NCBI GenBank assembly: GCA_963708025.1 | Contig: CAVPSB010000034.1 | Location: 32,001-96,000 of the forward strand | DNA: 64,000 bases | Direction of reading: 5' to 3' | Origin: an uncultured Candidatus Rokubacteria bacterium | GTDB taxonomy: Bacteria; Methylomirabilota; Methylomirabilia; Rokubacteriales; DASRDR01 | Shown: positions 1 to 64,000 of the stretch, one piece after another | Position numbering within the stretch: position 1 is the first letter of the stretch | Layout of the letters: each line of letters opens with the position of its first letter | Made by a program: the position numbers and the translations under genes | Notes under the pieces: model-generated | Databases searched by the model: none | Told to the model about the DNA's origin: nothing | Seen by the model: the letters and a program-made list of their open reading frames with translations, nothing else

Positions 1-1
1 C

Positions 2-820
2 CTGACCGTGCCGACCCCGAACCTGGCTGGCGAGCGCTTCCGGCGCGCCACCCGCCAGTGTCTCCTGGCGGCGGCGGGGGTCCGTGCCGCGCTGCAGGAC
101 GCCGGTCTCGCCGAGGGCACGCTCGCCGGCGAGCGCACCGGCGTGCTGTACGTGACCGCGACCGCGTACGCGGGCGCCAACCGGGCGTTCCTCGAGGACG
201 AGGGCTCGACGACCCTCCACTTCCCGTACACCGCACCGAGCGCGGTGCCGGGCGAGGTGACCATCGAGTTCGGCATCCGCGGCCCCTACGTCAACCTGAC
301 GGGCGGGGGGCCTGCGGCGCTCCACGCGCTCTGGTATGCTGCGCGGTGGCTGACGGAGGGGGACGCCGATCGGGTGCTGGTCCTCGGCGTGGAGGCGGTG
401 CACGAGGTCTGGGATCTCCTCGGGCGCGCCCGCCGGCTCTACGACCCGCCGATCGTCGAGAGCGCGGCGTGCCTGCTCCTGGAGCCGGGGTCCGGTCCCG
501 AGCTGGCGTGGGCGTCCGCGACCATCTGGCGCCAGCGGCCAGACGAGGCCGTGGCCGCCGTGCTCGACGCCGTGGCTGCGGGCCGGGCGCCGCGGCTGAT
601 CGCCGCCGGGGGGGCGCGCCGCGCGGGTCGGGCCGAGCGGGCGGCGCTCGCCAGTCGCGGGTGGGCCGGGATGGTGGTGAGCCCGCCCGGGGAAGCGCTG
701 GCGTGCGGGCCGCTCTTCGGCCTCGCGCAGGCGCGGGCGCGCAGGGAGGTCGGGCCGGTCCTGCTGACGACCGGATGGCGCAACGACTACGGGGCCATGC
801 TCTGGCCGATGGACGCGTGA
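2..820 (+). CDS. Beta-ketoacyl synthase-like protein (chain-length-factor type, no catalytic Cys); 5' partial
   Basis: KS N-terminal signature 'FPYTAPSAVPGEVTIEFGIRGPYVNL'; catalytic-Cys position reads 'TGGGPAA'; frame open to window edge; next to ACP/KS. Confidence 0.75.
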   Translation: MTVPTPNLAGERFRRATRQCLLAAAGVRAALQDAGLAEGTLAGERTGVLYVTATAYAGANRAFLEDEGSTTLHFPYTAPSAVPGEVTIEFGIRGPYVNLTGGGPAALHALWYAARWLTEGDADRVLVLGVEAVHEVWDLLGRARRLYDPPIVESAACLLLEPGSGPELAWASATIWRQRPDEAVAAVLDAVAAGRAPRLIAAGGARRAGRAERAALASRGWAGMVVSPPGEALACGPLFGLAQARARREVGPVLLTTGWRNDYGAMLWPMDA

Positions 821-844
821 GCGCGCTGCGACAATTCACTCCGC

Positions 845-955
845 CGGTCCACCCCTCCCCCCAGCCAAAGGCTGAAGGCCGTCGAAGGGTGGGGGAAGGG
901 GGCCAAAGGCTGAAGGCCGTCGAAGAATTGGGTGGGAGGGAGGTCCCGAACTGAG
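845..955. repeat. Intergenic repeat family A (partial) with an internal 24-nt direct duplication
   Basis: GCCAAAGGCTGAAGGCCGTCGAAG at 864-887 and 902-925; ends GGGAGGTCCCGAACTGAG like the copy at 34801-34818. Confidence 0.8.
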
Positions 956-956
956 G

Positions 957-1235
957 ATGGACGAGCGCGCGATCCTGGACGAGCTACGCGACCTCATCGT
1001 CAAGCGGCTCCGGTTCGACCCCAAGGTCATCGCCGCCGTGTCTCCCGAGACGCCGCTGCCCAAGGGGATCGAGGGAGCCCTCGGCCTCGACTCACTCGAC
1101 TTCATCGAGCTGTCGATCGCCCTCGAGGAGCGCTTCGGCGTGGTCGTGCAAGAAGGCGAGGCCGTCGAGGCGCACTTCGCGACGCTCGGCGCGCTGGCTC
1201 GGTTCGTGGCGGCGTCGCAGAGCCCCCCGGCGTGA
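957..1235 (+). CDS. Acyl carrier protein
   Basis: 92 aa, acidic, 'LGLDSLDFIELSIALEERFG' phosphopantetheine motif. Confidence 0.95.
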   Translation: MDERAILDELRDLIVKRLRFDPKVIAAVSPETPLPKGIEGALGLDSLDFIELSIALEERFGVVVQEGEAVEAHFATLGALARFVAASQSPPA

Positions 1236-1290
1236 GCGACCCGATACCACCGCCGCGATCGCCCACGGCATCCGACGGCGGGGCCGGCGT

Positions 1291-2508
1291 GTGAGCGAGG
1301 TTCTGATCACGGGACTCGGCGTCGCCAGCCCCTACGGGCTCGGGCGCCGCGCGTTCTGGGACGGCCTCGCCGCCGGCCGCTGCGGCATCGGCCCCATCAC
1401 GCTGTTCGCCACCGACGGCTTCCGGTCCCGCATCGCCGCCGAGGTGCCGGGCGACGTCCGCGTTCCGCGCGCCTCGGGCCGGCGATCCCGCGCCGATCGC
1501 CTCGCCATCGCGGCCGCCGACGAGGCGATCGCCGATGCCGGGCTCGACCGCGCGGCTCTCCGTCCCGCCGCCGTCGTCGTCGGGGGCATCGGCGGCGGAA
1601 TGCTGGAGGCCGAGGCGTGGTACTGGCAGCTCCAGCGGGAGGGGATCGACGACCCGCGCCAGCGCCGCGCCTTGCGCGCGATCCTGCCCACCGCCCACGC
1701 CGAGCTGCTGGCCCACCGCTACGGCACCACCGGTCCCAAGGAGACCGTCGTCCTCGCCTGCAGCTCCGGCGGGGCCGCCCTCGGGCTCGCGGCCGACCTG
1801 GTCCGGGCCGGCGTGACGCCGCTGGCGCTGGCCGGCGGGGTGGACGCCCTCACCCGCATCTGCTTCATGGGGTTCAACGCGCTGAAGCTGCTCGACCCCG
1901 AGCCCTGCCGGCCGTTCGCCCGCGACCGCCGGGGCATGTCGCTCGGAGAAGGCGCGGGCTTCGTCGTCCTCGAGGACGCCGCCCACGCGGCCCGACGGGG
2001 CGCCGTCCCGTACGCCGCGCTGGCGGGCTACGGCCTCACCACGGACGCCTACCACCTGACCGCGCCGCACCCCGACGCCGAGGGGAGCGTGCGGGCGATG
2101 GTGGAAGCCCTCGAGCAGGCGCGCGTCCCGGCCGGCGCCGTGGGCTACGTCAACGCCCACGGCACCGGGACCGTGCAGAACGACCGGGCCGAGGCCCTCG
2201 CCCTGCGGAAGGTCTTCGGGGCGGACGGACTCCTCGTGAGCGCGAACAAGTCGCTGATCGGCCACACGATGGCCGCGGCGGGCGCGCTGGAAGCCATCGC
2301 CACGGTCCTGACCCTCGTCCACGGGCTGGTGCCGCCGACCGCGCACCTCGCCGAGCCCGATCCGGAGATCCCGTTCGACTGCGTGCCGAACGTCGCCCGG
2401 CCGGCGCGGCTCTCGTGGGCCATGTCCAACTCCTTCGGCTTCGGCGGCCAGAACGTGAGCCTGCTCTTCCATCGAGCGCCGGATGGTCGGGGTCCCGATG
2501 ACGACTGA
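1291..2508 (+). CDS. Beta-ketoacyl-ACP synthase (FabF-like, active)
   Basis: ACSSG, NAHGTGT, KSLIGHT and SNSFGFGG motifs (Cys-His-His triad). Confidence 0.95.
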   Translation: MSEVLITGLGVASPYGLGRRAFWDGLAAGRCGIGPITLFATDGFRSRIAAEVPGDVRVPRASGRRSRADRLAIAAADEAIADAGLDRAALRPAAVVVGGIGGGMLEAEAWYWQLQREGIDDPRQRRALRAILPTAHAELLAHRYGTTGPKETVVLACSSGGAALGLAADLVRAGVTPLALAGGVDALTRICFMGFNALKLLDPEPCRPFARDRRGMSLGEGAGFVVLEDAAHAARRGAVPYAALAGYGLTTDAYHLTAPHPDAEGSVRAMVEALEQARVPAGAVGYVNAHGTGTVQNDRAEALALRKVFGADGLLVSANKSLIGHTMAAAGALEAIATVLTLVHGLVPPTAHLAEPDPEIPFDCVPNVARPARLSWAMSNSFGFGGQNVSLLFHRAPDGRGPDDD

Positions 2509-3736
2509 GCGGGTGCCACGGGTGGCGGTGACCGGCGTCGGCACCGTGAGCGCTCTCGGCCTCGGTGGCGCGGCCATGCTCACCGCGGCGCTGGCCCGGG
2601 GCGAATCTGGCCTCCGGGCCATCCAGGCGTTCCCCACCGGGGACTCGCCGAGCCGCCTCGCCGGCGAGGTCGGCGACCTCACCCCGCACCTCGGTCCCGA
2701 AGAGGTCCGGCGCCTCGCCCGCGCGAGCCAGCTGGTCGTGGTCGCTTGCCGGCTCGCCCTCGCGGACGCCGGCCTCGAGCCGGGGGCGCTTTCGGGGCTG
2801 GGCCTGGTCCTCGGCTCCGAGTACGGCGACTTCCGGTCCTCGGAGGCCTTCGCCCTCGGCTACCTGCGGCGCGGCCCGCTGGGGCTCTCCCCCGTCATCT
2901 TTCCCAATACCGTGATGAACGCGATGGCCGCCAACGCCGCGATCGCGGTCTCGGCCCAGGGCCCGATGCTGACGGTGAACCAAGCCGGCATCGCGGGCGA
3001 GCTGGCGGTGGCCCGGGCGGTCGGGCTCATCACGAGCCAGCGGGCCTCGGCGGTGCTGGCGGGAGGTGTGGACGAGCTGTGCCCCACCCTCCATCGGGAG
3101 CTGGCGCGGCTCCAGGTGATGTCGCCCCGCGACGGCGGCCCGGAGGGCTGCTGGCCGTTCGACCGGCGCGCCAACGGGACGGTGGCGGGAGAAGGCGCGA
3201 CCATGCTCCTGCTGGAGGACGAGGCCGGCGCCCGCGCTCGCGGCGCCTGCGTGCACGCCCTGGTGGCGGGCGTCGCCTGGGGGAACCTTCCGGCGCGGCC
3301 TCACGGACTGCCGCCGCGGCGACGGCGGGAGCCGGCGGTCATCCACCGCGCGCTGGCCGCGGCGCGCGTCGGGGCGGCGGAGGTGGGCGCGGCCTACCTG
3401 ACGGGGACGGGCGATCCCGAGCAGGACGCCTGCGAGCTGGACCTGATCGGCGCCGTCTTCGACCCGATGCGCGGGAACGCGCTGCCGCTCACGACGCTGA
3501 CGCCGCTGGCCGGCGAGCACGCCGGGCTCGGCGGGCTCCGCGTCGCCGCGGCGGCCGTGACGACGATCGGCGAGGGCCGGCTGCCCGGGCTGCCCGATCT
3601 GGCGGCGCCGGTGCGCGCGGGATTCGCGTTCGCGACCGGGCCGGCCGGCCGGGTCCCGGCCGGCCGGGTGGTGCTCGTGCACGGCCTCGCGCGAGGCGGC
3701 GGTCACGCCGCCCTCGTGCTCGCCGCCGCGGCGTGA
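2498..3736 (+). CDS. Beta-ketoacyl synthase-like protein lacking the catalytic triad (CLF-like)
   Basis: KS fold motifs (FPNTVMNA, GEGA); 'NQAGIAG' replaces the Cys motif and 'YLTGTG' replaces HGTGT; overlaps upstream KS stop. Confidence 0.8.
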   Translation: MTTERVPRVAVTGVGTVSALGLGGAAMLTAALARGESGLRAIQAFPTGDSPSRLAGEVGDLTPHLGPEEVRRLARASQLVVVACRLALADAGLEPGALSGLGLVLGSEYGDFRSSEAFALGYLRRGPLGLSPVIFPNTVMNAMAANAAIAVSAQGPMLTVNQAGIAGELAVARAVGLITSQRASAVLAGGVDELCPTLHRELARLQVMSPRDGGPEGCWPFDRRANGTVAGEGATMLLLEDEAGARARGACVHALVAGVAWGNLPARPHGLPPRRRREPAVIHRALAAARVGAAEVGAAYLTGTGDPEQDACELDLIGAVFDPMRGNALPLTTLTPLAGEHAGLGGLRVAAAAVTTIGEGRLPGLPDLAAPVRAGFAFATGPAGRVPAGRVVLVHGLARGGGHAALVLAAAA

Positions 3737-3741
3737 GGACC

Positions 3742-4494
3742 ATGCGGCTCGCCGCCGTCATCCCGGCGTTCAACGAGGCGGCGACGATCACGGCCGTCGT
3801 GGCGGGGGTCCGCGCCGCCTGCCCCACCGCGGCCGTTCTCGTGGTGGACGACGCTTCGACCGACGAGACCCCGGCCCGGGCTGCCGCCGCCGGCGCCAGC
3901 GCGGTGCTCCGGACGTCCCCCCGGGGCGGCAAGGGCGCGGCCCTGCGGGTGGGGTTCGCCGCCGCGCTCGCCGAGGGCGCGGAGCTGGTCGCCACGCTCG
4001 ACGCCGACGGCCAGCACGACCCGGCCGACCTGCCGCGTCTGCTCGCCGCCTGGCGCTCGGCGCCCGACGGCCTGATCATGGGCGATCGGCTCGCGCCGGG
4101 GTCCGGGGATCGGATCCCGGGCCTGCGTCTCGGCGCGATCCGCGCCGCCGACGTGGTTCTACGCTGGCTGGCGCGGACGGCGATCCGCGACAGCCAGTGC
4201 GGCTTCCGGGTCTACCCCGCCACGCTCCTCCGGGCGCTGCCGCTCTACCGGGAGGGGTTCGTCCTCGAGACCGAGGCTCTCCTCGGCGCGGCCCGCCTGG
4301 GGTACCGGCTCGTGTCGGTGCCCGTGCGCGCGATCTACCCCCCGGACCGGGCCAGCCGCTTCCGGGCGCTGGCCGACGGGACGCGGATCGGCTGGTATCT
4401 CGCGGGTGAAGTGACGCGTGAGCTGCCGGGTCGCTCCGTCACCGACGCGAGCCGCCGTCGGCTTCGCCAGCCGGCGGTCGCGCCGCCGGCGTAG
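3742..4494 (+). CDS. Glycosyltransferase family 2 (DPM1-like)
   Basis: VIPAFNE, VVDDASTD, GKGAA, DADGQH, DSQCGFR motifs; GAGGA RBS before ATG 3742. Confidence 0.9.
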   Translation: MRLAAVIPAFNEAATITAVVAGVRAACPTAAVLVVDDASTDETPARAAAAGASAVLRTSPRGGKGAALRVGFAAALAEGAELVATLDADGQHDPADLPRLLAAWRSAPDGLIMGDRLAPGSGDRIPGLRLGAIRAADVVLRWLARTAIRDSQCGFRVYPATLLRALPLYREGFVLETEALLGAARLGYRLVSVPVRAIYPPDRASRFRALADGTRIGWYLAGEVTRELPGRSVTDASRRRLRQPAVAPPA

Positions 4495-4506
4495 GAGGAG
4501 CAGAGC

Positions 4507-5790
4507 GTGGCCGACGGCATTGCTCCGCGCTACGACGTGCTGGTGGTCGGGGGCGGCCCCGCGGGCTCCACCGCCGCGACCGTGCTGGCCCGCGCGGGGC
4601 TCGCCGTCGCCTGCTTCGAGCGCGAGCGCTTCCCGCGCTTCCACATCGGGGAGTCGCTGCTGCCGGCCTCGGTCCCGCTGTTCGACCGGCTCGGGCTCAC
4701 GCCGCGCATGGAGGCGGCCGGCTTCATCCGGAAGAATGGTGCGGCGTTCATCGACGAGGCGGATGGGCGCCAGATCGTCCTCTTCTTCCGGCGAGGCCCG
4801 CGCTGGGCCGATCACGCCTACAACGTCCCGCGCGCCGACTTCGACCGGCTGCTCCTCGACCACGCCGCCAAGGAGGGCGCGGCGGTCTTCGAGGGAGCCG
4901 AGGTCGAGCGGCTCGCCATCGAGCCGGACCGGGTGCGCTGCGAGGTGCGGACCGACGACGGGGGGCGCTACCCGGTGGAGGCGGCGTTCCTGGTGGACGC
5001 CACCGGGCGCGACAGTCTGCTGGCGCGCCAGATGGGGCGCCGGGAGCCGCTTCCCAGCCTCGGGAAGGCCGCCCTCTTCGCCCACTATCGCGGTGGCGAG
5101 CGCTGGCCGGGGCGCACCGAGGGCCACATCCGGATCTACCTCTTCGAGCACGGCTGGTTCTGGTGGATCCCGTTCGCGGACGACCTGACCAGCATCGGCT
5201 GCGTCCTCCACCAGAAGGTGATGCAGGCGCGCCAGGTGCCGATCGAGGAGCTCTTCGCCGACATGATCGCGGCGGCACCGAGCGTGGCGGCCGGGCTGGC
5301 CCGCGCCACCCGCGTCACCTCCGTCTACAGCACCGCCAACTTCTCCTACCGGACGACGCCCCTGGTGGGCGACCGCTTCGTCGTCGTGGGAGACGCCGTC
5401 ACCTTCGTGGACCCGATCTTCTCCACCGGCGTCCTCGTCGCGATGCAGTCGGCGGAGCTGGCCGCCGGGGTGATCGCCGACGAGGTCCGGTCCGGCGATT
5501 TCCGCGCCGCCCGCTTCGCCCGCTACCGCCGGCGCGTCCAGCGGGGCACCGAGCTGTTCTTCCGCCTGATCGACCGCTACTACGAGCCGGCGTTCATGGA
5601 CGTCCTCCTGGCCCCGAGCCCGCCGCCGATCCTCCGGGACGCCGTGCTGACCGTGCTGGCGGGCGGCGCCTTCCTGCGGCGACCGCTCTGGCTCCGGCTC
5701 CGGCTGGCCGCCGTCACCCTGAACACCTGGATCGAGCGGCGCCGCCGGCTGCGGCGCGGGCTGCCGGTCGAGTCGCGCCTCACGTGGTGA
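4507..5790 (+). CDS. FAD-dependent halogenase-like oxidoreductase
   Basis: GGGPAG, HIGESL, GFIRKNG (conserved Lys), GWFWWIP (WxWxIP), FVDPIFSTG. Confidence 0.85.
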   Translation: MADGIAPRYDVLVVGGGPAGSTAATVLARAGLAVACFERERFPRFHIGESLLPASVPLFDRLGLTPRMEAAGFIRKNGAAFIDEADGRQIVLFFRRGPRWADHAYNVPRADFDRLLLDHAAKEGAAVFEGAEVERLAIEPDRVRCEVRTDDGGRYPVEAAFLVDATGRDSLLARQMGRREPLPSLGKAALFAHYRGGERWPGRTEGHIRIYLFEHGWFWWIPFADDLTSIGCVLHQKVMQARQVPIEELFADMIAAAPSVAAGLARATRVTSVYSTANFSYRTTPLVGDRFVVVGDAVTFVDPIFSTGVLVAMQSAELAAGVIADEVRSGDFRAARFARYRRRVQRGTELFFRLIDRYYEPAFMDVLLAPSPPPILRDAVLTVLAGGAFLRRPLWLRLRLAAVTLNTWIERRRRLRRGLPVESRLTW

Positions 5791-6977
5791 CGGCGATCCG
5801 CCGGCTCTGGCCGCGCGGCTACGCGTTCGCCATCGCCGGCATCGCCATCGGCGTCGCCGGGCTGGTCGCCCTCGGCGCCCTCGCCGAGCGGATCAGCCGC
5901 TTCATCGAGGGCGGCCACCGCTTCGTCGTCGGCCAGATCTCGGTCGCCGGGGCAGGGATCGGCACCGGGGCCGGCTTCACCGCCGGGGGCTTGATGCCGA
6001 GGCGCACGCTCGAGGCGCTCGCGCGGGTGCCGGGGGTGGCGGTGGTCCAGGCCCAGGTCATGGTGCCGGTGGACCCGGCCACTTCCCAGCTCTTCAGCGT
6101 GAACCAGGAAGTGATCCTCGGCCTCGACCTCGCGGTGCCGATCCCGAACCGGAGCTACCCCACCTTGCCGGTCGCCCGCGGCCGGTTCCTCCGCGCCGGG
6201 GATCGGGGCGCGGTCGTCGTCGGGGCCGACTTCGCCGCCACCCGCCGGCTCGGCCTGGCCGATCGCGTGCGGCTCCACGGACGGGACTTCCAGGTGACCG
6301 GCGTCCTCGAGCGGATGCTCACCGCCCCGGACCGGTTCGCGATCGTGTCGCTGGAGGATGCCCGCGACCTCTGGCTCGCCCTGGATCCGACGCTCCGGGC
6401 CCTCTTCGCGGCCGGCGGCGCGCTCTCGCGTGACGACCTCAACACGGGGGCGGCCGTCGGCTGGGCCGACGGCGTGGACCCGAACGCGCTGGCCGCCCGG
6501 ATCCGCCGGGAGGTGCCCGGCGTCAACGTCGCCCCGCCGGCCGAGGTCGCGCGCCAGCTCGAGGCCTCGACCACGTTCTTCACCTGGCTCCTGGCCGGGG
6601 TCGGCGGGATCGGCCTGCTGATCGGTGGGCTGTCGCTCTCGAACACGGTGGCCGCCTCGACCTTCGAGCGCATCCGGGACTTCGGGATCAAGCAGGCGCT
6701 GGGGGCGAGCGACGGCCAGCTCTTCGGGGAGGTGCTGCGGGAGAGCCTGGTGGTCAGCCTCTCGGGCGGCGTGGCCGGCACCGCCCTGGCGTGGCTCGGC
6801 GGCGCCGTCGTCAACACCCGGGCCGCCCACGCCGGCCAGCAGCTCTTCCTCTTCTCGGGCCGGCTCCTCGGCTTCGCCGTCGTGTTCGCGGCCGGTCTGG
6901 GAGCGATCGCCGGGGCCTACGCGACCGCGCGGATCCTCCGGGTGCCGCCGGCCGAAGCGATCCGTCGGGGCGCGTGA
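5787..6977 (+). CDS. ABC exporter permease (MacB/FtsX family)
   Basis: N-terminal TM helix, periplasmic domain, 'ERIRDFGIKQALGA', C-terminal 'PPAEAIR'; GTGA overlap with upstream stop. Confidence 0.85.
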   Translation: MTAIRRLWPRGYAFAIAGIAIGVAGLVALGALAERISRFIEGGHRFVVGQISVAGAGIGTGAGFTAGGLMPRRTLEALARVPGVAVVQAQVMVPVDPATSQLFSVNQEVILGLDLAVPIPNRSYPTLPVARGRFLRAGDRGAVVVGADFAATRRLGLADRVRLHGRDFQVTGVLERMLTAPDRFAIVSLEDARDLWLALDPTLRALFAAGGALSRDDLNTGAAVGWADGVDPNALAARIRREVPGVNVAPPAEVARQLEASTTFFTWLLAGVGGIGLLIGGLSLSNTVAASTFERIRDFGIKQALGASDGQLFGEVLRESLVVSLSGGVAGTALAWLGGAVVNTRAAHAGQQLFLFSGRLLGFAVVFAAGLGAIAGAYATARILRVPPAEAIRRGA

Positions 6978-8464
6978 TGCCGGAGCCGGTGGACCTCATC
7001 GTCGTCGGCGGGGGAAACGCCGCCCTGTGCGCCGCGCTGGCCGCGCGGGAGCAGGGAGCGCGCGTCCTGCTCCTCGAGAAGGCGCCGGAGGCCGAGCGTG
7101 GGGGGAACTCGCTCTTCACCGGGGGCGGCTTCCGGTTCGCCCACCGGGGCCTCGAGGACCTCCGGCGGGACGTCCTCGTCGACCTGACCGAGAGCGAGGC
7201 CCAGGCGGTCGAGGTGCCGCCGTACCCGGAGGACGCCTTCTACGACGACCTCATGCGGCTGACCGAGAACTGCGCCAACCCGGATCTCGCGGACCTGCTC
7301 GTCCGCCGCTCGCGCCCGACCATCGTCTGGATGCGCACGCAGGGGATCCGCTGGATCCTGATGTTCAACCGCCAGTCGTACCGGGTCGGCGATCGCCACC
7401 GCTTCTGGGGCGGGCTCCACGTCGAGGCCGTCGGCGGCGGGCACGGGCTCGTCCAGGCGCTGTACGACCGCGCGGCGCGCGCCGGGGTCGAGGTGCGCTA
7501 CGGGACCGGCGCCCGCCGGCTCCTGGTCGACCGGCGAGGCGCCGTCACCGGGGTCGTCGCGCGCGGGCCGGAGGGCTTCGACGAGCTGCCGGCGCGGGCG
7601 GTGGTGCTCGCGTGCGGGGGCTTCGAGGCGAACCCCGAGTGGCGAACGCGCTACCTCGGCCCCGGCTGGGAGCTGGCCCGCGTGCGCGGCACCCGGCACA
7701 ACGTGGGCGACGGCATCCGCATGGCGCTCGAGATCGGCGCCCAGCCCTACGGGCACTGGTCGTCCTGCCACGCCGTCGCCTGGGACCTGAACGCCCCCGA
7801 GTTCGGCGACCGCAAGGTGCTCGACCTCTTCCAGAAGCACTCCTACCCGCTCGGGCTCATCGTCAACGTGCGCGGCGACCGGTTCGTGGACGAGGGCGCC
7901 GACCTCCGCAACTACACCTACGCCAAGTACGGGCGGGCCATCCTCGGCCAGCCGCTCCGTACCGCCTGGCAGCTCTTCGACCAGAAGGTGGTGGCGCTCC
8001 TCCGCGAGGAGTACCGGATCCGCGAGGTGACGAAGGTCGAGGCGGGCACGCTCGAGGAGCTGGCCCGCCGCTGCGAGATCGACGAGGCCGGGCTCGTCCG
8101 GACGGTGCGCGAGTACAACGCGGCGGTGCAGGACGCGCCGGCGTTCAACCCGGCGATCCTCGACGGCAAGGGGACGCGCGGCGTCACGCCGCCCAAGTCG
8201 AACTGGGCCCAGCGGCTCGACAGCCCGCCCTTCCTCGCCTACGGGGTGACGTGCGGGATCACCTTCACGTTCGGCGGCCTCCGCGTCGACGCGCAGGCGG
8301 CGGTGCTCGACACCGAGGACCGCCCGATCCCCGGGCTCTACGCCGCCGGGGAGCTGGTCGGCGGCCTCTTCTACCACAATTATCCAGGCGGGTCCGGCCT
8401 CATGGCGGGGTCGACCTTCGGCAAGCTGGCGGGGGAGCACGCAGGCCTCTTCGCCCGGAGCTGA
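6977..8464 (+). CDS. tcuA: FAD-dependent tricarballylate dehydrogenase-like flavoprotein (TcuA/CobZ family)
   Basis: VVGGGNAALCAA, GGNS, GGFEAN, GITFTFGGL, YPGGSGL. Confidence 0.8.
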   Translation: MPEPVDLIVVGGGNAALCAALAAREQGARVLLLEKAPEAERGGNSLFTGGGFRFAHRGLEDLRRDVLVDLTESEAQAVEVPPYPEDAFYDDLMRLTENCANPDLADLLVRRSRPTIVWMRTQGIRWILMFNRQSYRVGDRHRFWGGLHVEAVGGGHGLVQALYDRAARAGVEVRYGTGARRLLVDRRGAVTGVVARGPEGFDELPARAVVLACGGFEANPEWRTRYLGPGWELARVRGTRHNVGDGIRMALEIGAQPYGHWSSCHAVAWDLNAPEFGDRKVLDLFQKHSYPLGLIVNVRGDRFVDEGADLRNYTYAKYGRAILGQPLRTAWQLFDQKVVALLREEYRIREVTKVEAGTLEELARRCEIDEAGLVRTVREYNAAVQDAPAFNPAILDGKGTRGVTPPKSNWAQRLDSPPFLAYGVTCGITFTFGGLRVDAQAAVLDTEDRPIPGLYAAGELVGGLFYHNYPGGSGLMAGSTFGKLAGEHAGLFARS

Positions 8465-8576
8465 GGGCGTGTGAAGGAATGGGTTCCTCCGACTCCCCCC
8501 TCCCCCCGGTGGGTGGGGGAGGGGGCCAAAGGCCGAAGGCCGTCGAACGGTCGGGGTAGGCGGGAGGTCACCAAAT
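8461..8576. repeat. Intergenic repeat family A with GGCCGAAGGCC insert
   Basis: CTGAGGGCGTGTGAAGG...CCCCCTCCCCCGGTGGGTGGGG...GCGGGAGGTC; matches 16237-16335(-) and 34721-34819. Confidence 0.85.
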
Positions 8577-8580
8577 AACC

Positions 8581-9255
8581 GTGCTGCGCGGCGTCGGGCT
8601 CCGCAAGACGTTTCGGGGTCCCGACGGCCGGGCGATCGAGGTGCTGCGCGGCGTCGACTTGAGCCTCGCCCCCGGCGAGCAGGTCGCCGTCGTCGGCCGC
8701 TCGGGGTCGGGCAAGTCCACGCTGCTGAACCTCCTCGGGTGCCTGGACCGGGCCGACGGGGGCGAGCTGTGGTTCGGGGATCAGGAGCTGACTCGGGCCG
8801 GCCGGCGGTCGCTGACCCGCTTCCGGGGCCGGCAGCTCGGGTTCGTCTTCCAGTCGTTTCACCTGATCGCGTCGCTGACGGCCTGGGAGAACGTGCTGCT
8901 GGCGGCCCGCTACCTTCGCCGCGACGGCGGCGAGGCCGCCCGCGCCGCCGCCGCTCTCTTCGAGCGCCTCGGGATCGCGCACCGGCGGGATCACTATCCG
9001 GCCGCGCTCTCCGGGGGCGAGCAGCAGCGGGTGGCGTTCTGCCGGGCGGTGCTCAACGACCCGGCGGTGATCCTCGCCGACGAGCCGACCGGGAACCTCG
9101 ACGAGGACAACGCCCGCGTCATCCTGGACGAGCTGCGCGCACGGGCCCGCGCCGGCGGCGCCGTCCTCCTGGTCACCCACAGCGCCGAGCTGGCCCGCAC
9201 CGCCGACCGCGTCCTCCACCTCACCGACGGCCGCCTCGATTCCAACTCGGCATGA
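8581..9255 (+). CDS. ABC transporter ATP-binding protein (LolD/MacB-like)
   Basis: GRSGSGKST, LSGGEQQRVA, ADEPTGNLD, VTH. Confidence 0.93.
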   Translation: MLRGVGLRKTFRGPDGRAIEVLRGVDLSLAPGEQVAVVGRSGSGKSTLLNLLGCLDRADGGELWFGDQELTRAGRRSLTRFRGRQLGFVFQSFHLIASLTAWENVLLAARYLRRDGGEAARAAAALFERLGIAHRRDHYPAALSGGEQQRVAFCRAVLNDPAVILADEPTGNLDEDNARVILDELRARARAGGAVLLVTHSAELARTADRVLHLTDGRLDSNSA

Positions 9256-10854
9256 AGAAGAAGTCGGGCACCGGGCGGCGGCGTGTTCAGCCCGCAGACC
9301 TCCTCGTCCTCGGCGAGGCCGAGCTCGCCCGTCTCCTCGCCGATCAGCTCGGCAGCCTCCCGTCCCACCGGCAGGCGCAGTGGATCCGGCAGCACCTGCC
9401 CGCCGGGCGAGACCAGCCCGCTTCGAAGACCCTCCTGGCGGAGGTCGAGCAATTCTGCGAGCAGTCGCGATCCGGGGCCTTCATCTCGTGGGTGGACGAG
9501 AACGAGTGGACCGACCTCGACGACGAGGGGGAGGATGCGGGCGAGTTCCAGGAGTGGGTCGAGCTGTTCACCGAGCTGATGAAAGAGACGATGAAGCTCA
9601 CGGCGTCCGGCCGGCACGGGGACGCCGTCAAGGCCTACGAGATGCTGCTCGGCCTCCTGAAGGATGCCGGGGAGACGACGGACATCCTCGGCAACCACGG
9701 GGCCCCCGAGGACTCGGTGGAGCTCGACTTCGCCAAGGTGATCGAGGCCTACACGCGCAGCCTCGTGGCCACTCGATCGGACGTGGAGGAGGTCATCGCG
9801 GAAGCGCTCCGCGTCGCCGTGAAGTACGGGTACCGCGGCGGCTTCCTGGGCCTCGCCCGAGCGCTGGACAGCAGGGGACGGGAGCGCCTCCGGGCGCGAC
9901 TGTCGGCGTCGGCGGAGGCGGCCCTGAAGACGGCCGGGCGAGACTCTCCGCCCGCGGTGGAAGGCCTGATCGCGCTGGCCCGGGTGGCGAGGAACGAGCC
10001 CCAAGTCCTGGCTCTCAAGGAGCGGTTCGCGTCCCGGAATGCCGTCTACCTCCAGGAGGCGCTCGCTCACCACCAGAAGAAGAAGGACTGGACCGCCGTG
10101 GCCCGGCTCGCCGAGATCGGCGTGCGGGAGTTCGGCAACCATGGCGAGTTCGCCAAGGCGCTCGTCCGGGCCCGCGAGGCCCTCGGGGATCGGACGGCCG
10201 GCCAGGAGGCCCGGATCGAGCACTTCCTGAGCGAGCCCGGCGCCGCGGCGTTCGCGGAGCTGAAGCGACGGTCCGAAGCCCTCGGCAACTGGACGGTGGT
10301 CCTCGATCGCCTCCTCCGCGCCGTGGCACCGCCGAGCCCGACCCGATGGGATGGGACCGGCCTTCGCAGTCGATTGCTCCTGGCCGAAGGCCGCGAGCGC
10401 GAGGCGCTCGACGGGATGGCGGGACGCCGGCGTCCCATGGACATCGATGAGCTGAAGCTCGTCGCCAAGTACGCGGTCGCCCGGTCGTCGGAGGGCTCGG
10501 ACCTCGCCCGGCTCCCGAAGCTCGGCGAGCTTCAGCGACGCCTGAAACGCGACAAGGAGGAGCCGTACGACTGGCTTCGGCTGATCCTCCAGAGCCCGGC
10601 GGCGTCGAGTCGCGCTGAGTACGCGACCCTCGCCGCCGTCACGTACCGGCACCTCGTGGACCTCCACCTCGACTCCGGCAAACCCTCGCGGGCGGCGCCG
10701 GCGGCCCACTACTGCGCCATCGTCGTCGAGCTGTCCCGGCTGGTGAACGAGCCCCGACTGTGGACTCGATCTGCTACGCCATCTCCGGGAGCGCCACGCG
10801 AGGAAGCGCCTCATCTGGACGAGACTGAAGGCGGAGGCGTGCCCAATCGAGTGA
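9252..10854 (+). CDS. Hypothetical alpha-helical protein; probable frameshift near 10770
   Basis: ATGA overlap; protein-like composition up to 'EPRLWTR'; another frame continues 'LLRHLRERHARKRLIWTRLKAEACPIE*' to 10854. Confidence 0.65.
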
Positions 10855-11145
10855 CGGGGTCTGGAGGGATCGACGCCCCGCTCCCGCCGCAGCCTCTGGC
10901 GCGTTTCCTCGACTGTCTCGGGGCGTAGAGGTGGCACTTCCCGGGCACCACCGCGACCAGGAGCCGGCGCCTCTCGTCGCAGCTTCACCGCGAGGAGACG
11001 CCTCTCGGTACCGTGATCGCAATCGCATCACCACGTTCAGCGGCCTCGGGCGCGTCCGAGACACCGGTCGATTCTGAGTGGCCTCGGGCGGGTACCGTCT
11101 GGTACGCTTCGAGAAGCTGTCGGCCGAGGGAGGGGCACCCGGAGG

Positions 11146-12402
11146 ATGGCGGACGTGACGAAGGCGGTCGTCCTGGCGGCATCGCCGGACGGCCTGACGA
11201 TGGTGGCCGGGCTGCCGCTGGCGATGCGTGCGGTGCTGGCGCTCGAGGCGGCGGGCTTCACCGGGATCGGGATCGCCGCGGGAGAGCAGGCGCCGGCGCT
11301 CCGCCAGTGGCTCGACCGCCGGGGCCTGGGCGACCGGGTGGCCTGGCTGGCGACGCCGGACGAGGTGGAGGCGTGGGCCGGGGCCGATCCGGTCCTGGTG
11401 CTGGCCGGCGCGGTCCTCTTCGACGGGGCCGTGCTGGCCCCGCTCGGCGAAGCCGTCCGCGCCGGCGAGCGGCGGGTGATCCGGGCGGCCGCGCCGTCTG
11501 GCAGACTGCGGCTGGCGGTGTGTCCGGGGACGCTGCTGCCCGCGCTCCTCGGCGAGCTCGACGGCGGGCGGCGATCCCTGACCGAGGCGCTCGCCCGGGT
11601 CGGCGGCCTCGACGGGCCGGCCGTGCCGCTCGGCGACGGCCTGTACGCTCCGCTCGATGCCGCGCACCCGCCGGCCGCGCTTCAGGCCGCGCTCTTCACC
11701 GATCTCGCCCGGCGGACCGCGGCGAAGGACAGCTACCTGGCGGCCCTCATCGACCGGCGCCTGTCGCGCCCGGTCACCGGCCTGCTCCTCCGCCTGCCGA
11801 TCACCCCGTCCCAGATCACCGTCGCCAGCATCGTGCTCGGGCTCCTGGGCGCCGCCGGTCTCGGGACCGTCTCGTACGCCGGGCGGCTCGGCGGGGTGCT
11901 GGCCCTCGTCGGGTCGATCGTGCTGGACTGCGTGGACGGCGAGGTGGCCCGCGCGCGCTTCCAGCAGAGCGCCGCTGGCGCGCGCCTCGACGTGATCGGG
12001 GACTACGTGGTCAACTTCGCGGCGTTCCTCGGCCTGGCCATCGGGCTGGCCCGGCAGGGGCTGCCACCGGGTGGGGGCTGGGCGATCCTGGCGCTCGTGG
12101 CCGGCGTGGCGACGGCGATGGGGACCATGCACCGGCTCTTCGTCCGCCCCGCGCTCGCCCAGGGCGGCGACCTCCACTGGGCCGGGGACGGGGAGGGCTT
12201 CCAGGCCACCCGGGTGGCGGCGTTCGTGGAGAAGATCGCCAGCCGCGACTACACCTACCTCCTCCTCGTCTGCGCGCTGCTCGGTCACCTCGAGTGGTTC
12301 CTCTACGCGTCGGCGGTCGGCGCCTGGGCGTTCGTGGCCGGAGTCCTGGGGTACGCCTGGTATCTCCGACCGGCGCCGCAACGGCCGGCGGTCTCCCAGT
12401 GA
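11146..12402 (+). CDS. CDP-alcohol phosphatidyltransferase with N-terminal nucleotidyltransferase-like domain
   Basis: DCVDGEVAR-x7-G-x3-D motif; N-terminus 'KAVVLAA...VAGLPLAMR'. Confidence 0.88.
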   Translation: MADVTKAVVLAASPDGLTMVAGLPLAMRAVLALEAAGFTGIGIAAGEQAPALRQWLDRRGLGDRVAWLATPDEVEAWAGADPVLVLAGAVLFDGAVLAPLGEAVRAGERRVIRAAAPSGRLRLAVCPGTLLPALLGELDGGRRSLTEALARVGGLDGPAVPLGDGLYAPLDAAHPPAALQAALFTDLARRTAAKDSYLAALIDRRLSRPVTGLLLRLPITPSQITVASIVLGLLGAAGLGTVSYAGRLGGVLALVGSIVLDCVDGEVARARFQQSAAGARLDVIGDYVVNFAAFLGLAIGLARQGLPPGGGWAILALVAGVATAMGTMHRLFVRPALAQGGDLHWAGDGEGFQATRVAAFVEKIASRDYTYLLLVCALLGHLEWFLYASAVGAWAFVAGVLGYAWYLRPAPQRPAVSQ

Positions 12403-13412
12403 GCTACCTTCGGCGGCACTGGATCGAGCTGGGCTGTCTCGGGGTGGGCCTCGTCGTTCTCGGCGTGACCCTCTGGCAGATCGGCGTCCACACCCTGGTC
12501 CACGACCTGCGGGCCCTCGGCTGGGGGCTCGTCGCCGTCCTGCTCATCGAGACCCTGAGCGTGCTCTTCAACACCTGGGGCTGGGGCCTGGCCTTTCCCG
12601 CCGGCGAGCGCGCGGTCAGCGGGCGGCGGCTCCTGGCGGCGCGGCTGGCCGGGGACGGGGTGAACTACCTCACGCCGTCGGGCACCGTCGGGGGCGAGTT
12701 CCTCCGCATTCGCCTCCTCGGCGGCGCCGTGCCCCTCGGCGTCCGCTGGGCCTCGGTCGGTGTCGCCAAGCTGGCCCAGGCGGTCGCCCAGGCCGTGTTC
12801 GTCCTCCTCGGCCTCGCCCTGGTGCTGCCCCACCTGACCCACGTGAGCCACGAGGTGGCGTGGATCGCGGGGGGAGGAGCGGCGCTCCTGGTGTCGCTCG
12901 GGCTCGCGGGGCTCCTCGGGCGCGGCCTGTGGGCGACCGTCGAGGGGCTCGCGGGACGCCTCGGGCTGGCCCGCCGGGTGCCGGAGGGCTGGGCGGGACC
13001 GGGCCGGGAGCTGGACGCGGCCGTCGCCCGCCTGGGTCACCGCCGGCTGACCGGGTCGCTGGCCTGCTTCGTGGCAGGCTGGGCGGTGGGTGCCGTCGAG
13101 ATCTACGCCATCCTCGCCTGGCTGGGCGGGCCGGTGGACTGGTCGACGGCCCTGGCGGTGGAGACCGGGTCGGTCATCATCGATGGTATCCTCTTCTTCG
13201 TGCCTGCCAAGGTGGGGACCCAGGAGGGGGGGAAGGTGCTGCTCTTCGCCGCCCTCGGCTTGAGCCCGGCCCGCGGCCTGACCGTGGGCGTGGTCCGCCG
13301 GATCCGCGAGCTGACCTATGCCGGGCTCGGCCTGGCGGCGCTCGGCGTCCTGACGGCCCGCGGGCAGCCTCGCCTCCATTCCGCCCTCATGCATCCATCG
13401 GAGCCCTCATGA
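12399..13412 (+). CDS. HpnL-like / lysylphosphatidylglycerol synthase TM-domain (flippase-like) membrane protein
   Basis: Polytopic; 'NYLTPSGTVGGE', 'FFVPAKVGTQEGG', 'RRIREL'; coupled to hpnJ. Confidence 0.8.
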   Translation: MSYLRRHWIELGCLGVGLVVLGVTLWQIGVHTLVHDLRALGWGLVAVLLIETLSVLFNTWGWGLAFPAGERAVSGRRLLAARLAGDGVNYLTPSGTVGGEFLRIRLLGGAVPLGVRWASVGVAKLAQAVAQAVFVLLGLALVLPHLTHVSHEVAWIAGGGAALLVSLGLAGLLGRGLWATVEGLAGRLGLARRVPEGWAGPGRELDAAVARLGHRRLTGSLACFVAGWAVGAVEIYAILAWLGGPVDWSTALAVETGSVIIDGILFFVPAKVGTQEGGKVLLFAALGLSPARGLTVGVVRRIRELTYAGLGLAALGVLTARGQPRLHSALMHPSEPS

Positions 13413-14893
13413 GCGTCGCCGGCCAGTCCGCCCTCCGCACGCTGTTCCTCCATCCGCCCTCGTTCGAGGGCTTCGACGGCGGCGCCGGCTCGCGCTATCA
13501 GGCGCGCCGGGAGATCCGCTCGTTCTGGTATCCGACGTGGCTGGCCCAGCCGGCGGCCATGGTGCCGGGCAGCCGGCTGATCGACGCGCCGCCCGACGAG
13601 CTGACCGTGGAGCAGGTGGCCCCGCTGGCCCCGCAGTACGACCTGGCCGTGCTGCACACGAGCACGCCGTCCTTCGGGAACGACGCCCGGGTCGCGGAGC
13701 GGCTCAAGGCCGAGAACCCGCGACTGATGATCGGGATGGTGGGTGCCCACGTCGGCGTGCTGCCCCAGCAGTCGCTCAAGGCGGCGCCGGCGGTGGACTG
13801 GGTCGGGGTCGGCGAGTTCGACTACGCGTGCGCGGAGGTCGCAGCCGGCAGCCCGCTGCCGAAGGTGTGCGGCATCGCGTATCGCGAGGGCGACCGGATC
13901 AAGTTCACCCCGCCGCGGCCGACGATCGAGGACATGGACGCGCTGCCGTTCGTGGTGGACGTCTACGAGCGCGACCTGACGATCGAGCACTACTTCATCG
14001 GCTACCTCCTGCATCCCTACGTCTCGCTCTACACCGGCCGGGGCTGTCGGTCCAAGTGCACCTTCTGCCTCTGGCCCCAGACGGTCGGGGGCCACCGCTA
14101 TCGCGTCCGCAGCCCGGAGAACGTCGAGGCGGAGATGGCGCGGGCCAAGGCGCACTTCCCCCAGGTGAAGGAGTTCTTCTTCGACGACGACACGTTCACC
14201 GACGACCTGCCGCGGGCCGAGGACATCGCCCGGCGGCTCGGCCGGCTCGGGTTGACGTGGTCGTGCAACGCCAAGGCCAACGTGCCGCGGAAGACCCTCG
14301 AGGTGATGCGGGACAACGGCCTCCGGCTCCTGCTCGTGGGGTACGAGTCGGGCAACCAGCAGATCCTCAACAACATCAAGAAGGGCATCCGGCTCGACAT
14401 CGCCCGGCGGTTCACCCGGGACGCCAAGGAGCTGGGCATCGTCATCCACGGCACGTTCATCCTCGGGCTCCCGGGGGAGACGCCGGAGACGATCCGCGAG
14501 ACGGTCCGCTACGCCTGCGAGATCGAGCCGGACACCATCCAGGTCTCCCTGGCCGCGCCGTACCCGGGGACCGAGCTGTACCGCCAGGCCCAGGAGCAGG
14601 GCTGGCTGGCGGCGCAGAGCGGGGAGCTGGTGGACACTCACGGCGTCCAGGTGGCCGCGCTCAACTACCCCGGGCTCTCCCAGACCGAGATCTTCACCTC
14701 CGTCGAGGAGTTCTACCGGCGCTTCTACTTCCGGCCACGGAAGATCGTCTCCATGGTCGGGGGCATGCTCCGCGATCCCGCCGTCATGCGGCGGCGGCTC
14801 CGGGAGGGCGTCGAGTTCTTCCGGTTCATGCGGGAGCGCAAGTCCCAGACCCGGGAGATGGCGGCTGCCGCTGGCTCCAGCACCACCGCCTGA
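13409..14893 (+). CDS. hpnJ: Hopanoid biosynthesis-associated radical SAM protein HpnJ
   Basis: 'FDGGAGSRYQARREIRSFWYPTWLAQPAA' N-terminus; CRSKCTFC (CxxxCxxC). Confidence 0.92.
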   Translation: MSVAGQSALRTLFLHPPSFEGFDGGAGSRYQARREIRSFWYPTWLAQPAAMVPGSRLIDAPPDELTVEQVAPLAPQYDLAVLHTSTPSFGNDARVAERLKAENPRLMIGMVGAHVGVLPQQSLKAAPAVDWVGVGEFDYACAEVAAGSPLPKVCGIAYREGDRIKFTPPRPTIEDMDALPFVVDVYERDLTIEHYFIGYLLHPYVSLYTGRGCRSKCTFCLWPQTVGGHRYRVRSPENVEAEMARAKAHFPQVKEFFFDDDTFTDDLPRAEDIARRLGRLGLTWSCNAKANVPRKTLEVMRDNGLRLLLVGYESGNQQILNNIKKGIRLDIARRFTRDAKELGIVIHGTFILGLPGETPETIRETVRYACEIEPDTIQVSLAAPYPGTELYRQAQEQGWLAAQSGELVDTHGVQVAALNYPGLSQTEIFTSVEEFYRRFYFRPRKIVSMVGGMLRDPAVMRRRLREGVEFFRFMRERKSQTREMAAAAGSSTTA

Positions 14894-15021
14894 TCCTGGA
14901 TCGCCTGGTCGCAAACTAGCCACTTTCCCCGCCTCGGCTTCTCGGCCCGCCCCGGCGCCATTCGAAGAAAAACACTGGGATTGCCCTGACTTGAGGCTGA
15001 TGGCGAGCCGGCCCTCGGCGC

Positions 15022-15037
15022 TGGTACGCGACGTGCT
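15022..15037 (+). promoter_or_regulatory. Putative sigma-54 (-24/-12) promoter
   Basis: TGGTACGCGACGTGCT = GG-N10-GC, upstream of an RBS and a small ORF. Confidence 0.5.
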
Positions 15038-15060
15038 CTTCATGCGGCCGGGAGGGCAGC

Positions 15061-15306
15061 GTGAGACACGTGACGAGCCCGTCGCAGAAGCCGAGAGTCG
15101 AGACGCCCGAGCCAGGTCCTGGACGGGCGCGCCCCGTGCTCCGCGTGATCCAGGGCGGGGTGACCCGCCGCCGGCGTCTCGAGCCGCCCGGCACCCCGCG
15201 GCCGGCGTCCGATCCCGTGGCCGAGGCCGAGGAGGCCCCGCTCCGTCTCGAGGAGCTCCCGATCTACCTGCGCTCGATCCCGGCCTGGTTGCCGCGCCTC
15301 TGGTAG
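15061..15306 (+). CDS. Small hypothetical protein
   Basis: GGGAGG RBS, GTG start, 81 aa, contains 'LRVIQGG'. Confidence 0.55.
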   Translation: MRHVTSPSQKPRVETPEPGPGRARPVLRVIQGGVTRRRRLEPPGTPRPASDPVAEAEEAPLRLEELPIYLRSIPAWLPRLW

Positions 15307-15380
15307 CCGACCTCCGGTAGTCGCCCCGCCCTGGCGGGTGCCCTTGACGCTTCCGCCCGGGCGCCCGTACCTTCCAACCC

Positions 15381-16196
15381 GTGGAGTACCGGCTCGTCGT
15401 CGCCGACCTCGACGGCACCCTGCGCTCGCGCGCCCTGGGCATCACGCCGGGGACGCTCGCCGCGGTCGCCGAGGCCCGGGCGCGCGGTGTCCGCGTCTGC
15501 GTCGCCACCGGCCGGATGTGGACCTCGGCCGCGCCCTGGATGAGGCGGCTGGGCGTCGATCCGCCCGCCATCCTGTACAACGGCGGCCAGGTCCTCGACT
15601 TCGCCACGTCCCGCGTCCTCTACGAGCGGCGGCTGCCGGCCGCCCTGGCCCGCGAGGCCCTCGCGCTTCTCCGGGAGGAGCCGGCCGCGCAGATCCACCT
15701 CTACCTGGACGGCCGGGTCTACGTGGAGCGGCCCGATCCGCTCACCGACGCCTACGCCGCCGACGACGGGGTCACCGTGGACCTCGTGCCGGCCCTCGAG
15801 CCGCTCCTGGTCGCCGATCCCTACAAGCTGCTCGTCATCGGGGAGCCGGCGCGCGTGGAGGCGCTGGGGCGGTCCGTGCGCGAGTCGGGCCTGCCCGTCC
15901 ACGCCGTGCAGTCGGAGCCCCAGTACCTGGAGATCCTGCCACCCGGCGTCTCCAAGGGCGCGGCCCTCGCCGCCATGCTGGACGCGGTCGGCATCCCGGC
16001 CGAGGCGGTCGTCGCGATCGGCGACAACTGGAACGACCTGGAGATGATCGAGGCCGCCGGGCTCGGGGTGGCGATGGGGCACGCGCCGGCCGGGGTCCGG
16101 GCCCGCGCGGACCACGTGGTCGGCACCAGCGAGGAGGACGGCTTCCGCGAGGCCATCGAGCGCTTCGTCCTGGGTCGGTCCCCGGGACCGCCTTGA
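15381..16196 (+). CDS. Cof-type HAD-IIB hydrolase
   Basis: DLDGTL, ATGR, SKG, GDNWND. Confidence 0.93.
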   Translation: MEYRLVVADLDGTLRSRALGITPGTLAAVAEARARGVRVCVATGRMWTSAAPWMRRLGVDPPAILYNGGQVLDFATSRVLYERRLPAALAREALALLREEPAAQIHLYLDGRVYVERPDPLTDAYAADDGVTVDLVPALEPLLVADPYKLLVIGEPARVEALGRSVRESGLPVHAVQSEPQYLEILPPGVSKGAALAAMLDAVGIPAEAVVAIGDNWNDLEMIEAAGLGVAMGHAPAGVRARADHVVGTSEEDGFREAIERFVLGRSPGPP

Positions 16197-16236
16197 TTGC
16201 GGCTCGACGAGGACGCCGTGGCGACATTCCGTGCCA

Positions 16237-16335
16237 CAGTTCGGGACCTCCCGCCCACCCCCCCCCAGCCCCCCTCCCCCACCCACCGGGGGGGAGGGGG
16301 GAGCCGGAGAATCCCATTCCCTCACACGCTCTCAG
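16237..16335 (-). repeat. Intergenic repeat family A
   Basis: Reverse complement is closely similar to 34721-34816. Confidence 0.9.
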
Positions 16336-17516
16336 AGGGTGGCCAGGTCGCACGAGAACCGCGTGAGGGCTTCGCAGCCGTCCGCCGTGACCAGGCAGAG
16401 GTCGCCGAGCGCCGCGAAGCCGACCCGCGGGTCCATGACGTTGGGGTGGAGCTCGAGCACCATGCCCGGCTCGAAGACCAGGCGCGGGGGCCGCGGACCC
16501 TTCACGGCGGCGTAGGGCTGCGGGAAGAAGTCGCTGATGGGCCGCTCCGAGTAGTCGAGGCCGATGCCGTGAGCGGGCCGGAACGTGAGCCCGCCGTACC
16601 CGGGGAAGGCCCGGCCCAGGGTCTTCCCGAGATGACGGGCGAGCGCCGCGACCTCGCGGCCCGGCCGGATCTCCGCGCGGGCGCCCTCGAGCACCTCCCG
16701 CATGCGGCGGTGGTTCTCCCGCACGGCCTCGGGCGGCTGGCCCCGCATGCCCATCCGGATCGCGTGGCCCCAGTACCCCTGGTACTGCAGGTAAAGACCC
16801 GAGATGATCTGGTCCCCCGCCGCGAACCGCCGCCAGCTCTCCTCCGGCATGTACCGCTGGCGGTCGGGGACCGGGCCCGTCGTGATCCAGCACGTCGCGA
16901 ACTCGGCCCCGCCGAGCTTGGCCGCCAGCTCCATCCGCGCGCGCACCTGGTAAATCCAGCGGTCGCGGCTGGCCTCGCGGAAGAGCACCTGGAACATGCG
17001 GTCCGCGAGCGCCGCCGCCCGCCGCAGCGACGCGATCTCTTCGGGGCCCTTGACCAGGCGGAGGCGATGCAGGAGGCCGTCCGCCTCGACCGCCCGGAAC
17101 GGCGCCCCGTCGAGGAGCGCGCCGGCGACCGGGGCCGGCATCTCGGCCCGGCCGACGATCCCCACGCGGGCCCGGCGGGCGCTCGCGTCCGAGGAGCTGA
17201 CGGGCCGCGCGCCCGTACCGGATCGGGTCCTCGCGCCGCACGTCGGCGAGGCCCGACAGCTCGCGGGCCTTGGCCACGGCGTCGAGCGTCGACGGCGTAC
17301 AGCGTGGGCGGCCCCGTCGGCCGGCAGGACGAGCGTCGAGGGAGCGAAGCGGTCCGTGAAGCCGCACAGGTAACGCAGGTGGCCGTGGGTGCCCGTCGCG
17401 ACCCCGAAGATGGAGGGGTTCCCGTACACGACGAGCGCGGCGAGGTCTCGCTCGTGCATGGCCGCCACGAGTCGGGCGCGGCGGTCGGCGAGGAGCGCGG
17501 GCGAGGGCAGCTTCAT
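16332..17516 (-). CDS. M24/creatinase-fold protein; probable pair of compensating frameshifts at ~17190-17310
   Basis: Creatinase N-domain, 'LRLVKGPEEI', 'HGIGLD', 'PGMVLELHP'; the middle segment reads sensibly only in another frame. Confidence 0.8.
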   Translation of the reverse strand: MKLPSPALLADRRARLVAAMHERDLAALVVYGNPSIFGVATGTHGHLRYLCGFTDRFAPSTLVLPADGAAHAVRRRRSTPWPRPASCRASPTCGARTRSGTGARPVSSSDASARRARVGIVGRAEMPAPVAGALLDGAPFRAVEADGLLHRLRLVKGPEEIASLRRAAALADRMFQVLFREASRDRWIYQVRARMELAAKLGGAEFATCWITTGPVPDRQRYMPEESWRRFAAGDQIISGLYLQYQGYWGHAIRMGMRGQPPEAVRENHRRMREVLEGARAEIRPGREVAALARHLGKTLGRAFPGYGGLTFRPAHGIGLDYSERPISDFFPQPYAAVKGPRPPRLVFEPGMVLELHPNVMDPRVGFAALGDLCLVTADGCEALTRFSCDLATL

Positions 17517-17548
17517 GGGTGTCCTCCGGCGCGGGGCGGCGCGCGCCC

Positions 17549-18826
17549 TCAGCGGGTTGCCATCAGCAGGTCGGGGAGGAACGTCACCAGCGACGGGACG
17601 AACGTGATCGTGGCCAGCACCAGGATCAGGGCCACGAGGAACGGCCAGACCTCGCGGACGAACTCGTCCATCCGGATGCCCGCGATCCCGGAGGTGACGT
17701 ACATCACCATGCCGACCGGCGGGGTGATGAGCCCGATCATGAGGTTCAGGACCATGACGACCCCGAAGTGGATGGGGTCGATCCCGTATTGAAGGATCAG
17801 CGGGGCGAGGATGGGCGTCATGATGAAGATGATCGGCGGGGAATCCATGAGGCAGCCGAGGATCAGGAGAAAGACGTTCAGGATGACGAGGAGCCAGATC
17901 GGGCTGGTGGTGATCGACAGGAAGAAGGCCGCCAGCGCCTGGGGAAGCTTCTCCATCGCCGCCACCCAGCCGCTCAGCGACGAGGCGGCCAGGATGAGCC
18001 CGACGGCGGCGGTGGTCGACGCGACCTCGACGAGCACCTGCCAGAGCTTGCCGAGCGTCAGCTCGCCATACAGGATCCCGAGCCCGAGCGCGTAGGCGAC
18101 GGCGATCACCGCCGCCTCGGTGGGGGTGAAGAACCCGAAGAGGATGCCCCCGAGGATGATGACCGGCGTGAACAGCGGCAGCAGGCCGTCGCGCAGCGCC
18201 CGGCCCAGGCGGGGGAGCGAGAAGGTCGCCTGGCGGCCGTACCCGCGGCGCCGCGAGATGAGGTAGGCGGCCACCATCAGGTAGAGGCCCATGATGGTGC
18301 CCGGGATGACGCCTCCCAGAAAGAGGCGGCCGGTGGAGACCTCGGAGATGCTGGCGTAGAGGACCATCGGGATGCTGGGTGGGATGATCGGACCGATGGT
18401 CGCCGCCGCTCCGACGACCGCCGCCGCGAAGTCGCGCGGGTAGCCGCTCCGGGTCATGGCGGGAATGAGGATGGTCCCGGTCCCGGAGGCGTCGGCCACG
18501 GCGGATCCGGACATGCCGGCCATGATCATGTTGGCGACGATGACCACGTGGGCCAGGCCCCCGCGGATGTGGCCGACCATGGCCCCCGCCAGCTCGATCA
18601 GCCGCCGGGTGACGCCGCCGTTGTTCATGAGCGAGCCGGCCAGCAGGAAGAACGGCACCGCAAGGATCGGGAAGTTGTCGAGCCCGCCGATCATCCGCTG
18701 GGCCACCGCCACCAGCGGGAAGCCCTTGAGCAGGAAGATGGAGAGGCTGGCCAGACCGATGGCGAAGGCCACCGGCATGCCGAGCCCGAAGAGGACGAAG
18801 AGGGCGACCAGGAAGACGACGACCAT
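17549..18826 (-). CDS. dctM: TRAP transporter large permease
   Basis: SGSAVADA, IIPPSIP, FTPTEAA, GLITPPVG. Confidence 0.95.
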   Translation of the reverse strand: MVVVFLVALFVLFGLGMPVAFAIGLASLSIFLLKGFPLVAVAQRMIGGLDNFPILAVPFFLLAGSLMNNGGVTRRLIELAGAMVGHIRGGLAHVVIVANMIMAGMSGSAVADASGTGTILIPAMTRSGYPRDFAAAVVGAAATIGPIIPPSIPMVLYASISEVSTGRLFLGGVIPGTIMGLYLMVAAYLISRRRGYGRQATFSLPRLGRALRDGLLPLFTPVIILGGILFGFFTPTEAAVIAVAYALGLGILYGELTLGKLWQVLVEVASTTAAVGLILAASSLSGWVAAMEKLPQALAAFFLSITTSPIWLLVILNVFLLILGCLMDSPPIIFIMTPILAPLILQYGIDPIHFGVVMVLNLMIGLITPPVGMVMYVTSGIAGIRMDEFVREVWPFLVALILVLATITFVPSLVTFLPDLLMATR

Positions 18827-19353
18827 CAGCCGTCGAGCCGCGTGCGCCAGGCCACGGGTCGGTCCTCGCCGCGGGCCAGAGCCCGGCAGTCCCCGAGCAG
18901 GAGGAGGCCGACCTGCAGCGCCATGAGGGCGGCGCTCAGCGGCAGCACCGCGTGGACGACGCTCATCGGGAGCCCGAGCGCGGCCGAGAACTGGTTCCCG
19001 GTCCGGGCGACCAGGTCGAGGCCCGCATCGACCATGACGCCCAGGAAGCCGAGGGCGAGCAGCCGGACCAGCACGGCGACGAGCAGGGCGGCACGTCCCG
19101 AGAGGAGCCGGGCCAGCACGTCGATCAGGATGTGCTCGCCGCGGTCGAGTGCGACCGGGCTGGCCAGGAAGACCAGCCAGATGAACAGGAAGCGCTCGGC
19201 TTCCTCGGCCCAGGTGATCGTTCCGCCGAAGGCGCCGAGCTCGCGCACCGCGATGGCCAGGAGGAGCACCAGGACGAGGCCGACCAGGGCGACGACCGAC
19301 AGCACGCGCACGACGGCCACCAGACCGCCGATCGTGCGGGCCAGGGTGCCCAT
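18826..19353 (-). CDS. dctQ: TRAP transporter small permease
   Basis: 'WAEEAERFLFIW', 'HILID', four TM segments. Confidence 0.9.
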   Translation of the reverse strand: MGTLARTIGGLVAVVRVLSVVALVGLVLVLLLAIAVRELGAFGGTITWAEEAERFLFIWLVFLASPVALDRGEHILIDVLARLLSGRAALLVAVLVRLLALGFLGVMVDAGLDLVARTGNQFSAALGLPMSVVHAVLPLSAALMALQVGLLLLGDCRALARGEDRPVAWRTRLDG

Positions 19354-19385
19354 GGAGATCGGCGCTCAGGCGCCGGGCTGGGCGC

Positions 19386-20360
19386 TCACTTGGTGTCCAG
19401 GATCGTGCGGATCCACTCCTTCGGGAACTTGCCCCCGAGCTGGTCCCAGACCGGCGTGGTCGCCTTCCGGAACGACTCGGGATCGCTCGGCGTGTTCACG
19501 AGCATGCCCTTCCCCTTGAGGAACTCGACGATCTTCTCGTCCTCGGCCCGCACCCAGCTGCGCTCGTAGGCCGAAGCCTCGCGGCCGGCCTCCATCACCG
19601 CGGCCTGGACGTCGCGGGGCAGCGCGTCGAGGCTGCGCGGGCTGCCCACGATCCACGTCACCGACATCATGTGGCCGGTGAGCGAGAGGTACTTCTGCAC
19701 CTCGAAGAACTTCTGGGCGCGGATGGTGGACGGCGGGTTCTCCTGGCCGTCCGCGACGCCCTGCTGGAGCGCCAGGTAGACCTCGGTCAGCGTGATCGGG
19801 ACCGGCGTCGCGCCGAGCGCCCGCGTCATCAGCGTCCACTGCGCGACCTCCGGCACCCGGAGCTTCAGGCCCCGGGCGTCGGCCGCCGTGTTGAGCGGCC
19901 GCTTGCTGTTCGTCATGTGCCGGAAGCCGAGCACGTTGACGCCGACCAGCCGGAAGCCCTTGCCGGTCATGCGGGTGGCCAGCTCCCGGCCGATGGGTCC
20001 GTCCAGCACCGCGAAGGTGTGCTCCCAGCTCCGGAAGAGGAAGGGCAGGTCGGTGACCGCGATCTCGGGGACCCACTGGTTGAGAGCGGCGCCGGTGGCC
20101 GCTAGATCCAGCGTGCCCAGTTGTACGGACTCGGTGAGGGCCCGCTCGTTGCCGAGCTGCCCGCCGGGGTAGATCTCGACCTTTACGCGCCCCTGCGTGC
20201 GCTGGCCCACCAGCTCGGCGAACTTCTCGCCCCAGAGCTGCCAGGTGTGCGTCTCGCCGCCCGCGTGCCCGTACTTGAGCGTGATGGGCTGGCCTTGCGC
20301 CGAGGCGTGGAGCGGGAGCAGCGCGAGCGCTGACGCGACGATCGCGAGGATGATCCGCAT
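19386..20360 (-). CDS. dctP: TRAP substrate-binding protein
   Basis: Signal peptide, 'GLKLRV', 'EVYLALQQGVADGQENP'. Confidence 0.95.
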   Translation of the reverse strand: MRIILAIVASALALLPLHASAQGQPITLKYGHAGGETHTWQLWGEKFAELVGQRTQGRVKVEIYPGGQLGNERALTESVQLGTLDLAATGAALNQWVPEIAVTDLPFLFRSWEHTFAVLDGPIGRELATRMTGKGFRLVGVNVLGFRHMTNSKRPLNTAADARGLKLRVPEVAQWTLMTRALGATPVPITLTEVYLALQQGVADGQENPPSTIRAQKFFEVQKYLSLTGHMMSVTWIVGSPRSLDALPRDVQAAVMEAGREASAYERSWVRAEDEKIVEFLKGKGMLVNTPSDPESFRKATTPVWDQLGGKFPKEWIRTILDTK

Positions 20361-20497
20361 GTGGCGCCTCCTCCGTGCCGGCGGGCGGGGACGGGTCGAT
20401 CAGGGGGCCCCGAACGGCCATATATGGGCAGAGAGCCCGGGCGAAGTCAAGCCGAGGGCGGGAGATCCGCTCCCAGCGCCCGCCGAGCAAATGTGGG

Positions 20498-20526
20498 TTG
20501 ATTGCATCGCTCGCGTGGCATACAGT
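20498..20526 (+). promoter_or_regulatory. Putative sigma-70 promoter of the ABC operon
   Basis: TTGATT-17-TACAGT. Confidence 0.5.
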
Positions 20527-20592
20527 TGGTCAGCTTCCGAGCGTCGGTCCCGCAACACTCACGAGATATCCGCGCGACAAGGAGGTCCGCCG

Positions 20593-21732
20593 ATGAGACG
20601 ACCTGTCTCTCTGACCATGATCGGGCTGGCGACGCTGCTGGTCGTCGGCTGGGTCGGCTGGGCCGCCGCCCAGGTCACCCTCAACGTGGTGACGGCCGGT
20701 GACACCAACATGCACGATCTCCAGCGCAACGTCTTCGGCCCCGAGTTCGAGAAGCGCAACCCGGGCGTGAAGATCAACGCGGTCGGCAGCGGCCCCGGCG
20801 AGGCCGGGAGCCGCGTCATCGTGACGAAGGTCAAGGCCCAGAAAGACGCCAACGTCGCCAAGTGGGACGTCGACGTGGCGGTGGTGCACCAGATCGTGAT
20901 GTCCGAGCTGATCCAGCAGGACCTGGTGGCCAAGTACGCCCCCGAGATCACGACGTATCCCCTGATGACGGCGGCCGACGGCAAGAACGCCCTCGGCTTC
21001 AACGTCGAGGGGTTCGTCATGCCGATGTTCCACAGCCAGGTGGTCCTGGCCTACAACCCCGAGATGGTGAAGACCCCGCCCGGCACCTTCGACGAGCTGG
21101 TGGCCTGGATCAAGGCCAACCCGAAGAAGTTCGGGTACAACGGCGTGAAGGGCGGGATGAGCGGGGTCGCCTTCACCACCGGCTGGGTGTACTGGAAGGC
21201 CGGCCAGGGCGACAAGTACGTCAAGGGCCCCTACGACAAGGCGGCCGAGGAGAAGTGGGCGGCGGCGATCAAGGAGCTGAAGAGCCTCCCGGTGACGCTG
21301 ACCACCGGCAACAACGACACCCTCGACCGGCTGAACCGGGGCGAGATCGCCATGGGGCCGGTGTGGGTCGACATGCTGATCGACCTCAAGAACCAGGGCC
21401 GGATGGACCCGAAGATCCGGATGAAGCTCATCTCCCCGGGCTTCCCCGGCCAGCCGATGTACCTGGTGGTGCCGAAGAACGCCGCCAACTACGCCGTGGC
21501 CAAGAAGTACGTGGAGTTCATCACCTCGCCCGAGATGCAGGCCAAGGTCATCGTCGAGCGGAACGGCTGGTACCCGGGGATCGACGGCAAGCACGTCCTG
21601 CCGCACGTCTCGGACAAGGCCAAGGCCCTCCTGTTCGAGGACGTGCCTCCCGACTCGCTGATGAAGTTCGGGCTGTCGTTCCCGCTGAGCTCGTACTTCA
21701 AGGACCTGATGACCACCTACGAGGAGAACTGA
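20593..21732 (+). CDS. ABC substrate-binding protein (PotD/YnjB-like)
   Basis: AAGGAGG RBS, signal peptide, 'LNRGEIAMGPVW'; heads an ABC operon. Confidence 0.85.
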   Translation: MRRPVSLTMIGLATLLVVGWVGWAAAQVTLNVVTAGDTNMHDLQRNVFGPEFEKRNPGVKINAVGSGPGEAGSRVIVTKVKAQKDANVAKWDVDVAVVHQIVMSELIQQDLVAKYAPEITTYPLMTAADGKNALGFNVEGFVMPMFHSQVVLAYNPEMVKTPPGTFDELVAWIKANPKKFGYNGVKGGMSGVAFTTGWVYWKAGQGDKYVKGPYDKAAEEKWAAAIKELKSLPVTLTTGNNDTLDRLNRGEIAMGPVWVDMLIDLKNQGRMDPKIRMKLISPGFPGQPMYLVVPKNAANYAVAKKYVEFITSPEMQAKVIVERNGWYPGIDGKHVLPHVSDKAKALLFEDVPPDSLMKFGLSFPLSSYFKDLMTTYEEN

Positions 21733-21783
21733 CCCGCTGTCCGATCCCCTCCCCCTCCCCCGGCGGGGAGGGGGAGGGGGCCC

Positions 21784-22605
21784 ATGCGCCGAGCCTACCG
21801 CCTGCTGAGTCTCGCATTCGCCGCGCCGCCGCTGGCCATCGTCGCCTGGCTCTTCTTCATCCCGTTCCTCTCCTCGGCCCACCTCTCCTTCCAGCACGAG
21901 GGCGCGTGGTCGCTCCGCAACTACTACCTGGTCTGGCGCCTCTACAAGGGCGACGTCCTCTACACGCTCGGGATCTCGCTGGTCAGCCTCGTCCTCGTCA
22001 TCGGCTTCGCCGTCCTTCTCTGCGGCTACCTCCGCATCGTGGGCCACCGCCCGGTCGAGTTCCTGTTCAAGATCCCGCTCTTCGTGCCGTTCGTGGTGGT
22101 CGGCCACGGGATGCGCGTCCTGCTGGCCCCGCGTGGCACGCTCAACTCGGCCCTGGCCCAGTTCGGCCTGATCGACCTGGCCGATCCCCCGTCGATCGCC
22201 TTCACCTGGCTCGGGATCGTGGTCTCCCTGGTCTGGAAGAACCTGGCCCTGGCCGTCCTCCTCGTCCTGGGGGCGTACCGCTCGATCGACGAGAGCTTCC
22301 TGGAGGCGGCGCGGAACGTGGGGGCCTCCACGTTCCGCCAGATCAAGGACATCCTGCTGCCGATGGCGGCGCCCTCCCTGGTGGTCGCCTCGGCGTTCAT
22401 GTTCACCTCGATGCTGGCCTCCTTCTCGATTCCCCTCATGATCGGCGCCGGCGAGCCGCCCCAGATGCTCATGGTCGACCTCTACTACCGGATCAACTAC
22501 CAGGACGACCTGGGGACGGCCAACGCCCTCGGCATGGTGTCCTACCTCCTCGCCATGGCGGTGGCGGGGTACTACCTGCGGACCATCACCGTGAAGACGC
22601 TATGA
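21784..22605 (+). CDS. ABC permease
   Basis: EAA motif 'EAARNVGAS'. Confidence 0.9.
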   Translation: MRRAYRLLSLAFAAPPLAIVAWLFFIPFLSSAHLSFQHEGAWSLRNYYLVWRLYKGDVLYTLGISLVSLVLVIGFAVLLCGYLRIVGHRPVEFLFKIPLFVPFVVVGHGMRVLLAPRGTLNSALAQFGLIDLADPPSIAFTWLGIVVSLVWKNLALAVLLVLGAYRSIDESFLEAARNVGASTFRQIKDILLPMAAPSLVVASAFMFTSMLASFSIPLMIGAGEPPQMLMVDLYYRINYQDDLGTANALGMVSYLLAMAVAGYYLRTITVKTL

Positions 22606-23429
22606 CGGCGCCAGCGGTCCCGGGCCGGCGGAGCATCGCGCGGGCGAGCCTGCGGGCGGCGGCGGGCGCGGCGGCGGCCGTCGTCATCGTCGCGCCCCTC
22701 TCGAGCCTGGTCATCTGGTCGTTCACCCGCAGGTGGTTCTGGCCCCATCCGTTCCCGCAGGAGTGGGGGCTCTTCTACTGGCAGAAGGTGCTGGAGGGCG
22801 ACCTGTTCCGCGCGCTCCAGTCGGGGGTGATCATCGCGGTGATCGTCACCGTCCTGACCCTCGTCCTGACGGTGCCGCTTGCCTACCTCCTGGCCCGGTA
22901 CCCGATCCCGGCCAAGCCCCTCATCCTGATGGTCTTCCTGCTCCCCCACGCCTTCCCGCAGCTTCCCGTCTTCGTGAACGCGACCACGCTTCTCTACCGG
23001 GCGAACCTGGCGGGCAAGCTGTCGGGCGTGGTGCTGATCCACATGGTGGGCGCCCTCGTCTACGCGGTGTGGACGATGACCGCGGTCTTCAAGTCGATCC
23101 CCGAGAGCCTGGAGGAGGCCGCCTGGAACCTCGGCGCCTCGCGCTTCAAGAGCTTCTTCTCGGTGGCCCTGCCGCTGGCCACCCCCGGGCTCGTCGCCAG
23201 CACGCTCCTGGTCTTCCTCTATTCGCTGGACGAGTTCACCGGCACCTTGCTGGTCGGGAGCCCCTTCGTCCTGACGCTCCCCGTCTACATGTACCGGACC
23301 TCGGTGGGCTACGAGCTGCAGGTGGCCTCGATCGCGGCCCTCATCCTGATGATCCCCGGCATCCTCCTCCTGGTCGTCCTGGAGCGCTACCTCAAGTCGG
23401 AATATCTCTCGATGTTCGGGAGGCTGTAG
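22602..23429 (+). CDS. ABC permease
   Basis: 'LEEAAWNLGAS', 'SLDEF'; ATGA overlap. Confidence 0.9.
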   Translation: MTAPAVPGRRSIARASLRAAAGAAAAVVIVAPLSSLVIWSFTRRWFWPHPFPQEWGLFYWQKVLEGDLFRALQSGVIIAVIVTVLTLVLTVPLAYLLARYPIPAKPLILMVFLLPHAFPQLPVFVNATTLLYRANLAGKLSGVVLIHMVGALVYAVWTMTAVFKSIPESLEEAAWNLGASRFKSFFSVALPLATPGLVASTLLVFLYSLDEFTGTLLVGSPFVLTLPVYMYRTSVGYELQVASIAALILMIPGILLLVVLERYLKSEYLSMFGRL

Positions 23430-23493
23430 GTGGGGTCAGGCCTTTCATTCTCGACATTCCGGCCAGATTGTGTGGAAAGAAAGGCCTGACCCC

Positions 23494-24540
23494 ATGGAGG
23501 TCCGCGTCGAGGAGCTGGTCAAGCGATATGGTCGGGTGACGGCCCTTGGCGGCGTCACCATCGCCTTCCCGAGCGGCGGGCTCACCGCCATCCTCGGCCC
23601 GTCGGGCTGCGGGAAGACGACGCTCCTCCGCAGCCTGGCCGGCTTCGTCCCTGTTGACGGCGGCCGCATCCTCTTCGGCAAGGACGACGTGACCGTCGTG
23701 TCGCCGCAGGCCCGCGGCACCGCCATGGTGTTCCAGAACTACGCCCTCTGGCCCCACATGACGATCTTCGACAACGTGGCCTACGGCCTGCGGCTCCGGG
23801 GTCGCCCCGACGCCGAGGTCCGGAGCCGGGTGACGAAGGTGCTCGACCTGGTGGAGATCGGCCAGCTCGAGGGCGTGATGCGCCGGAAGCCGGCCGAGCT
23901 GTCGGGTGGTCAGCAGCAGCGGGTGGCCCTGGCCCGGGCCCTGGTGGTCGAGCCGCGGGTGCTGCTCATGGACGAGCCGCTCTCCAACCTGGACGCCAAG
24001 GTCCGCCAGCGGCTGCGCGTGGAGGTCCGCCGCCTCCAGAAGGCGGTGGGGATCACCGCCATCTACGTGACGCACGACCAGGAGGAGGCACTGGCGATCG
24101 CCGACACGGTGATCCTGATGAACGCGGGCCAGGTGGTGCAGCAGGGGAGTCCCCAGGAGATCTACTTCCGGCCCGGGAGCGCGTTCGCCGCGGAATTCCT
24201 CGGCGTCTCGAACCAGCTCCGGGGGACGGCGACGGACGGGGCGCTCGCCATCGGCGCCCAGCGCCTTCCCTACGCGGGGCCGGTTCGCGGCCCGGCCATC
24301 CTGGTCTTCAAGGCGAGCGACGCCGTGCTGGTGCGCGGTGGGGACGGCCCGGCCGGGGCCGAGCCCCTGCTCCGTGGCGTCCTGGAGGAGCGGCTCTTCC
24401 TGGGCGCGGTCTACCGTCACTACGTGCGGGTCGAGGGGGAAACCCTGATGGTGGACGCCGCCGAGCCGATCGAGCCGGGCCCCCTCGCCGTCCGGATTCC
24501 CGCCGGCAAGCTCCAGGTCTACGCGGCGCCCTCCGGATAG
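23494..24540 (+). CDS. ABC ATP-binding protein (PotA/MalK-like)
   Basis: GPSGCGKT, LSGGQQQR, DEPLSNLD. Confidence 0.93.
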   Translation: MEVRVEELVKRYGRVTALGGVTIAFPSGGLTAILGPSGCGKTTLLRSLAGFVPVDGGRILFGKDDVTVVSPQARGTAMVFQNYALWPHMTIFDNVAYGLRLRGRPDAEVRSRVTKVLDLVEIGQLEGVMRRKPAELSGGQQQRVALARALVVEPRVLLMDEPLSNLDAKVRQRLRVEVRRLQKAVGITAIYVTHDQEEALAIADTVILMNAGQVVQQGSPQEIYFRPGSAFAAEFLGVSNQLRGTATDGALAIGAQRLPYAGPVRGPAILVFKASDAVLVRGGDGPAGAEPLLRGVLEERLFLGAVYRHYVRVEGETLMVDAAEPIEPGPLAVRIPAGKLQVYAAPSG

Positions 24541-24596
24541 GCTATAGTTCCGTTACGTTTCCGTTACGCCACCCCCGACGGCAAGGAGGCCGACTG

Positions 24597-25625
24597 ATGC
24601 ATGTCCGCGCGACGCTTGGCGTTCTGGCCGCCCTCTGGCTGATCCTCGGCCCGGCCCCCGTCGAGGCCCAGGGGCAGCTCAACCTCTACTGCACCCCGCA
24701 GGAGGAGTGGTGCCGGGCGATGGTCACCGCCTTCGAGAAGGCGACCGGCATCAAGGTCAACATGACCCGGAAGAGCTCCGGGGAGTTCTACGCCCAGGTC
24801 AAGGCCGAGGCGGCCAACCCCAAGGGCGACATCTGGTGGGGCGGCACCGGCGACCCGCACCTCCAGGCGGCCGAGGAGGGGCTCACGCTCGAGTACAAGT
24901 CCCCGAAGCTCGCCGAGCTGCACGACTGGGCGGCGCGCCAGGCCGAGCAGTCCAAGTACCGGACGGTCGGCGTCTACGCCGGCGCCCTGGGCTTCGGCTA
25001 CAACACGAAGCTCCTGAGCCAGAAGGGCGGGCCGGAGCCCAAGTGCTGGAAGGACCTCCTCGACGCGCGCTACAAGGACGAGGTCCAGGTGGCCGACCCC
25101 AACTCCTCGGGGACCGCCTACACCCTGCTTGCCACCGTGATCCAGATCATGGGCGAGGACCAGGGGTTCGACTACCTGAAGAAGCTCCACAAGAACGTGA
25201 ACCAGTACACCAAGTCCGGGGCGGCCCCCGCCAAGGCGATGGCGCTCGGCGAGACCCTCGTCGGGATCACGTTCATGCACGACATCGTGACGTACGCGGT
25301 GCAGGGCGACCCGGTCAAGGTCGTCGCGCCCTGCGAGGGCACGGGCTACGAGATCGGCTCGATGAGCCTGATCAAGGGCGCCCAGAACCTCGAGAACGCG
25401 AAGAAGTGGTACGACTGGGCGCTGACCCCCGAGGCGCAGGCGCTCGGCGGCCAGGCCAAGGCCTACCAGGTCCCCTCCAACAAGAAGGCTGTCGCGCCGC
25501 CCCAGGCGCCCAAGTTCTCCGAGATCAAGCTGATCAACTACGACTTCGCCAAGTACGGCTCGTCGGCCGAGCGCAAGCGACTCCTCCAGAAGTGGGACAA
25601 GGACGTGAAGGCGCTCCCGAAGTAG
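24597..25625 (+). CDS. AfuA/FbpA-type ABC substrate-binding protein (sugar-phosphate or Fe3+)
   Basis: 'NPKGDIWWGGTGDP', 'SSGTAY', 'YTKSG', 'PCEGTGYEIG'. Confidence 0.88.
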   Translation: MHVRATLGVLAALWLILGPAPVEAQGQLNLYCTPQEEWCRAMVTAFEKATGIKVNMTRKSSGEFYAQVKAEAANPKGDIWWGGTGDPHLQAAEEGLTLEYKSPKLAELHDWAARQAEQSKYRTVGVYAGALGFGYNTKLLSQKGGPEPKCWKDLLDARYKDEVQVADPNSSGTAYTLLATVIQIMGEDQGFDYLKKLHKNVNQYTKSGAAPAKAMALGETLVGITFMHDIVTYAVQGDPVKVVAPCEGTGYEIGSMSLIKGAQNLENAKKWYDWALTPEAQALGGQAKAYQVPSNKKAVAPPQAPKFSEIKLINYDFAKYGSSAERKRLLQKWDKDVKALPK

Positions 25626-25718
25626 GCCGCGTATGGGCGTAGCACCGGCAAGCGGGGGTGGGTGCCCGGGCCGAGGTACTGACCGGACAATCCCGCCTCG
25701 CTTGCCGGAGCCGGGCCC

Positions 25719-27917
25719 GTGACGCGAGCCGCCCGCTGGTGGGTCGCTCTCGGCTGGCTCGGCTTCGCCGTCCTGCCCTGGTACGGCCTACCCCGCGGCC
25801 TCCTCGACCCGGGCTGGCTCCGGGCCTACCCGGACCCGACGACGGCGCCCGCGCTCGTGCTGGGCCTCGCTCACGGGCGCGCCTGGCTCCTCCCGCTGGC
25901 GCTGCCCCTCGCCCTGCCGCTCCTGATCTGGCGGCGCCCGCGGGAAGACCCCCGGGTCGGCGCGACGCTCCTCGCCGCCGGTGCCGTCGGGCTCGCCTGG
26001 ATGGCCGCCCAGGGCTTCGCCATCGGGCTCCGGGGATGGTCGGTGGGCTGGCTCGCCGCGCTGTTCGGCGGGGCCGGGCCCCAGCAACCGGCCATGGGCT
26101 ACGGCGCCGGACTGGTCGGGGTCGCGCTCCTGATGCTCCTCTGCCACGGCTTCGCGGCCCGGGGCTACTTCCGGGGCGACGCGTTCCTCACCGGGGCGGT
26201 CGGCCTCATCGTCGCCATGATCACGCTCTTCGTCTTCTACCCCGTCGTCAGCGTGCTCCTGAGCGCGGTCCGCGACGACGCCGGGGCATTCTCCCCGGGC
26301 GCTTTCCTCGACAAGCTCGTCGACCGCTCGGTCTGGGGGCTCGACTGCCTGATCGGACCGCTCCGCTGTGGCGTCGCGTGGAACACGCTCTTCCTGGCGA
26401 TTCTCGTGGGCGCGGTCACGACCCTGCTCGGCCTGGCCTTCGCGCTGGTGGCCACCCGGACGGCGTTCCCGCTCAAGGGGCTCTTCCGCGCGCTGACCGT
26501 GCTCCCCATCATCACGCCGCCGTTCGTGATCGGGCTCGCCTTGATCCTTCTCTTCGGGCGCTCGGGAGCCGTGACCACCTTCCTGGCCGACGCCTTCGGG
26601 ATCCCGCGCACGCGCTGGCTCTACGGCCTCCCGGGGGTGTTCCTGGCCCAGGTGCTGGCCTTCACCCCGATCGCCTTCCTGGTCCTGATCGGGGTGGTGC
26701 AGGGGATCAGCCCCTCGCTGGAGGAGGCCGCCCAGACGCTCCGGGCGAGGAGCTGGACGACCTTCCGCACCGTCTCCTGGCCGCTCATGCGGCCGGGCCT
26801 CGCCAACGCGTTCCTCCTGGGCTTCGTCGAGAGCATGGCCGACTTCGGGAATCCGCTGGTGCTGTCCGGCAACTACGAGGTGCTCTCCGTCAAGGTCTTC
26901 TTCGCCGTGGTGGGGGCGGCCCACGACCAGGGCCGGGCCGCCGTGCTCGCCATCGTCCTCCTCGCGTTCACGCTGGCCGCCTTCTACGCCCAGCACCGCT
27001 GGCTCGGCCGGAAGGCGTACACCACGGTGACCGGCAAGGGCGACGCCGGCCTCCCGGCGGCCCTGCCGCCCTGGCTGACCCGGCTCTGCTACGCGGTGAC
27101 GCTGCCCTGGACGCTGTTCACGCTGGCGATCTACGCGGTGATCGTCGTCGGCGGGTTCGTCCGCTCCATGGGACGCGACTACTCCCTGACCCTCCAGCAC
27201 TACGCGACCGGCTTCGCGGTGGAGGCGACGGAGCGCGGGCTCCACTTCACGGGGGCCGCCTGGAACTCCTTCTGGACCACGCTCCAGATCTCCGCGATCT
27301 CGGCGCCGCTCACGGCGGCGATCGGGCTCCTGACCGCCTACCTCCTGGCCCGCCAGTCGTTCGCCGGCAAGCGCGCGTTCGAGTTCGGGACCATGCTGAG
27401 CTTCGCCATCCCGGGCACGGTGATCGGGGTGAGCTACATCCTGGCCTTCAACGTGCCGCCGGTGGAGCTGACCGGGACCGGGATCATCCTGGTGATCTGC
27501 TTCGTGTTCCGCAACATGCCGGTCGGCGTCCGCTCCGGGCTCGCCACCCTGAGCCAGATCGACCGGAGCCTCGACGAGGCGTCGCTCACCCTGGGCGCCC
27601 GCTCGCTCACCACGGTCCGCCGGGTGGTGCTGCCGCTGCTCCGCCCGGCCATGGTCGCGGCGCTGGTCTACAGCTTCGTCCGCGCCATGACCGCGGTGAG
27701 CGCGGTGATCTTCCTGGTGAGCGCCCAGTACAACCTGGCCACCGCCTACATCGTCGGGCGGGTGGAGGCGGGCGAGTTCGGCCTGGCGATCGCGTACTCC
27801 ACGGTGCTGATCGTGGTCATGCTGCTGGCCATTCTCCTGATCCAGCTCCTCGTCGGCGAGCGCCGCCTCGGCCGCCGCGCGGTGGGGGAGCTGTCACTCC
27901 AGCCGGGAGCCGGATAG
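25719..27917 (+). CDS. AfuB/FbpB-type fused ABC permease
   Basis: Two EAA loops, 'ADFGNP', 'FAIPGTVIG'. Confidence 0.9.
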   Translation: MTRAARWWVALGWLGFAVLPWYGLPRGLLDPGWLRAYPDPTTAPALVLGLAHGRAWLLPLALPLALPLLIWRRPREDPRVGATLLAAGAVGLAWMAAQGFAIGLRGWSVGWLAALFGGAGPQQPAMGYGAGLVGVALLMLLCHGFAARGYFRGDAFLTGAVGLIVAMITLFVFYPVVSVLLSAVRDDAGAFSPGAFLDKLVDRSVWGLDCLIGPLRCGVAWNTLFLAILVGAVTTLLGLAFALVATRTAFPLKGLFRALTVLPIITPPFVIGLALILLFGRSGAVTTFLADAFGIPRTRWLYGLPGVFLAQVLAFTPIAFLVLIGVVQGISPSLEEAAQTLRARSWTTFRTVSWPLMRPGLANAFLLGFVESMADFGNPLVLSGNYEVLSVKVFFAVVGAAHDQGRAAVLAIVLLAFTLAAFYAQHRWLGRKAYTTVTGKGDAGLPAALPPWLTRLCYAVTLPWTLFTLAIYAVIVVGGFVRSMGRDYSLTLQHYATGFAVEATERGLHFTGAAWNSFWTTLQISAISAPLTAAIGLLTAYLLARQSFAGKRAFEFGTMLSFAIPGTVIGVSYILAFNVPPVELTGTGIILVICFVFRNMPVGVRSGLATLSQIDRSLDEASLTLGARSLTTVRRVVLPLLRPAMVAALVYSFVRAMTAVSAVIFLVSAQYNLATAYIVGRVEAGEFGLAIAYSTVLIVVMLLAILLIQLLVGERRLGRRAVGELSLQPGAG

Positions 27918-27931
27918 GATAGGGAGGGATC

Positions 27932-29008
27932 ATGGCCCAGCCCGGCGACCGCGCCGCCGCCTCGGTGGAGTTCCGGCGGGTCACCAAGCGCTACGGCGCG
28001 GTGGTGGCCGTCAACGCCGTCTCCTTCACGATCGAGCCCGGCATGCTCGTCACCCTGCTCGGTCCCTCCGGCTGCGGGAAGACCACGACCCTCCGCCTGA
28101 TCGCCGGGCTGGAGATCGCCAGCGAGGGGCAGGTCCTGATCGGCGGCCGGGACGTGACCCGGCTCTCCGCCGCCGACCGGGACGTCAGCATGGTCTTCCA
28201 GTCCTACGCGCTCTTCCCGCACATGACCGTGCTGGAGAACGTGGCCTACGGCCCCATCGTCGCCGGCACCCGCAAGCCCCAGGCGCACGCCCTGGCCCGG
28301 GAGAAGCTCGCGCTCATCGGGCTGGAAGGCTTCGACCACCGGCTCCCCTCCGAGCTGTCGGGCGGCCAGCAGCAGCGGGTGGCGGTGGCCCGGGCGCTGG
28401 TGCTGGAGCCGCTGGTGCTCCTGTTCGACGAGCCGCTCTCGAACCTGGACGCCAAGCTCCGCCGCCGGGTGCGCGACGAGATCCGGGAGCTCCAGCAGAA
28501 GCTGAACCTGACCGTGGCCTACGTCACCCACGACCAGCAGGAGGCGCTGGCCGTCTCGGACCGGATCATCGTGATGGCCAACGCCACCATCGCCCAGACC
28601 GGGACGCCCCGCGACCTCTACGAGGCGCCGGCGAACCTCTTCGTCGCCGACTTCGTGGGCGACGCCAACCTGGTGGGCGCCGAGCTGGTCGCCCTGGACG
28701 GTGAGCTGGCCCGCGTGCGGATCGGGGACGTCGAGCGGCGCCTCCCCCCTGGCGGCGCGGCCCCGGGACCCGTGAAGGTCTCCATCCGACCGGAGTCGCT
28801 CCTGCTCGCCACCGAGCCGCCGGGCCGGCCAGCGATCAAGGGGTCGGTGGCCAAGTCGGCGTACCTCGGCACCCACATGGAGTACACCGTGGCCACGGCG
28901 CTCGGCGACCTGTTCGTCGTCGACCGCGCCGTGACGCGCCCCGTCCCGGTCGGCAGCCCGGTCTGGCTGGAGCTGGCCGACCACGGGGTGACCGTCGTTC
29001 CCGGCTGA
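27932..29008 (+). CDS. AfuC/FbpC-type ABC ATPase
   Basis: Walker A/B, LSGGQ, TOBE-like tail. Confidence 0.92.
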   Translation: MAQPGDRAAASVEFRRVTKRYGAVVAVNAVSFTIEPGMLVTLLGPSGCGKTTTLRLIAGLEIASEGQVLIGGRDVTRLSAADRDVSMVFQSYALFPHMTVLENVAYGPIVAGTRKPQAHALAREKLALIGLEGFDHRLPSELSGGQQQRVAVARALVLEPLVLLFDEPLSNLDAKLRRRVRDEIRELQQKLNLTVAYVTHDQQEALAVSDRIIVMANATIAQTGTPRDLYEAPANLFVADFVGDANLVGAELVALDGELARVRIGDVERRLPPGGAAPGPVKVSIRPESLLLATEPPGRPAIKGSVAKSAYLGTHMEYTVATALGDLFVVDRAVTRPVPVGSPVWLELADHGVTVVPG

Positions 29009-29019
29009 CCGCCCGACCC

Positions 29020-29349
29020 ATGATATCGAGGCACTGGAAGGGTGTTGCGAGGCCGGGACAGGCCGAGCGATACATCGCTCACCTCGAGGGCGACACGTTT
29101 CCCGGCCTCTCCCGAATCCCCGGCTTGGTCAGCGCCTCGATCCTGAGGCGAGAGGTCGATGCCGGCACCGAGTTCGAGGTCATCACCGTGTGGGAGTCTT
29201 GGCAGGCGATCCGGGCCTTCGCGGGTGAGACGGCCGAGACGGCCGTCGTGCCGCCACTCGTCCAGGCCATGATGGTGGACTACGATCGGCACGTGGTGCA
29301 CTACGAGATCGCCGGGACCTACGCGCCGCCCCGGCCGGTCCAGGGCTGA
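29020..29349 (+). CDS. Antibiotic biosynthesis monooxygenase-like (dimeric alpha/beta barrel) protein
   Basis: 'ISRHWKG...FEVITVWESWQAIRAFAG...HYE'. Confidence 0.75.
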   Translation: MISRHWKGVARPGQAERYIAHLEGDTFPGLSRIPGLVSASILRREVDAGTEFEVITVWESWQAIRAFAGETAETAVVPPLVQAMMVDYDRHVVHYEIAGTYAPPRPVQG

Positions 29350-29368
29350 GCCAGCCAGCATCCGGGTC

Positions 29369-30124
29369 ATGCGACTCGAGGGTCGGTCGGCGATCGTGAC
29401 GGGCGCGGCCAGCGGCCTGGGCCGCGGCATCGCTCGCGCGCTGGCGGCGGAGGGCGCCCGGGTCGCGATCCTCGACGTCGACGAGCCGGGCGCGGCGCAG
29501 ACGGTGGAGCTGATCCGGGATGCCGGGGGCGCCGCGGTGGCCCACCGGACCGACGTGACCCGGCGCGCCGACGTCGAGAGCGCCGTCAACGACGTCCTGA
29601 TGCGCTGGGGTGCGGTGAACGTCCTCGTCAACAACGCAGGGTGGGACCGCCCGATGCCGTTCCTGGAGACCGACGAGGCCTTCTGGGACCGGATCCTCGC
29701 CCTGAACCTCAAGGCGCACTTCCACCTGGCCCAGGTGGTGCTGCCGCACATGATCGGCCAGGGCGGCGGGAAGGTCGTGGCGATCGCCTCGGACGCCGGG
29801 CGCGTCGGGTCGTCCGGCGAGGCCGTCTACTCGGCGGCCAAGGGCGGGGTCATCGCGTTCACCAAGACGCTCGCCCGCGAGATGGCCCGCCACCGGATCA
29901 ACGTGAACTGCGTCTGCCCGGGGCCCTCGGAGACGCCGCTCTTCCAGAGCGAGTTCAGCGCCGGGAAGCCGGGGCTGGCCGACGCGCTGAAGAAGGCCAT
30001 TCCCTGGGGCCGCCTCGGCACGCCGGAGGACGTGGCCGGCGCCGTCGTCTTCCTCGCCTCCGACGAGGCCGACTTCATCACGGGCCAGACCCTCTCCGTC
30101 TCCGGCGGCCTGACCATGGTGTAG
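29369..30124 (+). CDS. Short-chain dehydrogenase (BadH-like)
   Basis: TGAASGLG, NNAGWD, YSAAK, TLSVSGGL. Confidence 0.92.
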   Translation: MRLEGRSAIVTGAASGLGRGIARALAAEGARVAILDVDEPGAAQTVELIRDAGGAAVAHRTDVTRRADVESAVNDVLMRWGAVNVLVNNAGWDRPMPFLETDEAFWDRILALNLKAHFHLAQVVLPHMIGQGGGKVVAIASDAGRVGSSGEAVYSAAKGGVIAFTKTLAREMARHRINVNCVCPGPSETPLFQSEFSAGKPGLADALKKAIPWGRLGTPEDVAGAVVFLASDEADFITGQTLSVSGGLTMV

Positions 30125-30214
30125 CGGGCGGGGCCGATGAGCGTCGCATCGCGTCGTCCTCGGTCGTCGCCGATCCTCGGCGTACTAGGAGTACGCCTGC
30201 GATCGGCGACTCCC

Positions 30215-30265
30215 TGCGTCTGTCGGACGGCCTTCGGCCTGTGGGCGCTGCTCGCTCCTCGGCCC
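30215..30265 (-). repeat. Intergenic repeat family B
   Basis: Reverse complement GCCGAGGAGCGAGCAGCGCCCACAGGCCGAAGGCCGTCCGA is near-identical to 43275-43315. Confidence 0.85.
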
Positions 30266-30416
30266 CGCTGGCGACTCCGCTGGCATGAGTCTTGACGCGT
30301 CAAGGAGCCTCGAAGTCGTCACCCCCTTCACCCCTCGCGTGATTTGCGTGCGTCCACGAGCGCTGAATCCGGTAGCCGGCCCCGGGACGGTCGTCTGGTC
30401 GCGGGCTGACCGGGGG

Positions 30417-32470
<2,054 letters not shown>

Positions 32471-32474
32471 AGGA

Positions 32475-33989
32475 TCACACCACCGAGACGGCGGCGGCCG
32501 GCCGGCGCGCCGACCCGTCGAGGCGACGCCGGGCGGCCTGGAGGGCCTGGCCGAGCCGCCGGATGCCCTCCGCGATCGTGCGGGGCTCGAGCGAGGCGAA
32601 GCAGAGCCGGATGTGATCGTGTCCGCCGCCCCCCGGGGTGAACTGCGGTCCCGGCCGGATCGCGACCCCGTGTTCGCCGGCCTCCGGGAGCAGCTCGGCC
32701 GTGGTCAACGGGGCCGGGAGCTGGGCCCAGAGGTAGTAGCCGCCCGAGGGGATCCGGTAGCGGAGCTCGGGGCAGTGCTCGTGCAGTGAGGCGACGAGCT
32801 GGTCGCGACGGGTGCGGCACTCGGCGCGGAGCACCGAGAGGTGTCGCTCGAGGTGCGGTCCTTCCATGAAGGCCGCCGCGAGCCGCTGGGTCAGCGCCGG
32901 CGAGTGGAGGTCGAGGAACTCCTTGGCAGCCGTGAGTGCCCCCATCGCGTCGGGCGGTGCCACCAGCCAGCCGACCCGGAGCCCCGGGACCGCGATCTTC
33001 GAGAAGCTGCCCATGTACACCACGACCTCGCCGGCATCGAGCGCCTTCAGGCGTGGCGGCGGCGGCTCCTCGAAGAAGATCTCGCCGTAGAGGTCGCTCT
33101 CGACGACCGGGACCCGGTACCGGGCGGCCAGCTCGAGGACCCGGCGGCGCCGCTCACGGCCGAGGACGGCGCCGGTCGGGTTGTGGAACGTCGGGATCAG
33201 GTAGACGAGCTTCGGGCGGTAGCGCTCGATGGCCTCTTCCAGCGCGTCGGGCTGGATGCCCTCGTGATCGATCGGCACCCCGACGACCTCCGCGCCCGCC
33301 CACCGGAACGCGACCAGCGCGCACTGGAAGGTGGTGCTCTCGGTCAGCACCACGTCCCCCGGTGCCACGAAGGCCCGGGCCAATACGTTGATCCCCTGCT
33401 GGGCGCCGGACGTGATCACCACCTGGTCCGGCTCCGTCCGGATCCCGCGCGACCCGAGCCAGCCGGCCAGTGCTTCCCGCAGGTGCGGGTCGCCGGACGG
33501 GGGCGCGGAGAGGTAGAGCTCGGCGCTGCCGCGGCCGGGCAGCCGGTCGAGGAGCCCGTCGAGCGCCTCGACGGGGTAGAGCGTCGGATCCGGCCAGCCG
33601 CTGTCGAAGGCGATGACGTCGGCCCGGGGCCGGGGGATCCCGAACGACAGCGGTGCCGCCCGGAGGGCGAGCGCCGAGGCGCGCTGGGCCCAGGGCAGCG
33701 CCGTTCTGCGCGATCCCGTGGGGGCGCCGACGACCACCGTTCCCCGGCCCACGTGGCCGCGCAGGAGTCCGCGGGCCTCCAGCTCCTGGTAGGCTCCGGT
33801 CACGGTGGTGCGGCTCACTCCCAGGTCCGCCGCCAGGGTCCGCTCGGCCGGAAGCCGCTCGCCGACGCGCAGCCGCCCGGCCCGGATCCCGTCCTCGATG
33901 GCGTGGACCACCTGGAGATAAAGGGCTTCTGGGGCGCGGGGATCGGGGCGGGGGATGGGCGGCTCGTCCGGGTGGAGGCGTCGAGGCAT
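32475..33989 (-). CDS. MocR/GabR-family PLP-dependent GntR regulator
   Basis: wHTH 'LPAERTLAADLGVSRTTV' plus aminotransferase domain 'GSFSKIAVPGLRVGW'. Confidence 0.93.
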   Translation of the reverse strand: MPRRLHPDEPPIPRPDPRAPEALYLQVVHAIEDGIRAGRLRVGERLPAERTLAADLGVSRTTVTGAYQELEARGLLRGHVGRGTVVVGAPTGSRRTALPWAQRASALALRAAPLSFGIPRPRADVIAFDSGWPDPTLYPVEALDGLLDRLPGRGSAELYLSAPPSGDPHLREALAGWLGSRGIRTEPDQVVITSGAQQGINVLARAFVAPGDVVLTESTTFQCALVAFRWAGAEVVGVPIDHEGIQPDALEEAIERYRPKLVYLIPTFHNPTGAVLGRERRRRVLELAARYRVPVVESDLYGEIFFEEPPPPRLKALDAGEVVVYMGSFSKIAVPGLRVGWLVAPPDAMGALTAAKEFLDLHSPALTQRLAAAFMEGPHLERHLSVLRAECRTRRDQLVASLHEHCPELRYRIPSGGYYLWAQLPAPLTTAELLPEAGEHGVAIRPGPQFTPGGGGHDHIRLCFASLEPRTIAEGIRRLGQALQAARRRLDGSARRPAAAVSVV

Positions 33990-34097
33990 GGCGGCTCTCC
34001 TATTAAGGCCAATTGGCTAGATTGGATATTGCCACTGAAGGCCACGATACCATAACCTGACGCCAGAGTCAGTCGGGGACTCCAGGAGGAACGAGCC

Positions 34098-34301
34098 ATG
34101 AACGAGTACCTGACCATGTACCTGGCCCGGGAGCGCTACGAGCGGGTGCGCGAGTTCGCCGCCCGGCAAGCCCTGCTGCGGGACATCGCGCCGCCCCGCC
34201 GGCCACTCCGGATCCGGCTCGGCGAGGGTCTGATCCGGGCGGGCCACTTTCTTCTGCGCCGGGCGCCGGAGTGGGCGACCGAGCCACGACATTCCAGCTG
34301 A
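34098..34301 (+). CDS. Small hypothetical protein
   Basis: AGGAGG RBS, 67 aa, divergent from MocR. Confidence 0.65.
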   Translation: MNEYLTMYLARERYERVREFAARQALLRDIAPPRRPLRIRLGEGLIRAGHFLLRRAPEWATEPRHSS

Positions 34302-34313
34302 AAGGGGGCGTCG

Positions 34314-34724
34314 ATGGACCAGGCGCTGCGCGACGTCGCCATCCTGGTCGCGATCCTGACCGTCGGTGTGGGGCCGGTCGCCGTTCTGATCGGTCTCCTC
34401 AACTGGCGTGATCGGCGGGAGGCCGCGCTGTTCAGGGCCGCCTGTGCCGCGTTCTCGGCCCAGGCGCTGCGGAGCGACGTCGCGGTGCGGGTCCGCTGCG
34501 GGCTCGTGGCCCGCCGGAGCGTGGTCAGCGTCAACCTGCGGGCTTGCACGCCGGCCGAGTTCTGGGAGGCCATGACGCGGCTCCGCCAGAAGCTGCCGCC
34601 CTCGGCGCGCCTGCGGCTGGACGGGACGATGGGGCGCGCCTTCCGCACGCGGCTGACCGTGGAGCGCATGGACGCCCCCGCCGAGCTGGTCCGGGCGTCG
34701 GTCGGCGGCATCGCCGCCTACTGA
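34314..34724 (+). CDS. Hypothetical membrane-anchored protein
   Basis: N-terminal TM helix; follows the small ORF. Confidence 0.6.
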   Translation: MDQALRDVAILVAILTVGVGPVAVLIGLLNWRDRREAALFRAACAAFSAQALRSDVAVRVRCGLVARRSVVSVNLRACTPAEFWEAMTRLRQKLPPSARLRLDGTMGRAFRTRLTVERMDAPAELVRASVGGIAAY

Positions 34725-34819
34725 GAGCGTGTGAAGGGATGGGGGTCCTCCGGCTCCCCCCTCCCCCGGTGGGTGGGGGAGGGGGGTTGGGGGGGTGGGC
34801 GGGAGGTCCCGAACTGAGA
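34721..34819 (+). repeat. Intergenic repeat family A flanked by CTGAGA direct repeats
   Basis: CTGAGA at 34721-34726 and 34814-34819; G-tract core. Confidence 0.9.
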
Positions 34820-34924
34820 ACATCGGGGGAGAACGCGTCCGCCCGTTCAACCGCGCGCTCCGGGTTCCCTCGCAGCAGCTCTGGCGCCGCTGAGGCGCTG
34901 ATCGAGCCGACTGCCGGGACGGGC

Positions 34925-35814
34925 TCAGAGACCGGCGGTGGCGGTAGCGCGGCTGAGGTAGTCGAAGCCCATCCGGGCGTAGGTCAGGGGATGGGCGACG
35001 GCCGGGTCCTGCTCGGCCTCGACCACCAGCCAGCCGGAGTACGCCGGCGGCTTTCAGGATCGAGAGCAGGGCGGGGTAGTCCACGCAGCCGTCGCCCGGC
35101 ACCGTGAAGACGCCGGCGACCACCGCGTCGAGAAAGCTCTGATCCCGCCGCCGCGCGTCCGCGAGGACGGCGGGCCGGACGTCCTTGCAGTGGACGTGGA
35201 CGATGCGCCGGGCGTGCCGGCGCGCGACCGCGGCCACGTCCGCGCCGGCGTAGGTCAGGTGCCCGGTGTCGAGGAGGAGGCCGACGGCCTCGCCGGTCGC
35301 CGCCATCAGCCGGTCGATCTCCTCCGCGGTCTCCACCACGGTGCCCATGTGGTGGTGGTACGCGAGGCGGACGCCGCGCGCGACGAGACGCTCCGCGACC
35401 TCGGTGAGCGCCTCGCCGAACTGGCGCCACCCGGCGTCGGCCAGCCGGGGCCGCCCCGAGAGCGGGACGTCCCGGGCGCCCTGGACGCTGTCGCTGGTCT
35501 CGGCGAAGACCATCACCGGCGAGCCCATCTCGGCCAGCAGGGTCAGGTGATCCTCGACCGCGGCCAGCTCCTCCTTCGCCGAGCGCCGCGCGCAGCTCGG
35601 CCCCGTACCAGCCGGAGACGAGCGCCAGGCCGTGGCGGGCGAGGATCGGCCGCAGCTCCCCGGCGCGCCGGGGGAACTTCCGGCCCAGCTCGATCCCCGC
35701 ATACCCTGCCGACCGCGCCTCGGCGAGGCAGACCTCGAGCGGCGTCTCCTCCCCCAGCTCGAGGAGGTCATCGTTGGTCCAGCCGATCGGGTTGACGCCG
35801 ATCCGCACCGCCAC
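34925..35814 (-). CDS. iolE: Myo-inosose-2 dehydratase, frameshifts near 35590 and 35045
   Basis: '[11 protein letters not shown]', 'YHHHMGT', 'HVHCKD', 'GVFTVPGDG', 'VVEAEQDP' distributed across frames. Confidence 0.9.
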
Positions 35815-35815
35815 G

Positions 35816-37657
35816 CTATCCTCCCAGCCGCTGGCGGCGCCGTCCCTCGACCCAGCGCGCGTGCGCGTCGCGGACCTCGGCACGCGCCGAGACCTCCGGC
35901 ACCGGCACGTCCCACCAGGCGCCGCCGGCCTGCGTCGGCGTGGTCGGGTCGGTCTCGATCACGACGACCGTCGTCCGGTCGGCGCGCTTCGCGCGGGCCA
36001 GGGCCGCCTCGAGATCGGCGATCGACTTCACCTGCTCGGCGGCGGCGCCCAGGCTCCGCGCGTGGCCGGCGAAGTCGATGGCCGGCGGCGGGCCATCCTC
36101 GCCGAGGAGGTTGTTGAACGCCGCCCCCCCGGATGCCTGCTGGAGCCGGTGGATGCAGCCGTAGCCGTGGTTGTCGAGGACGACGACGACGAGCTTCGAT
36201 CCCGTCGCGACCGACGTCGCGAGCTCCGAGTTCAGCATCAGGTAGCTGCCGTCCCCGACCATGACGAAGACCTCGCGCTCCGGCAGCGCCAGCTTCACCC
36301 CGAGCCCGCCCGCGATCTCGTAGCCCATGCAGGAGTAGCCGTACTCGAGGTGGTAGCCCTTCGGGTCCCGGGTCCGCCACAGCTTGTGCAGCTCGCCCGG
36401 CAGCCCGCCGGCCGCGCACACCACGACGTCGCGGGGGCCGGCCGCGCGGTTGACGGCGCCGATCACCTGGCCCTCGGTGGGCGGCACCCGGTCGCTGGCC
36501 GCGGTGGCGGCGTCCACCGCGCGGGTCCAGTCGGCGGTCAGGCGCCGCGCGGAGGCGATCCACGCCTCGGGCGCGCGCCAGCCGCCGAGGGCCGCGGTCA
36601 GGTCGCCGAGCCCGCGCCGGCCGTCGCCGACCAGCGGGAGGGCCCCGTGCTTTCGCGCGTCGAAGGCCGCGACGTTCAGGCCGATCAGGGCGACGTCCGG
36701 ATGCTGGAAGAGCGCCCGGGAGCCGGTCGCGAAGTCGCCGAGCCGCGTCCCGACCGCGAGGACGACGTCGGCCTCGACGGCGAGCGCGTTGGCGGCGCTC
36801 GAGCCGGTCACGCCGATCGAGCCGACCGCGCAGGGGTGGTCCCAGGGGAGCGCGCCCTTGCCCGCCTGGGTCTCGGCGACCGGGATGGCGTGGCGCTCGG
36901 CGAACTCGCGGAGCGCGTCCCAGGCGAAGGAGTAGTGGACGCCGCCGCCCGCCACGACGAGGGGCCGGCTCGCGCGGCGCAGCCGCTCGGCCGCCGCCGC
37001 CAGCTGCCCCGGATCCGGGCCGGGCCGGCGGGACCGGTGGACGCGCGGCTCGAAGAAGGCCAGCGGGTAGTCGAACGCCTCGGCCTGGACGTCCTGGGGA
37101 AGCGCCAGCGTCACCGGGCCGCACGCCGCGGGATCCACGAGCGTGTCGATGGCGGCGGGGAGGCTCGCCAGGAGCTGCTCGGGGCGGGTGATCCGGTCCC
37201 AGTAGCGCGAGACCGGGCGGAGGCAGTCGTTGGCGCTCACCGTCGGGTCCCCGAAATTCTCTACCTGTTGCAGGACCGGGTCGGGGCGGCGGGAGGCGAA
37301 GATGTCGCCGGGCAGGAGCAGGACCGGCAGGCGGTTCACGTGGGCGACGGCGGCGGCGGTGACCAGGTTGGTGGCGCCGGGGCCGATCGAGGTCGTGCAC
37401 GCCATGACGCGCCGGCGCGCGTGGGCCTTGGCGAAGGCGATGGCAGCGAGGGCCATCGCTTGCTCGTTGTGGGCGCGCAGCGTCGGCAGCTCGGCTCGCG
37501 CACCCCACAGCGCCTCGCCGAGCCCCGCCACGTTGCCGTGGCCGAAGATGGCCCACACCCCGGCGAAGAGTGGGACCTTGCGGCCGTCGACCTCGCTCCG
37601 CTGAGCGGCGAGATGGCGGACCAGCGCCTGGGCCATCGTGAGCCGAACGGTGCTCAT
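35816..37657 (-). CDS. iolD: 3D-(3,5/4)-trihydroxycyclohexane-1,2-dione acylhydrolase (ThDP)
   Basis: 'AIFGHGNVAG', 'PDPVLQQ', 'EYGYSCMGYEI', GDGS, 'WWDVPVPE'. Confidence 0.95.
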   Translation of the reverse strand: MSTVRLTMAQALVRHLAAQRSEVDGRKVPLFAGVWAIFGHGNVAGLGEALWGARAELPTLRAHNEQAMALAAIAFAKAHARRRVMACTTSIGPGATNLVTAAAVAHVNRLPVLLLPGDIFASRRPDPVLQQVENFGDPTVSANDCLRPVSRYWDRITRPEQLLASLPAAIDTLVDPAACGPVTLALPQDVQAEAFDYPLAFFEPRVHRSRRPGPDPGQLAAAAERLRRASRPLVVAGGGVHYSFAWDALREFAERHAIPVAETQAGKGALPWDHPCAVGSIGVTGSSAANALAVEADVVLAVGTRLGDFATGSRALFQHPDVALIGLNVAAFDARKHGALPLVGDGRRGLGDLTAALGGWRAPEAWIASARRLTADWTRAVDAATAASDRVPPTEGQVIGAVNRAAGPRDVVVCAAGGLPGELHKLWRTRDPKGYHLEYGYSCMGYEIAGGLGVKLALPEREVFVMVGDGSYLMLNSELATSVATGSKLVVVVLDNHGYGCIHRLQQASGGAAFNNLLGEDGPPPAIDFAGHARSLGAAAEQVKSIADLEAALARAKRADRTTVVVIETDPTTPTQAGGAWWDVPVPEVSARAEVRDAHARWVEGRRRQRLGG

Positions 37658-37934
37658 CGCCTGCACTCCTTCACGTCCGATATGGTGCCGGCCTCGGGTC
37701 CGGCTTGACCGCTCCCGTGCGCGGTGCTAGCGTCGCCGATGCTAAATGGTTATCGCAGAGCGCGTCAAGCGCCCGTCTCGAAGGGGCTTCATCCGAGCTG
37801 AATCACCGAGGGGGACGTCGAGGACGTCGTGGCGGCGGTGGGTAAGGTCGCGGGTGCGATCCTGTAGCAGGATGGCATGACGGAGCGCGACCGAAGCAGG
37901 GTGCCGGAGATCGGGGTCGACGCCGCGGATTGAT

Positions 37935-38786
37935 ATGATGGCGGACTGGATGCGAGGGCTCGGGCGCGAGACGGTGGCGGCGGTGCAGGCGGCGCGGACC
38001 GCCGGGCGGATCCTGCTGGCCGAGTTCGGGCACGTGCGTCGGGTCTGGCGCAAGAGCCCGCGCGACCTGGTGACGTCGGCCGACCTGGCGTCCGAGCGGT
38101 GCATCGAGGGTCTGCTGTCCGCACGGTTCCCGGCCATCGGCTTCCTCGGCGAGGAAGGCGGCCGGCGAGGCGCGGCCGGGGCGGACCACTGGATCGTCGA
38201 TCCGCTCGACGGCACCACGAGCTTCGTCGCCGGGCTGCCGACGTTCGCCGTGTGCATCGCGCTGGCTCGAGGCGGACGCATCGAGAGCGGCGTGACCTTC
38301 CTGCCACGGCTCGGGGAGCTCCTGGTGGCCCAGCGGGGGCGGGGCGCGTTCCTGAACGGCCGCCGGCTCCGCGTGTCGCGGACGGCGCGGCTGGGCGACG
38401 CCGTGCTCTCGCTCTGGCACGACCCTTCGGTGTGGACGGACCGCCCGCTGCGCGACCGGCTGGCCGGGCTCGGGGAGCGCGCCCGGAGCGTCCGCAGCGA
38501 GGGCGCCGGCTTCTCCCTGGCGTACGTGGCGGCCGGTCGGCTCGACGCCTACTGGGAGCAGGATGCCTGGCCGTGGGACCTGGCGGCCGGCGCGCTCCTC
38601 GTCGCCGAGGCGGGGGGGCGGGTGACGGACGACGCGGGACGGCCGCTCGACCTCGGGCAGCGCACGATCCTCGCCACCAACGGCCGACTCCATCGCGCCA
38701 TCCTGGGCCATCTCGCGCGGAAGGAGGTGCGCGGCAGGTCGGCCAGTCGGGCGCGAATTTCCAGGCCTACTGGCAGAAGTACGTGA
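37935..38786 (+). CDS. Inositol monophosphatase family protein
   Basis: [18 protein letters not shown]. Confidence 0.92.
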
Positions 38787-39467
38787 TCCCGTCCGTGAAG
38801 CAGGCGCTGGGCGTGAACCTCCGGTACTTGGTGACGAGCGACGCCGAGCAGATCCAGAAGGCGAAGGCGTGGGGGTCCGGTCAGGGCGACGTCCACGTCC
38901 TGTTCCTCAAGTCGGTCGCCGGAGGTGATGAAGAACACGCTGATCATCGGCCTCCTCGCGGTCCTCCTGAGCACGGCCATCGGCATCGGCGCCGGCTGGG
39001 CCTTCGGGCGGCGGCGGATCCCGGGCAAGGAGCCGGTGCTGGCGATGCTCCTCCTGCCCCAGAGTCCCGTCCATCACCTACGCCCTCGGGGTGGCCAAGA
39101 CGTTCTACGCGCTGCGGCTCGTCGACACCCACGTCGCGGTGGTGCTGGCCCACGTCTCGGTGTGCGCCCCCTACGCGATCGTGGTGCTGGCCGCGACCTT
39201 CGAGCGGCTCGACGAGCGGGTGCTGGAGGCGGCCAGCGTCTGCGGGGCGAGCGCGCTGCGGAGCTTCGAGTTCACGCTGACCGTGCTGACCTACGGGCCG
39301 CACACCGTGATGCTGCCGGTGCGGACCTACCTGGCGGTCGGCGACGGCTACTGGGAGATCACCAGCGCGATGGCGGTGCTGATGGTCGTCCCCTCGCTGG
39401 CCATCCTGGCCGTCATCCAGCGCCGGACCCAGCCGGAGCGGCTGATCGGCGGCTCAAGGGCGTGTGA
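38744..39467 (+). pseudogene. Collapsed ABC importer remnant (substrate-binding fragment joined to a frameshifted, internally deleted permease)
   Basis: '[16 protein letters not shown]...DVHVLF' abuts 'KNTLIIG...LLLPQ'; '[14 protein letters not shown]' runs directly into 'EFTLT'. Confidence 0.7.
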
Positions 39468-39479
39468 GGGGCGGCTGGC

Positions 39480-39725
39480 TCAGTCGGAGTAGAAGAAGGG
39501 GCGCAGGATGTCCTCGGCGATGAAGCGAGAGGCCTGCCGGAGGATCGTCCGGCACGTACCCGTGTCCAGCTCGGAGTGTGTGGGTATGGTCAGGGTCTGG
39601 GTCGTGCCGTCCGGGAGCTGCCGCCGCAGCTTGGCGTGGCTCCCGCGCTGGGAGTGTGTCGTGAAGCCAAAGCGGCCGAGAATCGCGATGATCTCCGCGC
39701 CCGAAAGGCGGCGGAGCCTAGGCAT
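39480..39725 (-). CDS. hicA: HicA family toxin
   Basis: 'LGRFGF...QRGSH...TIPTH..L..GT...ILRQA'. Confidence 0.92.
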   Translation of the reverse strand: MPRLRRLSGAEIIAILGRFGFTTHSQRGSHAKLRRQLPDGTTQTLTIPTHSELDTGTCRTILRQASRFIAEDILRPFFYSD

Positions 39726-39948
39726 GCGAAGGAATCAACTCCAGCGTGACGAGGATGGTGGGATCGGGAGCGAGGCCCAGTGCCCCGAGATCCTCGCCCG
39801 AGAGATGCAGCTCGACAGCCTCCCTCAGGTTCCGGGTCACCTCGTCGAGCGTGGCGCCCTGGGTGACAACGGCTATCTCGAGGCACTCCGCGACGTATCC
39901 CGATTGGTTTCCGGGTCGGATCACGGCCTTGATCGTTCGCTGGAGCAT
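39718..39948 (-). CDS. hicB: HicB family antitoxin (short, no DNA-binding domain)
   Basis: 'GYVAEC...TQGATLDEVTRNLREAVELHL'; GGAGG RBS; overlaps hicA. Confidence 0.9.
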   Translation of the reverse strand: MLQRTIKAVIRPGNQSGYVAECLEIAVVTQGATLDEVTRNLREAVELHLSGEDLGALGLAPDPTILVTLELIPSHA

Positions 39949-40032
39949 CGTCGCCTCCACATCGTCGGACATCGGTTCGTATCGTACCGGGGACGGCCAG
40001 AGGTCTGCAAGCATTCCCGGCCGCGGTCGGCG

Positions 40033-40401
40033 ATGGCCTGCGTCGAGGCGTACATGATGAAGCCGGCGTTCCTGTACCCGACCGCGACCGCCCTCCGGCC
40101 GGTGTTCGAGCGGGCCCTCGGGATCCTGCCGAACGGCGGGCCGGGGGGGTTCGTCAACGTGGCCGTCGGGCGGGTCAACGTCTACCTGGCCTGGCAGGAA
40201 GCCCTGACCGAGGTGTTCTCCGGCGTCTACATCGCGGAGCGCGCGGGCTGTGTCGTCAGCGGCTGGGACGGCGCCCCCGTGCGGTTCTGCCCGGACATCC
40301 ACGCGCTGCACAGCCTGGTGTGCAGCGCCAACCCCCGCCTGCACGGCGAAGTGCTCCGGGCGCTCCGGGGCATTCCGCCGCCGAAAGGATCGTTGCCATG
40401 A
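40033..40401 (+). pseudogene. C-terminal fragment of an inositol monophosphatase/FIG-superfamily protein
   Basis: 'VAVGRVNVY...IAERAGCVVSGWDG...ANPRLH'; N-terminal DPxDGT half absent. Confidence 0.6.
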
Positions 40402-41165
40402 GGCTCGGCTGCATCTGCGGCTGCTTCAACCGCTCGTTCGACGCCGGCCGGATGGATCAGTTCCGGTTCCTCGAGCGCTGCGCGCGTGACTTCGAGGTGA
40501 AGGGGGCAGAGCTGCAGGATATCCACTTCCCGCAGACGCGCCCGGCCTACCTGAAACGCCTCCGCCAGGCGGCGACTGACCTCGGCCTGGCGCTCATCGG
40601 CATCGGCGTCCACAACGACTTCGGCCACGCCGACAGCACGTGGCGCCAGAGCGAGATCGTGAAGGTCAAGCAGTGGGTCGAGGTGGCCGGCGAGATCGGC
40701 GCCGGCCACGTCCGCGTCTTCGCCGGCCACCCCCAGGGGCCGGTGAGCGAGCGGTGGCCGGCCATGATCGCGGCGCTCCAGGAGGTGGCCGGCTACGCGG
40801 CGGAGTCCGGCATCCGGCTGGCGCTCGAGAACGAGGCCGGCTTCACGCCGTCCGCCGCCGAGCACCTCCGCATCGTGGAGGAGGTCGGCTCGCCGGCCCT
40901 GCGCCCCCTGCTCGACACCGGCAACTACCGGGACGGCTGGCCCTCGGTGGAGCGGGCGGCGCCGCACGCCGCCCACGTCCACGCCAAGTTCTGGCAGGTG
41001 GACCCGTCCGGCGCCGAGCCGACGATGGACTACCCCGCGCTCCTGGCCGGACTGCGGCGGCGCGGCTACGACGGCTGGATCAGCTTCGAGTACGAGGCGG
41101 CCGAGGACGAGGCGACCGGCATCCCGCGCGCCTTCGCGTACCTGCGGCGGCTCGTCGCCGCCTGA
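40398..41165 (+). CDS. Sugar phosphate isomerase/epimerase (xylose isomerase-like TIM barrel)
   Basis: 'LALENE', 'LDTGN', 'HVHAK', 'ISFEYE'. Confidence 0.88.
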   Translation: MRLGCICGCFNRSFDAGRMDQFRFLERCARDFEVKGAELQDIHFPQTRPAYLKRLRQAATDLGLALIGIGVHNDFGHADSTWRQSEIVKVKQWVEVAGEIGAGHVRVFAGHPQGPVSERWPAMIAALQEVAGYAAESGIRLALENEAGFTPSAAEHLRIVEEVGSPALRPLLDTGNYRDGWPSVERAAPHAAHVHAKFWQVDPSGAEPTMDYPALLAGLRRRGYDGWISFEYEAAEDEATGIPRAFAYLRRLVAA

Positions 41166-41177
41166 GGAAGGAGAGTC

Positions 41178-42284
41178 ATGACACGGATCCGGATCGGCGT
41201 CGTCGGCTGCGGGCTGATCGCCCAGATGATGCACATCCCGCACCTGGCGGAGCTGGACGACCTCTACGAGATCACCGCCCTCTGCGACGTCTCACCGGGC
41301 GCGCTGGCCTTCGTCGGCGACCGCTACCGGGTGGCCCGGCGTCACGGCGACTGGCGGACCCTGGTCCGCGAGCCGCTCGATGCCGTGCTGATCGCCACCG
41401 CCGGGTCGCATGCCCCCATCGCCCTGGCCGCCCTCCGTGCCGGCAAGCACGTGCTCACCGAGAAGCCGATGTGTTACACGCTGCGGGAGGCCGACGAGAT
41501 CGTCGAGACGGTTGGCGCCACCGGGCTCACCTTCATGGTGGCGTACATGAAGCGCTACGACCCGGGTTACCGGGCGGCGATCGCGGCGCTCCCGGCGGTC
41601 GTTCCCGATCTGCGCTACGTCCAGGTCACCGTCTTGCATCCGTCGGAGAAGGCCCAGATCGACCATCACGACATCCGCCGGTTCCGGGACGTGCCGGCCG
41701 ACGTGCTCGCGCGGCTGCGGGCGGAGGAGGACGAGGTCATCCGGGAGGCGATCGGAGAGTTTACGTCCCGGGAGCGGGTGGCGTTCAGCGAGGCCCTGCT
41801 GTCCACGCTCGTACACGACGTCAACGCGGTGAGGGGCCTCGTCGGCGATCCAGCCGAGGTGGTGGCCACGGAGTTCTGGGCGGGAGCCGAGTCGGTGGTG
41901 AGCTTGCTCCGGTACCCGCAGGGCTTTCGCGTCTTCGTGAGCCTCCAGTACCTCTGGGACCTCGCCGACTACCGCGAGGAGATCGGCCTCTACGCCCCCG
42001 GCGCCCGCCTGCGGCTCTGCTTCCCCTCCCCGTTCTTCCGGAACGAGCCCACGCCGGTCCTCCTGTCCGGGATGGAGGGCGAGGTGGCCTGGGAGAAGCG
42101 CATCGTGGTCTCCCACCGGGAGGCGTTCAAGGAGGAGTTGCTCCACTTCGCCGAGTGTGTCCGGCAGGGGCGCAAGCCCCTCACGTCGGCGGAAGACGGG
42201 CGTGGCGACATCCAGTGGCTCCACCGGATGTGGCAGGCGCGCACGCTGCGGTCGATGCAGGAGCTGCGCGAGACAGTGTCCTGA
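41178..42284 (+). CDS. Gfo/Idh/MocA oxidoreductase
   Basis: GCGLIA, 'GKHVLTEKP', 'YMKRYDP'. Confidence 0.92.
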   Translation: MTRIRIGVVGCGLIAQMMHIPHLAELDDLYEITALCDVSPGALAFVGDRYRVARRHGDWRTLVREPLDAVLIATAGSHAPIALAALRAGKHVLTEKPMCYTLREADEIVETVGATGLTFMVAYMKRYDPGYRAAIAALPAVVPDLRYVQVTVLHPSEKAQIDHHDIRRFRDVPADVLARLRAEEDEVIREAIGEFTSRERVAFSEALLSTLVHDVNAVRGLVGDPAEVVATEFWAGAESVVSLLRYPQGFRVFVSLQYLWDLADYREEIGLYAPGARLRLCFPSPFFRNEPTPVLLSGMEGEVAWEKRIVVSHREAFKEELLHFAECVRQGRKPLTSAEDGRGDIQWLHRMWQARTLRSMQELRETVS

Positions 42285-42362
42285 CGGGCGGCGCCGCCGC
42301 CGCCCGGCGGAGTGAGGGCTCGCTGCTTTGACACACTCCGCGAATCTCCGTAGAGTGGCGGT

Positions 42363-43226
42363 GTGTCGGTTGGAGGGTCGGGAGCGCCGCCGGACTTCGT
42401 CGCCGTCGGCCATCTGACGGTTGACGAGCTGCCGGGGGGTCTCAGGCCGGGCGGCTCGGTGCTGTACGCCGGGCTGATGGCGCATCGCCAGGGGCTGCGC
42501 GTGGGGCTGGTGACGAGCTACGGCCCGGACTTCCCACGCGACGTCCTGCCGCCCGAGATCGAGGTGGTGACGGTCCCGGCGCCGGCCACGACGCGCTTCG
42601 CGCTGCACTACGGGCCGGCAGGCCGGACGCTCACGCTGCGTGCCCGCGCCACCACGCTGGCGCCCCTCTACCTCCCCGAGCACTTCGCCGAAGCCGGGCT
42701 CGCGTACCTGGCGCCGGTCGCCGACGAGGTCTCCCCCGACTTCGCCGGCGCGTTCCCGAATGCGGCCGTCGGCGTCGGGGCCCAGGGCTGGTGCCGCCGC
42801 TTCGGCCGCGACGGGACGGTCAGCATGCGTCCCTGGCCCGATCCGGACCCGGTGCTCGGCCACGCCCAGGCGTTGTTCCTCTCGGAGGACGACGTCGCCG
42901 GCTGGGCGGCGCAGGCCCTCACGCTCTACCAGCGGGTCCCGGTCGGCGCGCTCACGCTCGCCGCCCGGGGCGCGATCCTGTTCGTCAACGGCGAGCGGTA
43001 TCCGGTCGCCCCGGCGCCGGCCACCGAGGTGGAGCCGACCGGCGCCGGGGACGTCTTCGCCGCGGCGTTTCTCATCCGCTACAACAGCAGCGGCGATCCC
43101 TTCGAGGCGGCCGCGTTCGCCGCCGTGGCCGGCGCCCTCACCGTAGAGGCCGAAGGCACCGCCGGGGTGCCGACGCGCGAGCAGCTGGCGCAGCGCTGGC
43201 GCCGGTTCCAGTCCGCCGGGCGCTAG
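42363..43226 (+). CDS. PfkB family carbohydrate kinase
   Basis: 'PGGSVLY', 'EPTGAGDVF'; TTGACA-17-TAGAGT (42328-42356) just upstream. Confidence 0.9.
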   Translation: MSVGGSGAPPDFVAVGHLTVDELPGGLRPGGSVLYAGLMAHRQGLRVGLVTSYGPDFPRDVLPPEIEVVTVPAPATTRFALHYGPAGRTLTLRARATTLAPLYLPEHFAEAGLAYLAPVADEVSPDFAGAFPNAAVGVGAQGWCRRFGRDGTVSMRPWPDPDPVLGHAQALFLSEDDVAGWAAQALTLYQRVPVGALTLAARGAILFVNGERYPVAPAPATEVEPTGAGDVFAAAFLIRYNSSGDPFEAAAFAAVAGALTVEAEGTAGVPTREQLAQRWRRFQSAGR

Positions 43227-43365
43227 AACTTCGGGGGGTTTCGGAAGCCCCCCCGGATGAGTCTCAGGGGCGGAGCCGAGGAGCGATCAGCGCCCACAGG
43301 CCGAAGGCCGTCCGAACGACGACCATAGGTCGGGACGGACGCCCCCAGCCCGAAGGCCATCCGAT
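43223..43365 (+). repeat. Intergenic repeat family B
   Basis: CTAG, GGGGGGTTTCGGAAGCCCCCC hairpin, GCGCCCACAGGCCGAAGGCCGTCCGA, second GCCCGAAGGCC. Confidence 0.8.
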
Positions 43366-43426
43366 CGACGTAGGCCGAGCGCGTCACGACCGAGATGAAC
43401 GTTGCAACGCTCATCGGCCCCGCCCG

Positions 43427-44221
43427 TCAGACGCCGCGGGAGCGGGCGTCTCGCAGCATGTCGATCAGGACCTGCCGGCTCTCCTCGGCGGTGGTGACCT
43501 GGCGGGGGAACGGAATGCGCGCGGCGTGGACGCGGTCGCCGTGCTTGATGCGGAGCTTGAAGCCGAGGCGATCCACGCCGACCATCGATGCCTCGTCGGC
43601 CTCGGCGCCGGCCAGGACGCGGGCGAAGGTGACCAGCGCGTCGGCGTGGTCCTGGTTCATGTGGCTCATGATGCCGGCGGCGACGTCGGCGAGCGGATCG
43701 GGGCCGGCGGTGCGGTATCCCTCGGCATCCACCCAGTCCATCGCCGCGAACCCCCCGACGACGTAGACGTCCTCGACCGCGAGGTGGTAGAAGGCGAAGT
43801 CCCGGAAGTCCATCCAGTAGGCGGCGTTCGGGTGGCGGGCCAGGTATGCGGCCCGGACGGCCTCGTCGCCGTCGATCCGCGTGGCCCGCCCCATCAGCGT
43901 GACCCGTCCGACGGCCAGCGGATCGCCGGGGCCGTCGGTCTCCGTCACCAGCAGGCTCGCCCGCGGGTCCGCGTGGAGGTTCTGGGTGTGCATGGCCAGC
44001 GTGCTGATCAGGAACAGCGGCTGGCCGGCCGCGTCGATCGCGTAGGGCATGACCGAGGCGAACGGATGCCCGGGGTGCTTGCGGGACAGGGTGGCCAGGG
44101 CGCCCGTTCGCCCCCGATGGACCAGCGTCCGGGCTCGCTCCGCGTAGCTCGGCTCCGGGACCGGCGGGGTCGCCGGCTCCGGCTCACCGGGCGGCCCGGC
44201 GTGGCGGTCCGGGCGGCTCAC
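43427..44221 (-). CDS. HugZ/pyridoxamine 5'-phosphate oxidase-like protein with DUF2470 domain
   Basis: 'LAMHTQNL..DPRASLLV', 'GGFA', 'HMNQDH', 'VDRLG'. Confidence 0.88.
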   Translation of the reverse strand: MSRPDRHAGPPGEPEPATPPVPEPSYAERARTLVHRGRTGALATLSRKHPGHPFASVMPYAIDAAGQPLFLISTLAMHTQNLHADPRASLLVTETDGPGDPLAVGRVTLMGRATRIDGDEAVRAAYLARHPNAAYWMDFRDFAFYHLAVEDVYVVGGFAAMDWVDAEGYRTAGPDPLADVAAGIMSHMNQDHADALVTFARVLAGAEADEASMVGVDRLGFKLRIKHGDRVHAARIPFPRQVTTAEESRQVLIDMLRDARSRGV

Positions 44222-45210
44222 CGCGCTGGCCTCGCCACGAAGCCCATCCGCTCGTACATCTGCCGCAGCGTGGGCGCCGAGACCGCCCGCGCCCGCTCGG
44301 CGCCGCGCGCGAGGAGGCGCCCGAGCTCCGCGGGGTCGTCCCGGAGCGCCTCGTAGCGCTTCCGGATCGGCTCCAGCAGCGCGATCACCGCCTCGCCCAC
44401 CTCCGCCTTGAACGTCCCGTAGCCCTGCCCCGCATAGCGGGTCTCGATCGCCTCGGGCGACTCGCCGGTCGCCACCGACAGGATCTCGATGAGGTTCGAG
44501 ATCCCCGCCTTGTCCGGGGCGCGCCGGACCTCACGGCCGGAGTCGGTCACCGCGCTCTTGAACTTCGCCCGGATGGTCTCCGGCGGGTCCAGGACCTGGA
44601 CGGTGCCCGCCGGCGTTCCGCCCGTCGTCAACATCTTCCGCGTGGGGTCCTGGAGGTCCATGACCCGGGCCCCCACCGCCGGGTACACGCCCTCGGGGAG
44701 GACGAACGTCTCGCCGAAGCGCGCGTTGAAGCGCGCCGCCACGTCGCGGGCCAGCTCGAGGTGCTGGCGCTGGTCGTCACCGATCGGGACGCGGTGGGTC
44801 TGGTAGAGGAGGATGTCGGCCGCCATCAGGACGGGGTAGGTGAAGAGCCCGACGGAGACGACTTCCTGCCGCTCGGCCTTGTCCTTGAACTGCGTCATCC
44901 GCCGCAGCTCGCCGAAGCTCGCGACGGCGCCGAGCAGCCAGGCGGCCTCGGCGTGGGCGGGGACGTGGCTCTGGGCGAAGACCGTGGAGCGCTCGGGATC
45001 GAGCCCGATGGCGAAGAGCATGGCGGCGAGGTCCAGCGTGCGGGTCCGGAGGTCTTCCGGGTCGTAGCCGACCGTGATCGAGTGGAGATCCACGATGCAG
45101 AAGAAGGCCTCCCCCTGCTCCTGCATCGCCGCGTACTGTCGAAAGCCGCCGGAGTAGTTGCCGAGGTGCTTTGCCCCGGTCGGCTGGATGCCCGAAAAGA
45201 TGCGCATCAC
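44218..45210 (-). CDS. trpS: Tryptophanyl-tRNA synthetase
   Basis: FSGIQPTG, HLGNY, YPVLMAADIL, GDDQRQHLE. Confidence 0.95.
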   Translation of the reverse strand: MMRIFSGIQPTGAKHLGNYSGGFRQYAAMQEQGEAFFCIVDLHSITVGYDPEDLRTRTLDLAAMLFAIGLDPERSTVFAQSHVPAHAEAAWLLGAVASFGELRRMTQFKDKAERQEVVSVGLFTYPVLMAADILLYQTHRVPIGDDQRQHLELARDVAARFNARFGETFVLPEGVYPAVGARVMDLQDPTRKMLTTGGTPAGTVQVLDPPETIRAKFKSAVTDSGREVRRAPDKAGISNLIEILSVATGESPEAIETRYAGQGYGTFKAEVGEAVIALLEPIRKRYEALRDDPAELGRLLARGAERARAVSAPTLRQMYERMGFVARPAR

Positions 45211-46331
45211 GACGGTTTCGTCTCCACGGCCTGGCCGGCCCGGATGGCGCCGGCCGGGACCAGGCGTCGGGTGGCGGTCACCTTCTCCCCCTGGGCGTCC
45301 TCCAGATCGAATCGACCCTCCTCGAGGGCGAGCAGCGTCACGTCGGCGACCGAGCCCGGCCGGAGCGTCCCCAGCGCGGCCGCGCCCCGCAGCGCCCGGG
45401 CCGGCGCCGCCGTCGTCATCGCGATCACCTCGTCCAGCGGGAAACCCAGGTGGAGGAACTTCGACATGGTGGTGGCGAGGTCGAAGACGGGACCGGCAAG
45501 GTTGTAGACGTGCAGGTCGCTCGAGATGGTCCCGGGCCGGAAGCCCTGGGCCAGCGCCTGTCGGGCGACCGCGAACGCGAAGGAGCCCTTGCCGTGCCCG
45601 ACGTCGAAGTGGACCCCGCGGCCGTCCGCCCGCCGGGCCTCGCCCAGCACCTGGCCCCGGTCGTCGAGGATGCCTTGCCCGCGGCCGTGGAAGCAGTGGG
45701 TCACGATGTCCCCGGACCGCAGCTCGACCAGGATCTCGCCGAGCGGCATGGGGGTGTCGCCGACGTGGACCATGATCGGCAGCCGCGTGGCCTCCGAGGT
45801 CTCCAGCGCGGTCTTCAGCGCGAGCCGGCCGTTCTGGCCCACCAGGTCGCGTGAGAGCCGGACCTTGATCCCCTGGATCAGGTCGCGGTGGGTCTCGATC
45901 GCGCGAAGGGCCGCCGCCTTGTCGATGAACTCGACCAGGGCCAGCTCGCCCACGTCGGGGGAGAGCATGCCGGTGGCGCCGATGTTGAGGAAGGGCAGGA
46001 TCCGCGTCCGGGCGACCTCGATGACGTACCGGCGGAAGACCGGGAAGGTGAGGGCTCCCGCCGAGCCGGCGTCGGCGACGGTCGTCGTCCCGCTGGCCAG
46101 GCAGTGAGGGTCCGGGTCGATCCCGTAGTGCGAGCCGCCCCAGAAGACGTGGACGTGGAGGTCGATCAGGCCGGGGACGACCAGCCGGCCGCGCGCGTCC
46201 ACGACCTCCTCGCCGGGCCGCGGCGCCAGCCCGTCGCCCAGCTCGGCCACCCGCCCGTCGGCAAGCCGCACGTCGCGCAGGGCGTGCAGGCCCTGGCTGG
46301 GGTCGATGACGGTGCCGCCCCGGATGAGCAC
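45207..46331 (-). CDS. Amidohydrolase/deacetylase (dihydroorotase-like)
   Basis: 'PGLIDLHVH', 'DAGSAG', 'THCFHG', 'DVGHG', 'ISSDLH'. Confidence 0.9.
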   Translation of the reverse strand: MLIRGGTVIDPSQGLHALRDVRLADGRVAELGDGLAPRPGEEVVDARGRLVVPGLIDLHVHVFWGGSHYGIDPDPHCLASGTTTVADAGSAGALTFPVFRRYVIEVARTRILPFLNIGATGMLSPDVGELALVEFIDKAAALRAIETHRDLIQGIKVRLSRDLVGQNGRLALKTALETSEATRLPIMVHVGDTPMPLGEILVELRSGDIVTHCFHGRGQGILDDRGQVLGEARRADGRGVHFDVGHGKGSFAFAVARQALAQGFRPGTISSDLHVYNLAGPVFDLATTMSKFLHLGFPLDEVIAMTTAAPARALRGAAALGTLRPGSVADVTLLALEEGRFDLEDAQGEKVTATRRLVPAGAIRAGQAVETKPS

Positions 46332-46335
46332 CGGG

Positions 46336-47480
46336 CTACCGCCGTCCGAACGCCGGCATGACGTCCTTCGCGAACCACCGGAGCTGCTCCTTGAACTCGG
46401 CCGGCGGCACGCCCTCGGGCCAGTGGAGCATGAGCTGCTCGAGCCCGGGATACTTCGCCTCGTACTCCCGGATGAGCGCGATGCAGTCGGCCGGCGGGCC
46501 GACCATCCAGGCCTTCTGCTCGACGCCCTCCTGGATGGTCGGCGACCCGGGCCGGGGCGCCCGGGGTGCCCCACGGCCGGCCCTCGGGGTCGGCGTAGCG
46601 CACGAAGCCGAACGGCGCGAACCACTTGTAGCGCTCGTCGTGGGCCGGCTCGACCTGCCGGATGGCCGCCTCCCGGCTCTCGGCCATGTAGAAGCCGAGC
46701 CCGAGACAGAGGTTCTCCCCCAAGTCGAGCTGCCGGCCGTACTTCGCGCACGCATCCCGGTAGGCCCGGAACACCTGGTCGGTGATCCGCTCGCCGTTCA
46801 GGGTCACCATGCCCTTGATCCCGTGCCGGGCCATGAAGTCGATGCTCTTGCCGCTCGCGATCGGCTGCCAGATCTCGACCGGCCGGTGGATCGGCCGGGG
46901 GACCAGGGTCACCTCGGTCAGCTCGTAGCCCCGGTACGGGATCGGCGGCGGCACCGTGTAGTGCTTGCCCTTGTGGGAGAAGGCCTCCTCGTTCCAGGCC
47001 TTCAGCATCAGCTCGAACTGCTCCTCGAACAGCGCCTGGTTGGCCGCCTGGTCGAGCACGGGCGCCCCGAACGACTCGACCTCTCGGGAGTGGTAGCCGC
47101 GGCCGATCCCCATGACCACCCGGCCGTTCGTCAGGATGTCGGCCACCGCGTAGTCCTCGGCGAGGCGGATCGGGTGCCACATCGGCAGGATGTTGAAGGC
47201 GCAGCCCGTGCTTGAGCCGCCGGGTCACGGCGGCCAGGTAGGTCCCGAGCAGGATCAGGTTCGGGAAGACCTCGTAGCCCTCGCGCTGGAAGTGGTGCTC
47301 CGCCGTCCACAGGGTGTGGTAGCCCAGCTCGTCCATGAGCTGCGCCACGTCGACCACGGTGCGGTAGGCCTCGACGAGGCGCTCGTTCGGGTAGCGCCGC
47401 GCGTCGGCGGGCGTGCCGGCCTTGCCGATGTCGTCGAGCTCGATCTGGCCGACGTAGAGCACGGAGAACTGGTGGATCAT
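46336..47480 (-). CDS. LLM-class flavin-dependent oxidoreductase, frameshifts near 47205 and 46550
   Basis: 'AEHHF', 'WHPIRLAEDYA', 'GRGYH', 'FAKDVMPAF' split over frames. Confidence 0.85.
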
Positions 47481-47606
47481 CGGGCCTCCATCGCGCGTCG
47501 GGTGTGGGAGCCGCTCACGCGATTCTAGCCCGAGTCGGGGAACAAGTCAGGTGGGGGCCGGTGACCGCCGGTGATGGGCCCGGTCCGGCTCGGGCCCGAG
47601 CCCGGC

Positions 47607-47835
47607 TCAGGGGCTCCGCCGGTCACCGGATCCAGGGTCGCCGGCGGCCGGCTGTTCCACCCCGGGCGCGAAGCGCCGGGGCGGCTCGTTCGCCCGGCGA
47701 TGGGATCCGGGGATGGTGCTCGGGTTGCCATCCCGGAGCGAGGTGAAGTGGGGCGACATGATCTCCACCCCGGCCGCGTTGAACGCGTCCTGGATGTGCT
47801 GGTGGAGCTCCCCGTAGATGCGATAGAGGCCGTGT
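47607..47835 (-). pseudogene. Orphan C-terminal fragment of a MscS mechanosensitive channel
   Basis: 'IYGELHQHIQDAFNAAGVEIMSPHFTSLRDGN'; no TM N-terminus upstream. Confidence 0.6.
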
Positions 47836-48043
47836 CGGCTGGACGCCGGCCCGGGGCCGGGGCGAGAATCCGGGGCTACCCCCTGAGCCCGGAGCCCCCT
47901 GGGCCGGGCGTCGGTGGCCTCGTGCCCGTCGGGATCATCCGTTGGATGGCGAAGGCGCGGCCCCGGCCAGACGACCGAAGGACCTCGGGGCGAGCCCGCC
48001 CCCACCGCTGACGCACATCGGGTAGGTCCCGGATGGACGCGGG

Positions 48044-48535
48044 CTACGCCACCTCGCGGAGGCGGCCCGACTTCACGTCGTAGACGAAGCCCCGCACGTG
48101 CTCCCGGTGGGGGACGAAGGGGCTGGCCTTGACGCGCGCGATGGACTGCCGCACGTCCTCGTCCAGGTCGGCGAAGCTCTCCAGGGCGAACGGCGGGCGG
48201 ATCCCCACCTCGGCCTGGATCTGCGCTTTCAACTCGCTGTCGGTGAACGTCAGCATGCCGCAGTCGGTGTGATGGATGAGCACGATCTCGCGAGTCCCCA
48301 GCAGCCGTTGCGAGATCGCCAGCGAGCGCACCGCGTCGTCGGTGACGGCGCCCCCGGCGTTCCGGATCACGTGGGCATCGCCCTCGTCGAGCCCGAGCAG
48401 GTCGTGGACGTCGAGCCGGGCGTCCATGCAGGCCACGACGGCGACGTGCCGGGCCGGCGGCAGCGGCAGGTGGCCCTTGTCGAACGCCGCCGCGTACCGC
48501 TCGTTGTTGTCGAGAAGCTGATCGGTCACGCTCAT
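48044..48535 (-). CDS. Beta-class carbonic anhydrase (small, clade D-like)
   Basis: CMDAR, RNAGG, HHTDCG. Confidence 0.93.
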   Translation of the reverse strand: MSVTDQLLDNNERYAAAFDKGHLPLPPARHVAVVACMDARLDVHDLLGLDEGDAHVIRNAGGAVTDDAVRSLAISQRLLGTREIVLIHHTDCGMLTFTDSELKAQIQAEVGIRPPFALESFADLDEDVRQSIARVKASPFVPHREHVRGFVYDVKSGRLREVA

Positions 48536-48569
48536 GGTTGTCTCCTCCTGTCTCCTGGTTGCGTTGCGG

Positions 48570-49016
48570 TCACCGGACGCTGGCCTCGAGCTCGAGCCGT
48601 CCCACCGCCCACTCCTCCTCGAGGGGGATCCCCGCGTAGGCGGGGACCGCCACGGCGGCGCTGACGCCGGGTACGACCTCCCACGGGATCCCGGCCGCCG
48701 CCAGCGCCTCGGCCTCCTCGCCGCCCCGGCCGAAGACGAACGGGTCGCCGCCTTTCAGCCGGACCACGCGCCGGCCGCGGCGCGCGTGGGCGACGAGGAG
48801 GGCGTTGATCTCCGTCTGGGGCAGACAGTGGGCGCCGGCCGCCTTGCCGGCGAAGACCCGGAGCGCCGCGGGTGACGCTTCGTCGAGCAGGGCCGGGTTG
48901 ACCAGACGGTCGTAGACGATCACGTCTGCGGTCCGCAGCAGCTCCAGCCCGCGGACGGTGAGGAGCCCGGGATCGCCCGGGCCCGCGCCGACCAGGTAGA
49001 CCGCGCCTACCGGCAT
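48570..49016 (-). pseudogene. cobA: Uroporphyrinogen-III C-methyltransferase, C-terminally truncated
   Basis: '[15 protein letters not shown]', '[16 protein letters not shown]'; breaks off after 'AGIPL'. Confidence 0.85.
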
Positions 49017-49019
49017 GCC

Positions 49020-49402
49020 GGCGCTCCGAGCCGCTCGAGGAGCCGCGCCCTGGCCTCGCCGTGGCGGCCCTCCGCCAGGAGCCGGCGGAGATCGCCGCTC
49101 AGGGCGCGCTGCCAGGCGTCCGCGCCGGCCCGGTAGCGACGGGCGCCCAGCTCCCGCCGGACGTCGGCGGCGAGGCGGCTCAGCGCCGCGTAGTCGTCGG
49201 TGAAGTAGCCTTCCAGCTCCTCCCGGATGGCGCGGGAGAGCGCGGGGCTCGTCCCCCCGTCGCCACCGCGACCTGCAGATCCCGCCGCAGGACGGAGGGG
49301 AGGATGAAGGCGCAGTGCGCGGGATCGTCCGCGGCGTTGACCCAGACGCCCCGCCGGTACCCCTCCCGGGCGACGGCCGCGTTGACTGCGCCATCGTCGG
49401 TG
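49020..49402 (-). pseudogene. Precorrin-2 dehydrogenase/ferrochelatase (SirC/CysG-N) fragment
   Basis: 'TDD.AVN...VNAADDP..C.FI.P', '[13 protein letters not shown]'; N-terminus missing, frameshifted. Confidence 0.75.
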
Positions 49403-50984
49403 GGAAGTTCTCGCCGAGGCGGCGCTCGGCGAGGTAGGCGCGGAGCAGGCGCTCGATCGCGCCCGGCACCTCGGTGGCGGGGAAGCGGTAGCCGATGGGC
49501 CGCGCCTTCGCCTGGTGCTCGCCGACGGCGCCGCCGACGCAGAAGTAGTAGGCGTCCACCAGCTGGCCGTCCACCTTGATCTTCTTGCCCTCGATGCCGA
49601 TGTCGGCGATCCAGTGCTGGCCGCAGCTGTTGGGGCAGCCGGTGACGTGGAGCTTCAGGTGCTGGTCGAAGCCCGGCAGCCGGTCCTCGAGTTCCTCCAC
49701 CAGCCAGCGCGCGAAACCCTTGGTCTCGGTAAGCGCCAGCTTGCAGAACTCGGTGCCGGTGCAGGCGACGGCGCCCCGCCAGAACGGCGAGGCGGTGAGC
49801 CGGAAGTCGGCCCGCCTCGGCTTCGGCGACCAGCGCGTCGGCGCGCTCGCGCGGGACGTTCAGGATCAGCAGGTTCTGCATGTTGGTGGTGCGCAGCTCG
49901 CCGGTCCCGTACCGGTCGGCCAGCTCGGCGGCCGCGCGCAGCTCCGCCGGCGTGAGTCCGGCCCCGCAGGACCGCCAGGCCGGCAGAGCAGTAGCCGGCC
50001 TGCTTCTGCGGGTGGATCCCGACGTGGTCGCGGTAGACGTCTTCGGGCGGCTCCTCCGGCACGGCCCGGTCCAGCGCGAAGCCGAGGCGCTGCTCGAGCT
50101 CGGCCTGGAAGCGCTCGGCGGTCCAGCCGTGGCTCAGGAAGAGGAACTTGAGCCGCGCCTTCTCGCGGTTCTGGCGCAGGACCTCGCTGTCGCGGAAGAT
50201 CTCGGAGACGCCCCGGACGACCGGGACCACCTGGCTCCAGCGGACGAAGGCGTCGAGCCGGACCGCGAGGTGCGGCATCGGTCGAGAGCCCGCCGCCGAC
50301 GCGCAGCGAGAAGCCGACCTCGCCGGTGTCCGGGTGGGGCACGGCGGTGAGCCCGACGTCGTTGATCTCGGGATACGAGCACCAGACCCGGCAGCCGGTG
50401 ATGGAGATCTTGTACTTGCGCGGGCAGGTTGTAGAAGTCGGCGTTGCCGTTGAGCAGGGCCGGTCGCCGCCTGGACCAGCGGCGAGGCATCGCGACCTCG
50501 TCGGCGTCCACGCCGGCCAGCGGGCAGCCGGTGATGTTGCGCGTGACGTCGCCGCACGCGCCCATGCTGGTGAGCCCGCGCTCCGCGAGGCGCTCGAGCA
50601 CCTCGGGCAGGTCCTCGATCGGGACCCAGTGGAGCTGGATGTTCTGGCGGACGGTGAGGTCGGCGACGCCCGCGGGCGTGACGCTCGGCGAGGTCGGCGA
50701 TGGTGCGGAGCTGGCGGGAGCGAAGGATGCCGTTGGGGATGCGGATGCGCACCATGAAGTAGGGGACGGCCTTGCCCTCGCCGCCCTTGCCGCCGACCGC
50801 GCCGACGCCGTCGCCCTGGGTGTAGACGCCCCACCACCGGAAGTACGTCCCCCACTCCGGGCGGAATGGCGCCGTGGCCCTCGCGGGCGAAGCGCTCGAT
50901 CTCCGCGCGGGCCTCCCAGGGGTTGAGGGCCCGCTTCAGGCGCTCGACCTTCTGGGCCTTGGTCTCCTTCACCGGCTCGGTCAT
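49400..50984 (-). pseudogene. Ferredoxin-type sulfite/nitrite reductase with about 8 frameshifts and a truncated C-terminus
   Basis: 'MVRIRIPNG', 'RNITGCP', 'RKYKISITGC', 'ACTG', '[12 protein letters not shown]' across frames. Confidence 0.85.
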
Positions 50985-51005
50985 CCCGTGCTCCTCTCGA
51001 GACGC

Positions 51006-51048
51006 AAAAAAGCCGAGCGGTGGGCTCCTCGCCCGGCCGCTCGGCTTT
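51006..51048 (-). terminator. Intrinsic terminator between the zinc-ribbon sORF and the sulfite reductase
   Basis: AAAGCCGAGCGG/CCGCTCGGCTTT stem plus T6 on the minus strand. Confidence 0.8.
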
Positions 51049-51088
51049 CCGTCGTTCGCTCGACTTTCGCCTTTTCGCCGGCTCTACG

Positions 51089-51277
51089 CTACGCGCTGTA
51101 CTTCAGGGGCACCTCCACCCAGGCCTTGCAGCGGGGACACTTCGCACGGGCGGACCCCGTGAGGCTGCTCACCCGCAGGATGGCGTTCCGGACCACGAGC
51201 CCCTCGTCGTCGGGCACGACGATCTTGGTCCGGCACACCGGGCACCGCCGGGGGAGCTGGGCTGCGGGCGCCTCCAT
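51089..51277 (-). CDS. 62-aa CxxC-CxxC zinc ribbon protein (Com-like)
   Basis: 'RCPVC...KCPRCK'; ATG 8 nt after the -10 box. Confidence 0.75.
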   Translation of the reverse strand: MEAPAAQLPRRCPVCRTKIVVPDDEGLVVRNAILRVSSLTGSARAKCPRCKAWVEVPLKYSA

Positions 51278-51285
51278 GTGCGGCA

Positions 51286-51310
51286 AAGCTACAGTTGTCT
51301 ATCGGGAAAG

Positions 51311-51314
<4 letters not shown>
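51286..51314 (-). promoter_or_regulatory. Sigma-70 promoter of the zinc-ribbon sORF/sulfite reductase operon
   Basis: TTGACT-17-TAGCTT on the minus strand. Confidence 0.65.
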
Positions 51315-51869
<555 letters not shown>

Positions 51870-51889
<20 letters not shown>

Positions 51890-53361
51890 GACCCTCTCCC
51901 GCGTGCTCCAGGGCGCGGACGAGGCCCCGCGCCTTGGCGACGCACTCCTGGTGTTCCTGCTCAGGAATCGAATCCGCGACGATCCCGGCGCCGGCCTGGA
52001 CGTAGGCGGTGCCCCGATGGACGAGGACGGTCCGGATGGTGATCGCGGTGTTCAGCGAGCCGTCGAGCCCGATGTACCCGACCGTGCCGGCGTAGGGACC
52101 GCGGGCGACCGGCTCCAGCTCGTCGATGATCTCCATCGCCCGGACCTTGGGGGCCCCGGAGACCGTGCCGTGCGGGAAGACCGCCTGAAGGACGTCCCAC
52201 GGACCGCGGCCGGGCTGGATCTCGCCCCTCGACGTGCGAGACGAGGTGCATGACGTGGGAGTAGCGCTCGATGGCCATCAGCTCGGTCACCCGGACGCTG
52301 CCGTAGCGCGACACGCGCCCGACGTCGTTCCGGGTGAGGTCGACGAGCATGACGTGCTCGGCCCGCTCCTTGGGGTCGGCGGACAGCTCGGCGGCCAGCG
52401 TCGCGTCCTCGGCTTCGGTTGCGCCCCGGCGTCGGGTGCCGGCCAGGGGGCGCATGTCGACGCGCCCGTGCTCGAGGCGGACCAGCCGCTCGGGGGAGGC
52501 GCCCGCGAGCCACGCCCCGCCGGCGTCGAGCAGGAACATGTAGGGCGACGGGTTCAGCATCCGGAGCGCGCGGTAGATGGCCAGCGGGTCGAGGCCGGGC
52601 ACCGGCGTGGCGAAGCGCTGGGAGAGGATGACCTGGTAGATGTCGCCGGCCCGGATGTGCTCCTGCGCCCGCTCGACGGCCGCGCAGTAGGTCTCGGGCG
52701 TCGTGTGGGCCTGCGGGGCGATCGGGATCGCCGGGCTGGCCGGGATCGCCGGCCGCGGCCCATCCAGGCGCTCGAGCCAGGCGGCGATCCGCTCGCGGGC
52801 CCGCCGGTAGGCGGCTTCGGCGCCGTCGTCCAGGAAGGCGTTGGCGACGATCCGCAGCGTGTGGTGGCGGTGATCGAAGACGACGACCGTGTCCATCAGC
52901 GACAGCCGGAAGACGGGGAGTCCCAGGTCGTCCGGTGGGCGCCGGGGCAGACGCTCCCACAGGCGGATGGCGTCGTAGCCGAGGTAGCCGACGAAGCCGC
53001 CGACCATCGGCGGGAGCCCCGGCCGTCCGAGCGCGCGGTAGCGGGCGAGCTGGCCGTGGACCACCGCCAGGGGCGCGCCCGCATCCATCACCCGGCCGCC
53101 CGGATCGAGCACGCGAGCCGTCTGGCCGTCGCTCTCGATGGTGAGGCGCGGGTCGCCGCCGAGCACCGAAAAGCGCGCCACCTGGGCGCCCCCCTCGACG
53201 CTCTCGAAGAGGAAGCTCGACGGCAGATCCCGCAGCTTGAGGTAAGCCGAGATCGGGGTCTCCAGATCGGCGGAGACCTCGCAGGAGACCGGGACGACGT
53301 TGGCGTCCCCCCGGAGCCTGAGGAACTCGCTCTGCGTCGGCTCCAGCGTCAGACCGTGCAT
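51870..53361 (-). CDS. trpE: Anthranilate synthase component I, frameshift near 52225
   Basis: 'LFESVEG', 'NPSPYM', '[15 protein letters not shown]', 'YSHVMH', 'QAGAGIV'; Trp leader upstream. Confidence 0.92.
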
Positions 53362-53399
53362 CGGATTCTCCTTCCCGATCGGTGCCCGCCGTGGCGGCG

Positions 53400-53445
53400 A
53401 AACGAAAACGCCGGGGCTCGCGGGACCGTCCCGCTTGCCTCGGCG
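53400..53445 (-). terminator. trp attenuator terminator
   Basis: CGCCGAGGC..GCGGGA/TCCCGC..GCCCCGGCG stem followed by TTTTCGTTT. Confidence 0.75.
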
Positions 53446-53480
53446 CGTTGTCCAGCTCGATGACTCGGTCGCGTTCGGCG

Positions 53481-53564
53481 TTACACGGAGACGGCCCCCT
53501 CGCCCCACCGGGCGCACCACCAGCGCCACGACCATCGCCACGAGCGTCCGGAGGCCTGTCTCAT
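53481..53564 (-). CDS. trpL: Tryptophan leader peptide MRQASGRSWRWSWRWWCARWGEGAVSV
   Basis: 6 Trp in 27 aa, between the promoter and the terminator upstream of trpE. Confidence 0.88.
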   Translation of the reverse strand: MRQASGRSWRWSWRWWCARWGEGAVSV

Positions 53565-53573
53565 GAGGGCCCC

Positions 53574-53602
53574 ACGGTAGGGGCTGGGCCGGGCCTTGTC
53601 AA
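53574..53602 (-). promoter_or_regulatory. Sigma-70 promoter of the trp leader
   Basis: TTGACA-17-TACCGT on the minus strand. Confidence 0.72.
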
Positions 53603-53605
53603 GGG

Positions 53606-55051
53606 CTACGACAGGTCCACCCAGACGCTCTTGACCTCGGTGTAGAGGTCCAGGCCGGCCTGGCCCAGCTCGCGGCCGAAGCCCGACTCCTTGAAGCCGC
53701 CGAAGGGCAAGGCGGCGTCGTAGAGGTTGTAGGCGTTGACCCAGACGGTCCCGGCCCGGATCGCCCGCGCGGCCCGGAGCGCCTTGGCCACGTCCCGCGT
53801 CCAGACCGCGGCGGCCAGACCATAGAAGGTCTCGTTACCCCGGGCGATGCCGTCCTCGACGTCCTTGAAGGGGATCACCGACAGCACGGGGCCGAAGATC
53901 TCCTCGCGGGCGATCCGCATCGAGTTGCTCACGCCGGCGAAGACGGTGGGCTGGATGAAGTAGCCCTTGCCGTTCCCGACCTCCGCCCGCTGGCCGCCGG
54001 CCACCAGCCGCGCGCCCTCCTTCTTGCCGGCCTCGACGTAGCCGAGGACGGCGTCGTACTGCTGTCGGGAGACGACCGGCCCCATCCGGGTCGTCTTGTC
54101 GAGGGGGTCGCCGACCTTCAGGCCCCGGGCTCCCTCGGCGAGCTTCTCGACGAACTCGTCGTGGACCTGCTGCTCGACGAGAAGCCGGGACCCCGCCGCG
54201 CAGACCTCGCCCTTGTTGTAGAAGATCCCGGTCAGCGCCCCCCGCACCGCCGCCTTCAGGTCGGCGTCGGCGAAGACGATGTTGGGCGACTTTCCGCCGA
54301 GCTCGAGCGACACGCGCTTGAGCGACCCCGCCGCCTCCCGCATGATCGACTTCCCGACCTCGGTGGAGCCGGTGAAGGCGATCTTGTCCACGCCCGGGTG
54401 GCGGACCAGCGCCATGCCCACCTGGCCCCCCGGCCCGGGGACCACGTTGAAGACGCCCTCGGGGAGCCCGGCCTCGGCGGTCAGCTCGGCGAACCTCAGC
54501 GCGGTGAGGGGGGTGAGCGAGGCGGGCTTGAGGACCATCGTATTGCCGGCGGCGAGGGCCGGCGCGATCTTCCAGGAGGACAGCAGGAACGGGAAGTTCC
54601 ACGGCACGATGGCGCCGACGACGCCGACCGGCTGCCGCAGGGTGAAGGTGAAGGCGCCGTCGCGCAGGTTCAGCGTCTCGCCGTGGATCTTCGTGGTCCA
54701 CCCGGCGTAGTAGCGGAAGACCTCGGCCGCGAACGGCAGCTCGACCTTCCCCGAGTCGAAGAGCGTCTTGCCGGTGTTGATGCTCTCCAGCCGCGCCATC
54801 TCGTCGAGATTCGCCGTGATGAGGTCGGCCAGCTTCCACAGCACGCGGGCCCGCTCGGCCGCCGCCATCTTCGGCCACGGTCCCTGGTCGAAGGCCCGTC
54901 GCGCCGCCTGGACGGCGAGGTCGATGTCGCGCTCGTCGCCCCGGGCGACGCGCGCGCTCTCCTCCTCGGTCGCGGGGTTGATGGTCGCGTAGGTCTGGCC
55001 CGACGACGGCGGGCGCCACTGGCCTCCGATGAAGACCTGCTCGGTGTTCAT
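53606..55051 (-). CDS. Aldehyde dehydrogenase
   Basis: PWNFP, FTGSTEVG, LELGGKSP, GEVC, EEIFGP. Confidence 0.95.
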   Translation of the reverse strand: MNTEQVFIGGQWRPPSSGQTYATINPATEEESARVARGDERDIDLAVQAARRAFDQGPWPKMAAAERARVLWKLADLITANLDEMARLESINTGKTLFDSGKVELPFAAEVFRYYAGWTTKIHGETLNLRDGAFTFTLRQPVGVVGAIVPWNFPFLLSSWKIAPALAAGNTMVLKPASLTPLTALRFAELTAEAGLPEGVFNVVPGPGGQVGMALVRHPGVDKIAFTGSTEVGKSIMREAAGSLKRVSLELGGKSPNIVFADADLKAAVRGALTGIFYNKGEVCAAGSRLLVEQQVHDEFVEKLAEGARGLKVGDPLDKTTRMGPVVSRQQYDAVLGYVEAGKKEGARLVAGGQRAEVGNGKGYFIQPTVFAGVSNSMRIAREEIFGPVLSVIPFKDVEDGIARGNETFYGLAAAVWTRDVAKALRAARAIRAGTVWVNAYNLYDAALPFGGFKESGFGRELGQAGLDLYTEVKSVWVDLS

Positions 55052-55317
55052 GACGTCTCCTCTTCTCGCTTCTTCGCCACCAGGAGCAATCGCTGGTCAA
55101 CCCCGGAGACCGTGTAGCCTCGTGCCGTCAGCTCCAGGGCGTGCCGGCCGCCACCGCACGTGACGTCGAGGACTCGGGCCGCCGGCGGCAACGCCGGGGT
55201 CGTCTCGATGAAGTCGGCCTCCGCCCGGGTCAGGTCGTCGGTCGTGAAGCCCCGCCCGACGCCGAGCGCGACCCCCGTGAAAAAGCTCCGCCACCAGTCG
55301 GCGGGGATCCGTCCCAC
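55048..55317 (-). pseudogene. Class I SAM-dependent methyltransferase with a large internal deletion
   Basis: 'EADFI...VLDVTCGGGRHALEL...GVD' joined directly to a C-terminal-like 'RLLLVAKK'. Confidence 0.65.
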
Positions 55318-55688
55318 TTCAGCCTCGCCGGGTGGCGTTCACGGGTACCCGGCTGGAGCCCGTGCTCGGCAGCTCGCATCGCCGCCTCGGCCAGGCCGAC
55401 GACACGGTTCTCGGAGGTCGCGAAGCGGGCGGCATCGGAGTGGTAGCCGGCCCAGTATAGCGCATCCGCCGTGGCGGGATGCGCTTGGTGGCCCACCGCT
55501 TCCTGCAGTAAGATCGGACGGCGCGGCATCTATGGAGGGTCACTGGATTCCCGAATGGTCAACGTATCGTCCGGCGGCCCGGCGCTCGCCGCGGTCGTGG
55601 TGAGGGCCGTGCGCATCGACGCGAGCGGCCGACGCCCGGCCTGCCGGCGCCAGACGCTGGCGCTCGACGGTTTCCCCGGCGGCGACCG

Positions 55689-57401
55689 ATGAACCTCCTC
55701 ACCGCCGTCAGCCTGAGCCTCATCGCCGCCGCCGTGCTGGCTCTGGTCGCCCGCCGGCTCGGCCAGCCGCTGATCCTCGGCTACGTCGTGGCCGGTGCGC
55801 TGCTCGGCGGGCACGTGGGGCTGGGGGCGGTCACCGACGAGGAGGCGATCGAGCTGATCGCCGAGATCGGCCTCATCCTGCTCCTCTTCATCATCGGCCT
55901 GGAGATCAGCATCCCGCGGCTGATGCAGGCGGGCCGGAGCATCGTGGTCAGCGGGCTGCTCCAGTTCCCGGTGTGCGCGGCGCTGGCCTGGATCGCCTTC
56001 GGCGGGGTCGCGGCCGGCACCGGGGGGGCCTTCGACCGGCTCTACCTGGCGGTGGCGGTGAGCCTGTCGTCCACCCTCATCGTGGTCAAGCTGCTCTCCG
56101 ACAAGTTCGAGATGGGCACCTTCGGCGGCCGGGTGACCCTCGGCATCCTGGTCTTCCAGGATCTCTGGGCCATCGCCTTCCTCGCCCTCCAGCCCAACCT
56201 CCAGGATCTCCGGCCGGCGCTGCTGCTCCGGTCGGCGGCGGCCGGCATCGGGCTGGTGCTCGTCGCGGTCGTGCTGGCCCGGTACGTCCTGCCGCGACTG
56301 TTCCGGGCCATCGCCATGTCGCCGGAGCTGCTGCTCATCACCGCGATGGCCTGGTGCTTCCTCATGTCGGGGGCGGCCGGCTGGAGCGGGCTGTCCCGCG
56401 AGATGGGCGCGCTGGTGGCCGGGATGGCGATCGCGGCCTTCCCGTACGGGACCGAGGTGGTGGCCCGCCTGTCCGGTGTCCGGGACTTCTTCGTGACGCT
56501 GTTCTTCGTGGCGCTGGGTCTGAAGATCCCCGAGCCCTCCGGGCGGCTCCTGCTCCTCGCCGCCGCGATGGCGGCCTTCGTGGTGGTCAGTCGCTTCCTC
56601 GCCATCTTCCCGATCTTCGCGTTCCTCCGGCTGGACAGCCGGACGGCCGGCGTCGTCGCCATCAACATCGCGCAGATCAGCGAGTTCTCGCTCGTCATCG
56701 TCACGCTGGGGATCGGCTACGGGCACGTGAGCGCCGATGTCTCCTCCCTGGTGCTCTACTCGCTGCTCCTGACCGCGGTGCTGTCGACCTACGGCATCCT
56801 CTTCAATCACGCCCTGGCCACCGCCATCGCGCGCGGCCTGGCCGCGGTGGGCCTGTTCGCGGACCGGGCGGCCAGCGGGGCCGAGCCGGGCGGGGAGCAC
56901 GAACCCGAGGAGCGCGATCTCTTCCTCCTCGGCGTCTCCCGCGAAGGGCTGGCCTTTCTCGAGCACCTGGAGCGGCAGCATCCGGCCATGAAAGAGCGGA
57001 TCGTCGCCATCGACTTCAATCCCGAGACGCTCGAGCGGCTCCGGGCCGACGGCGTCGAGGGGCACTACGGCGACATCTCCAACGCCGAGACGCTTCGCCA
57101 TGCCGGCATCGCGAACGCCGCCGTCGTGGTGTCCGGCATCTCCGACTGGTTTCTCAAGGGGACCGACAACGTGCGCCTGCTCCGCCAGGCGCGGAGCCTG
57201 GCCCCGCGGGCGCTCGTGGTGGTGACCGCCGACACGCTGGACCGGGCCCGCCGTCTGTACGCCGAGGGCGCGGACTACGTGCTGATCCCGCCGGCACTGG
57301 CCGCCGGGCACCTCTACGAGCTGCTCCGTGACGCCTCGCCGGAAGCGCTCGCGGAGGCCCGTGTGCGGCAGGCGACAGAGCTGTTCCGCTCGCAAGGATA
57401 G
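55689..57401 (+). CDS. CPA2 cation:proton antiporter with TrkA-N domain (Kef-like)
   Basis: 'LLFIIGLE', 'SSTLIVVK', 'ILVFQD', 'SEFS', RCK domain 'YGDIS'. Confidence 0.92.
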   Translation: MNLLTAVSLSLIAAAVLALVARRLGQPLILGYVVAGALLGGHVGLGAVTDEEAIELIAEIGLILLLFIIGLEISIPRLMQAGRSIVVSGLLQFPVCAALAWIAFGGVAAGTGGAFDRLYLAVAVSLSSTLIVVKLLSDKFEMGTFGGRVTLGILVFQDLWAIAFLALQPNLQDLRPALLLRSAAAGIGLVLVAVVLARYVLPRLFRAIAMSPELLLITAMAWCFLMSGAAGWSGLSREMGALVAGMAIAAFPYGTEVVARLSGVRDFFVTLFFVALGLKIPEPSGRLLLLAAAMAAFVVVSRFLAIFPIFAFLRLDSRTAGVVAINIAQISEFSLVIVTLGIGYGHVSADVSSLVLYSLLLTAVLSTYGILFNHALATAIARGLAAVGLFADRAASGAEPGGEHEPEERDLFLLGVSREGLAFLEHLERQHPAMKERIVAIDFNPETLERLRADGVEGHYGDISNAETLRHAGIANAAVVVSGISDWFLKGTDNVRLLRQARSLAPRALVVVTADTLDRARRLYAEGADYVLIPPALAAGHLYELLRDASPEALAEARVRQATELFRSQG

Positions 57402-57412
57402 GAGGCGACGTC

Positions 57413-57721
57413 ATGGTCAAGCTCTCGGTGATCTACCAGGGGCAGCCGCAGGACGCGGCGGCCTTCGACGACTACTACTGGTCGACGCACCTGCCGGGGG
57501 TGGCCCGCTGGCCGCGCATCCGGCGGATCACGCTGGCGACGGGGGAGCCGGGCGAGGAGATCTACCAGATCTGTGACCTGTACTTCGACTCGGTGGAAGA
57601 CTTGCAGGCGGCGCTCACCTCGCCGGAGCGAAAGGTCTCCCTCGACGACACCAAGCGCTTCCCGGCCTTCGAGGGGCACATCAAGCGCCAGGTCTTCGAG
57701 CTCAAAGACTTCAAGGTCTGA
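57413..57721 (+). CDS. EthD family protein
   Basis: 'FDDYYWSTHLP', 'FDSVEDLQAALTSPE'. Confidence 0.85.
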   Translation: MVKLSVIYQGQPQDAAAFDDYYWSTHLPGVARWPRIRRITLATGEPGEEIYQICDLYFDSVEDLQAALTSPERKVSLDDTKRFPAFEGHIKRQVFELKDFKV

Positions 57722-57739
57722 TTTCGGCCGGAGCGAGAA

Positions 57740-57958
57740 CCGGTCGGCCGAAGGCCGGCGACCCACGGCGCCGCCCACCGAGGCGTGCACCCGGTAGGGC
57801 GACAGGATCCGCGCGTGAATCGGGCTAGGGTACCGTCGGAGTGTGCCGTATCGCGTTCAGTGCGAGGCGCGCCACGAAGAGCGTCCGAGCGGCGGCTTCG
57901 CCGCCACCACGACGGGGGGGCATCGCGGGGATCTTCCGGGACCCCCGAATGATCTAGT
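57740..57958. repeat. Intergenic repeat family B-related elements
   Basis: GGCCGAAGGCC at 57746-57756; GGGGGGCATCGCGGGGATCTTCCGGGACCCCC resembles 32435-32470. Confidence 0.6.
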
Positions 57959-57988
57959 GCGCATTGGCTGGAACAAGTTGGAACGGCA

Positions 57989-58543
57989 CTAGGGTGGCTC
58001 GATCAGGATGATCCGGACGTCGAACACCAGCGTCCGGCCAGCCAGCGGGTGATTGAGGTCGAGGACGACGCTCGCCTCCTTGATTTCCCGAACCCGCACC
58101 GGCACCTCGCGACCGTTCCGCGTCTGACCGACGAGCCGCGCGCCAACCACCCGCGACTCCGGCGGCACCCGGTCCGTCGGCACCTCGGTGATGGCGCCCG
58201 GGTCCACCGCCCCGTAGCCCTCCTCCGGCGGGACCGTGATCCGACGCTGCTCGCCGACCTTCATCCCGGCCAGGGCCCGCTCCAGCCCCGGGATGACCTG
58301 GCCGCTGCCGAACGTGAAGACGAGGGGCGGGCGCCCGCGGTTGTCATCCAGCACGGTCCCGCTCGCGTCGCGCAGCGTGAACTCGAGATGGACCACCGCG
58401 CCTGGCTGCACGTCCTGAGCGTCGGCGACGGGTCCGATCTCGGATGGCGCTCGTGGGTCCGGCTCGTCGGCCGCGCGGCTCACCCAGGCGGCGAGCGTCA
58501 CCGCCAGGCCGAGACCGCACGCGAGAAGCCGCATCGTCCTCAC
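57989..58543 (-). CDS. FKBP-type peptidyl-prolyl isomerase (SlyD-like) with signal peptide
   Basis: 'IPGLERAL', 'PEEGYG', 'DLNHPLAGRTL'. Confidence 0.9.
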   Translation of the reverse strand: MRTMRLLACGLGLAVTLAAWVSRAADEPDPRAPSEIGPVADAQDVQPGAVVHLEFTLRDASGTVLDDNRGRPPLVFTFGSGQVIPGLERALAGMKVGEQRRITVPPEEGYGAVDPGAITEVPTDRVPPESRVVGARLVGQTRNGREVPVRVREIKEASVVLDLNHPLAGRTLVFDVRIILIEPP

Positions 58544-58763
58544 GGGGCCATGCTACACCGCGACCCCTCGCTCGCCGAAAGACGGCGAGCCCGCGTCGAG
58601 CGGGCCGGACGACGACTGTCGGGGATTGGAACAGGCCTGGCGGCGAATCTCATCTGAATCGAGCCGGCGAGGTGGGCGGGACCAGTCCCGGCCGCGCCCG
58701 CGCACCGGCCGGTCACGGCGCCAGCCTCGCCCCTGGATTCGGGGGCTCGAAGGCTCTCGTGCT

Positions 58764-60497
58764 TCAGGGTCGGGGCTGACCGACGGGCCGTCGGCCGGCA
58801 TGGGCCCAGTCGAGCAGGCCGGCCAGCGGTCGCGTGTTCACCACCTGCTCCGGGCCGATCCAGGCCCGCCGGGCGGTCGCGATCCCGAGCTCGATGTGGT
58901 CCAGCTCCGACAGGTAGTGGGTGTCGGTGTCGATCGCGAGCGCGAGGCCGAGATCGCGGGCGCGGCGGGCGTGGGTGTCCTTGAGGTCCAGGCGCCACGG
59001 CGACGCGTTGATCTCGACCGCCTTCCCGTAGCGCCGGGCGGCGGCGAAGACCTGCTCGAGGTCCACGTCGTAGGGATCCCGGGAGCCGAGGAGCCGCCCG
59101 GTCGGATGGACGAGGATGCGGACGTGCGGGTTCTCGAGCGCGCGGCAGATCCGGGCGGTCATCTCGGGGCCGGGCTGCTTGAACCGGGAGTGAACGGCGG
59201 CCAGCACCACGTCCAGCTCGGCCAGCAGGTCGTCCGGGAAGTCGAGCGAGCCGTCGGCCAGGATGTCGCACTCGGAGCCGCTCAGGATGCGGATGCGGTG
59301 GCGCGGCTGGAGGGCACGGATCCGTCCGATCTGGTCGCGGAGCTGCTCGGGAGTGAGCCCGCGAGCGATGGTGGCCGAGCGGGAGTGGTCGGACACGATG
59401 ATGTACTCGTAGCCCCGCGCCTCGGCCGCCTCCACCAGCGCCTCGAGCGGGTGGTGGCCGTCCGACCACTCGGTGTGGGCGTGGAGGTCGCCGCGGATGT
59501 GGGCCACCTCGACCAGCGGGGGCAAGGCGCCGGCCAGCGCGGCCTCGATCTCGCCGGTGTCCTCGCGCAGCTCGGGCGGGATCCACGGCAGCCCCACCGC
59601 CGCGTAGACCTCCTCCTCGGTGCGCCCGGCGACGCGGCGGCCGGCGTCGTCGTAGACGCCGTACTCGCTGATCTTGAGCTTCCTCCGGACGGCCAGCTCC
59701 CGGAGCTTCACGTTGTGGTTCTTGGAGCCGGTGAAGTACTGGAGGGCGGCACCGAACGCCTCCGGCTCGACGACCCGCAGGTCGACCTGCAGGTTCTCAC
59801 GATGGCGGATCGAGGACTTGGTCTCGCCGCGGGCCAGCACCGAGGCCACCTGGGGCAGCCCCACGAACCGGTCGAGGACGGCGGCGGGCCGGTCGGAGGT
59901 GACCAGGATGTCGATGTCTCCCACGGTCTCGACCCGCCGGCGGAGCGAGCCGGCGATCTCGATCGCCCGGACCGGCGCCGACTCGCGTAGCGCGCGCACC
60001 AGGGCCTCGGCCAGGGGCAGCGCCCTGGCCAGCGGCATCCGCGCCTGCCCCAGCCGCCACGTCTCGATCCCGCGCAGGATGTTCTCGCAGGTCTTCTGGC
60101 GGATGCCGGGGACCTCCAGGATCGTTCCGGAGCGGCAGGCTTCCTCGAGCCCCTCGACCGAGTCGATGCCGAGGCGCTCGTGGAGGAGCTTCGCCGTCTT
60201 CGGCCCGACGCCCGGCAGGCTCATGAGCTGGCGGACACCGCGGGGCAGGCCCCGGCGCAGCTCCTCCAGGTAGCCCATGCTCCCGGTGTCGGCCCACTCG
60301 CGGATTTTGGCCGCCAGGTCGGCGCCGATGCCGGGGATCTTCTTCTTCGCCCGGAGCGCCTCGACGACGTCCTCGGCCAGGTTCTCGAGCTGGTCGGCGG
60401 CCCGGCGATAGGCGCGCACGCGGAAGACGTTGTCCTCGCGGATCTCCAGGAGGTCCGCGATCTCGTGGAAACACTCGGCCAGCTCGCGGTTGCGCAT
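58764..60497 (-). CDS. polX: DNA polymerase X / PHP 3'-5' exonuclease
   Basis: 'FRVRAY', 'GSLRR...GDIDIL', 'YFTGSK.HN', 'DLHAHTEWSDG', 'HPTGR'. Confidence 0.95.
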   Translation of the reverse strand: MRNRELAECFHEIADLLEIREDNVFRVRAYRRAADQLENLAEDVVEALRAKKKIPGIGADLAAKIREWADTGSMGYLEELRRGLPRGVRQLMSLPGVGPKTAKLLHERLGIDSVEGLEEACRSGTILEVPGIRQKTCENILRGIETWRLGQARMPLARALPLAEALVRALRESAPVRAIEIAGSLRRRVETVGDIDILVTSDRPAAVLDRFVGLPQVASVLARGETKSSIRHRENLQVDLRVVEPEAFGAALQYFTGSKNHNVKLRELAVRRKLKISEYGVYDDAGRRVAGRTEEEVYAAVGLPWIPPELREDTGEIEAALAGALPPLVEVAHIRGDLHAHTEWSDGHHPLEALVEAAEARGYEYIIVSDHSRSATIARGLTPEQLRDQIGRIRALQPRHRIRILSGSECDILADGSLDFPDDLLAELDVVLAAVHSRFKQPGPEMTARICRALENPHVRILVHPTGRLLGSRDPYDVDLEQVFAAARRYGKAVEINASPWRLDLKDTHARRARDLGLALAIDTDTHYLSELDHIELGIATARRAWIGPEQVVNTRPLAGLLDWAHAGRRPVGQPRP

Positions 60498-60544
60498 CGC
60501 CCGTCGGTCCTCGCCCATGATACGCTGCGTCCCGGAGCTTCGCC

Positions 60545-60934
60545 GTGCCTCGTGACACCGATCCGCTGATCCCCGCCTGGGCCTGGGTCCTGCTCGAGCC
60601 GTACGTGGACAAGCGTCTCGAGGAACGGGGGAACCAGGCTCCCACCCCGCCGGAGATCCTGGACGAGGTGGCCCGCCTGTGGCCCGATCTGTCCTGCACG
60701 CTGATGGTGCAGGAGCCGTGGCAGGGGACGATCCGCTTCAAGCGGCTGTTGCGGCTTCAGGCCGACGCGATGCGCCCCTTCCTGGAGGGGCCCGAGGCCT
60801 TCCTGCGCGAGCGGTTCGGCGGCGGCAAGTTCAAGGTGAACTTCCATCACGGGATGAACTTCGTCAGCACCAAGAACTTCAAGCCCACCGGGGAGCCGCT
60901 GTGGATGCAGGTTCCCGAGCTGCCCGAGGACTAG
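60545..60934 (+). CDS. Hypothetical protein
   Basis: 129 aa with globular-protein composition and genome-typical codon use; divergent from polX. Confidence 0.7.
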   Translation: MPRDTDPLIPAWAWVLLEPYVDKRLEERGNQAPTPPEILDEVARLWPDLSCTLMVQEPWQGTIRFKRLLRLQADAMRPFLEGPEAFLRERFGGGKFKVNFHHGMNFVSTKNFKPTGEPLWMQVPELPED

Positions 60935-61028
60935 CGTCTGTCGCCGCTCTCGCGGCAGGGGACTGCGATACAGTAGGAAGTTGGAGAGGGACGCCGCACT
61001 CCAGTCGACGAGCCGAGAGGGGAGCGCA

Positions 61029-61298
61029 ATGCCGGAGGATTCGACCCGCAAGCTCTTGAGGGTGTTCGGGGTGTCGATGACCCAGTGCGAGGATGCGCTG
61101 GCCGTGTTGACTCAGGCCCTTGCCACGCCGCCGACCGGGACGGAGGATCCGACGGCCGCACTGGAGGCGTACGGCAAGACGGCGCGCGAGCTGGCCGAGC
61201 GATGGGCCGAGGTGAGCCGGCTGGTCCTCGACTACCAGGTGCGCGCCCAGCAGGCCGTCGAGACATTCGTCCGCAGCCGCGGCGCGTCCCATCCATGA
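61029..61298 (+). CDS. Hypothetical helical protein
   Basis: GGGGAG RBS; ATGA-coupled to the next gene. Confidence 0.65.
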   Translation: MPEDSTRKLLRVFGVSMTQCEDALAVLTQALATPPTGTEDPTAALEAYGKTARELAERWAEVSRLVLDYQVRAQQAVETFVRSRGASHP

Positions 61299-61771
61299 CC
61301 GCGCGAGGCTCCCGCGGGGCGCTGGCCCTCGGACTCTTCCTCGCCGCGGGGTGCGCCGCCGCGCCCCCTCCGCCTCCGGCTCAGCCGACCGTGACCACGC
61401 CACCGCCCGCGGCCCCTCCGCCGGCGCCGGCCGCGCCGGTCGCCACGCCGCCGCCCCCAGCCGCGCTCCCCCCGACCGCCCCACCGCCAGCGCCGCCGCC
61501 GAGCGTGGTCGCACCGCCCCCGCCGCCCCCCCTTCCGGCGCCGGATGCGGAACAGCTGGCCAACGAGCAGCTGGCCGCGCGGGTCGAGCAAGCGCTGGCG
61601 GCCGATCCCGCCCTGCGGAGCGCCGTCATCGAGGCGGAGGCCCATGCCGGCCAGGTGACGCTGAAAGGCGTCGTGCCCACGTTCCGGGAGCGCGCCCGGG
61701 CGATCGAGCTGGCGCTCCAGGTTCCCGGGGTCAAGAGCGTGCGGCCTCGACTCGTCCTCCAGGCGCCGTGA
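61295..61771 (+). CDS. BON-domain lipoprotein with Pro-rich linker
   Basis: Lipobox LAAGC; 'GQVTLKG...A..VPGVKSV'. Confidence 0.85.
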   Translation: MTARGSRGALALGLFLAAGCAAAPPPPPAQPTVTTPPPAAPPPAPAAPVATPPPPAALPPTAPPPAPPPSVVAPPPPPPLPAPDAEQLANEQLAARVEQALAADPALRSAVIEAEAHAGQVTLKGVVPTFRERARAIELALQVPGVKSVRPRLVLQAP

Positions 61772-62589
61772 CCCGCGATCCTCTCGCGCGCCGGGATGCC
61801 AGCGGCGTCGAGGTCGCGCTCCCGCCGCGTCCCGCCCGGATCGTCTCCCTCGTCCCCAGCATCACCGAGTTGCTCTTCGACCTCGGGCTCGACGCGCGCA
61901 TCGTCGGCATCACGCGCTTCTGAATCGAGCCACGGGGCCGGGTGGCCTCGAAGGCGAAGGTCGGGAGGGAGAAGGACCCGGATGTCGCGAAGATCTGCGC
62001 GCTGTCGCCCGACCTCGTGGTTGCCAACATCGAGGAGAACCGACGCGACGTGGTCGAGCAGCTCCGCGGCGCGGGCATCCCGGTCTGGGTGACGTTCCCC
62101 CGCACCGTGCGCGACGGGATCCGGCTCATCCGCGAGCTGGGGGAGGTGGCCGGCGCCCGAGCCGAGGCGGAGGCGCTGGCGACCCCGCTCGAGGAGCGCT
62201 ACCAGGCGACGGTCTCGGCCACTGGCGGCCGGCCGGCCGCCCGCGTCTTCTGCCCGATCTGGCGCGGCCCGTACATGACCATCGGCCGCGACACGTACGT
62301 CCACGACATGCTCGCCGTCTGCGGGGGCGCCAGCGTCTTCGCCGATCGGCCGGAGCGTTACCCGACGGTGACCCTCGAGGAGGTGGCGGCGGCCGCCCCC
62401 GAGGTCATCCTGCTGCCCGACGAGCCGTTTCGGTTCCGGCCTCCGCACCGGGCGGACTTCGAGGCCTTCCCCGGGATGCCCGCGGTCGCGGCCGGCCGGA
62501 TCCGCTTCGTGGACGGGAAGCTGCTGTCCTGGTACGGCCGCCGGATCGGCGAGGCGCTGGAGCGCCTCCCGCCGCTACTCCGCGCCTAG
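61768..62589 (+). CDS. BtuF-like helical backbone metal receptor with in-frame TGA at codon 52 (candidate selenocysteine)
   Basis: 'RIVSLVPSITELLFDLG...GITRF*IEP...PDLVVANIEEN...DGKLLSWYG' all in one frame. Confidence 0.85.
61933..61950 (+). promoter_or_regulatory. Putative bacterial SECIS hairpin
   Basis: CGGGGCC-GGGT-GGCCTCG; 16 nt separate the TGA from the loop. Confidence 0.5.
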
Positions 62590-63107
62590 CGCAGCTCCAG
62601 GATCAGCTCCACCTCGACCGGCATGTTGCCCGCGAGGCCGCGGGCCGGGCGGAGCCAGACGACCGGCGGCGAGGTGGGGCCGAAGGCCCGACCGACCAGC
62701 GCGAGCGCGTCGCGGCAGAGATCGAGGCCGGGAGCGCCGTCCGCGGCATCGACGAAGCAGGTGAGCGCGACGCAGCGACGGGCGCCGGCCAGCGAGCCCA
62801 GGGCCGCCTGGGCGACGGCGAGGGCGTTGAGGGTGGCCAGGCGGAGGGCGGCGCGAGCCTGGCGTCGCGACACCTCGCGGCCGACCCGGCCGCGGTAGAC
62901 CAGGCGGCCGCCGGCTTCCGGGTCCTGGCCGGAGACGAACAGCAGGCCGCCCGCCGCCACGGCGGGGACGTACTGCGCCGTGGGGACGGGCGGCCGGGGC
63001 AGCCGGAGACGCGCGCGGCTAGCGGCGCCGGCGCGCGGCCGGTCGCTTCGGGCGGCTCGCCGCCTTGCGCGCGGGCGCTGTCTTGCGGGCAGCGGCCGCC
63101 GCGCCAT
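62586..63107 (-). CDS. Divergent RidA/YjgF family protein (start uncertain)
   Basis: 'YVPAVAAGGLLFVSGQ', 'NMPVEVELILE'. Confidence 0.75.
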   Translation of the reverse strand: MARRPLPARQRPRARRRAARSDRPRAGAASRARLRLPRPPVPTAQYVPAVAAGGLLFVSGQDPEAGGRLVYRGRVGREVSRRQARAALRLATLNALAVAQAALGSLAGARRCVALTCFVDAADGAPGLDLCRDALALVGRAFGPTSPPVVWLRPARGLAGNMPVEVELILELR

Positions 63108-63564
63108 CGCTGACCTCCAGGATCATCTCGATCTCCACCGAGATGCCCATCGGCAGCTCGGCCATCCCGACCGCCGAGCGGGCGTGGCGGCCCGCCTCGC
63201 CGAACACATCCACCATCAGGTCGGAGAAGCCGTTGACGACCTTGGGCTGATCGCCGAACCCGCTGGCCGAGTTCACCATGCCGAGCACCTTCACCACCCG
63301 CTTCACGCGGTCGAGGCTCCCCAGGGCTTCCCGGGCGGAGGAGAGCAGGTTCAGCCCGACCAGCCGCGCCGATTGCGCTCCCTCCTCGACCGAGAGCTGG
63401 CTGCCGACCTTGCCGATGAAGCTCAGCTTGCCGTCCTTGTGGGGGCCGTGGCCGGAGAGGAAGAGCAGGTTGCCGACCCGCACCGCGCGAACGTAGTTCG
63501 CCATCGCCGGCGGTGCCGCGGGAAGCTCGATTCCGAGTTGCTTCAGCTTGGCCTCTGCGCCCAT
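63019..63564 (-). CDS. RidA/YjgF family protein with basic C-terminal tail
   Basis: 'ANYVRAVRVGNLLFLSG', 'GRHARSAVG', 'VEIEMI'. Confidence 0.92.
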   Translation of the reverse strand: MGAEAKLKQLGIELPAAPPAMANYVRAVRVGNLLFLSGHGPHKDGKLSFIGKVGSQLSVEEGAQSARLVGLNLLSSAREALGSLDRVKRVVKVLGMVNSASGFGDQPKVVNGFSDLMVDVFGEAGRHARSAVGMAELPMGISVEIEMILEVSDGAAAAARKTAPARKAASRPKRPAARRRR

Positions 63565-63729
63565 GATCTCGCCTCCTGGCTCGTGGGACTCGGTCGGATG
63601 GTAGGATGGCCGCGACAGCGGACCCATCCTAGGGGGGCGCTCAGGACGTGTCAAGCGGCGGGCCGTCCGCAGCGGGCCGTCCGTGAGGAGGCGCACACGA
63701 GCCAGGCGCAAGGCGGGCAGCGAGGGGAG

Positions 63730-64000
63730 CGAGGTGGTCAGCCGGGCGGAAAGCCGCCGGTCGTCGCGCGCGAGGCGGCGACGGTCGTGCTGGCCCGTGA
63801 CGGCGCGGCCGGCGTCGAGGTGCTGCTGCTCGAGCGGCACCCGGGCAATCGCATGGCGCCGGGCGCCCACGCGTTTCCCGGGGGGCGCGTCGAGGCGAGC
63901 GACGCGCCGCCCGACGCCGACCGGCTCTGCCGGGGGCTGACCACCGCGGCCGCCGCCGCCAGCCTCCGGACCGTGACGCCCCCGGAGCGGGCCATCGGCT
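63730..64000 (+). CDS. NUDIX hydrolase, 3' partial (start uncertain)
   Basis: Frame +1 reads 'REAATVVLARDGAAGVEVLLLER...FPGGRVEASD'. Confidence 0.75.

Follow-up and report, generated by a model that had tools for sequence, protein, structure and literature searches.

In the hut operon, hutP is followed by a terminator and then by hutH. In the BglG/SacY/LicT systems, a symmetric protein dimer acts on the RAT hairpin, which is weak and quasi-symmetric, contains internal loops, shares a few bases with the 5′ arm of the terminator, and loses out to the terminator in the unbound state. HutP of Bacillus subtilis is described as a hexamer (∼150 amino acids) that forms its own family, binds XAG repeats, and needs both histidine and Mg2+ (PMC12591593, PMC2425495). 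The co-antiterminators BglG, SacY, and LicT are covered by the first of these sources (PMC12591593). In phage Mu, Com is the translational activator of mom; the com and mom genes overlap, and the arrangement lacks a terminator (AF083977). Two further systems involve sulfur metabolism. CysX of Corynebacterium glutamicum is an 82-residue protein with four conserved cysteines and a pI of 7.9 that is encoded beside cysI and has been proposed to be an electron carrier; deletion of cysX slows growth on sulfate, sulfite, and thiosulfate (PMC1266029). The protein is also mentioned in a preprint (bioRxiv 10.1101/072470). In mycobacteria, leaderless polycysteine short ORFs encode Cys-tract peptides and serve as Cys-responsive attenuators by ribosome stalling on RBS-sequestering structures, as described in another preprint (bioRxiv 10.1101/834739).

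The locus considered here lies in a 64,000-nucleotide stretch of DNA, referred to as the window. On comparative sequence evidence, it is a conserved three-part cassette that heads a sulfur-assimilation (sulfite-reduction) operon in uncultured soil Rokubacteria, and it looks like a self-contained regulatory unit of an undescribed type. Its features are as follows.

51286 to 51314, minus strand: promoter with −35 box TTGACT, 17-nt spacer, and −10 box TAGCTT, read directly and of the same type in relatives
51089 to 51277, minus strand: zinc-ribbon gene for a basic 62-residue Zn(Cys)4 protein (C12, C15, C47, and C50)
51043 to 51071, minus strand: P1 hairpin, GGC-GAAA-GTCG-AGCGAA-CGAC-GGAAA-GCC, starting 17 nt past the TAG stop codon
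51006 to 51048, minus strand: intrinsic terminator, stem AAAGCCGAGCGG / CCGCTCGGCTTT enclosing a further stem-loop, T-run at 51011 to 51006
50982 to 50998, minus strand: reductase RBS GAGAGGAG and ATG, the latter at 50984 and 21 nt past the T-run
49293 to 50984, minus strand: NirA-family (sulfite) reductase gene, by Pfam
48044 to 49400, minus strand: remainder of the operon, siroheme synthase and β-carbonic anhydrase

The cassette is self-contained and spans ∼330 nt. Its −35 box (51314–51309) overlaps the TGA stop codon of the upstream gene, which encodes a trpG/pabA-type amidotransferase by Pfam, and is joined to the −10 box (51291–51286) by a spacer with a conserved CCGAT-GA-A core. The zinc-ribbon ATG at 51277 lies only 8 nt past the −10 box, so the mRNA of this gene, which ends with a TAG stop codon at 51091–51089, would be leaderless or nearly so. 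The promoter, start codon, ORF, hairpin, terminator, and RBS were all placed correctly in an initial annotation of the sequence; only the spacer of the cysteine motif, given there as 26 residues, was miscounted. The motif is RRCPVCR-x31-KCPRCK, with 31 residues between C15 and C47. A simple consensus scanner missed both the promoter, of which the −10 box agrees with the consensus at three of six positions, and the terminator, of which the loop exceeds 8 nt, and the assignment of both elements rests on conservation instead. The distance from the T-run to the reductase ATG, 21 nt in the window and about 20–30 nt in most reductase-linked loci, leaves no space for a separate reductase promoter, as had been annotated. 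As assembled here, the reductase itself is split among three reading frames, with four or more shifts between them; one base within the gene, at 50862, is absent from the contigs of relatives, and no intact NIR_SIR match was found in the window's own genome. The siroheme synthase, which comprises NAD-binding and methylase parts, is likewise frameshifted; the β-carbonic anhydrase gene occupies 48044–48535.

Similar to the hut operon, the locus has a promoter-proximal gene for a putative regulator and an intrinsic terminator ahead of structural genes that would depend on read-through, with no second promoter between them. The RNA site of HutP lies in or next to the 5′ part of the terminator, and P1 is a candidate site in the same position. 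The main difference is that the candidate regulator here is a 62-residue zinc-ribbon protein, predicted to be a dimer, with a hairpin as its putative site. The likeness to BglG, SacY, and LicT lies in the symmetric dimer, which is predicted here, and in a conserved, intrinsically weak, quasi-symmetric hairpin with internal loops; P1 shares with the RAT hairpin an overlap of a few bases with the 5′ arm of the terminator and weakness in the absence of a binder. In contrast to those systems, the protein has no CAT or PRD domain by Pfam, the regulator is encoded inside the transcript it would regulate, and the targets are sulfur rather than sugar genes. CAT, ANTAR, and HutP domains were all absent from Pfam and NCBIfam scans of the protein and its relatives. 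Zinc is not mentioned in a review of RNA-binding antiterminators (PMC12591593).

The pattern of conservation indicates that the 62-codon ORF is a genuine protein gene and not a leader peptide. Homologues fall into 204 clusters at E ≤ 0.01 (112 representatives at E ≤ 1e-3), their hosts being Rokubacteriales/Methylomirabilota, going by source names, and an ORF match is found in 26 of 41 related genomes. In the protein alignment, 27 of 62 columns are invariant. Median dN/dS is 0.07 in genus g5 (55 pairs) and 0.215 elsewhere (22 pairs), and a median dS of 0.76 outside g5 shows the synonymous sites of the ORF to be widely diverged. The zinc-ribbon gene is under strong purifying selection, also in genus g5, where sulfite reductase was not found.

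The AlphaFold2 model of the protein is a five-strand ribbon (pLDDT 76). With a median pI of 9.8 and a net charge of +7 in the ∼50-residue core, and seven invariant K/R residues flanking the knuckles, the modelled protein looks like a nucleic-acid binder. A Foldseek search of the PDB gave nothing at E ≤ 0.001; the weak matches (E ≥ 0.09) are nucleic-acid-binding zinc ribbons throughout. A family-profile search of PDB sequences gave nothing below E = 0.34, and the ESM Atlas returned only the protein's own cluster and unnamed clusters. A symmetric homodimer is predicted: the score is 0.44 compared with 0.00 for the best control, a mark attained by 20 of 30 solved homodimers and by 1 of 23 monomers. 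The dimer runs share at least 90% of their contacts, the pLDDT of the partner is at least 74, and the predicted interface consists of residues 25–39 and 57–62 with the invariant NAILR and VPL-Y stretches. The protein belongs to none of the curated Pfam or NCBIfam models scanned. Generic zinc-ribbon matches are subthreshold, the best match being DUF7340 (22 bits against a cutoff of 27), on which no literature was found. One homologue carries the precomputed label PF27618.1, and the family may thus already have a Pfam entry. Among proteins of 110–2000 residues, no fused longer forms were found; the two matches, both of about 115 residues, are probably start-codon calls.

The initial annotation had called the protein Com-like. 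Similar to the product of this gene, Com has 62 residues and two CxxC knuckles, the second being CPRCK, and is encoded just upstream of the gene it controls. The target of Com is an RNA hairpin within the mRNA that encodes it; here, a hairpin likewise lies in the transcript of the gene, and the protein may bind it. As a statement of kinship, the term is not supported. The knuckles are separated by 16 residues in Com and by 31 here. PF10122 (Zn_ribbon_Com) does not match the window protein (E ≤ 0.01) or eight homologues (E ≤ 0.1), and it gives weak matches in 2 of 22 remote relatives (best E, 0.007). An hhalign alignment to Mu Com, with a probability of 41% over 16 columns, covers the second knuckle only. 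A tblastn search of 50,697 phage records gave no match below E = 3. The cyanobacterial protein NirP1 was also rejected as a relative; it is an acidic protein (pI 4.59) in which a single Cys and three Trp are conserved.

Among relatives, the promoter, the near-promoter start codon, the ORF, P1, and the terminator travel together, once per genome, while the genes upstream of the cassette vary. Among the genome loci, 31 of 33 carry the P1 pattern. In the metagenomes, which were scanned with alignment A1 after the diverse alignment A4 had been rejected as too variable, a match to the covariance model R1 directly follows the ORF in 76 of 80 loci, and one more is cut by the end of its contig. The cassette precedes a NirA-family reductase or a remnant of its operon, namely siroheme synthase, peroxiredoxin, or β-carbonic anhydrase. 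The gene that directly follows the ORF is the reductase in 20 of 32 genome loci, of which 17 were assigned by Pfam and 3 by reading or tblastn, and in 30 of 80 metagenome loci. In loci without the reductase, the next gene is siroheme synthase (29 metagenome loci), β-carbonic anhydrase (7 metagenome loci and genus g5), or peroxiredoxin (L114 and G030). In genus g5, an NIR_SIR domain was detected in none of 15 genomes, several of which are 97–99% complete, and the ORF is kept in 13 of the 15; the cassette survives loss of the reductase. In relatives, the reductase is fused to ATP sulfurylase or clustered with cysH-sat. The annotated link to sulfur metabolism is borne out by these neighborhoods, and the homologues of the annotated ORF do head the reductase operon or what remains of it.

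The covariance model R1 has a single sense match in the window's own genome and matches in 25 of 41 genomes at E ≤ 0.01. Two of these matches (G005 and G006) were rejected as P1 and are Trp-attenuator terminators. Weak R1 matches in two further genomes, G001 and G002, lie a short way upstream of trpE. In the remaining R1-positive genomes, the ORF is also present in 23 of 23, and P1 was never found without the protein. A search for the P1 pattern alone in five genomes returned matches at the control rate apart from known sites.

Departures from the full cassette are also observed. In G040 and L036, an intact ORF lies directly before the reductase, and P1 and the 5′ arm of the terminator have been deleted. 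A purine-rich match in G040 falls inside a coding region and was rejected, and no true P1 was found elsewhere in that genome with R1 or the pattern search. In G021, the ORF and P1 have come apart: P1 and the terminator gate cysH-sat, and the full-length ORF lies 2.4 kb downstream, before the reductase. A mini-ORF of 11 codons with 3 Cys precedes cysH in this genome, with P1 13 nt past its stop codon, and in G036 a mini-ORF of 23 codons with 4 Cys precedes the reductase, with the GGC 6 nt past its stop codon. Eight reductase-bearing relatives have no ORF match with this query.

The distance from the −10 box to the start codon is 5–9 nt in 25 of the 31 loci scored. The same promoter type precedes the zinc-ribbon ORF in relatives and, in many others, drives the reductase directly without the ORF. 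The spacer is conserved, and in one clade a perfect 24-bp palindrome extends over the −10 box and the start. The promoter motif has one match in the window's own genome and none in the control, and no further copies were found in that genome.

P1 is a weak, purine-rich, quasi-symmetric hairpin of about 30 nt in which the helices GGC/GCC and GUC(G)/(C)GAC flank a purine-rich GAAA/GGAAA internal loop. It begins 13–29 nt past the stop codon across loci (16–32 nt from the first base of the stop codon). All four triplets are preserved without change in 64 of 65 unique metagenome sequences, with variation in the loops and flanks. The 3′ GCC of P1 doubles as the base of the terminator's 5′ arm and pairs with the 3′ arm in 29–30 of 30 sequences. 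P1 has a folding energy of −4 to −7 kcal/mol compared with −26 to −38 kcal/mol for the terminator, and forcing P1 to form costs 4.5–12 kcal/mol; being far weaker than the terminator, P1 would need a stabilizing factor. The two annotated structures fare differently in covariation. The terminator stem covaries, with 5 of 11 pairs changed on both sides (reached by 2 of 500 shuffles) and a score of 0.188 against 0.091 (0 of 500 shuffles), whereas the triplet pairs of P1 never vary and so provide no covariation for or against its pairing. For the 112-nt 3′ region, the folding energy is −49.6 kcal/mol (z = −2.8), and 1 of 200 shuffles is as stable. ANTAR dual hexaloops carry an A1/G4 pattern; such a reading of P1 was rejected by eye, its loops being of 4 nt and without this pattern. 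The RNA motif is absent from Rfam and the element is undescribed, as the initial annotation had proposed: no Rfam match was obtained at E ≤ 1 over positions 40000–64000 of the window, and no description of the cassette was found in print under zinc ribbon, small protein, sulfite reductase, and leaderless, or under Rokubacteria sulfite reductase.

RNA libraries provide one observation on termination. A 258-nt RNA-library contig matches the window only at 51006–51253, up to the last T of the T-run, and DNA contigs run on across the T-run. The end of the RNA contig at 51006 is a weak hint of a possible transcript 3′ end. X15 and X16 appear to be a single data set that was deposited twice. The RNA-library contigs over the reductase region have low likeness to it and may stem from other organisms. 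None of the RNA contigs bridges the terminator, which carries no evidential weight. The U-tract of many relatives consists of no more than UUU and then CGCG, and given such short, interrupted tracts, termination may be leaky in any case.

The best reading of the cassette, which we hold tentatively, is that a predicted dimer of the zinc-ribbon protein binds the quasi-symmetric P1 and controls read-through, as HutP and BglG do. The promoter would yield a leaderless or near-leaderless mRNA. By default, the terminator would form, and most transcripts would stop after the small gene; the downstream genes, without a promoter of their own, would be expressed solely by read-through. The dimer would bind and stabilize P1 or its two purine-rich half-sites, and bound P1 would sequester the part of the terminator base that adjoins the U-tract, resulting in read-through. 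A signal (Cys, sulfide, zinc, or redox state) may act through the Zn-thiolate site of the protein itself. We infer that the regulator binds RNA from its co-occurrence with P1 in 23 of 23 genomes, its charge, and the dimer model, and we likewise infer the direction of the effect and the signal. That the zinc ribbon might bind its own transcript, an option raised in the initial annotation, is plausible. A Cys-dependent activator would control sulfur assimilation with the wrong sign if it were not switched by a ligand or by redox state. In addition, the invariance of P1 could just as well reflect recognition by another protein, a small ligand, or an RNA partner; G040 and L036, which keep the ORF without P1, imply that the protein has at least one P1-independent role; and many relatives run the promoter straight into the reductase with the ORF absent.

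A bolder form of this proposal is a new class of RNA-binding antiterminator: a ∼50-residue Zn(Cys)4 homodimer, encoded by a leaderless first cistron, that would clamp a GAAA/GAAA hairpin and override its own terminator. The metal-thiolate site would be the sensor through which sulfide, cysteine, zinc, or oxidation switches sulfur assimilation off, and collapse of the ORF to a Cys-rich mini-ORF would have produced a ribosome-operated attenuator in some lineages. We regard this fuller scheme as rather unlikely.

Much of the same evidence bears on a reading in which P1 and the terminator form a regulated attenuator with another effector, be it a protein, a small molecule, or a metal, as in a miniature riboswitch, and the zinc-ribbon protein has a separate job such as DNA binding at the promoter or redox or zinc handling. 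Invariant triplets are expected for any sequence-specific reader, P1 and the terminator in G021 gate cysH-sat behind an 11-codon mini-ORF instead of a protein gene, and the protein is kept without P1 in G040 and L036. The conserved promoter spacer, with its 24-bp palindrome in one clade, suggests a DNA-binding regulator. This reading is nevertheless unlikely, given that the protein is encoded in all 23 of 23 P1-bearing genomes, that P1 has only ∼16 fixed bases in a 3+3-bp frame and is small for a ligand pocket, that Rfam gave no matches, and that one P1 per genome argues against a regulon-wide site.

The promoter, ORF, and terminator also make up a complete transcription unit, and the RNA-library contig spans the ORF to the T-run. 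The cassette could therefore be an ordinary small gene with a leaky terminator, in which constitutive partial read-through sets a high ratio of small protein to enzyme and P1 is a 3′-UTR stability or processing element or a 3′-UTR-derived small RNA. The short, interrupted U-tracts of relatives and the tolerated loss of P1 and the terminator in G040 and L036 fit such a scheme. Three observations make it distinctly unlikely: in G021, P1 and the terminator lie in the 5′ leader of cysH-sat and not at the 3′ end of a protein gene; the overlap of P1 with the base of the terminator is kept in 29–30 of 30 aligned sequences; and the P1 sequence is fixed across families, compared with a median dS of 0.76 for the ORF outside g5.

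We give little credence to the view that the protein simply works together with the siroheme sulfite reductase (as an electron carrier like CysX, a metal or cofactor chaperone, or an inhibitor), co-expressed as the first cistron with no regulatory role. Its position directly upstream of the reductase in 20 of 32 genome and 30 of 80 metagenome loci is in keeping with it, and CysX is a precedent: a small four-Cys protein whose gene adjoins that of a ferredoxin-type sulfite reductase within a sulfate-assimilation operon (PMC1266029). However, cysX is downstream of cysI, whereas the gene here is upstream, has its own terminator, and persists where no reductase was found. Its occurrence is not tied to the enzyme, as seen in genus g5 (NIR_SIR found in none of 15 genomes, the ORF retained in 13 of them, dN/dS 0.07) and in the eight reductase-bearing relatives without an ORF match. 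The pI of 9.8 is unlike that of acidic electron carriers, and no fused forms were found among proteins of 110–2000 residues.

Ribosome-mediated cysteine attenuation, in which slow translation of Cys codons under cysteine limitation shifts the RNA structure and raises downstream expression, and which the initial annotation had put forward as stalling at Cys codons, is very improbable for the full-length ORF, of which the 4 Cys in 62 codons are nonadjacent zinc ligands, of which the whole peptide is conserved (27 of 62 columns invariant, dN/dS 0.07–0.215), unlike the Trp leader of the window with its 6 Trp in 27 codons, and of which the last Cys codon lies 36 nt before a stop codon that is itself 13–29 nt before P1, distances at which a stalled or terminating ribosome would not touch P1 in most loci, P1 being moreover too weak to beat the terminator unaided. 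Its attraction is the combination of a leaderless ORF, a terminator, and a mutually exclusive upstream hairpin ahead of sulfur genes, together with the Cys-rich mini-ORFs at the same position in two relatives. The mycobacterial ORFs are likewise leaderless first cistrons with Cys codons that head cysteine/sulfur operons (bioRxiv 10.1101/834739); the difference is that the ORF here encodes a conserved protein with a predicted fold and is followed by a transcription terminator, and the resemblance is limited to the mini-ORF variants in G021 and G036.

Relatives of the locus thus offer a natural series of four forms: the ORF with P1 and the terminator, the ORF alone, a Cys-rich mini-ORF with P1 and the terminator, and the promoter alone. 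This series is suited to asking how protein-mediated and ribosome-mediated attenuation interconvert, and the compact cassette might serve as a portable switch. Even on the dullest reading, the locus defines a conserved family of small proteins that is unannotated, together with an RNA motif that is absent from Rfam. If the binding of P1 by the protein is true, a very small zinc-ribbon protein would join the short list of RNA-binding antiterminators (CAT, ANTAR, HutP, PyrR, and TRAP), and the cassette would provide a first handle on the control of sulfate assimilation in Rokubacteriales, an abundant uncultured soil lineage.

All features listed in the initial annotation are found on the minus strand of the window when the sequence is read, and together they form a cassette comprising a promoter, a 62-codon zinc-ribbon ORF, a purine-rich hairpin termed P1, and an intrinsic terminator. 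The spacing of 26 residues given there between the two zinc knuckles was a miscount; C15 and C47 are separated by 31 residues.

Features of the cassette in the window
Upstream gene, minus strand: trpG/pabA-type glutamine amidotransferase (Pfam GATase), whose stop codon overlaps the -35 box
51314-51309, minus strand: -35 box TTGACT (sequence reading)
51291-51286, minus strand: -10 box TAGCTT, 17 nt beyond the -35 box
51277, minus strand: ORF start codon ATG, 8 nt past the -10 box
ORF body, minus strand: 62 codons with CxxC knuckles C12/C15 and C47/C50 (sequence reading)
51091-51089, minus strand: ORF stop codon TAG (sequence reading)
51071-51043, minus strand: P1 hairpin, 17 nt past the TAG
51048-51006, minus strand: terminator, a strong hairpin and a six-T run (sequence reading)
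50984, minus strand: start ATG of the reductase, a NIR_SIR-domain gene, preceded by 21 nt containing GAGAGGAG

Of 200 shuffled versions of the region 3' of the ORF, 199 fold less well than the region itself, and Rfam was scanned down to E≤1 with no match. Loop lengths, T-run length, and other single-base details of the window are not to be relied on: short-read contigs of relatives have one base fewer at 50862 and, within the leader, single-base homopolymer indels at positions 51031 and 51055. Compared with intact relatives, frame changes are observed within window 43400-53400 in the reductase (49293-50984, at least four), trpE (51882-53373, one), a luciferase-like gene (46339-47480, two), and siroheme synthase (48621-49401). 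Since housekeeping genes are affected too, these changes look like assembly indel error rather than decay.

On comparative sequence evidence, the 62-codon ORF is a real gene and not a leader peptide. Its homologues fall into 204 clusters at E≤0.01 (54-95% identity), with organism names, where the source gives one, of Rokubacteria/Methylomirabilota. The family is narrow: when 1.84 billion representatives were searched exhaustively with the profile, only 112 matched at E≤1e-3. The ORF is matched in 26 of 41 related genomes, a set that here and in the covariance-model and NIR_SIR tallies takes in the unpublished genome G038. Of its 62 alignment columns, 27 are invariant, including seven Lys/Arg positions around the knuckles; the protein core is basic (median pI 9.8, net charge +7), and dN/dS comes to 0.07 for 55 pairs within the related genus g5, against 0.215 for 22 pairs from elsewhere. 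An AlphaFold2 model adopts a five-stranded zinc ribbon (pLDDT 76), for which Foldseek matches were confined to nucleic-acid-binding zinc ribbons of a generic kind (E≥0.09). A PDB sequence search found nothing, no Pfam or NCBIfam model reached its cut-off, and a search for fused forms found none. The homodimer prediction, a confidence of a model and not a measurement, passed its mark with a score of 0.44 versus 0.00 for the best control. The same mark is cleared by 20 of 30 solved homodimers and by 1 of 23 monomers. Agreement of contacts between runs was at least 90%, with pLDDT of at least 74. The predicted interface is composed of the invariant inner hairpin and the C terminus, and the modeled protein is probably a dimer.

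The promoter, ORF, P1, and terminator are evidently passed on together as one unit. Of 33 genome loci, 31 carry the P1 pattern GGC-N-GTC-loop-GAC-N-GCC-G, both exceptions being deletions. R1, a covariance model built on 30 sequences, has a single sense-orientation match in the window's genome and matches in 25 of 41 relatives, two of these matches being Trp-attenuator terminators; in metagenome loci it matches 76 of 80 in full and one more cut by a contig end, always directly 3' of the ORF. Among 65 unique metagenome sequences, 64 have all four P1 triplets unaltered, with variable loops, demonstrating strong sequence constraint in these alignments. The outer pairs show no variation, so that covariation neither supports nor opposes the hairpin. 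In the terminator stem, 5 of 11 pairs are altered on both sides, with a covariation score of 0.188 versus 0.091 in shuffles (reached by 0 of 500). Throughout the aligned sequences, the GCC of P1 is also the base of the terminator 5' arm. Folding energies are -4 to -7 kcal/mol for P1 alone and -26 to -38 kcal/mol for the terminator, so P1 would matter only if stabilized by something. Its strands, GGC-GAAA-GUC and GAC-GAAA-GCC (5' to 3'), are near-identical, giving the folded hairpin a quasi two-fold symmetry that would suit a symmetric dimer. A 258-nt contig from a soil metatranscriptome (apparently one data set filed twice, as X15 and X16) is ~96% identical to window 51006-51253; the fit stops with the final T of the T-run, with the remaining 10 letters unmatched to the window, and DNA contigs of X1 and X2 continue across the terminator. 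The RNA-contig end is no more than a weak hint of a transcript 3' end at the T-run.

In 25 of 31 scored loci, the start codon follows the -10 box by 5-9 nt, and three others (L014, L029, L037) fit by eye if the earlier copy of a repeated TTGACA serves as their -35 box; the leaderless arrangement is therefore the rule. In several reductase-bearing relatives lacking the ORF (L132 and L133 in G034 and G037; L135 and L137 in G027 and G029; L140 in G005), a cassette-type promoter (TTGACA, CCGATCGACAAT-type spacer, TAnnTT) leads directly into the reductase gene. The reductase ATG is 8 nt past the -10 box in G034 and G037, making the reductase mRNA itself leaderless. One clade (L034, L039, L042, about 4960-5000; also L128) has a perfect 24-bp palindrome, GGTCGGAATAGTACTATTCCGACC, over the -10 box and first ORF bases, which may be an operator and is absent as a conserved feature from other clades.

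The conserved neighbor of the cassette is the downstream gene, not the upstream one, which varies by locus (trpG, aldehyde dehydrogenase, MscS, sigma-54 activator).

Genes downstream of the cassette in genome loci (n=32) and metagenome loci (n=80)
NirA-family reductase: 20 genome loci (17 by Pfam, 3 by reading or tblastn); 30 metagenome loci
Siroheme synthase N-domain: 1 genome locus (L022); 29 metagenome loci
Beta-carbonic anhydrase: 10 genome loci, genus g5 (8 by Pfam, 2 by reading), plus 1 truncated copy (L024); 7 metagenome loci
No recognized gene: 0 genome loci; 14 metagenome loci, 9 of them with <250 nt left

Three of the 14 unrecognized loci form one group (L114-L116), within which Pfam identifies a 1-Cys peroxiredoxin in L114. 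In G030 (L128, G030:C95:40700-43700, about 560-640), a short remnant resembling the reductase N terminus lies behind the cassette, followed by a 1-Cys peroxiredoxin gene; judged by its sequence, the remnant is a deletion scar of a recent reductase loss in which the cassette was kept. The downstream variants look like stepwise losses from a single operon running from the ORF and the reductase through peroxiredoxin or siroheme synthase to carbonic anhydrase, with retention of the cassette at the operon head in every variant. The operon of the window ends with a 163-aa beta-carbonic anhydrase (48044-48535), a zinc enzyme that is retained under the cassette in g5 as the first gene behind it (e.g. 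L031, 5301-5792).

The reductase falls under every NCBIfam equivalog cut-off, with ferredoxin-nitrite reductase as top score. A sulfite reductase role is pointed to by apparent fusions to ATP sulfurylase (Sat), a cysH-sat-ORF-reductase cluster in G021, and a separate, ANTAR-linked NirA type in G022. The fusions, found by eye in four relatives (L136, L138, L139, L144; G027:C65, G029:C116, G039:C170, G005:C220), look to be open frames of ~960-990 aa with an ATP-sulfurylase-like C-terminal part continuous with the reductase N terminus (KETKAQR...). In G022 (L145, G022:C428:9060-9960, minus strand), a response regulator with an ANTAR-like C terminus (by eye) and hairpins precede a second NirA type with a higher score; this arrangement is probably a nitrite-reductase leader in the NasT/NasR style, separate from the cassette.

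Kinship with Mu Com, as implied by the earlier description "Com-like", failed every test run (Pfam profiles, phage-record search, profile alignment, knuckle spacing), and the likeness is of layout only. A classical Trp leader is also present upstream of trpE in the window (53564-53481, minus strand), with a 27-codon ORF containing 6 Trp codons, an ATG ~10 nt past a promoter-like TTGACA...TACCGT, and a hairpin and T-run after the ORF (terminator about 53446-53400); similar leaders precede trpE in G005 and G006 (L141, L143). Literature searches found no published description of the cassette. The CAT, ANTAR, and HutP types are treated in a 2025 review of RNA-binding antiterminators, in which zinc is not mentioned (PMC12591593).

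The best-fitting reading of the cassette, held tentatively, is protein-operated attenuation. The zinc-ribbon ORF is present in 23 of 23 genomes with P1, and G021 provides a natural separation of the two, with P1 and a terminator gating cysH-sat and a full-length ORF before the reductase without P1. Against this reading, G040 and L036 retain the ORF though P1 is deleted, the sign of regulation is unexplained, and zinc-ribbon binding to P1 is a proposal. That P1 is instead read by something other than the cassette protein is a weaker contender. A constitutive leaky terminator is unlikely. Still less likely is a CysX-like protein serving the reductase as its own partner (CysX: PMC1266029), which is hard to reconcile with the basic charge of the protein and with retention of the ORF in g5, where P1 and the terminator are likewise retained and the NIR_SIR domain was found in 0 of 15 genomes. 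Least probable is ribosome stalling at Cys codons of the full-length ORF, one of the two mechanisms initially proposed, where these codons are spaced zinc ligands, the entire peptide is constrained, and P1 starts 13-29 nt past the stop.

The Cys-attenuator idea is partly rescued, as a lead, by two collapsed ORFs. In G021 (L129, G021:C1:139700-143300, about 130-300), the leader in front of cysH (PAPS_reduct) and sat (ATP-sulfurylase) has a second copy of the cassette promoter, an ORF of 11 codons, 3 of them Cys, an intact P1 that starts 13 nt past the stop of this ORF, and a terminator. Farther downstream, at a distance of 2.4 kb (about 2600-2830), the full-length ORF stands immediately before the reductase, with neither P1 nor a terminator. 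In G036 (L131, G036:C5:374300-375500, about 430-620), where the full-length ORF is absent, the cassette promoter leads into an ORF of 23 codons with 4 Cys, a half-degenerate P1 starting 6 nt past its stop, a terminator, and the reductase; in this ORF an internal deletion looks to have brought the two zinc knuckles together. Because Cys codons are kept and P1 is close by, both would match the expectation for a ribosome-operated Cys attenuator, for which the mycobacterial systems outlined in 10.1101/834739 serve as comparison; two cases make it a lead rather than a finding.

For protein-operated attenuation, the terminator between the ORF and the downstream genes would need read-through, and the weak, sequence-fixed, quasi-symmetric P1 that overlaps the terminator base would be the element to be stabilized, with the basic, probably dimeric zinc ribbon as candidate stabilizer. 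The nearest mechanistic models for such a cassette are HutP with its terminator and BglG/LicT with RAT.

Follow-up and report, generated by a model that had tools for sequence, protein, structure and literature searches.

A UGA codon at the conserved cysteine site of a BtuF/TroA-like protein as a probable selenocysteine codon in Rokubacteria

When a gene is interrupted by a single in-frame TGA, does the codon end the protein or is it read as selenocysteine (Sec)? This question is raised by a locus in the window, that is, the whole stretch of 64,000 nucleotides analysed here from an uncultured Candidatus Rokubacteria bacterium (GCA_963708025.1 CAVPSB010000034.1:32001-96000). A sequence-only reading of the window had proposed a receptor of 273 residues with Sec encoded by the TGA and a SECIS-like hairpin downstream of it. 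We regard it as highly probable that the TGA (61921-61923) is a genuine Sec codon in a mis-annotated gene. As a whole, the data are best explained, with confidence nearly as high, by a gene at 61768-62589 that encodes a 273-residue selenoprotein with Sec in its ligand cleft.

Reading frame and the codon 52 column

When the plus-strand frame opened by the GTG at 61768 was followed, a single internal TGA (61921-61923) was observed, and the next stop in the frame is the TAG at 62587-62589. Once the TGA is read, the frame holds 273 sense positions, with IVGITRF directly before the TGA and IEP directly after it. It corresponds to a complete CDS (61768..62589, plus strand) for a candidate BtuF/TroA-like selenoprotein of 273 residues, with a GTG start, the UGA as putative Sec codon 52 and a TAG stop. 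Orthologs align over residues 3-273 of the read-through protein, across the TGA. The frame had been claimed to give a helical-backbone receptor of 273 amino acids, and this held: the read-through protein matched PF01497 (2.5e-24, 86.4 bits) and NCBIfam NF038402 (TroA_like, 'helical backbone metal receptor'; 180.9 bits), and AF2, run with a 17-sequence alignment, gave one two-lobed fold spanning the TGA (mean pLDDT 94.7, pTM 0.90). NF038402 was also considered as a marker for the subfamily and was rejected as too broad, as it matches E. coli, B. subtilis and others as well.

In public records the gene is cut to about 215 aa, and so are its relatives with TGA. In the window, the gene callers' substitute for the full gene is a 215-aa ORF (61942..62589, plus strand) whose GTG start lies within the hairpin loop described below. 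Many database entries of 214-230 aa span just 75-79 % of the query, two of them (P0002 and P0071) start right after the TGA, and the NCBI records of TGA-bearing relatives have 215-221 aa and are named 'ABC transporter substrate-binding protein'. Because the records are truncated in this way, the databases lack the N-lobe strands and the key residue. In an RNA-recorded run, one contig was found, which spans only 62369-62589 at depth 2, so that the Sec region is outside its span.

The read-through protein was searched against 61 related genomes and a match was found in 60. The best match carries exactly one TGA in 12 of these 60 (G000, G001, G002, G003, G005, G006, G014, G019, G023, G024, G025 and G045) and one TAA in a single genome, while the remaining genomes are free of stops. 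Genomes G038 and G055, which are without the TGA form, enter the genome tallies only. When the codon aligned to residue 52 was tabulated for 110 loci of Rokubacteria/Methylomirabilota (30 from the genome search and 80 further, with some records fetched twice), TGA was observed at 20 loci, TGC at 75 and TGT at 15. After removal of identical segments, the 110 loci comprised 14 distinct TGA sequences versus 71 distinct Cys sequences, and two later loci (L133 and L134, from G045 and the partial G014) brought the distinct TGA sequences to 16.

A profile built from 17 orthologs was compared with 1.84 billion representative proteins, and the residue-52 column was scored in the best 150. Cys was found in 143 of the 144 representatives that cover the column; the other six of the best 150 begin just past it, as expected of truncated calls of TGA forms. 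The family motif among the representatives is G-x-T-x-[FYW]-C-x-x-P. The UGA at 61921..61923 (plus strand), read as Sec at residue 52, would extend this motif to G-x-T-x-[FYW]-C/U-x-x-P, and it aligns with the TGC or TGT of orthologs. Of the 143 Cys-type representatives, 139 have T at position -3, 4 have S and none has C; Cys is present at -4 in six of the 143. Thr at -3 (TxxU) was found in all 23 TGA-bearing rows (20 plus 3 later ones). A paralog in the same genomes, 37-40 % identical, also has Cys at the residue-52 column.

A codon that alternates between TGA and Cys is what usually marks Sec, and the TGA versus TGC/TGT at codon 52 is, as judged from the alignment, a classic Sec/Cys pair. 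The TGA had been claimed to lie at the Cys site of the family, and this was confirmed by the profile and by the homologs, which show either TGA or Cys in exactly the same column. The position of the TGA, at a Cys column that hardly varies, goes beyond chance; the hairpin alone is only mildly unusual.

Hairpin, Sec machinery and other readings of the TGA

The candidate bacterial SECIS hairpin (61933..61950, plus strand) consists of the arms CGGGGCC (61933-61939) and GGCCTCG (61944-61950), which form 7 bp, and a GGGU loop (61940-61943). It had been placed 16 nt after the UGA; the hairpin and its site were confirmed, but the stem starts 9 nt past the UGA and 16 nt is the distance to the loop, with G and U at +19 and +20. 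The local fold of 61915-61975 has an energy of -28.9 kcal/mol (z = -3.12); an equally good fold was reached by 2 of 200 shuffles.

Three stem types were observed at the same site among the TGA forms, all with GGU at +18 to +20. Type A, found in the family of the window, has GGGCC or CGGGGCC paired with GGCC(U/G/C). Type B is confined to one lineage (GAGACC / GGUCUC), and type C belongs to another clade (GGAGGC / GCCUCC), with CGAGGC / GCCUCG in one member and closure by a G-U pair in another. When stems were scored with a loop of 3-5 nt containing G+19 and U+20, a stem of at least 4 bp was seen in all 14 distinct TGA forms versus 8 of 71 Cys forms, and a stem of at least 5 bp in 12 of 14 versus 1 of 71; this contrast is to be read as perhaps five or six independent lineages and not as 14 versus 71 (85) independent cases.

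Chance controls were less favourable. In the gene of the window, a perfect stem of at least 7 bp is found in the same relative position after 8 of 231 other codon positions, and in the 14 TGA orthologs a mean of 19 % of other positions match or beat the observed stem. The core pairs are invariant within clades, with only 1-2 pairs showing double changes, and in two clades 105 of 500 and 169 of 500 shuffles attain the observed covariation score. No shared hairpin was found by RNAalifold for 16 codon-aligned (ungapped) TGA sequences, which we read as a consequence of clade registers shifted by 1-3 nt and do not take to mean that the structure is absent. An Rfam scan of 61700-62200 gave no family match and only one match at chance level. 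The proposal of a SECIS-like hairpin thus stands in part: a G-led hairpin does occur in the TGA forms and is mostly missing from the Cys forms, but as evidence it is weaker than first assumed, as similar stems often arise by chance and the covariation does not rise above that of shuffles. Because short hairpins are common in GC-rich DNA and the within-clade covariation is weak, we treat the hairpin as supporting evidence only and not as the main proof of Sec.

The source genome (8.17 Mb, 49 contigs) was found to contain selA, selB, selC and selD, so that the check for Sec machinery suggested with the initial proposal came out in its favour. The tRNA-Sec scored 76.2 bits and was called by ARAGORN as SeC with anticodon tca. 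The genes selA (597.8 bits) and selB (371.9 bits) are adjacent on contig 32 and directly beside the tRNA-Sec, and selD (398.4 bits) has its own TGA at the usual G-A-G-U position. All four scores exceed the curated cut-offs. Among the 61 related genomes, selA is present in 52, including 10 of the 12 with the TGA form. Of the two others, G024 (89 % complete) possesses tRNA-Sec together with a selD that bears TGA. In G025 (98 % complete by markers, 220 contigs), selA, selB and tRNA-Sec were not found and a TGA-bearing selD is present, which goes against a clean correlation of the TGA form with Sec machinery. In G000 the genes selA, selB and tRNA-Sec lie within one 5-kb cluster, so one missing contig could remove all three.

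Contigs from runs of three studies (one of the runs may be the source sample) cover the TGA at 61500-62411 (24 differences from the window), 61606-62267 (16 differences) and 61861-62047 (2 differences). Neither 61921-61923 nor 61933-61950 contains a listed difference, the nearest being 61932 A>C. Read support for the TGA as against TGC or TGT had been named as a check, and these independent assemblies keep the TGA.

Three other readings of the TGA have to be weighed against this evidence. If it were a real stop, the only protein would be the 215-aa product from the GTG at 61942, perhaps with a 51-residue N-terminal peptide, and the gene would encode a split or N-truncated binding protein. Gene callers do yield exactly this 215-aa type of product for many relatives, and Sec insertion in bacteria competes with termination. 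However, the upstream 51 codons are as conserved as the remainder and are in frame in all TGA-bearing orthologs, and since they hold the signature S-L-V-P-S-x-T-E and the first N-lobe strands, a 215-aa fragment would miss part of the fold. The break also falls at the one near-invariant Cys, which chance truncation does not explain, and we consider a real stop very unlikely. The least likely of the three, and one we find hardly credible, is a nonsense mutation (a recent pseudogene) or an assembly error at base 61923. It would fit the other broken-looking genes in the genome, where the gene's own paralog on contig 3 is split over two frames, and an estimated bin contamination of 8.18 %; it does not fit the recurrence of this TGA across several genera, where 16 distinct orthologous sequences carry it, and in contigs from three independent studies, nor the sequence downstream of the TGA, which retains 57-80 % identity to orthologs and has no more stops.

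The UGA might also be recoded to a residue other than Sec. A near-cognate tRNA for Trp, Cys or Arg could read it through, as could a tRNA that resembles tRNA-Sec but carries Cys; some bacteria are reported to have selC-like tRNAs that insert Cys. The present data do not separate Sec from Cys insertion chemically. Nevertheless, a canonical tRNA-Sec adjoins selA and selB in a genome that also has selD, the alternation of TGA with Cys codons is that expected of Sec, and TGA is used as an ordinary stop by the neighbouring gene, the upstream BON-domain gene ending in TGA at 61769-61771. Recoding to another residue is therefore extremely unlikely in our view, and insertion of Sec is the reading preferred here. 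For this reading, the hairpin 9 nt past the UGA would recruit SelB carrying Sec-tRNA(Sec), and with the apical-loop G-U presented 19-20 nt past the UGA the ribosome would insert Sec in place of termination.

Fold, cleft and location of the product

In the AF2 model, a helix (131-152) joins the two lobes, in keeping with a class III (TroA-like) binding-protein fold. When the model was compared with solved structures using Foldseek, the nearest were the heme receptors RhuT and BhuT and the B12 receptor BtuF (E 4e-22 to 1e-19, TM 0.78-0.82); by sequence profile, 4M7O, 5YSC and E. coli BtuF were nearest. The Cys/Sec column is occupied by Asp in 4M7O, Ser in BtuF, Ala in RhuT and Ser in PhuT. BtuF residue 66, a Trp that was mutated in the cobinamide-bound structures 5M34, 5M3B and 5M2Q, aligns with the conserved Glu68 of the window protein. 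Residue 52 is thereby predicted to lie 16 residues before the position of BtuF Trp66, on one of two N-lobe loops that line the inter-lobe cleft. Tyr50 of BtuF, a residue that contacts B12, would adjoin the Cys/Sec column.

Among the best 150 representatives, conservation exceeds 85 % for each of nine residues (K69, E89, E90, N91, R197, Y198, E219, W165 and W255). The cleft that these residues suggest is polar, unlike the aromatic B12 pocket of BtuF, and these conserved cleft residues argue against B12 binding of the BtuF type. Since Trp66 of BtuF aligns with Glu here, the product is termed metal/corrinoid-binding only presumptively.

No hydrophobic stretch of a signal peptide was seen by eye at the N-terminus of the window protein. 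The full-length Cys orthologs (260-293 aa) likewise have short hydrophilic N-termini with no signal peptide by eye, and no ABC permease or ATPase genes were found within about 4 kb of the locus. Since both the signal peptide and a cognate ABC permease or ATPase are missing, the product is probably cytoplasmic. This agrees with the sequence-only reading, which had called the protein standalone and probably cytoplasmic, and we concluded that it is, as far as can be judged from its sequence and surroundings, a free-standing cytoplasmic protein of the binding-protein fold with a putatively reactive Cys/Sec in the cleft.

The gene directly upstream (61085..61771, plus strand) encodes a BON-domain protein (PF04972, 4.4e-15), and its TGA stop (61769-61771) overlaps the GTG start in the sequence GTGA, which hints at coupled translation. 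The further neighbours are PolX and FKBP genes and two RidA-like genes, all on the minus strand. Of the 110 related loci, 63 have a RidA-like gene, 36 have PolX and 13 have a BON gene upstream. We concluded that the neighbourhood is not informative as a clue to function: synteny extends to PolX and the RidA-like genes, yet these are encoded on the opposite strand, and BON is upstream in only 13 of 110 loci. Fusion partners were also considered and set aside: apart from tandem copies of the domain, one DUF2064/MobA-like partner, one DUF1289 and one response regulator (possibly chimeric) were seen among the representatives, which is too few to indicate a function.

In the proposed scheme, the Sec-containing product would remain in the cytoplasm, and the Sec52 selenolate in the cleft would most likely coordinate a bound metal, metalloid or metal cofactor or attack it as a nucleophile. 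Most selenoproteins resemble thiol oxidoreductases; for a protein of the binding-protein fold that lacks both export and a transporter, a Sec in the cleft points to a chemistry as yet unexamined. With T-x-x-C in thousands of relatives, the Cys orthologs offer an easy handle on this chemistry. The family is large, with 14,653 representatives at E<=1e-10, including fusions with DUF2064/MobA-like nucleotidyltransferase and DUF1289. A tentative and rather doubtful extension is that it forms a large unrecognised cytoplasmic group whose members are not transport receptors and whose cleft has been turned into a reactive site built on T-x-x-C/U. If this were true, the Sec/Cys would be a nucleophile or a direct Se/S ligand to a metal centre, for example in a corrinoid or metal-cofactor chaperone with a Co-Se/S bond or in a metalloid-handling protein, and the recurrent change from Cys to Sec in Rokubacteria would be a sign of such chemistry.

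Known relatives and the distribution of Sec forms

BtuF of the BtuCDF system (E. coli 1N2Z/1N4A; Vibrio cholerae 5YSC) shares the two-lobed fold with a backbone helix. Foldseek comparison gave E 1.9e-21 and TM 0.82-0.87 for 5YSC and E about 1e-19 for 1N4A/1N2Z, and the sequence-profile E-values against BtuF range from 2.8e-29 to 5.9e-25. However, BtuF is periplasmic and works with BtuC and BtuD, whereas the window protein has no signal peptide and no BtuC or BtuD genes nearby. The window protein scored 80.2 bits against the BtuF equivalog NF002894, for which the cut-off is 234. BtuF is also not a selenoprotein, having Ser at the Cys/Sec column and Trp66 where the window protein has Glu68.

The best structural matches are periplasmic heme receptors, namely RhuT, BhuT, ShuT, PhuT and HmuT (5Y8B/5GJ3, 5GIZ, 2R7A, 2R79 and 3MD9). 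RhuT (Foldseek E 4.1e-22, TM 0.80) also matches the N-lobe best by sequence (6.2e-08). These receptors are exported and the window protein is not. They carry Ala (RhuT) or Ser (PhuT) at the Cys/Sec column, and their G-Y motif, of which the Tyr is presumably the iron/heme ligand, aligns with G-R or G-G of the window family.

A predicted selenoprotein 'Cobalamin(-)binding protein BtuF' (cd01144) with one Sec in a CxxU motif is listed in the table of PMC9312934 (2022) as RUA21600.1, and the same predicted BtuF selenoprotein appears in Table 1 of PMC13188914 (2026) with MDE0719563.1 as representative. Both papers are reviews from one group and cite Peng et al. 2016 (PMC5029168). In the main text of PMC5029168 and its five text supplementary files, no BtuF or cobalamin-binding entry was found, and the main texts on BSepDB and deep-Sep hold no mention of a BtuF selenoprotein. 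The phrase 'helical backbone metal receptor' was not found in a selenium context in the top-ranked literature.

The catalogued protein resembles the present one in its BtuF-like class III domain, its single Sec, its status as a prediction only and its mostly truncated records. It differs in motif, being CxxU where the present clade is TxxU, a comparison made by listed motif. In PMC13188914, different Sec motifs are treated as separate subfamilies. The class of selenoprotein appears to be already catalogued as predicted and uncharacterised, with a clade of a different motif added here. PMC13188914 also gives a Methylomirabilota genome with 63 predicted selenoprotein genes, so Sec-rich genomes of this phylum are already on record.

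A precedent for Sec in a substrate-binding protein is provided by SaoB and SaoX (NF040727, NF040735; Haft & Gwadz 2023), which PMC13188914 describes as ABC-transport substrate-binding selenoproteins with Sec proposed as a metal or organometal ligand. They are different families, as NF040727 and NF040735 are absent from the NCBIfam matches of the window protein at E<=0.01, and according to that review they sit in transport operons, which the window gene does not.

When a maximum-likelihood tree (quick search, SH-aLRT support) was drawn for 15 Sec forms and 72 Cys forms with four paralogs as outgroup, Sec forms were observed in several places. The partial G014 sequence was omitted because it is under 200 aa. 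The tree requires at least 6 changes of the Sec state; well-supported branches make only 2 of them obligatory. With several Sec/Cys switches inside a single bacterial order, and a separate hairpin superimposed on a conserved peptide in each case, the family would concisely illustrate the fitting of a recoding signal to a coding sequence. The basal lineages and the outgroup of the tree are Cys. This pattern, as inferred from the sequences, matches the description in PMC1794560, according to which selenoproteins that are rare, but whose Cys homologs are widespread, derive from Cys ancestors within organisms already able to decode Sec.

Conserved neighbours of the selenoprotein gene

When the 110 Rokubacteria and Methylomirabilota loci carrying selenoprotein orthologs were compared, the most conserved neighbour of the gene was a RidA/YjgF-like ORF (window 63019-63870, minus strand), found in 63 loci. 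This ORF is the second of two RidA/YjgF-like ORFs downstream of the selenoprotein gene; the first (62586-63107) is likewise on the minus strand, and the two overlap by about 89 nt. They could be two genes or a single gene broken by a frameshift. On the other side lies a divergently transcribed gene (58764-60518, minus strand) whose product is a PHP-domain DNA polymerase of the PolX family; its synteny with the selenoprotein gene was observed in 36 of the 110 loci.

Variant forms in the protein family

Five database representatives of the family (P0142, P0243, P0260, P0281 and P0282), which represent other 50 %-identity clusters, begin directly past the Cys column, the alignment position of Sec52, and are 150-220 aa long. 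They are probably additional Sec forms, likewise truncated, that belong to other lineages. P0246, the sixth protein lacking the Cys column, has a chimeric appearance: it seems to be fused to a response regulator of the LuxR type, but this may be a chimera. Some family members are joined to a DUF2064/MobA-like nucleotidyltransferase and others to DUF1289, and tandem double or triple domain copies also occur (examples of fusions and tandem copies include P0245, P0277, P0144, P0159 and P0160, among others).

Apparently interrupted Cys-type genes, and selD

The genome of the window also encodes a selenoprotein paralog of the GVTDFCDFP type on contig 3 (about 44152-44944; locus L039:1290-2088), with Cys in the same column as Sec52. 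Its coding sequence is split into two parts in different frames, separated by about 7 nt, which reflects either a pseudogene with a frameshift or an assembly indel error. In a related genome (G042), the Cys-type ortholog L135 (contig 137, 65331-66104; motif G-C-T-I-Y-C) was reported with a single in-frame TAA, located elsewhere in the gene than the Cys site. In contrast to the TGA cases, this TAA probably marks either a genuine interruption of the gene or an error.

Two selD matches were found in the genome of the window. The selD on contig 7 (locus L046:1501-2424) has its own in-frame TGA, at the G-A-G-U-A-C-K site. The second, selD-like match (contig 23, 88505-89419) contains no stop and sits within an 833-codon open frame, which possibly encodes a fusion protein.
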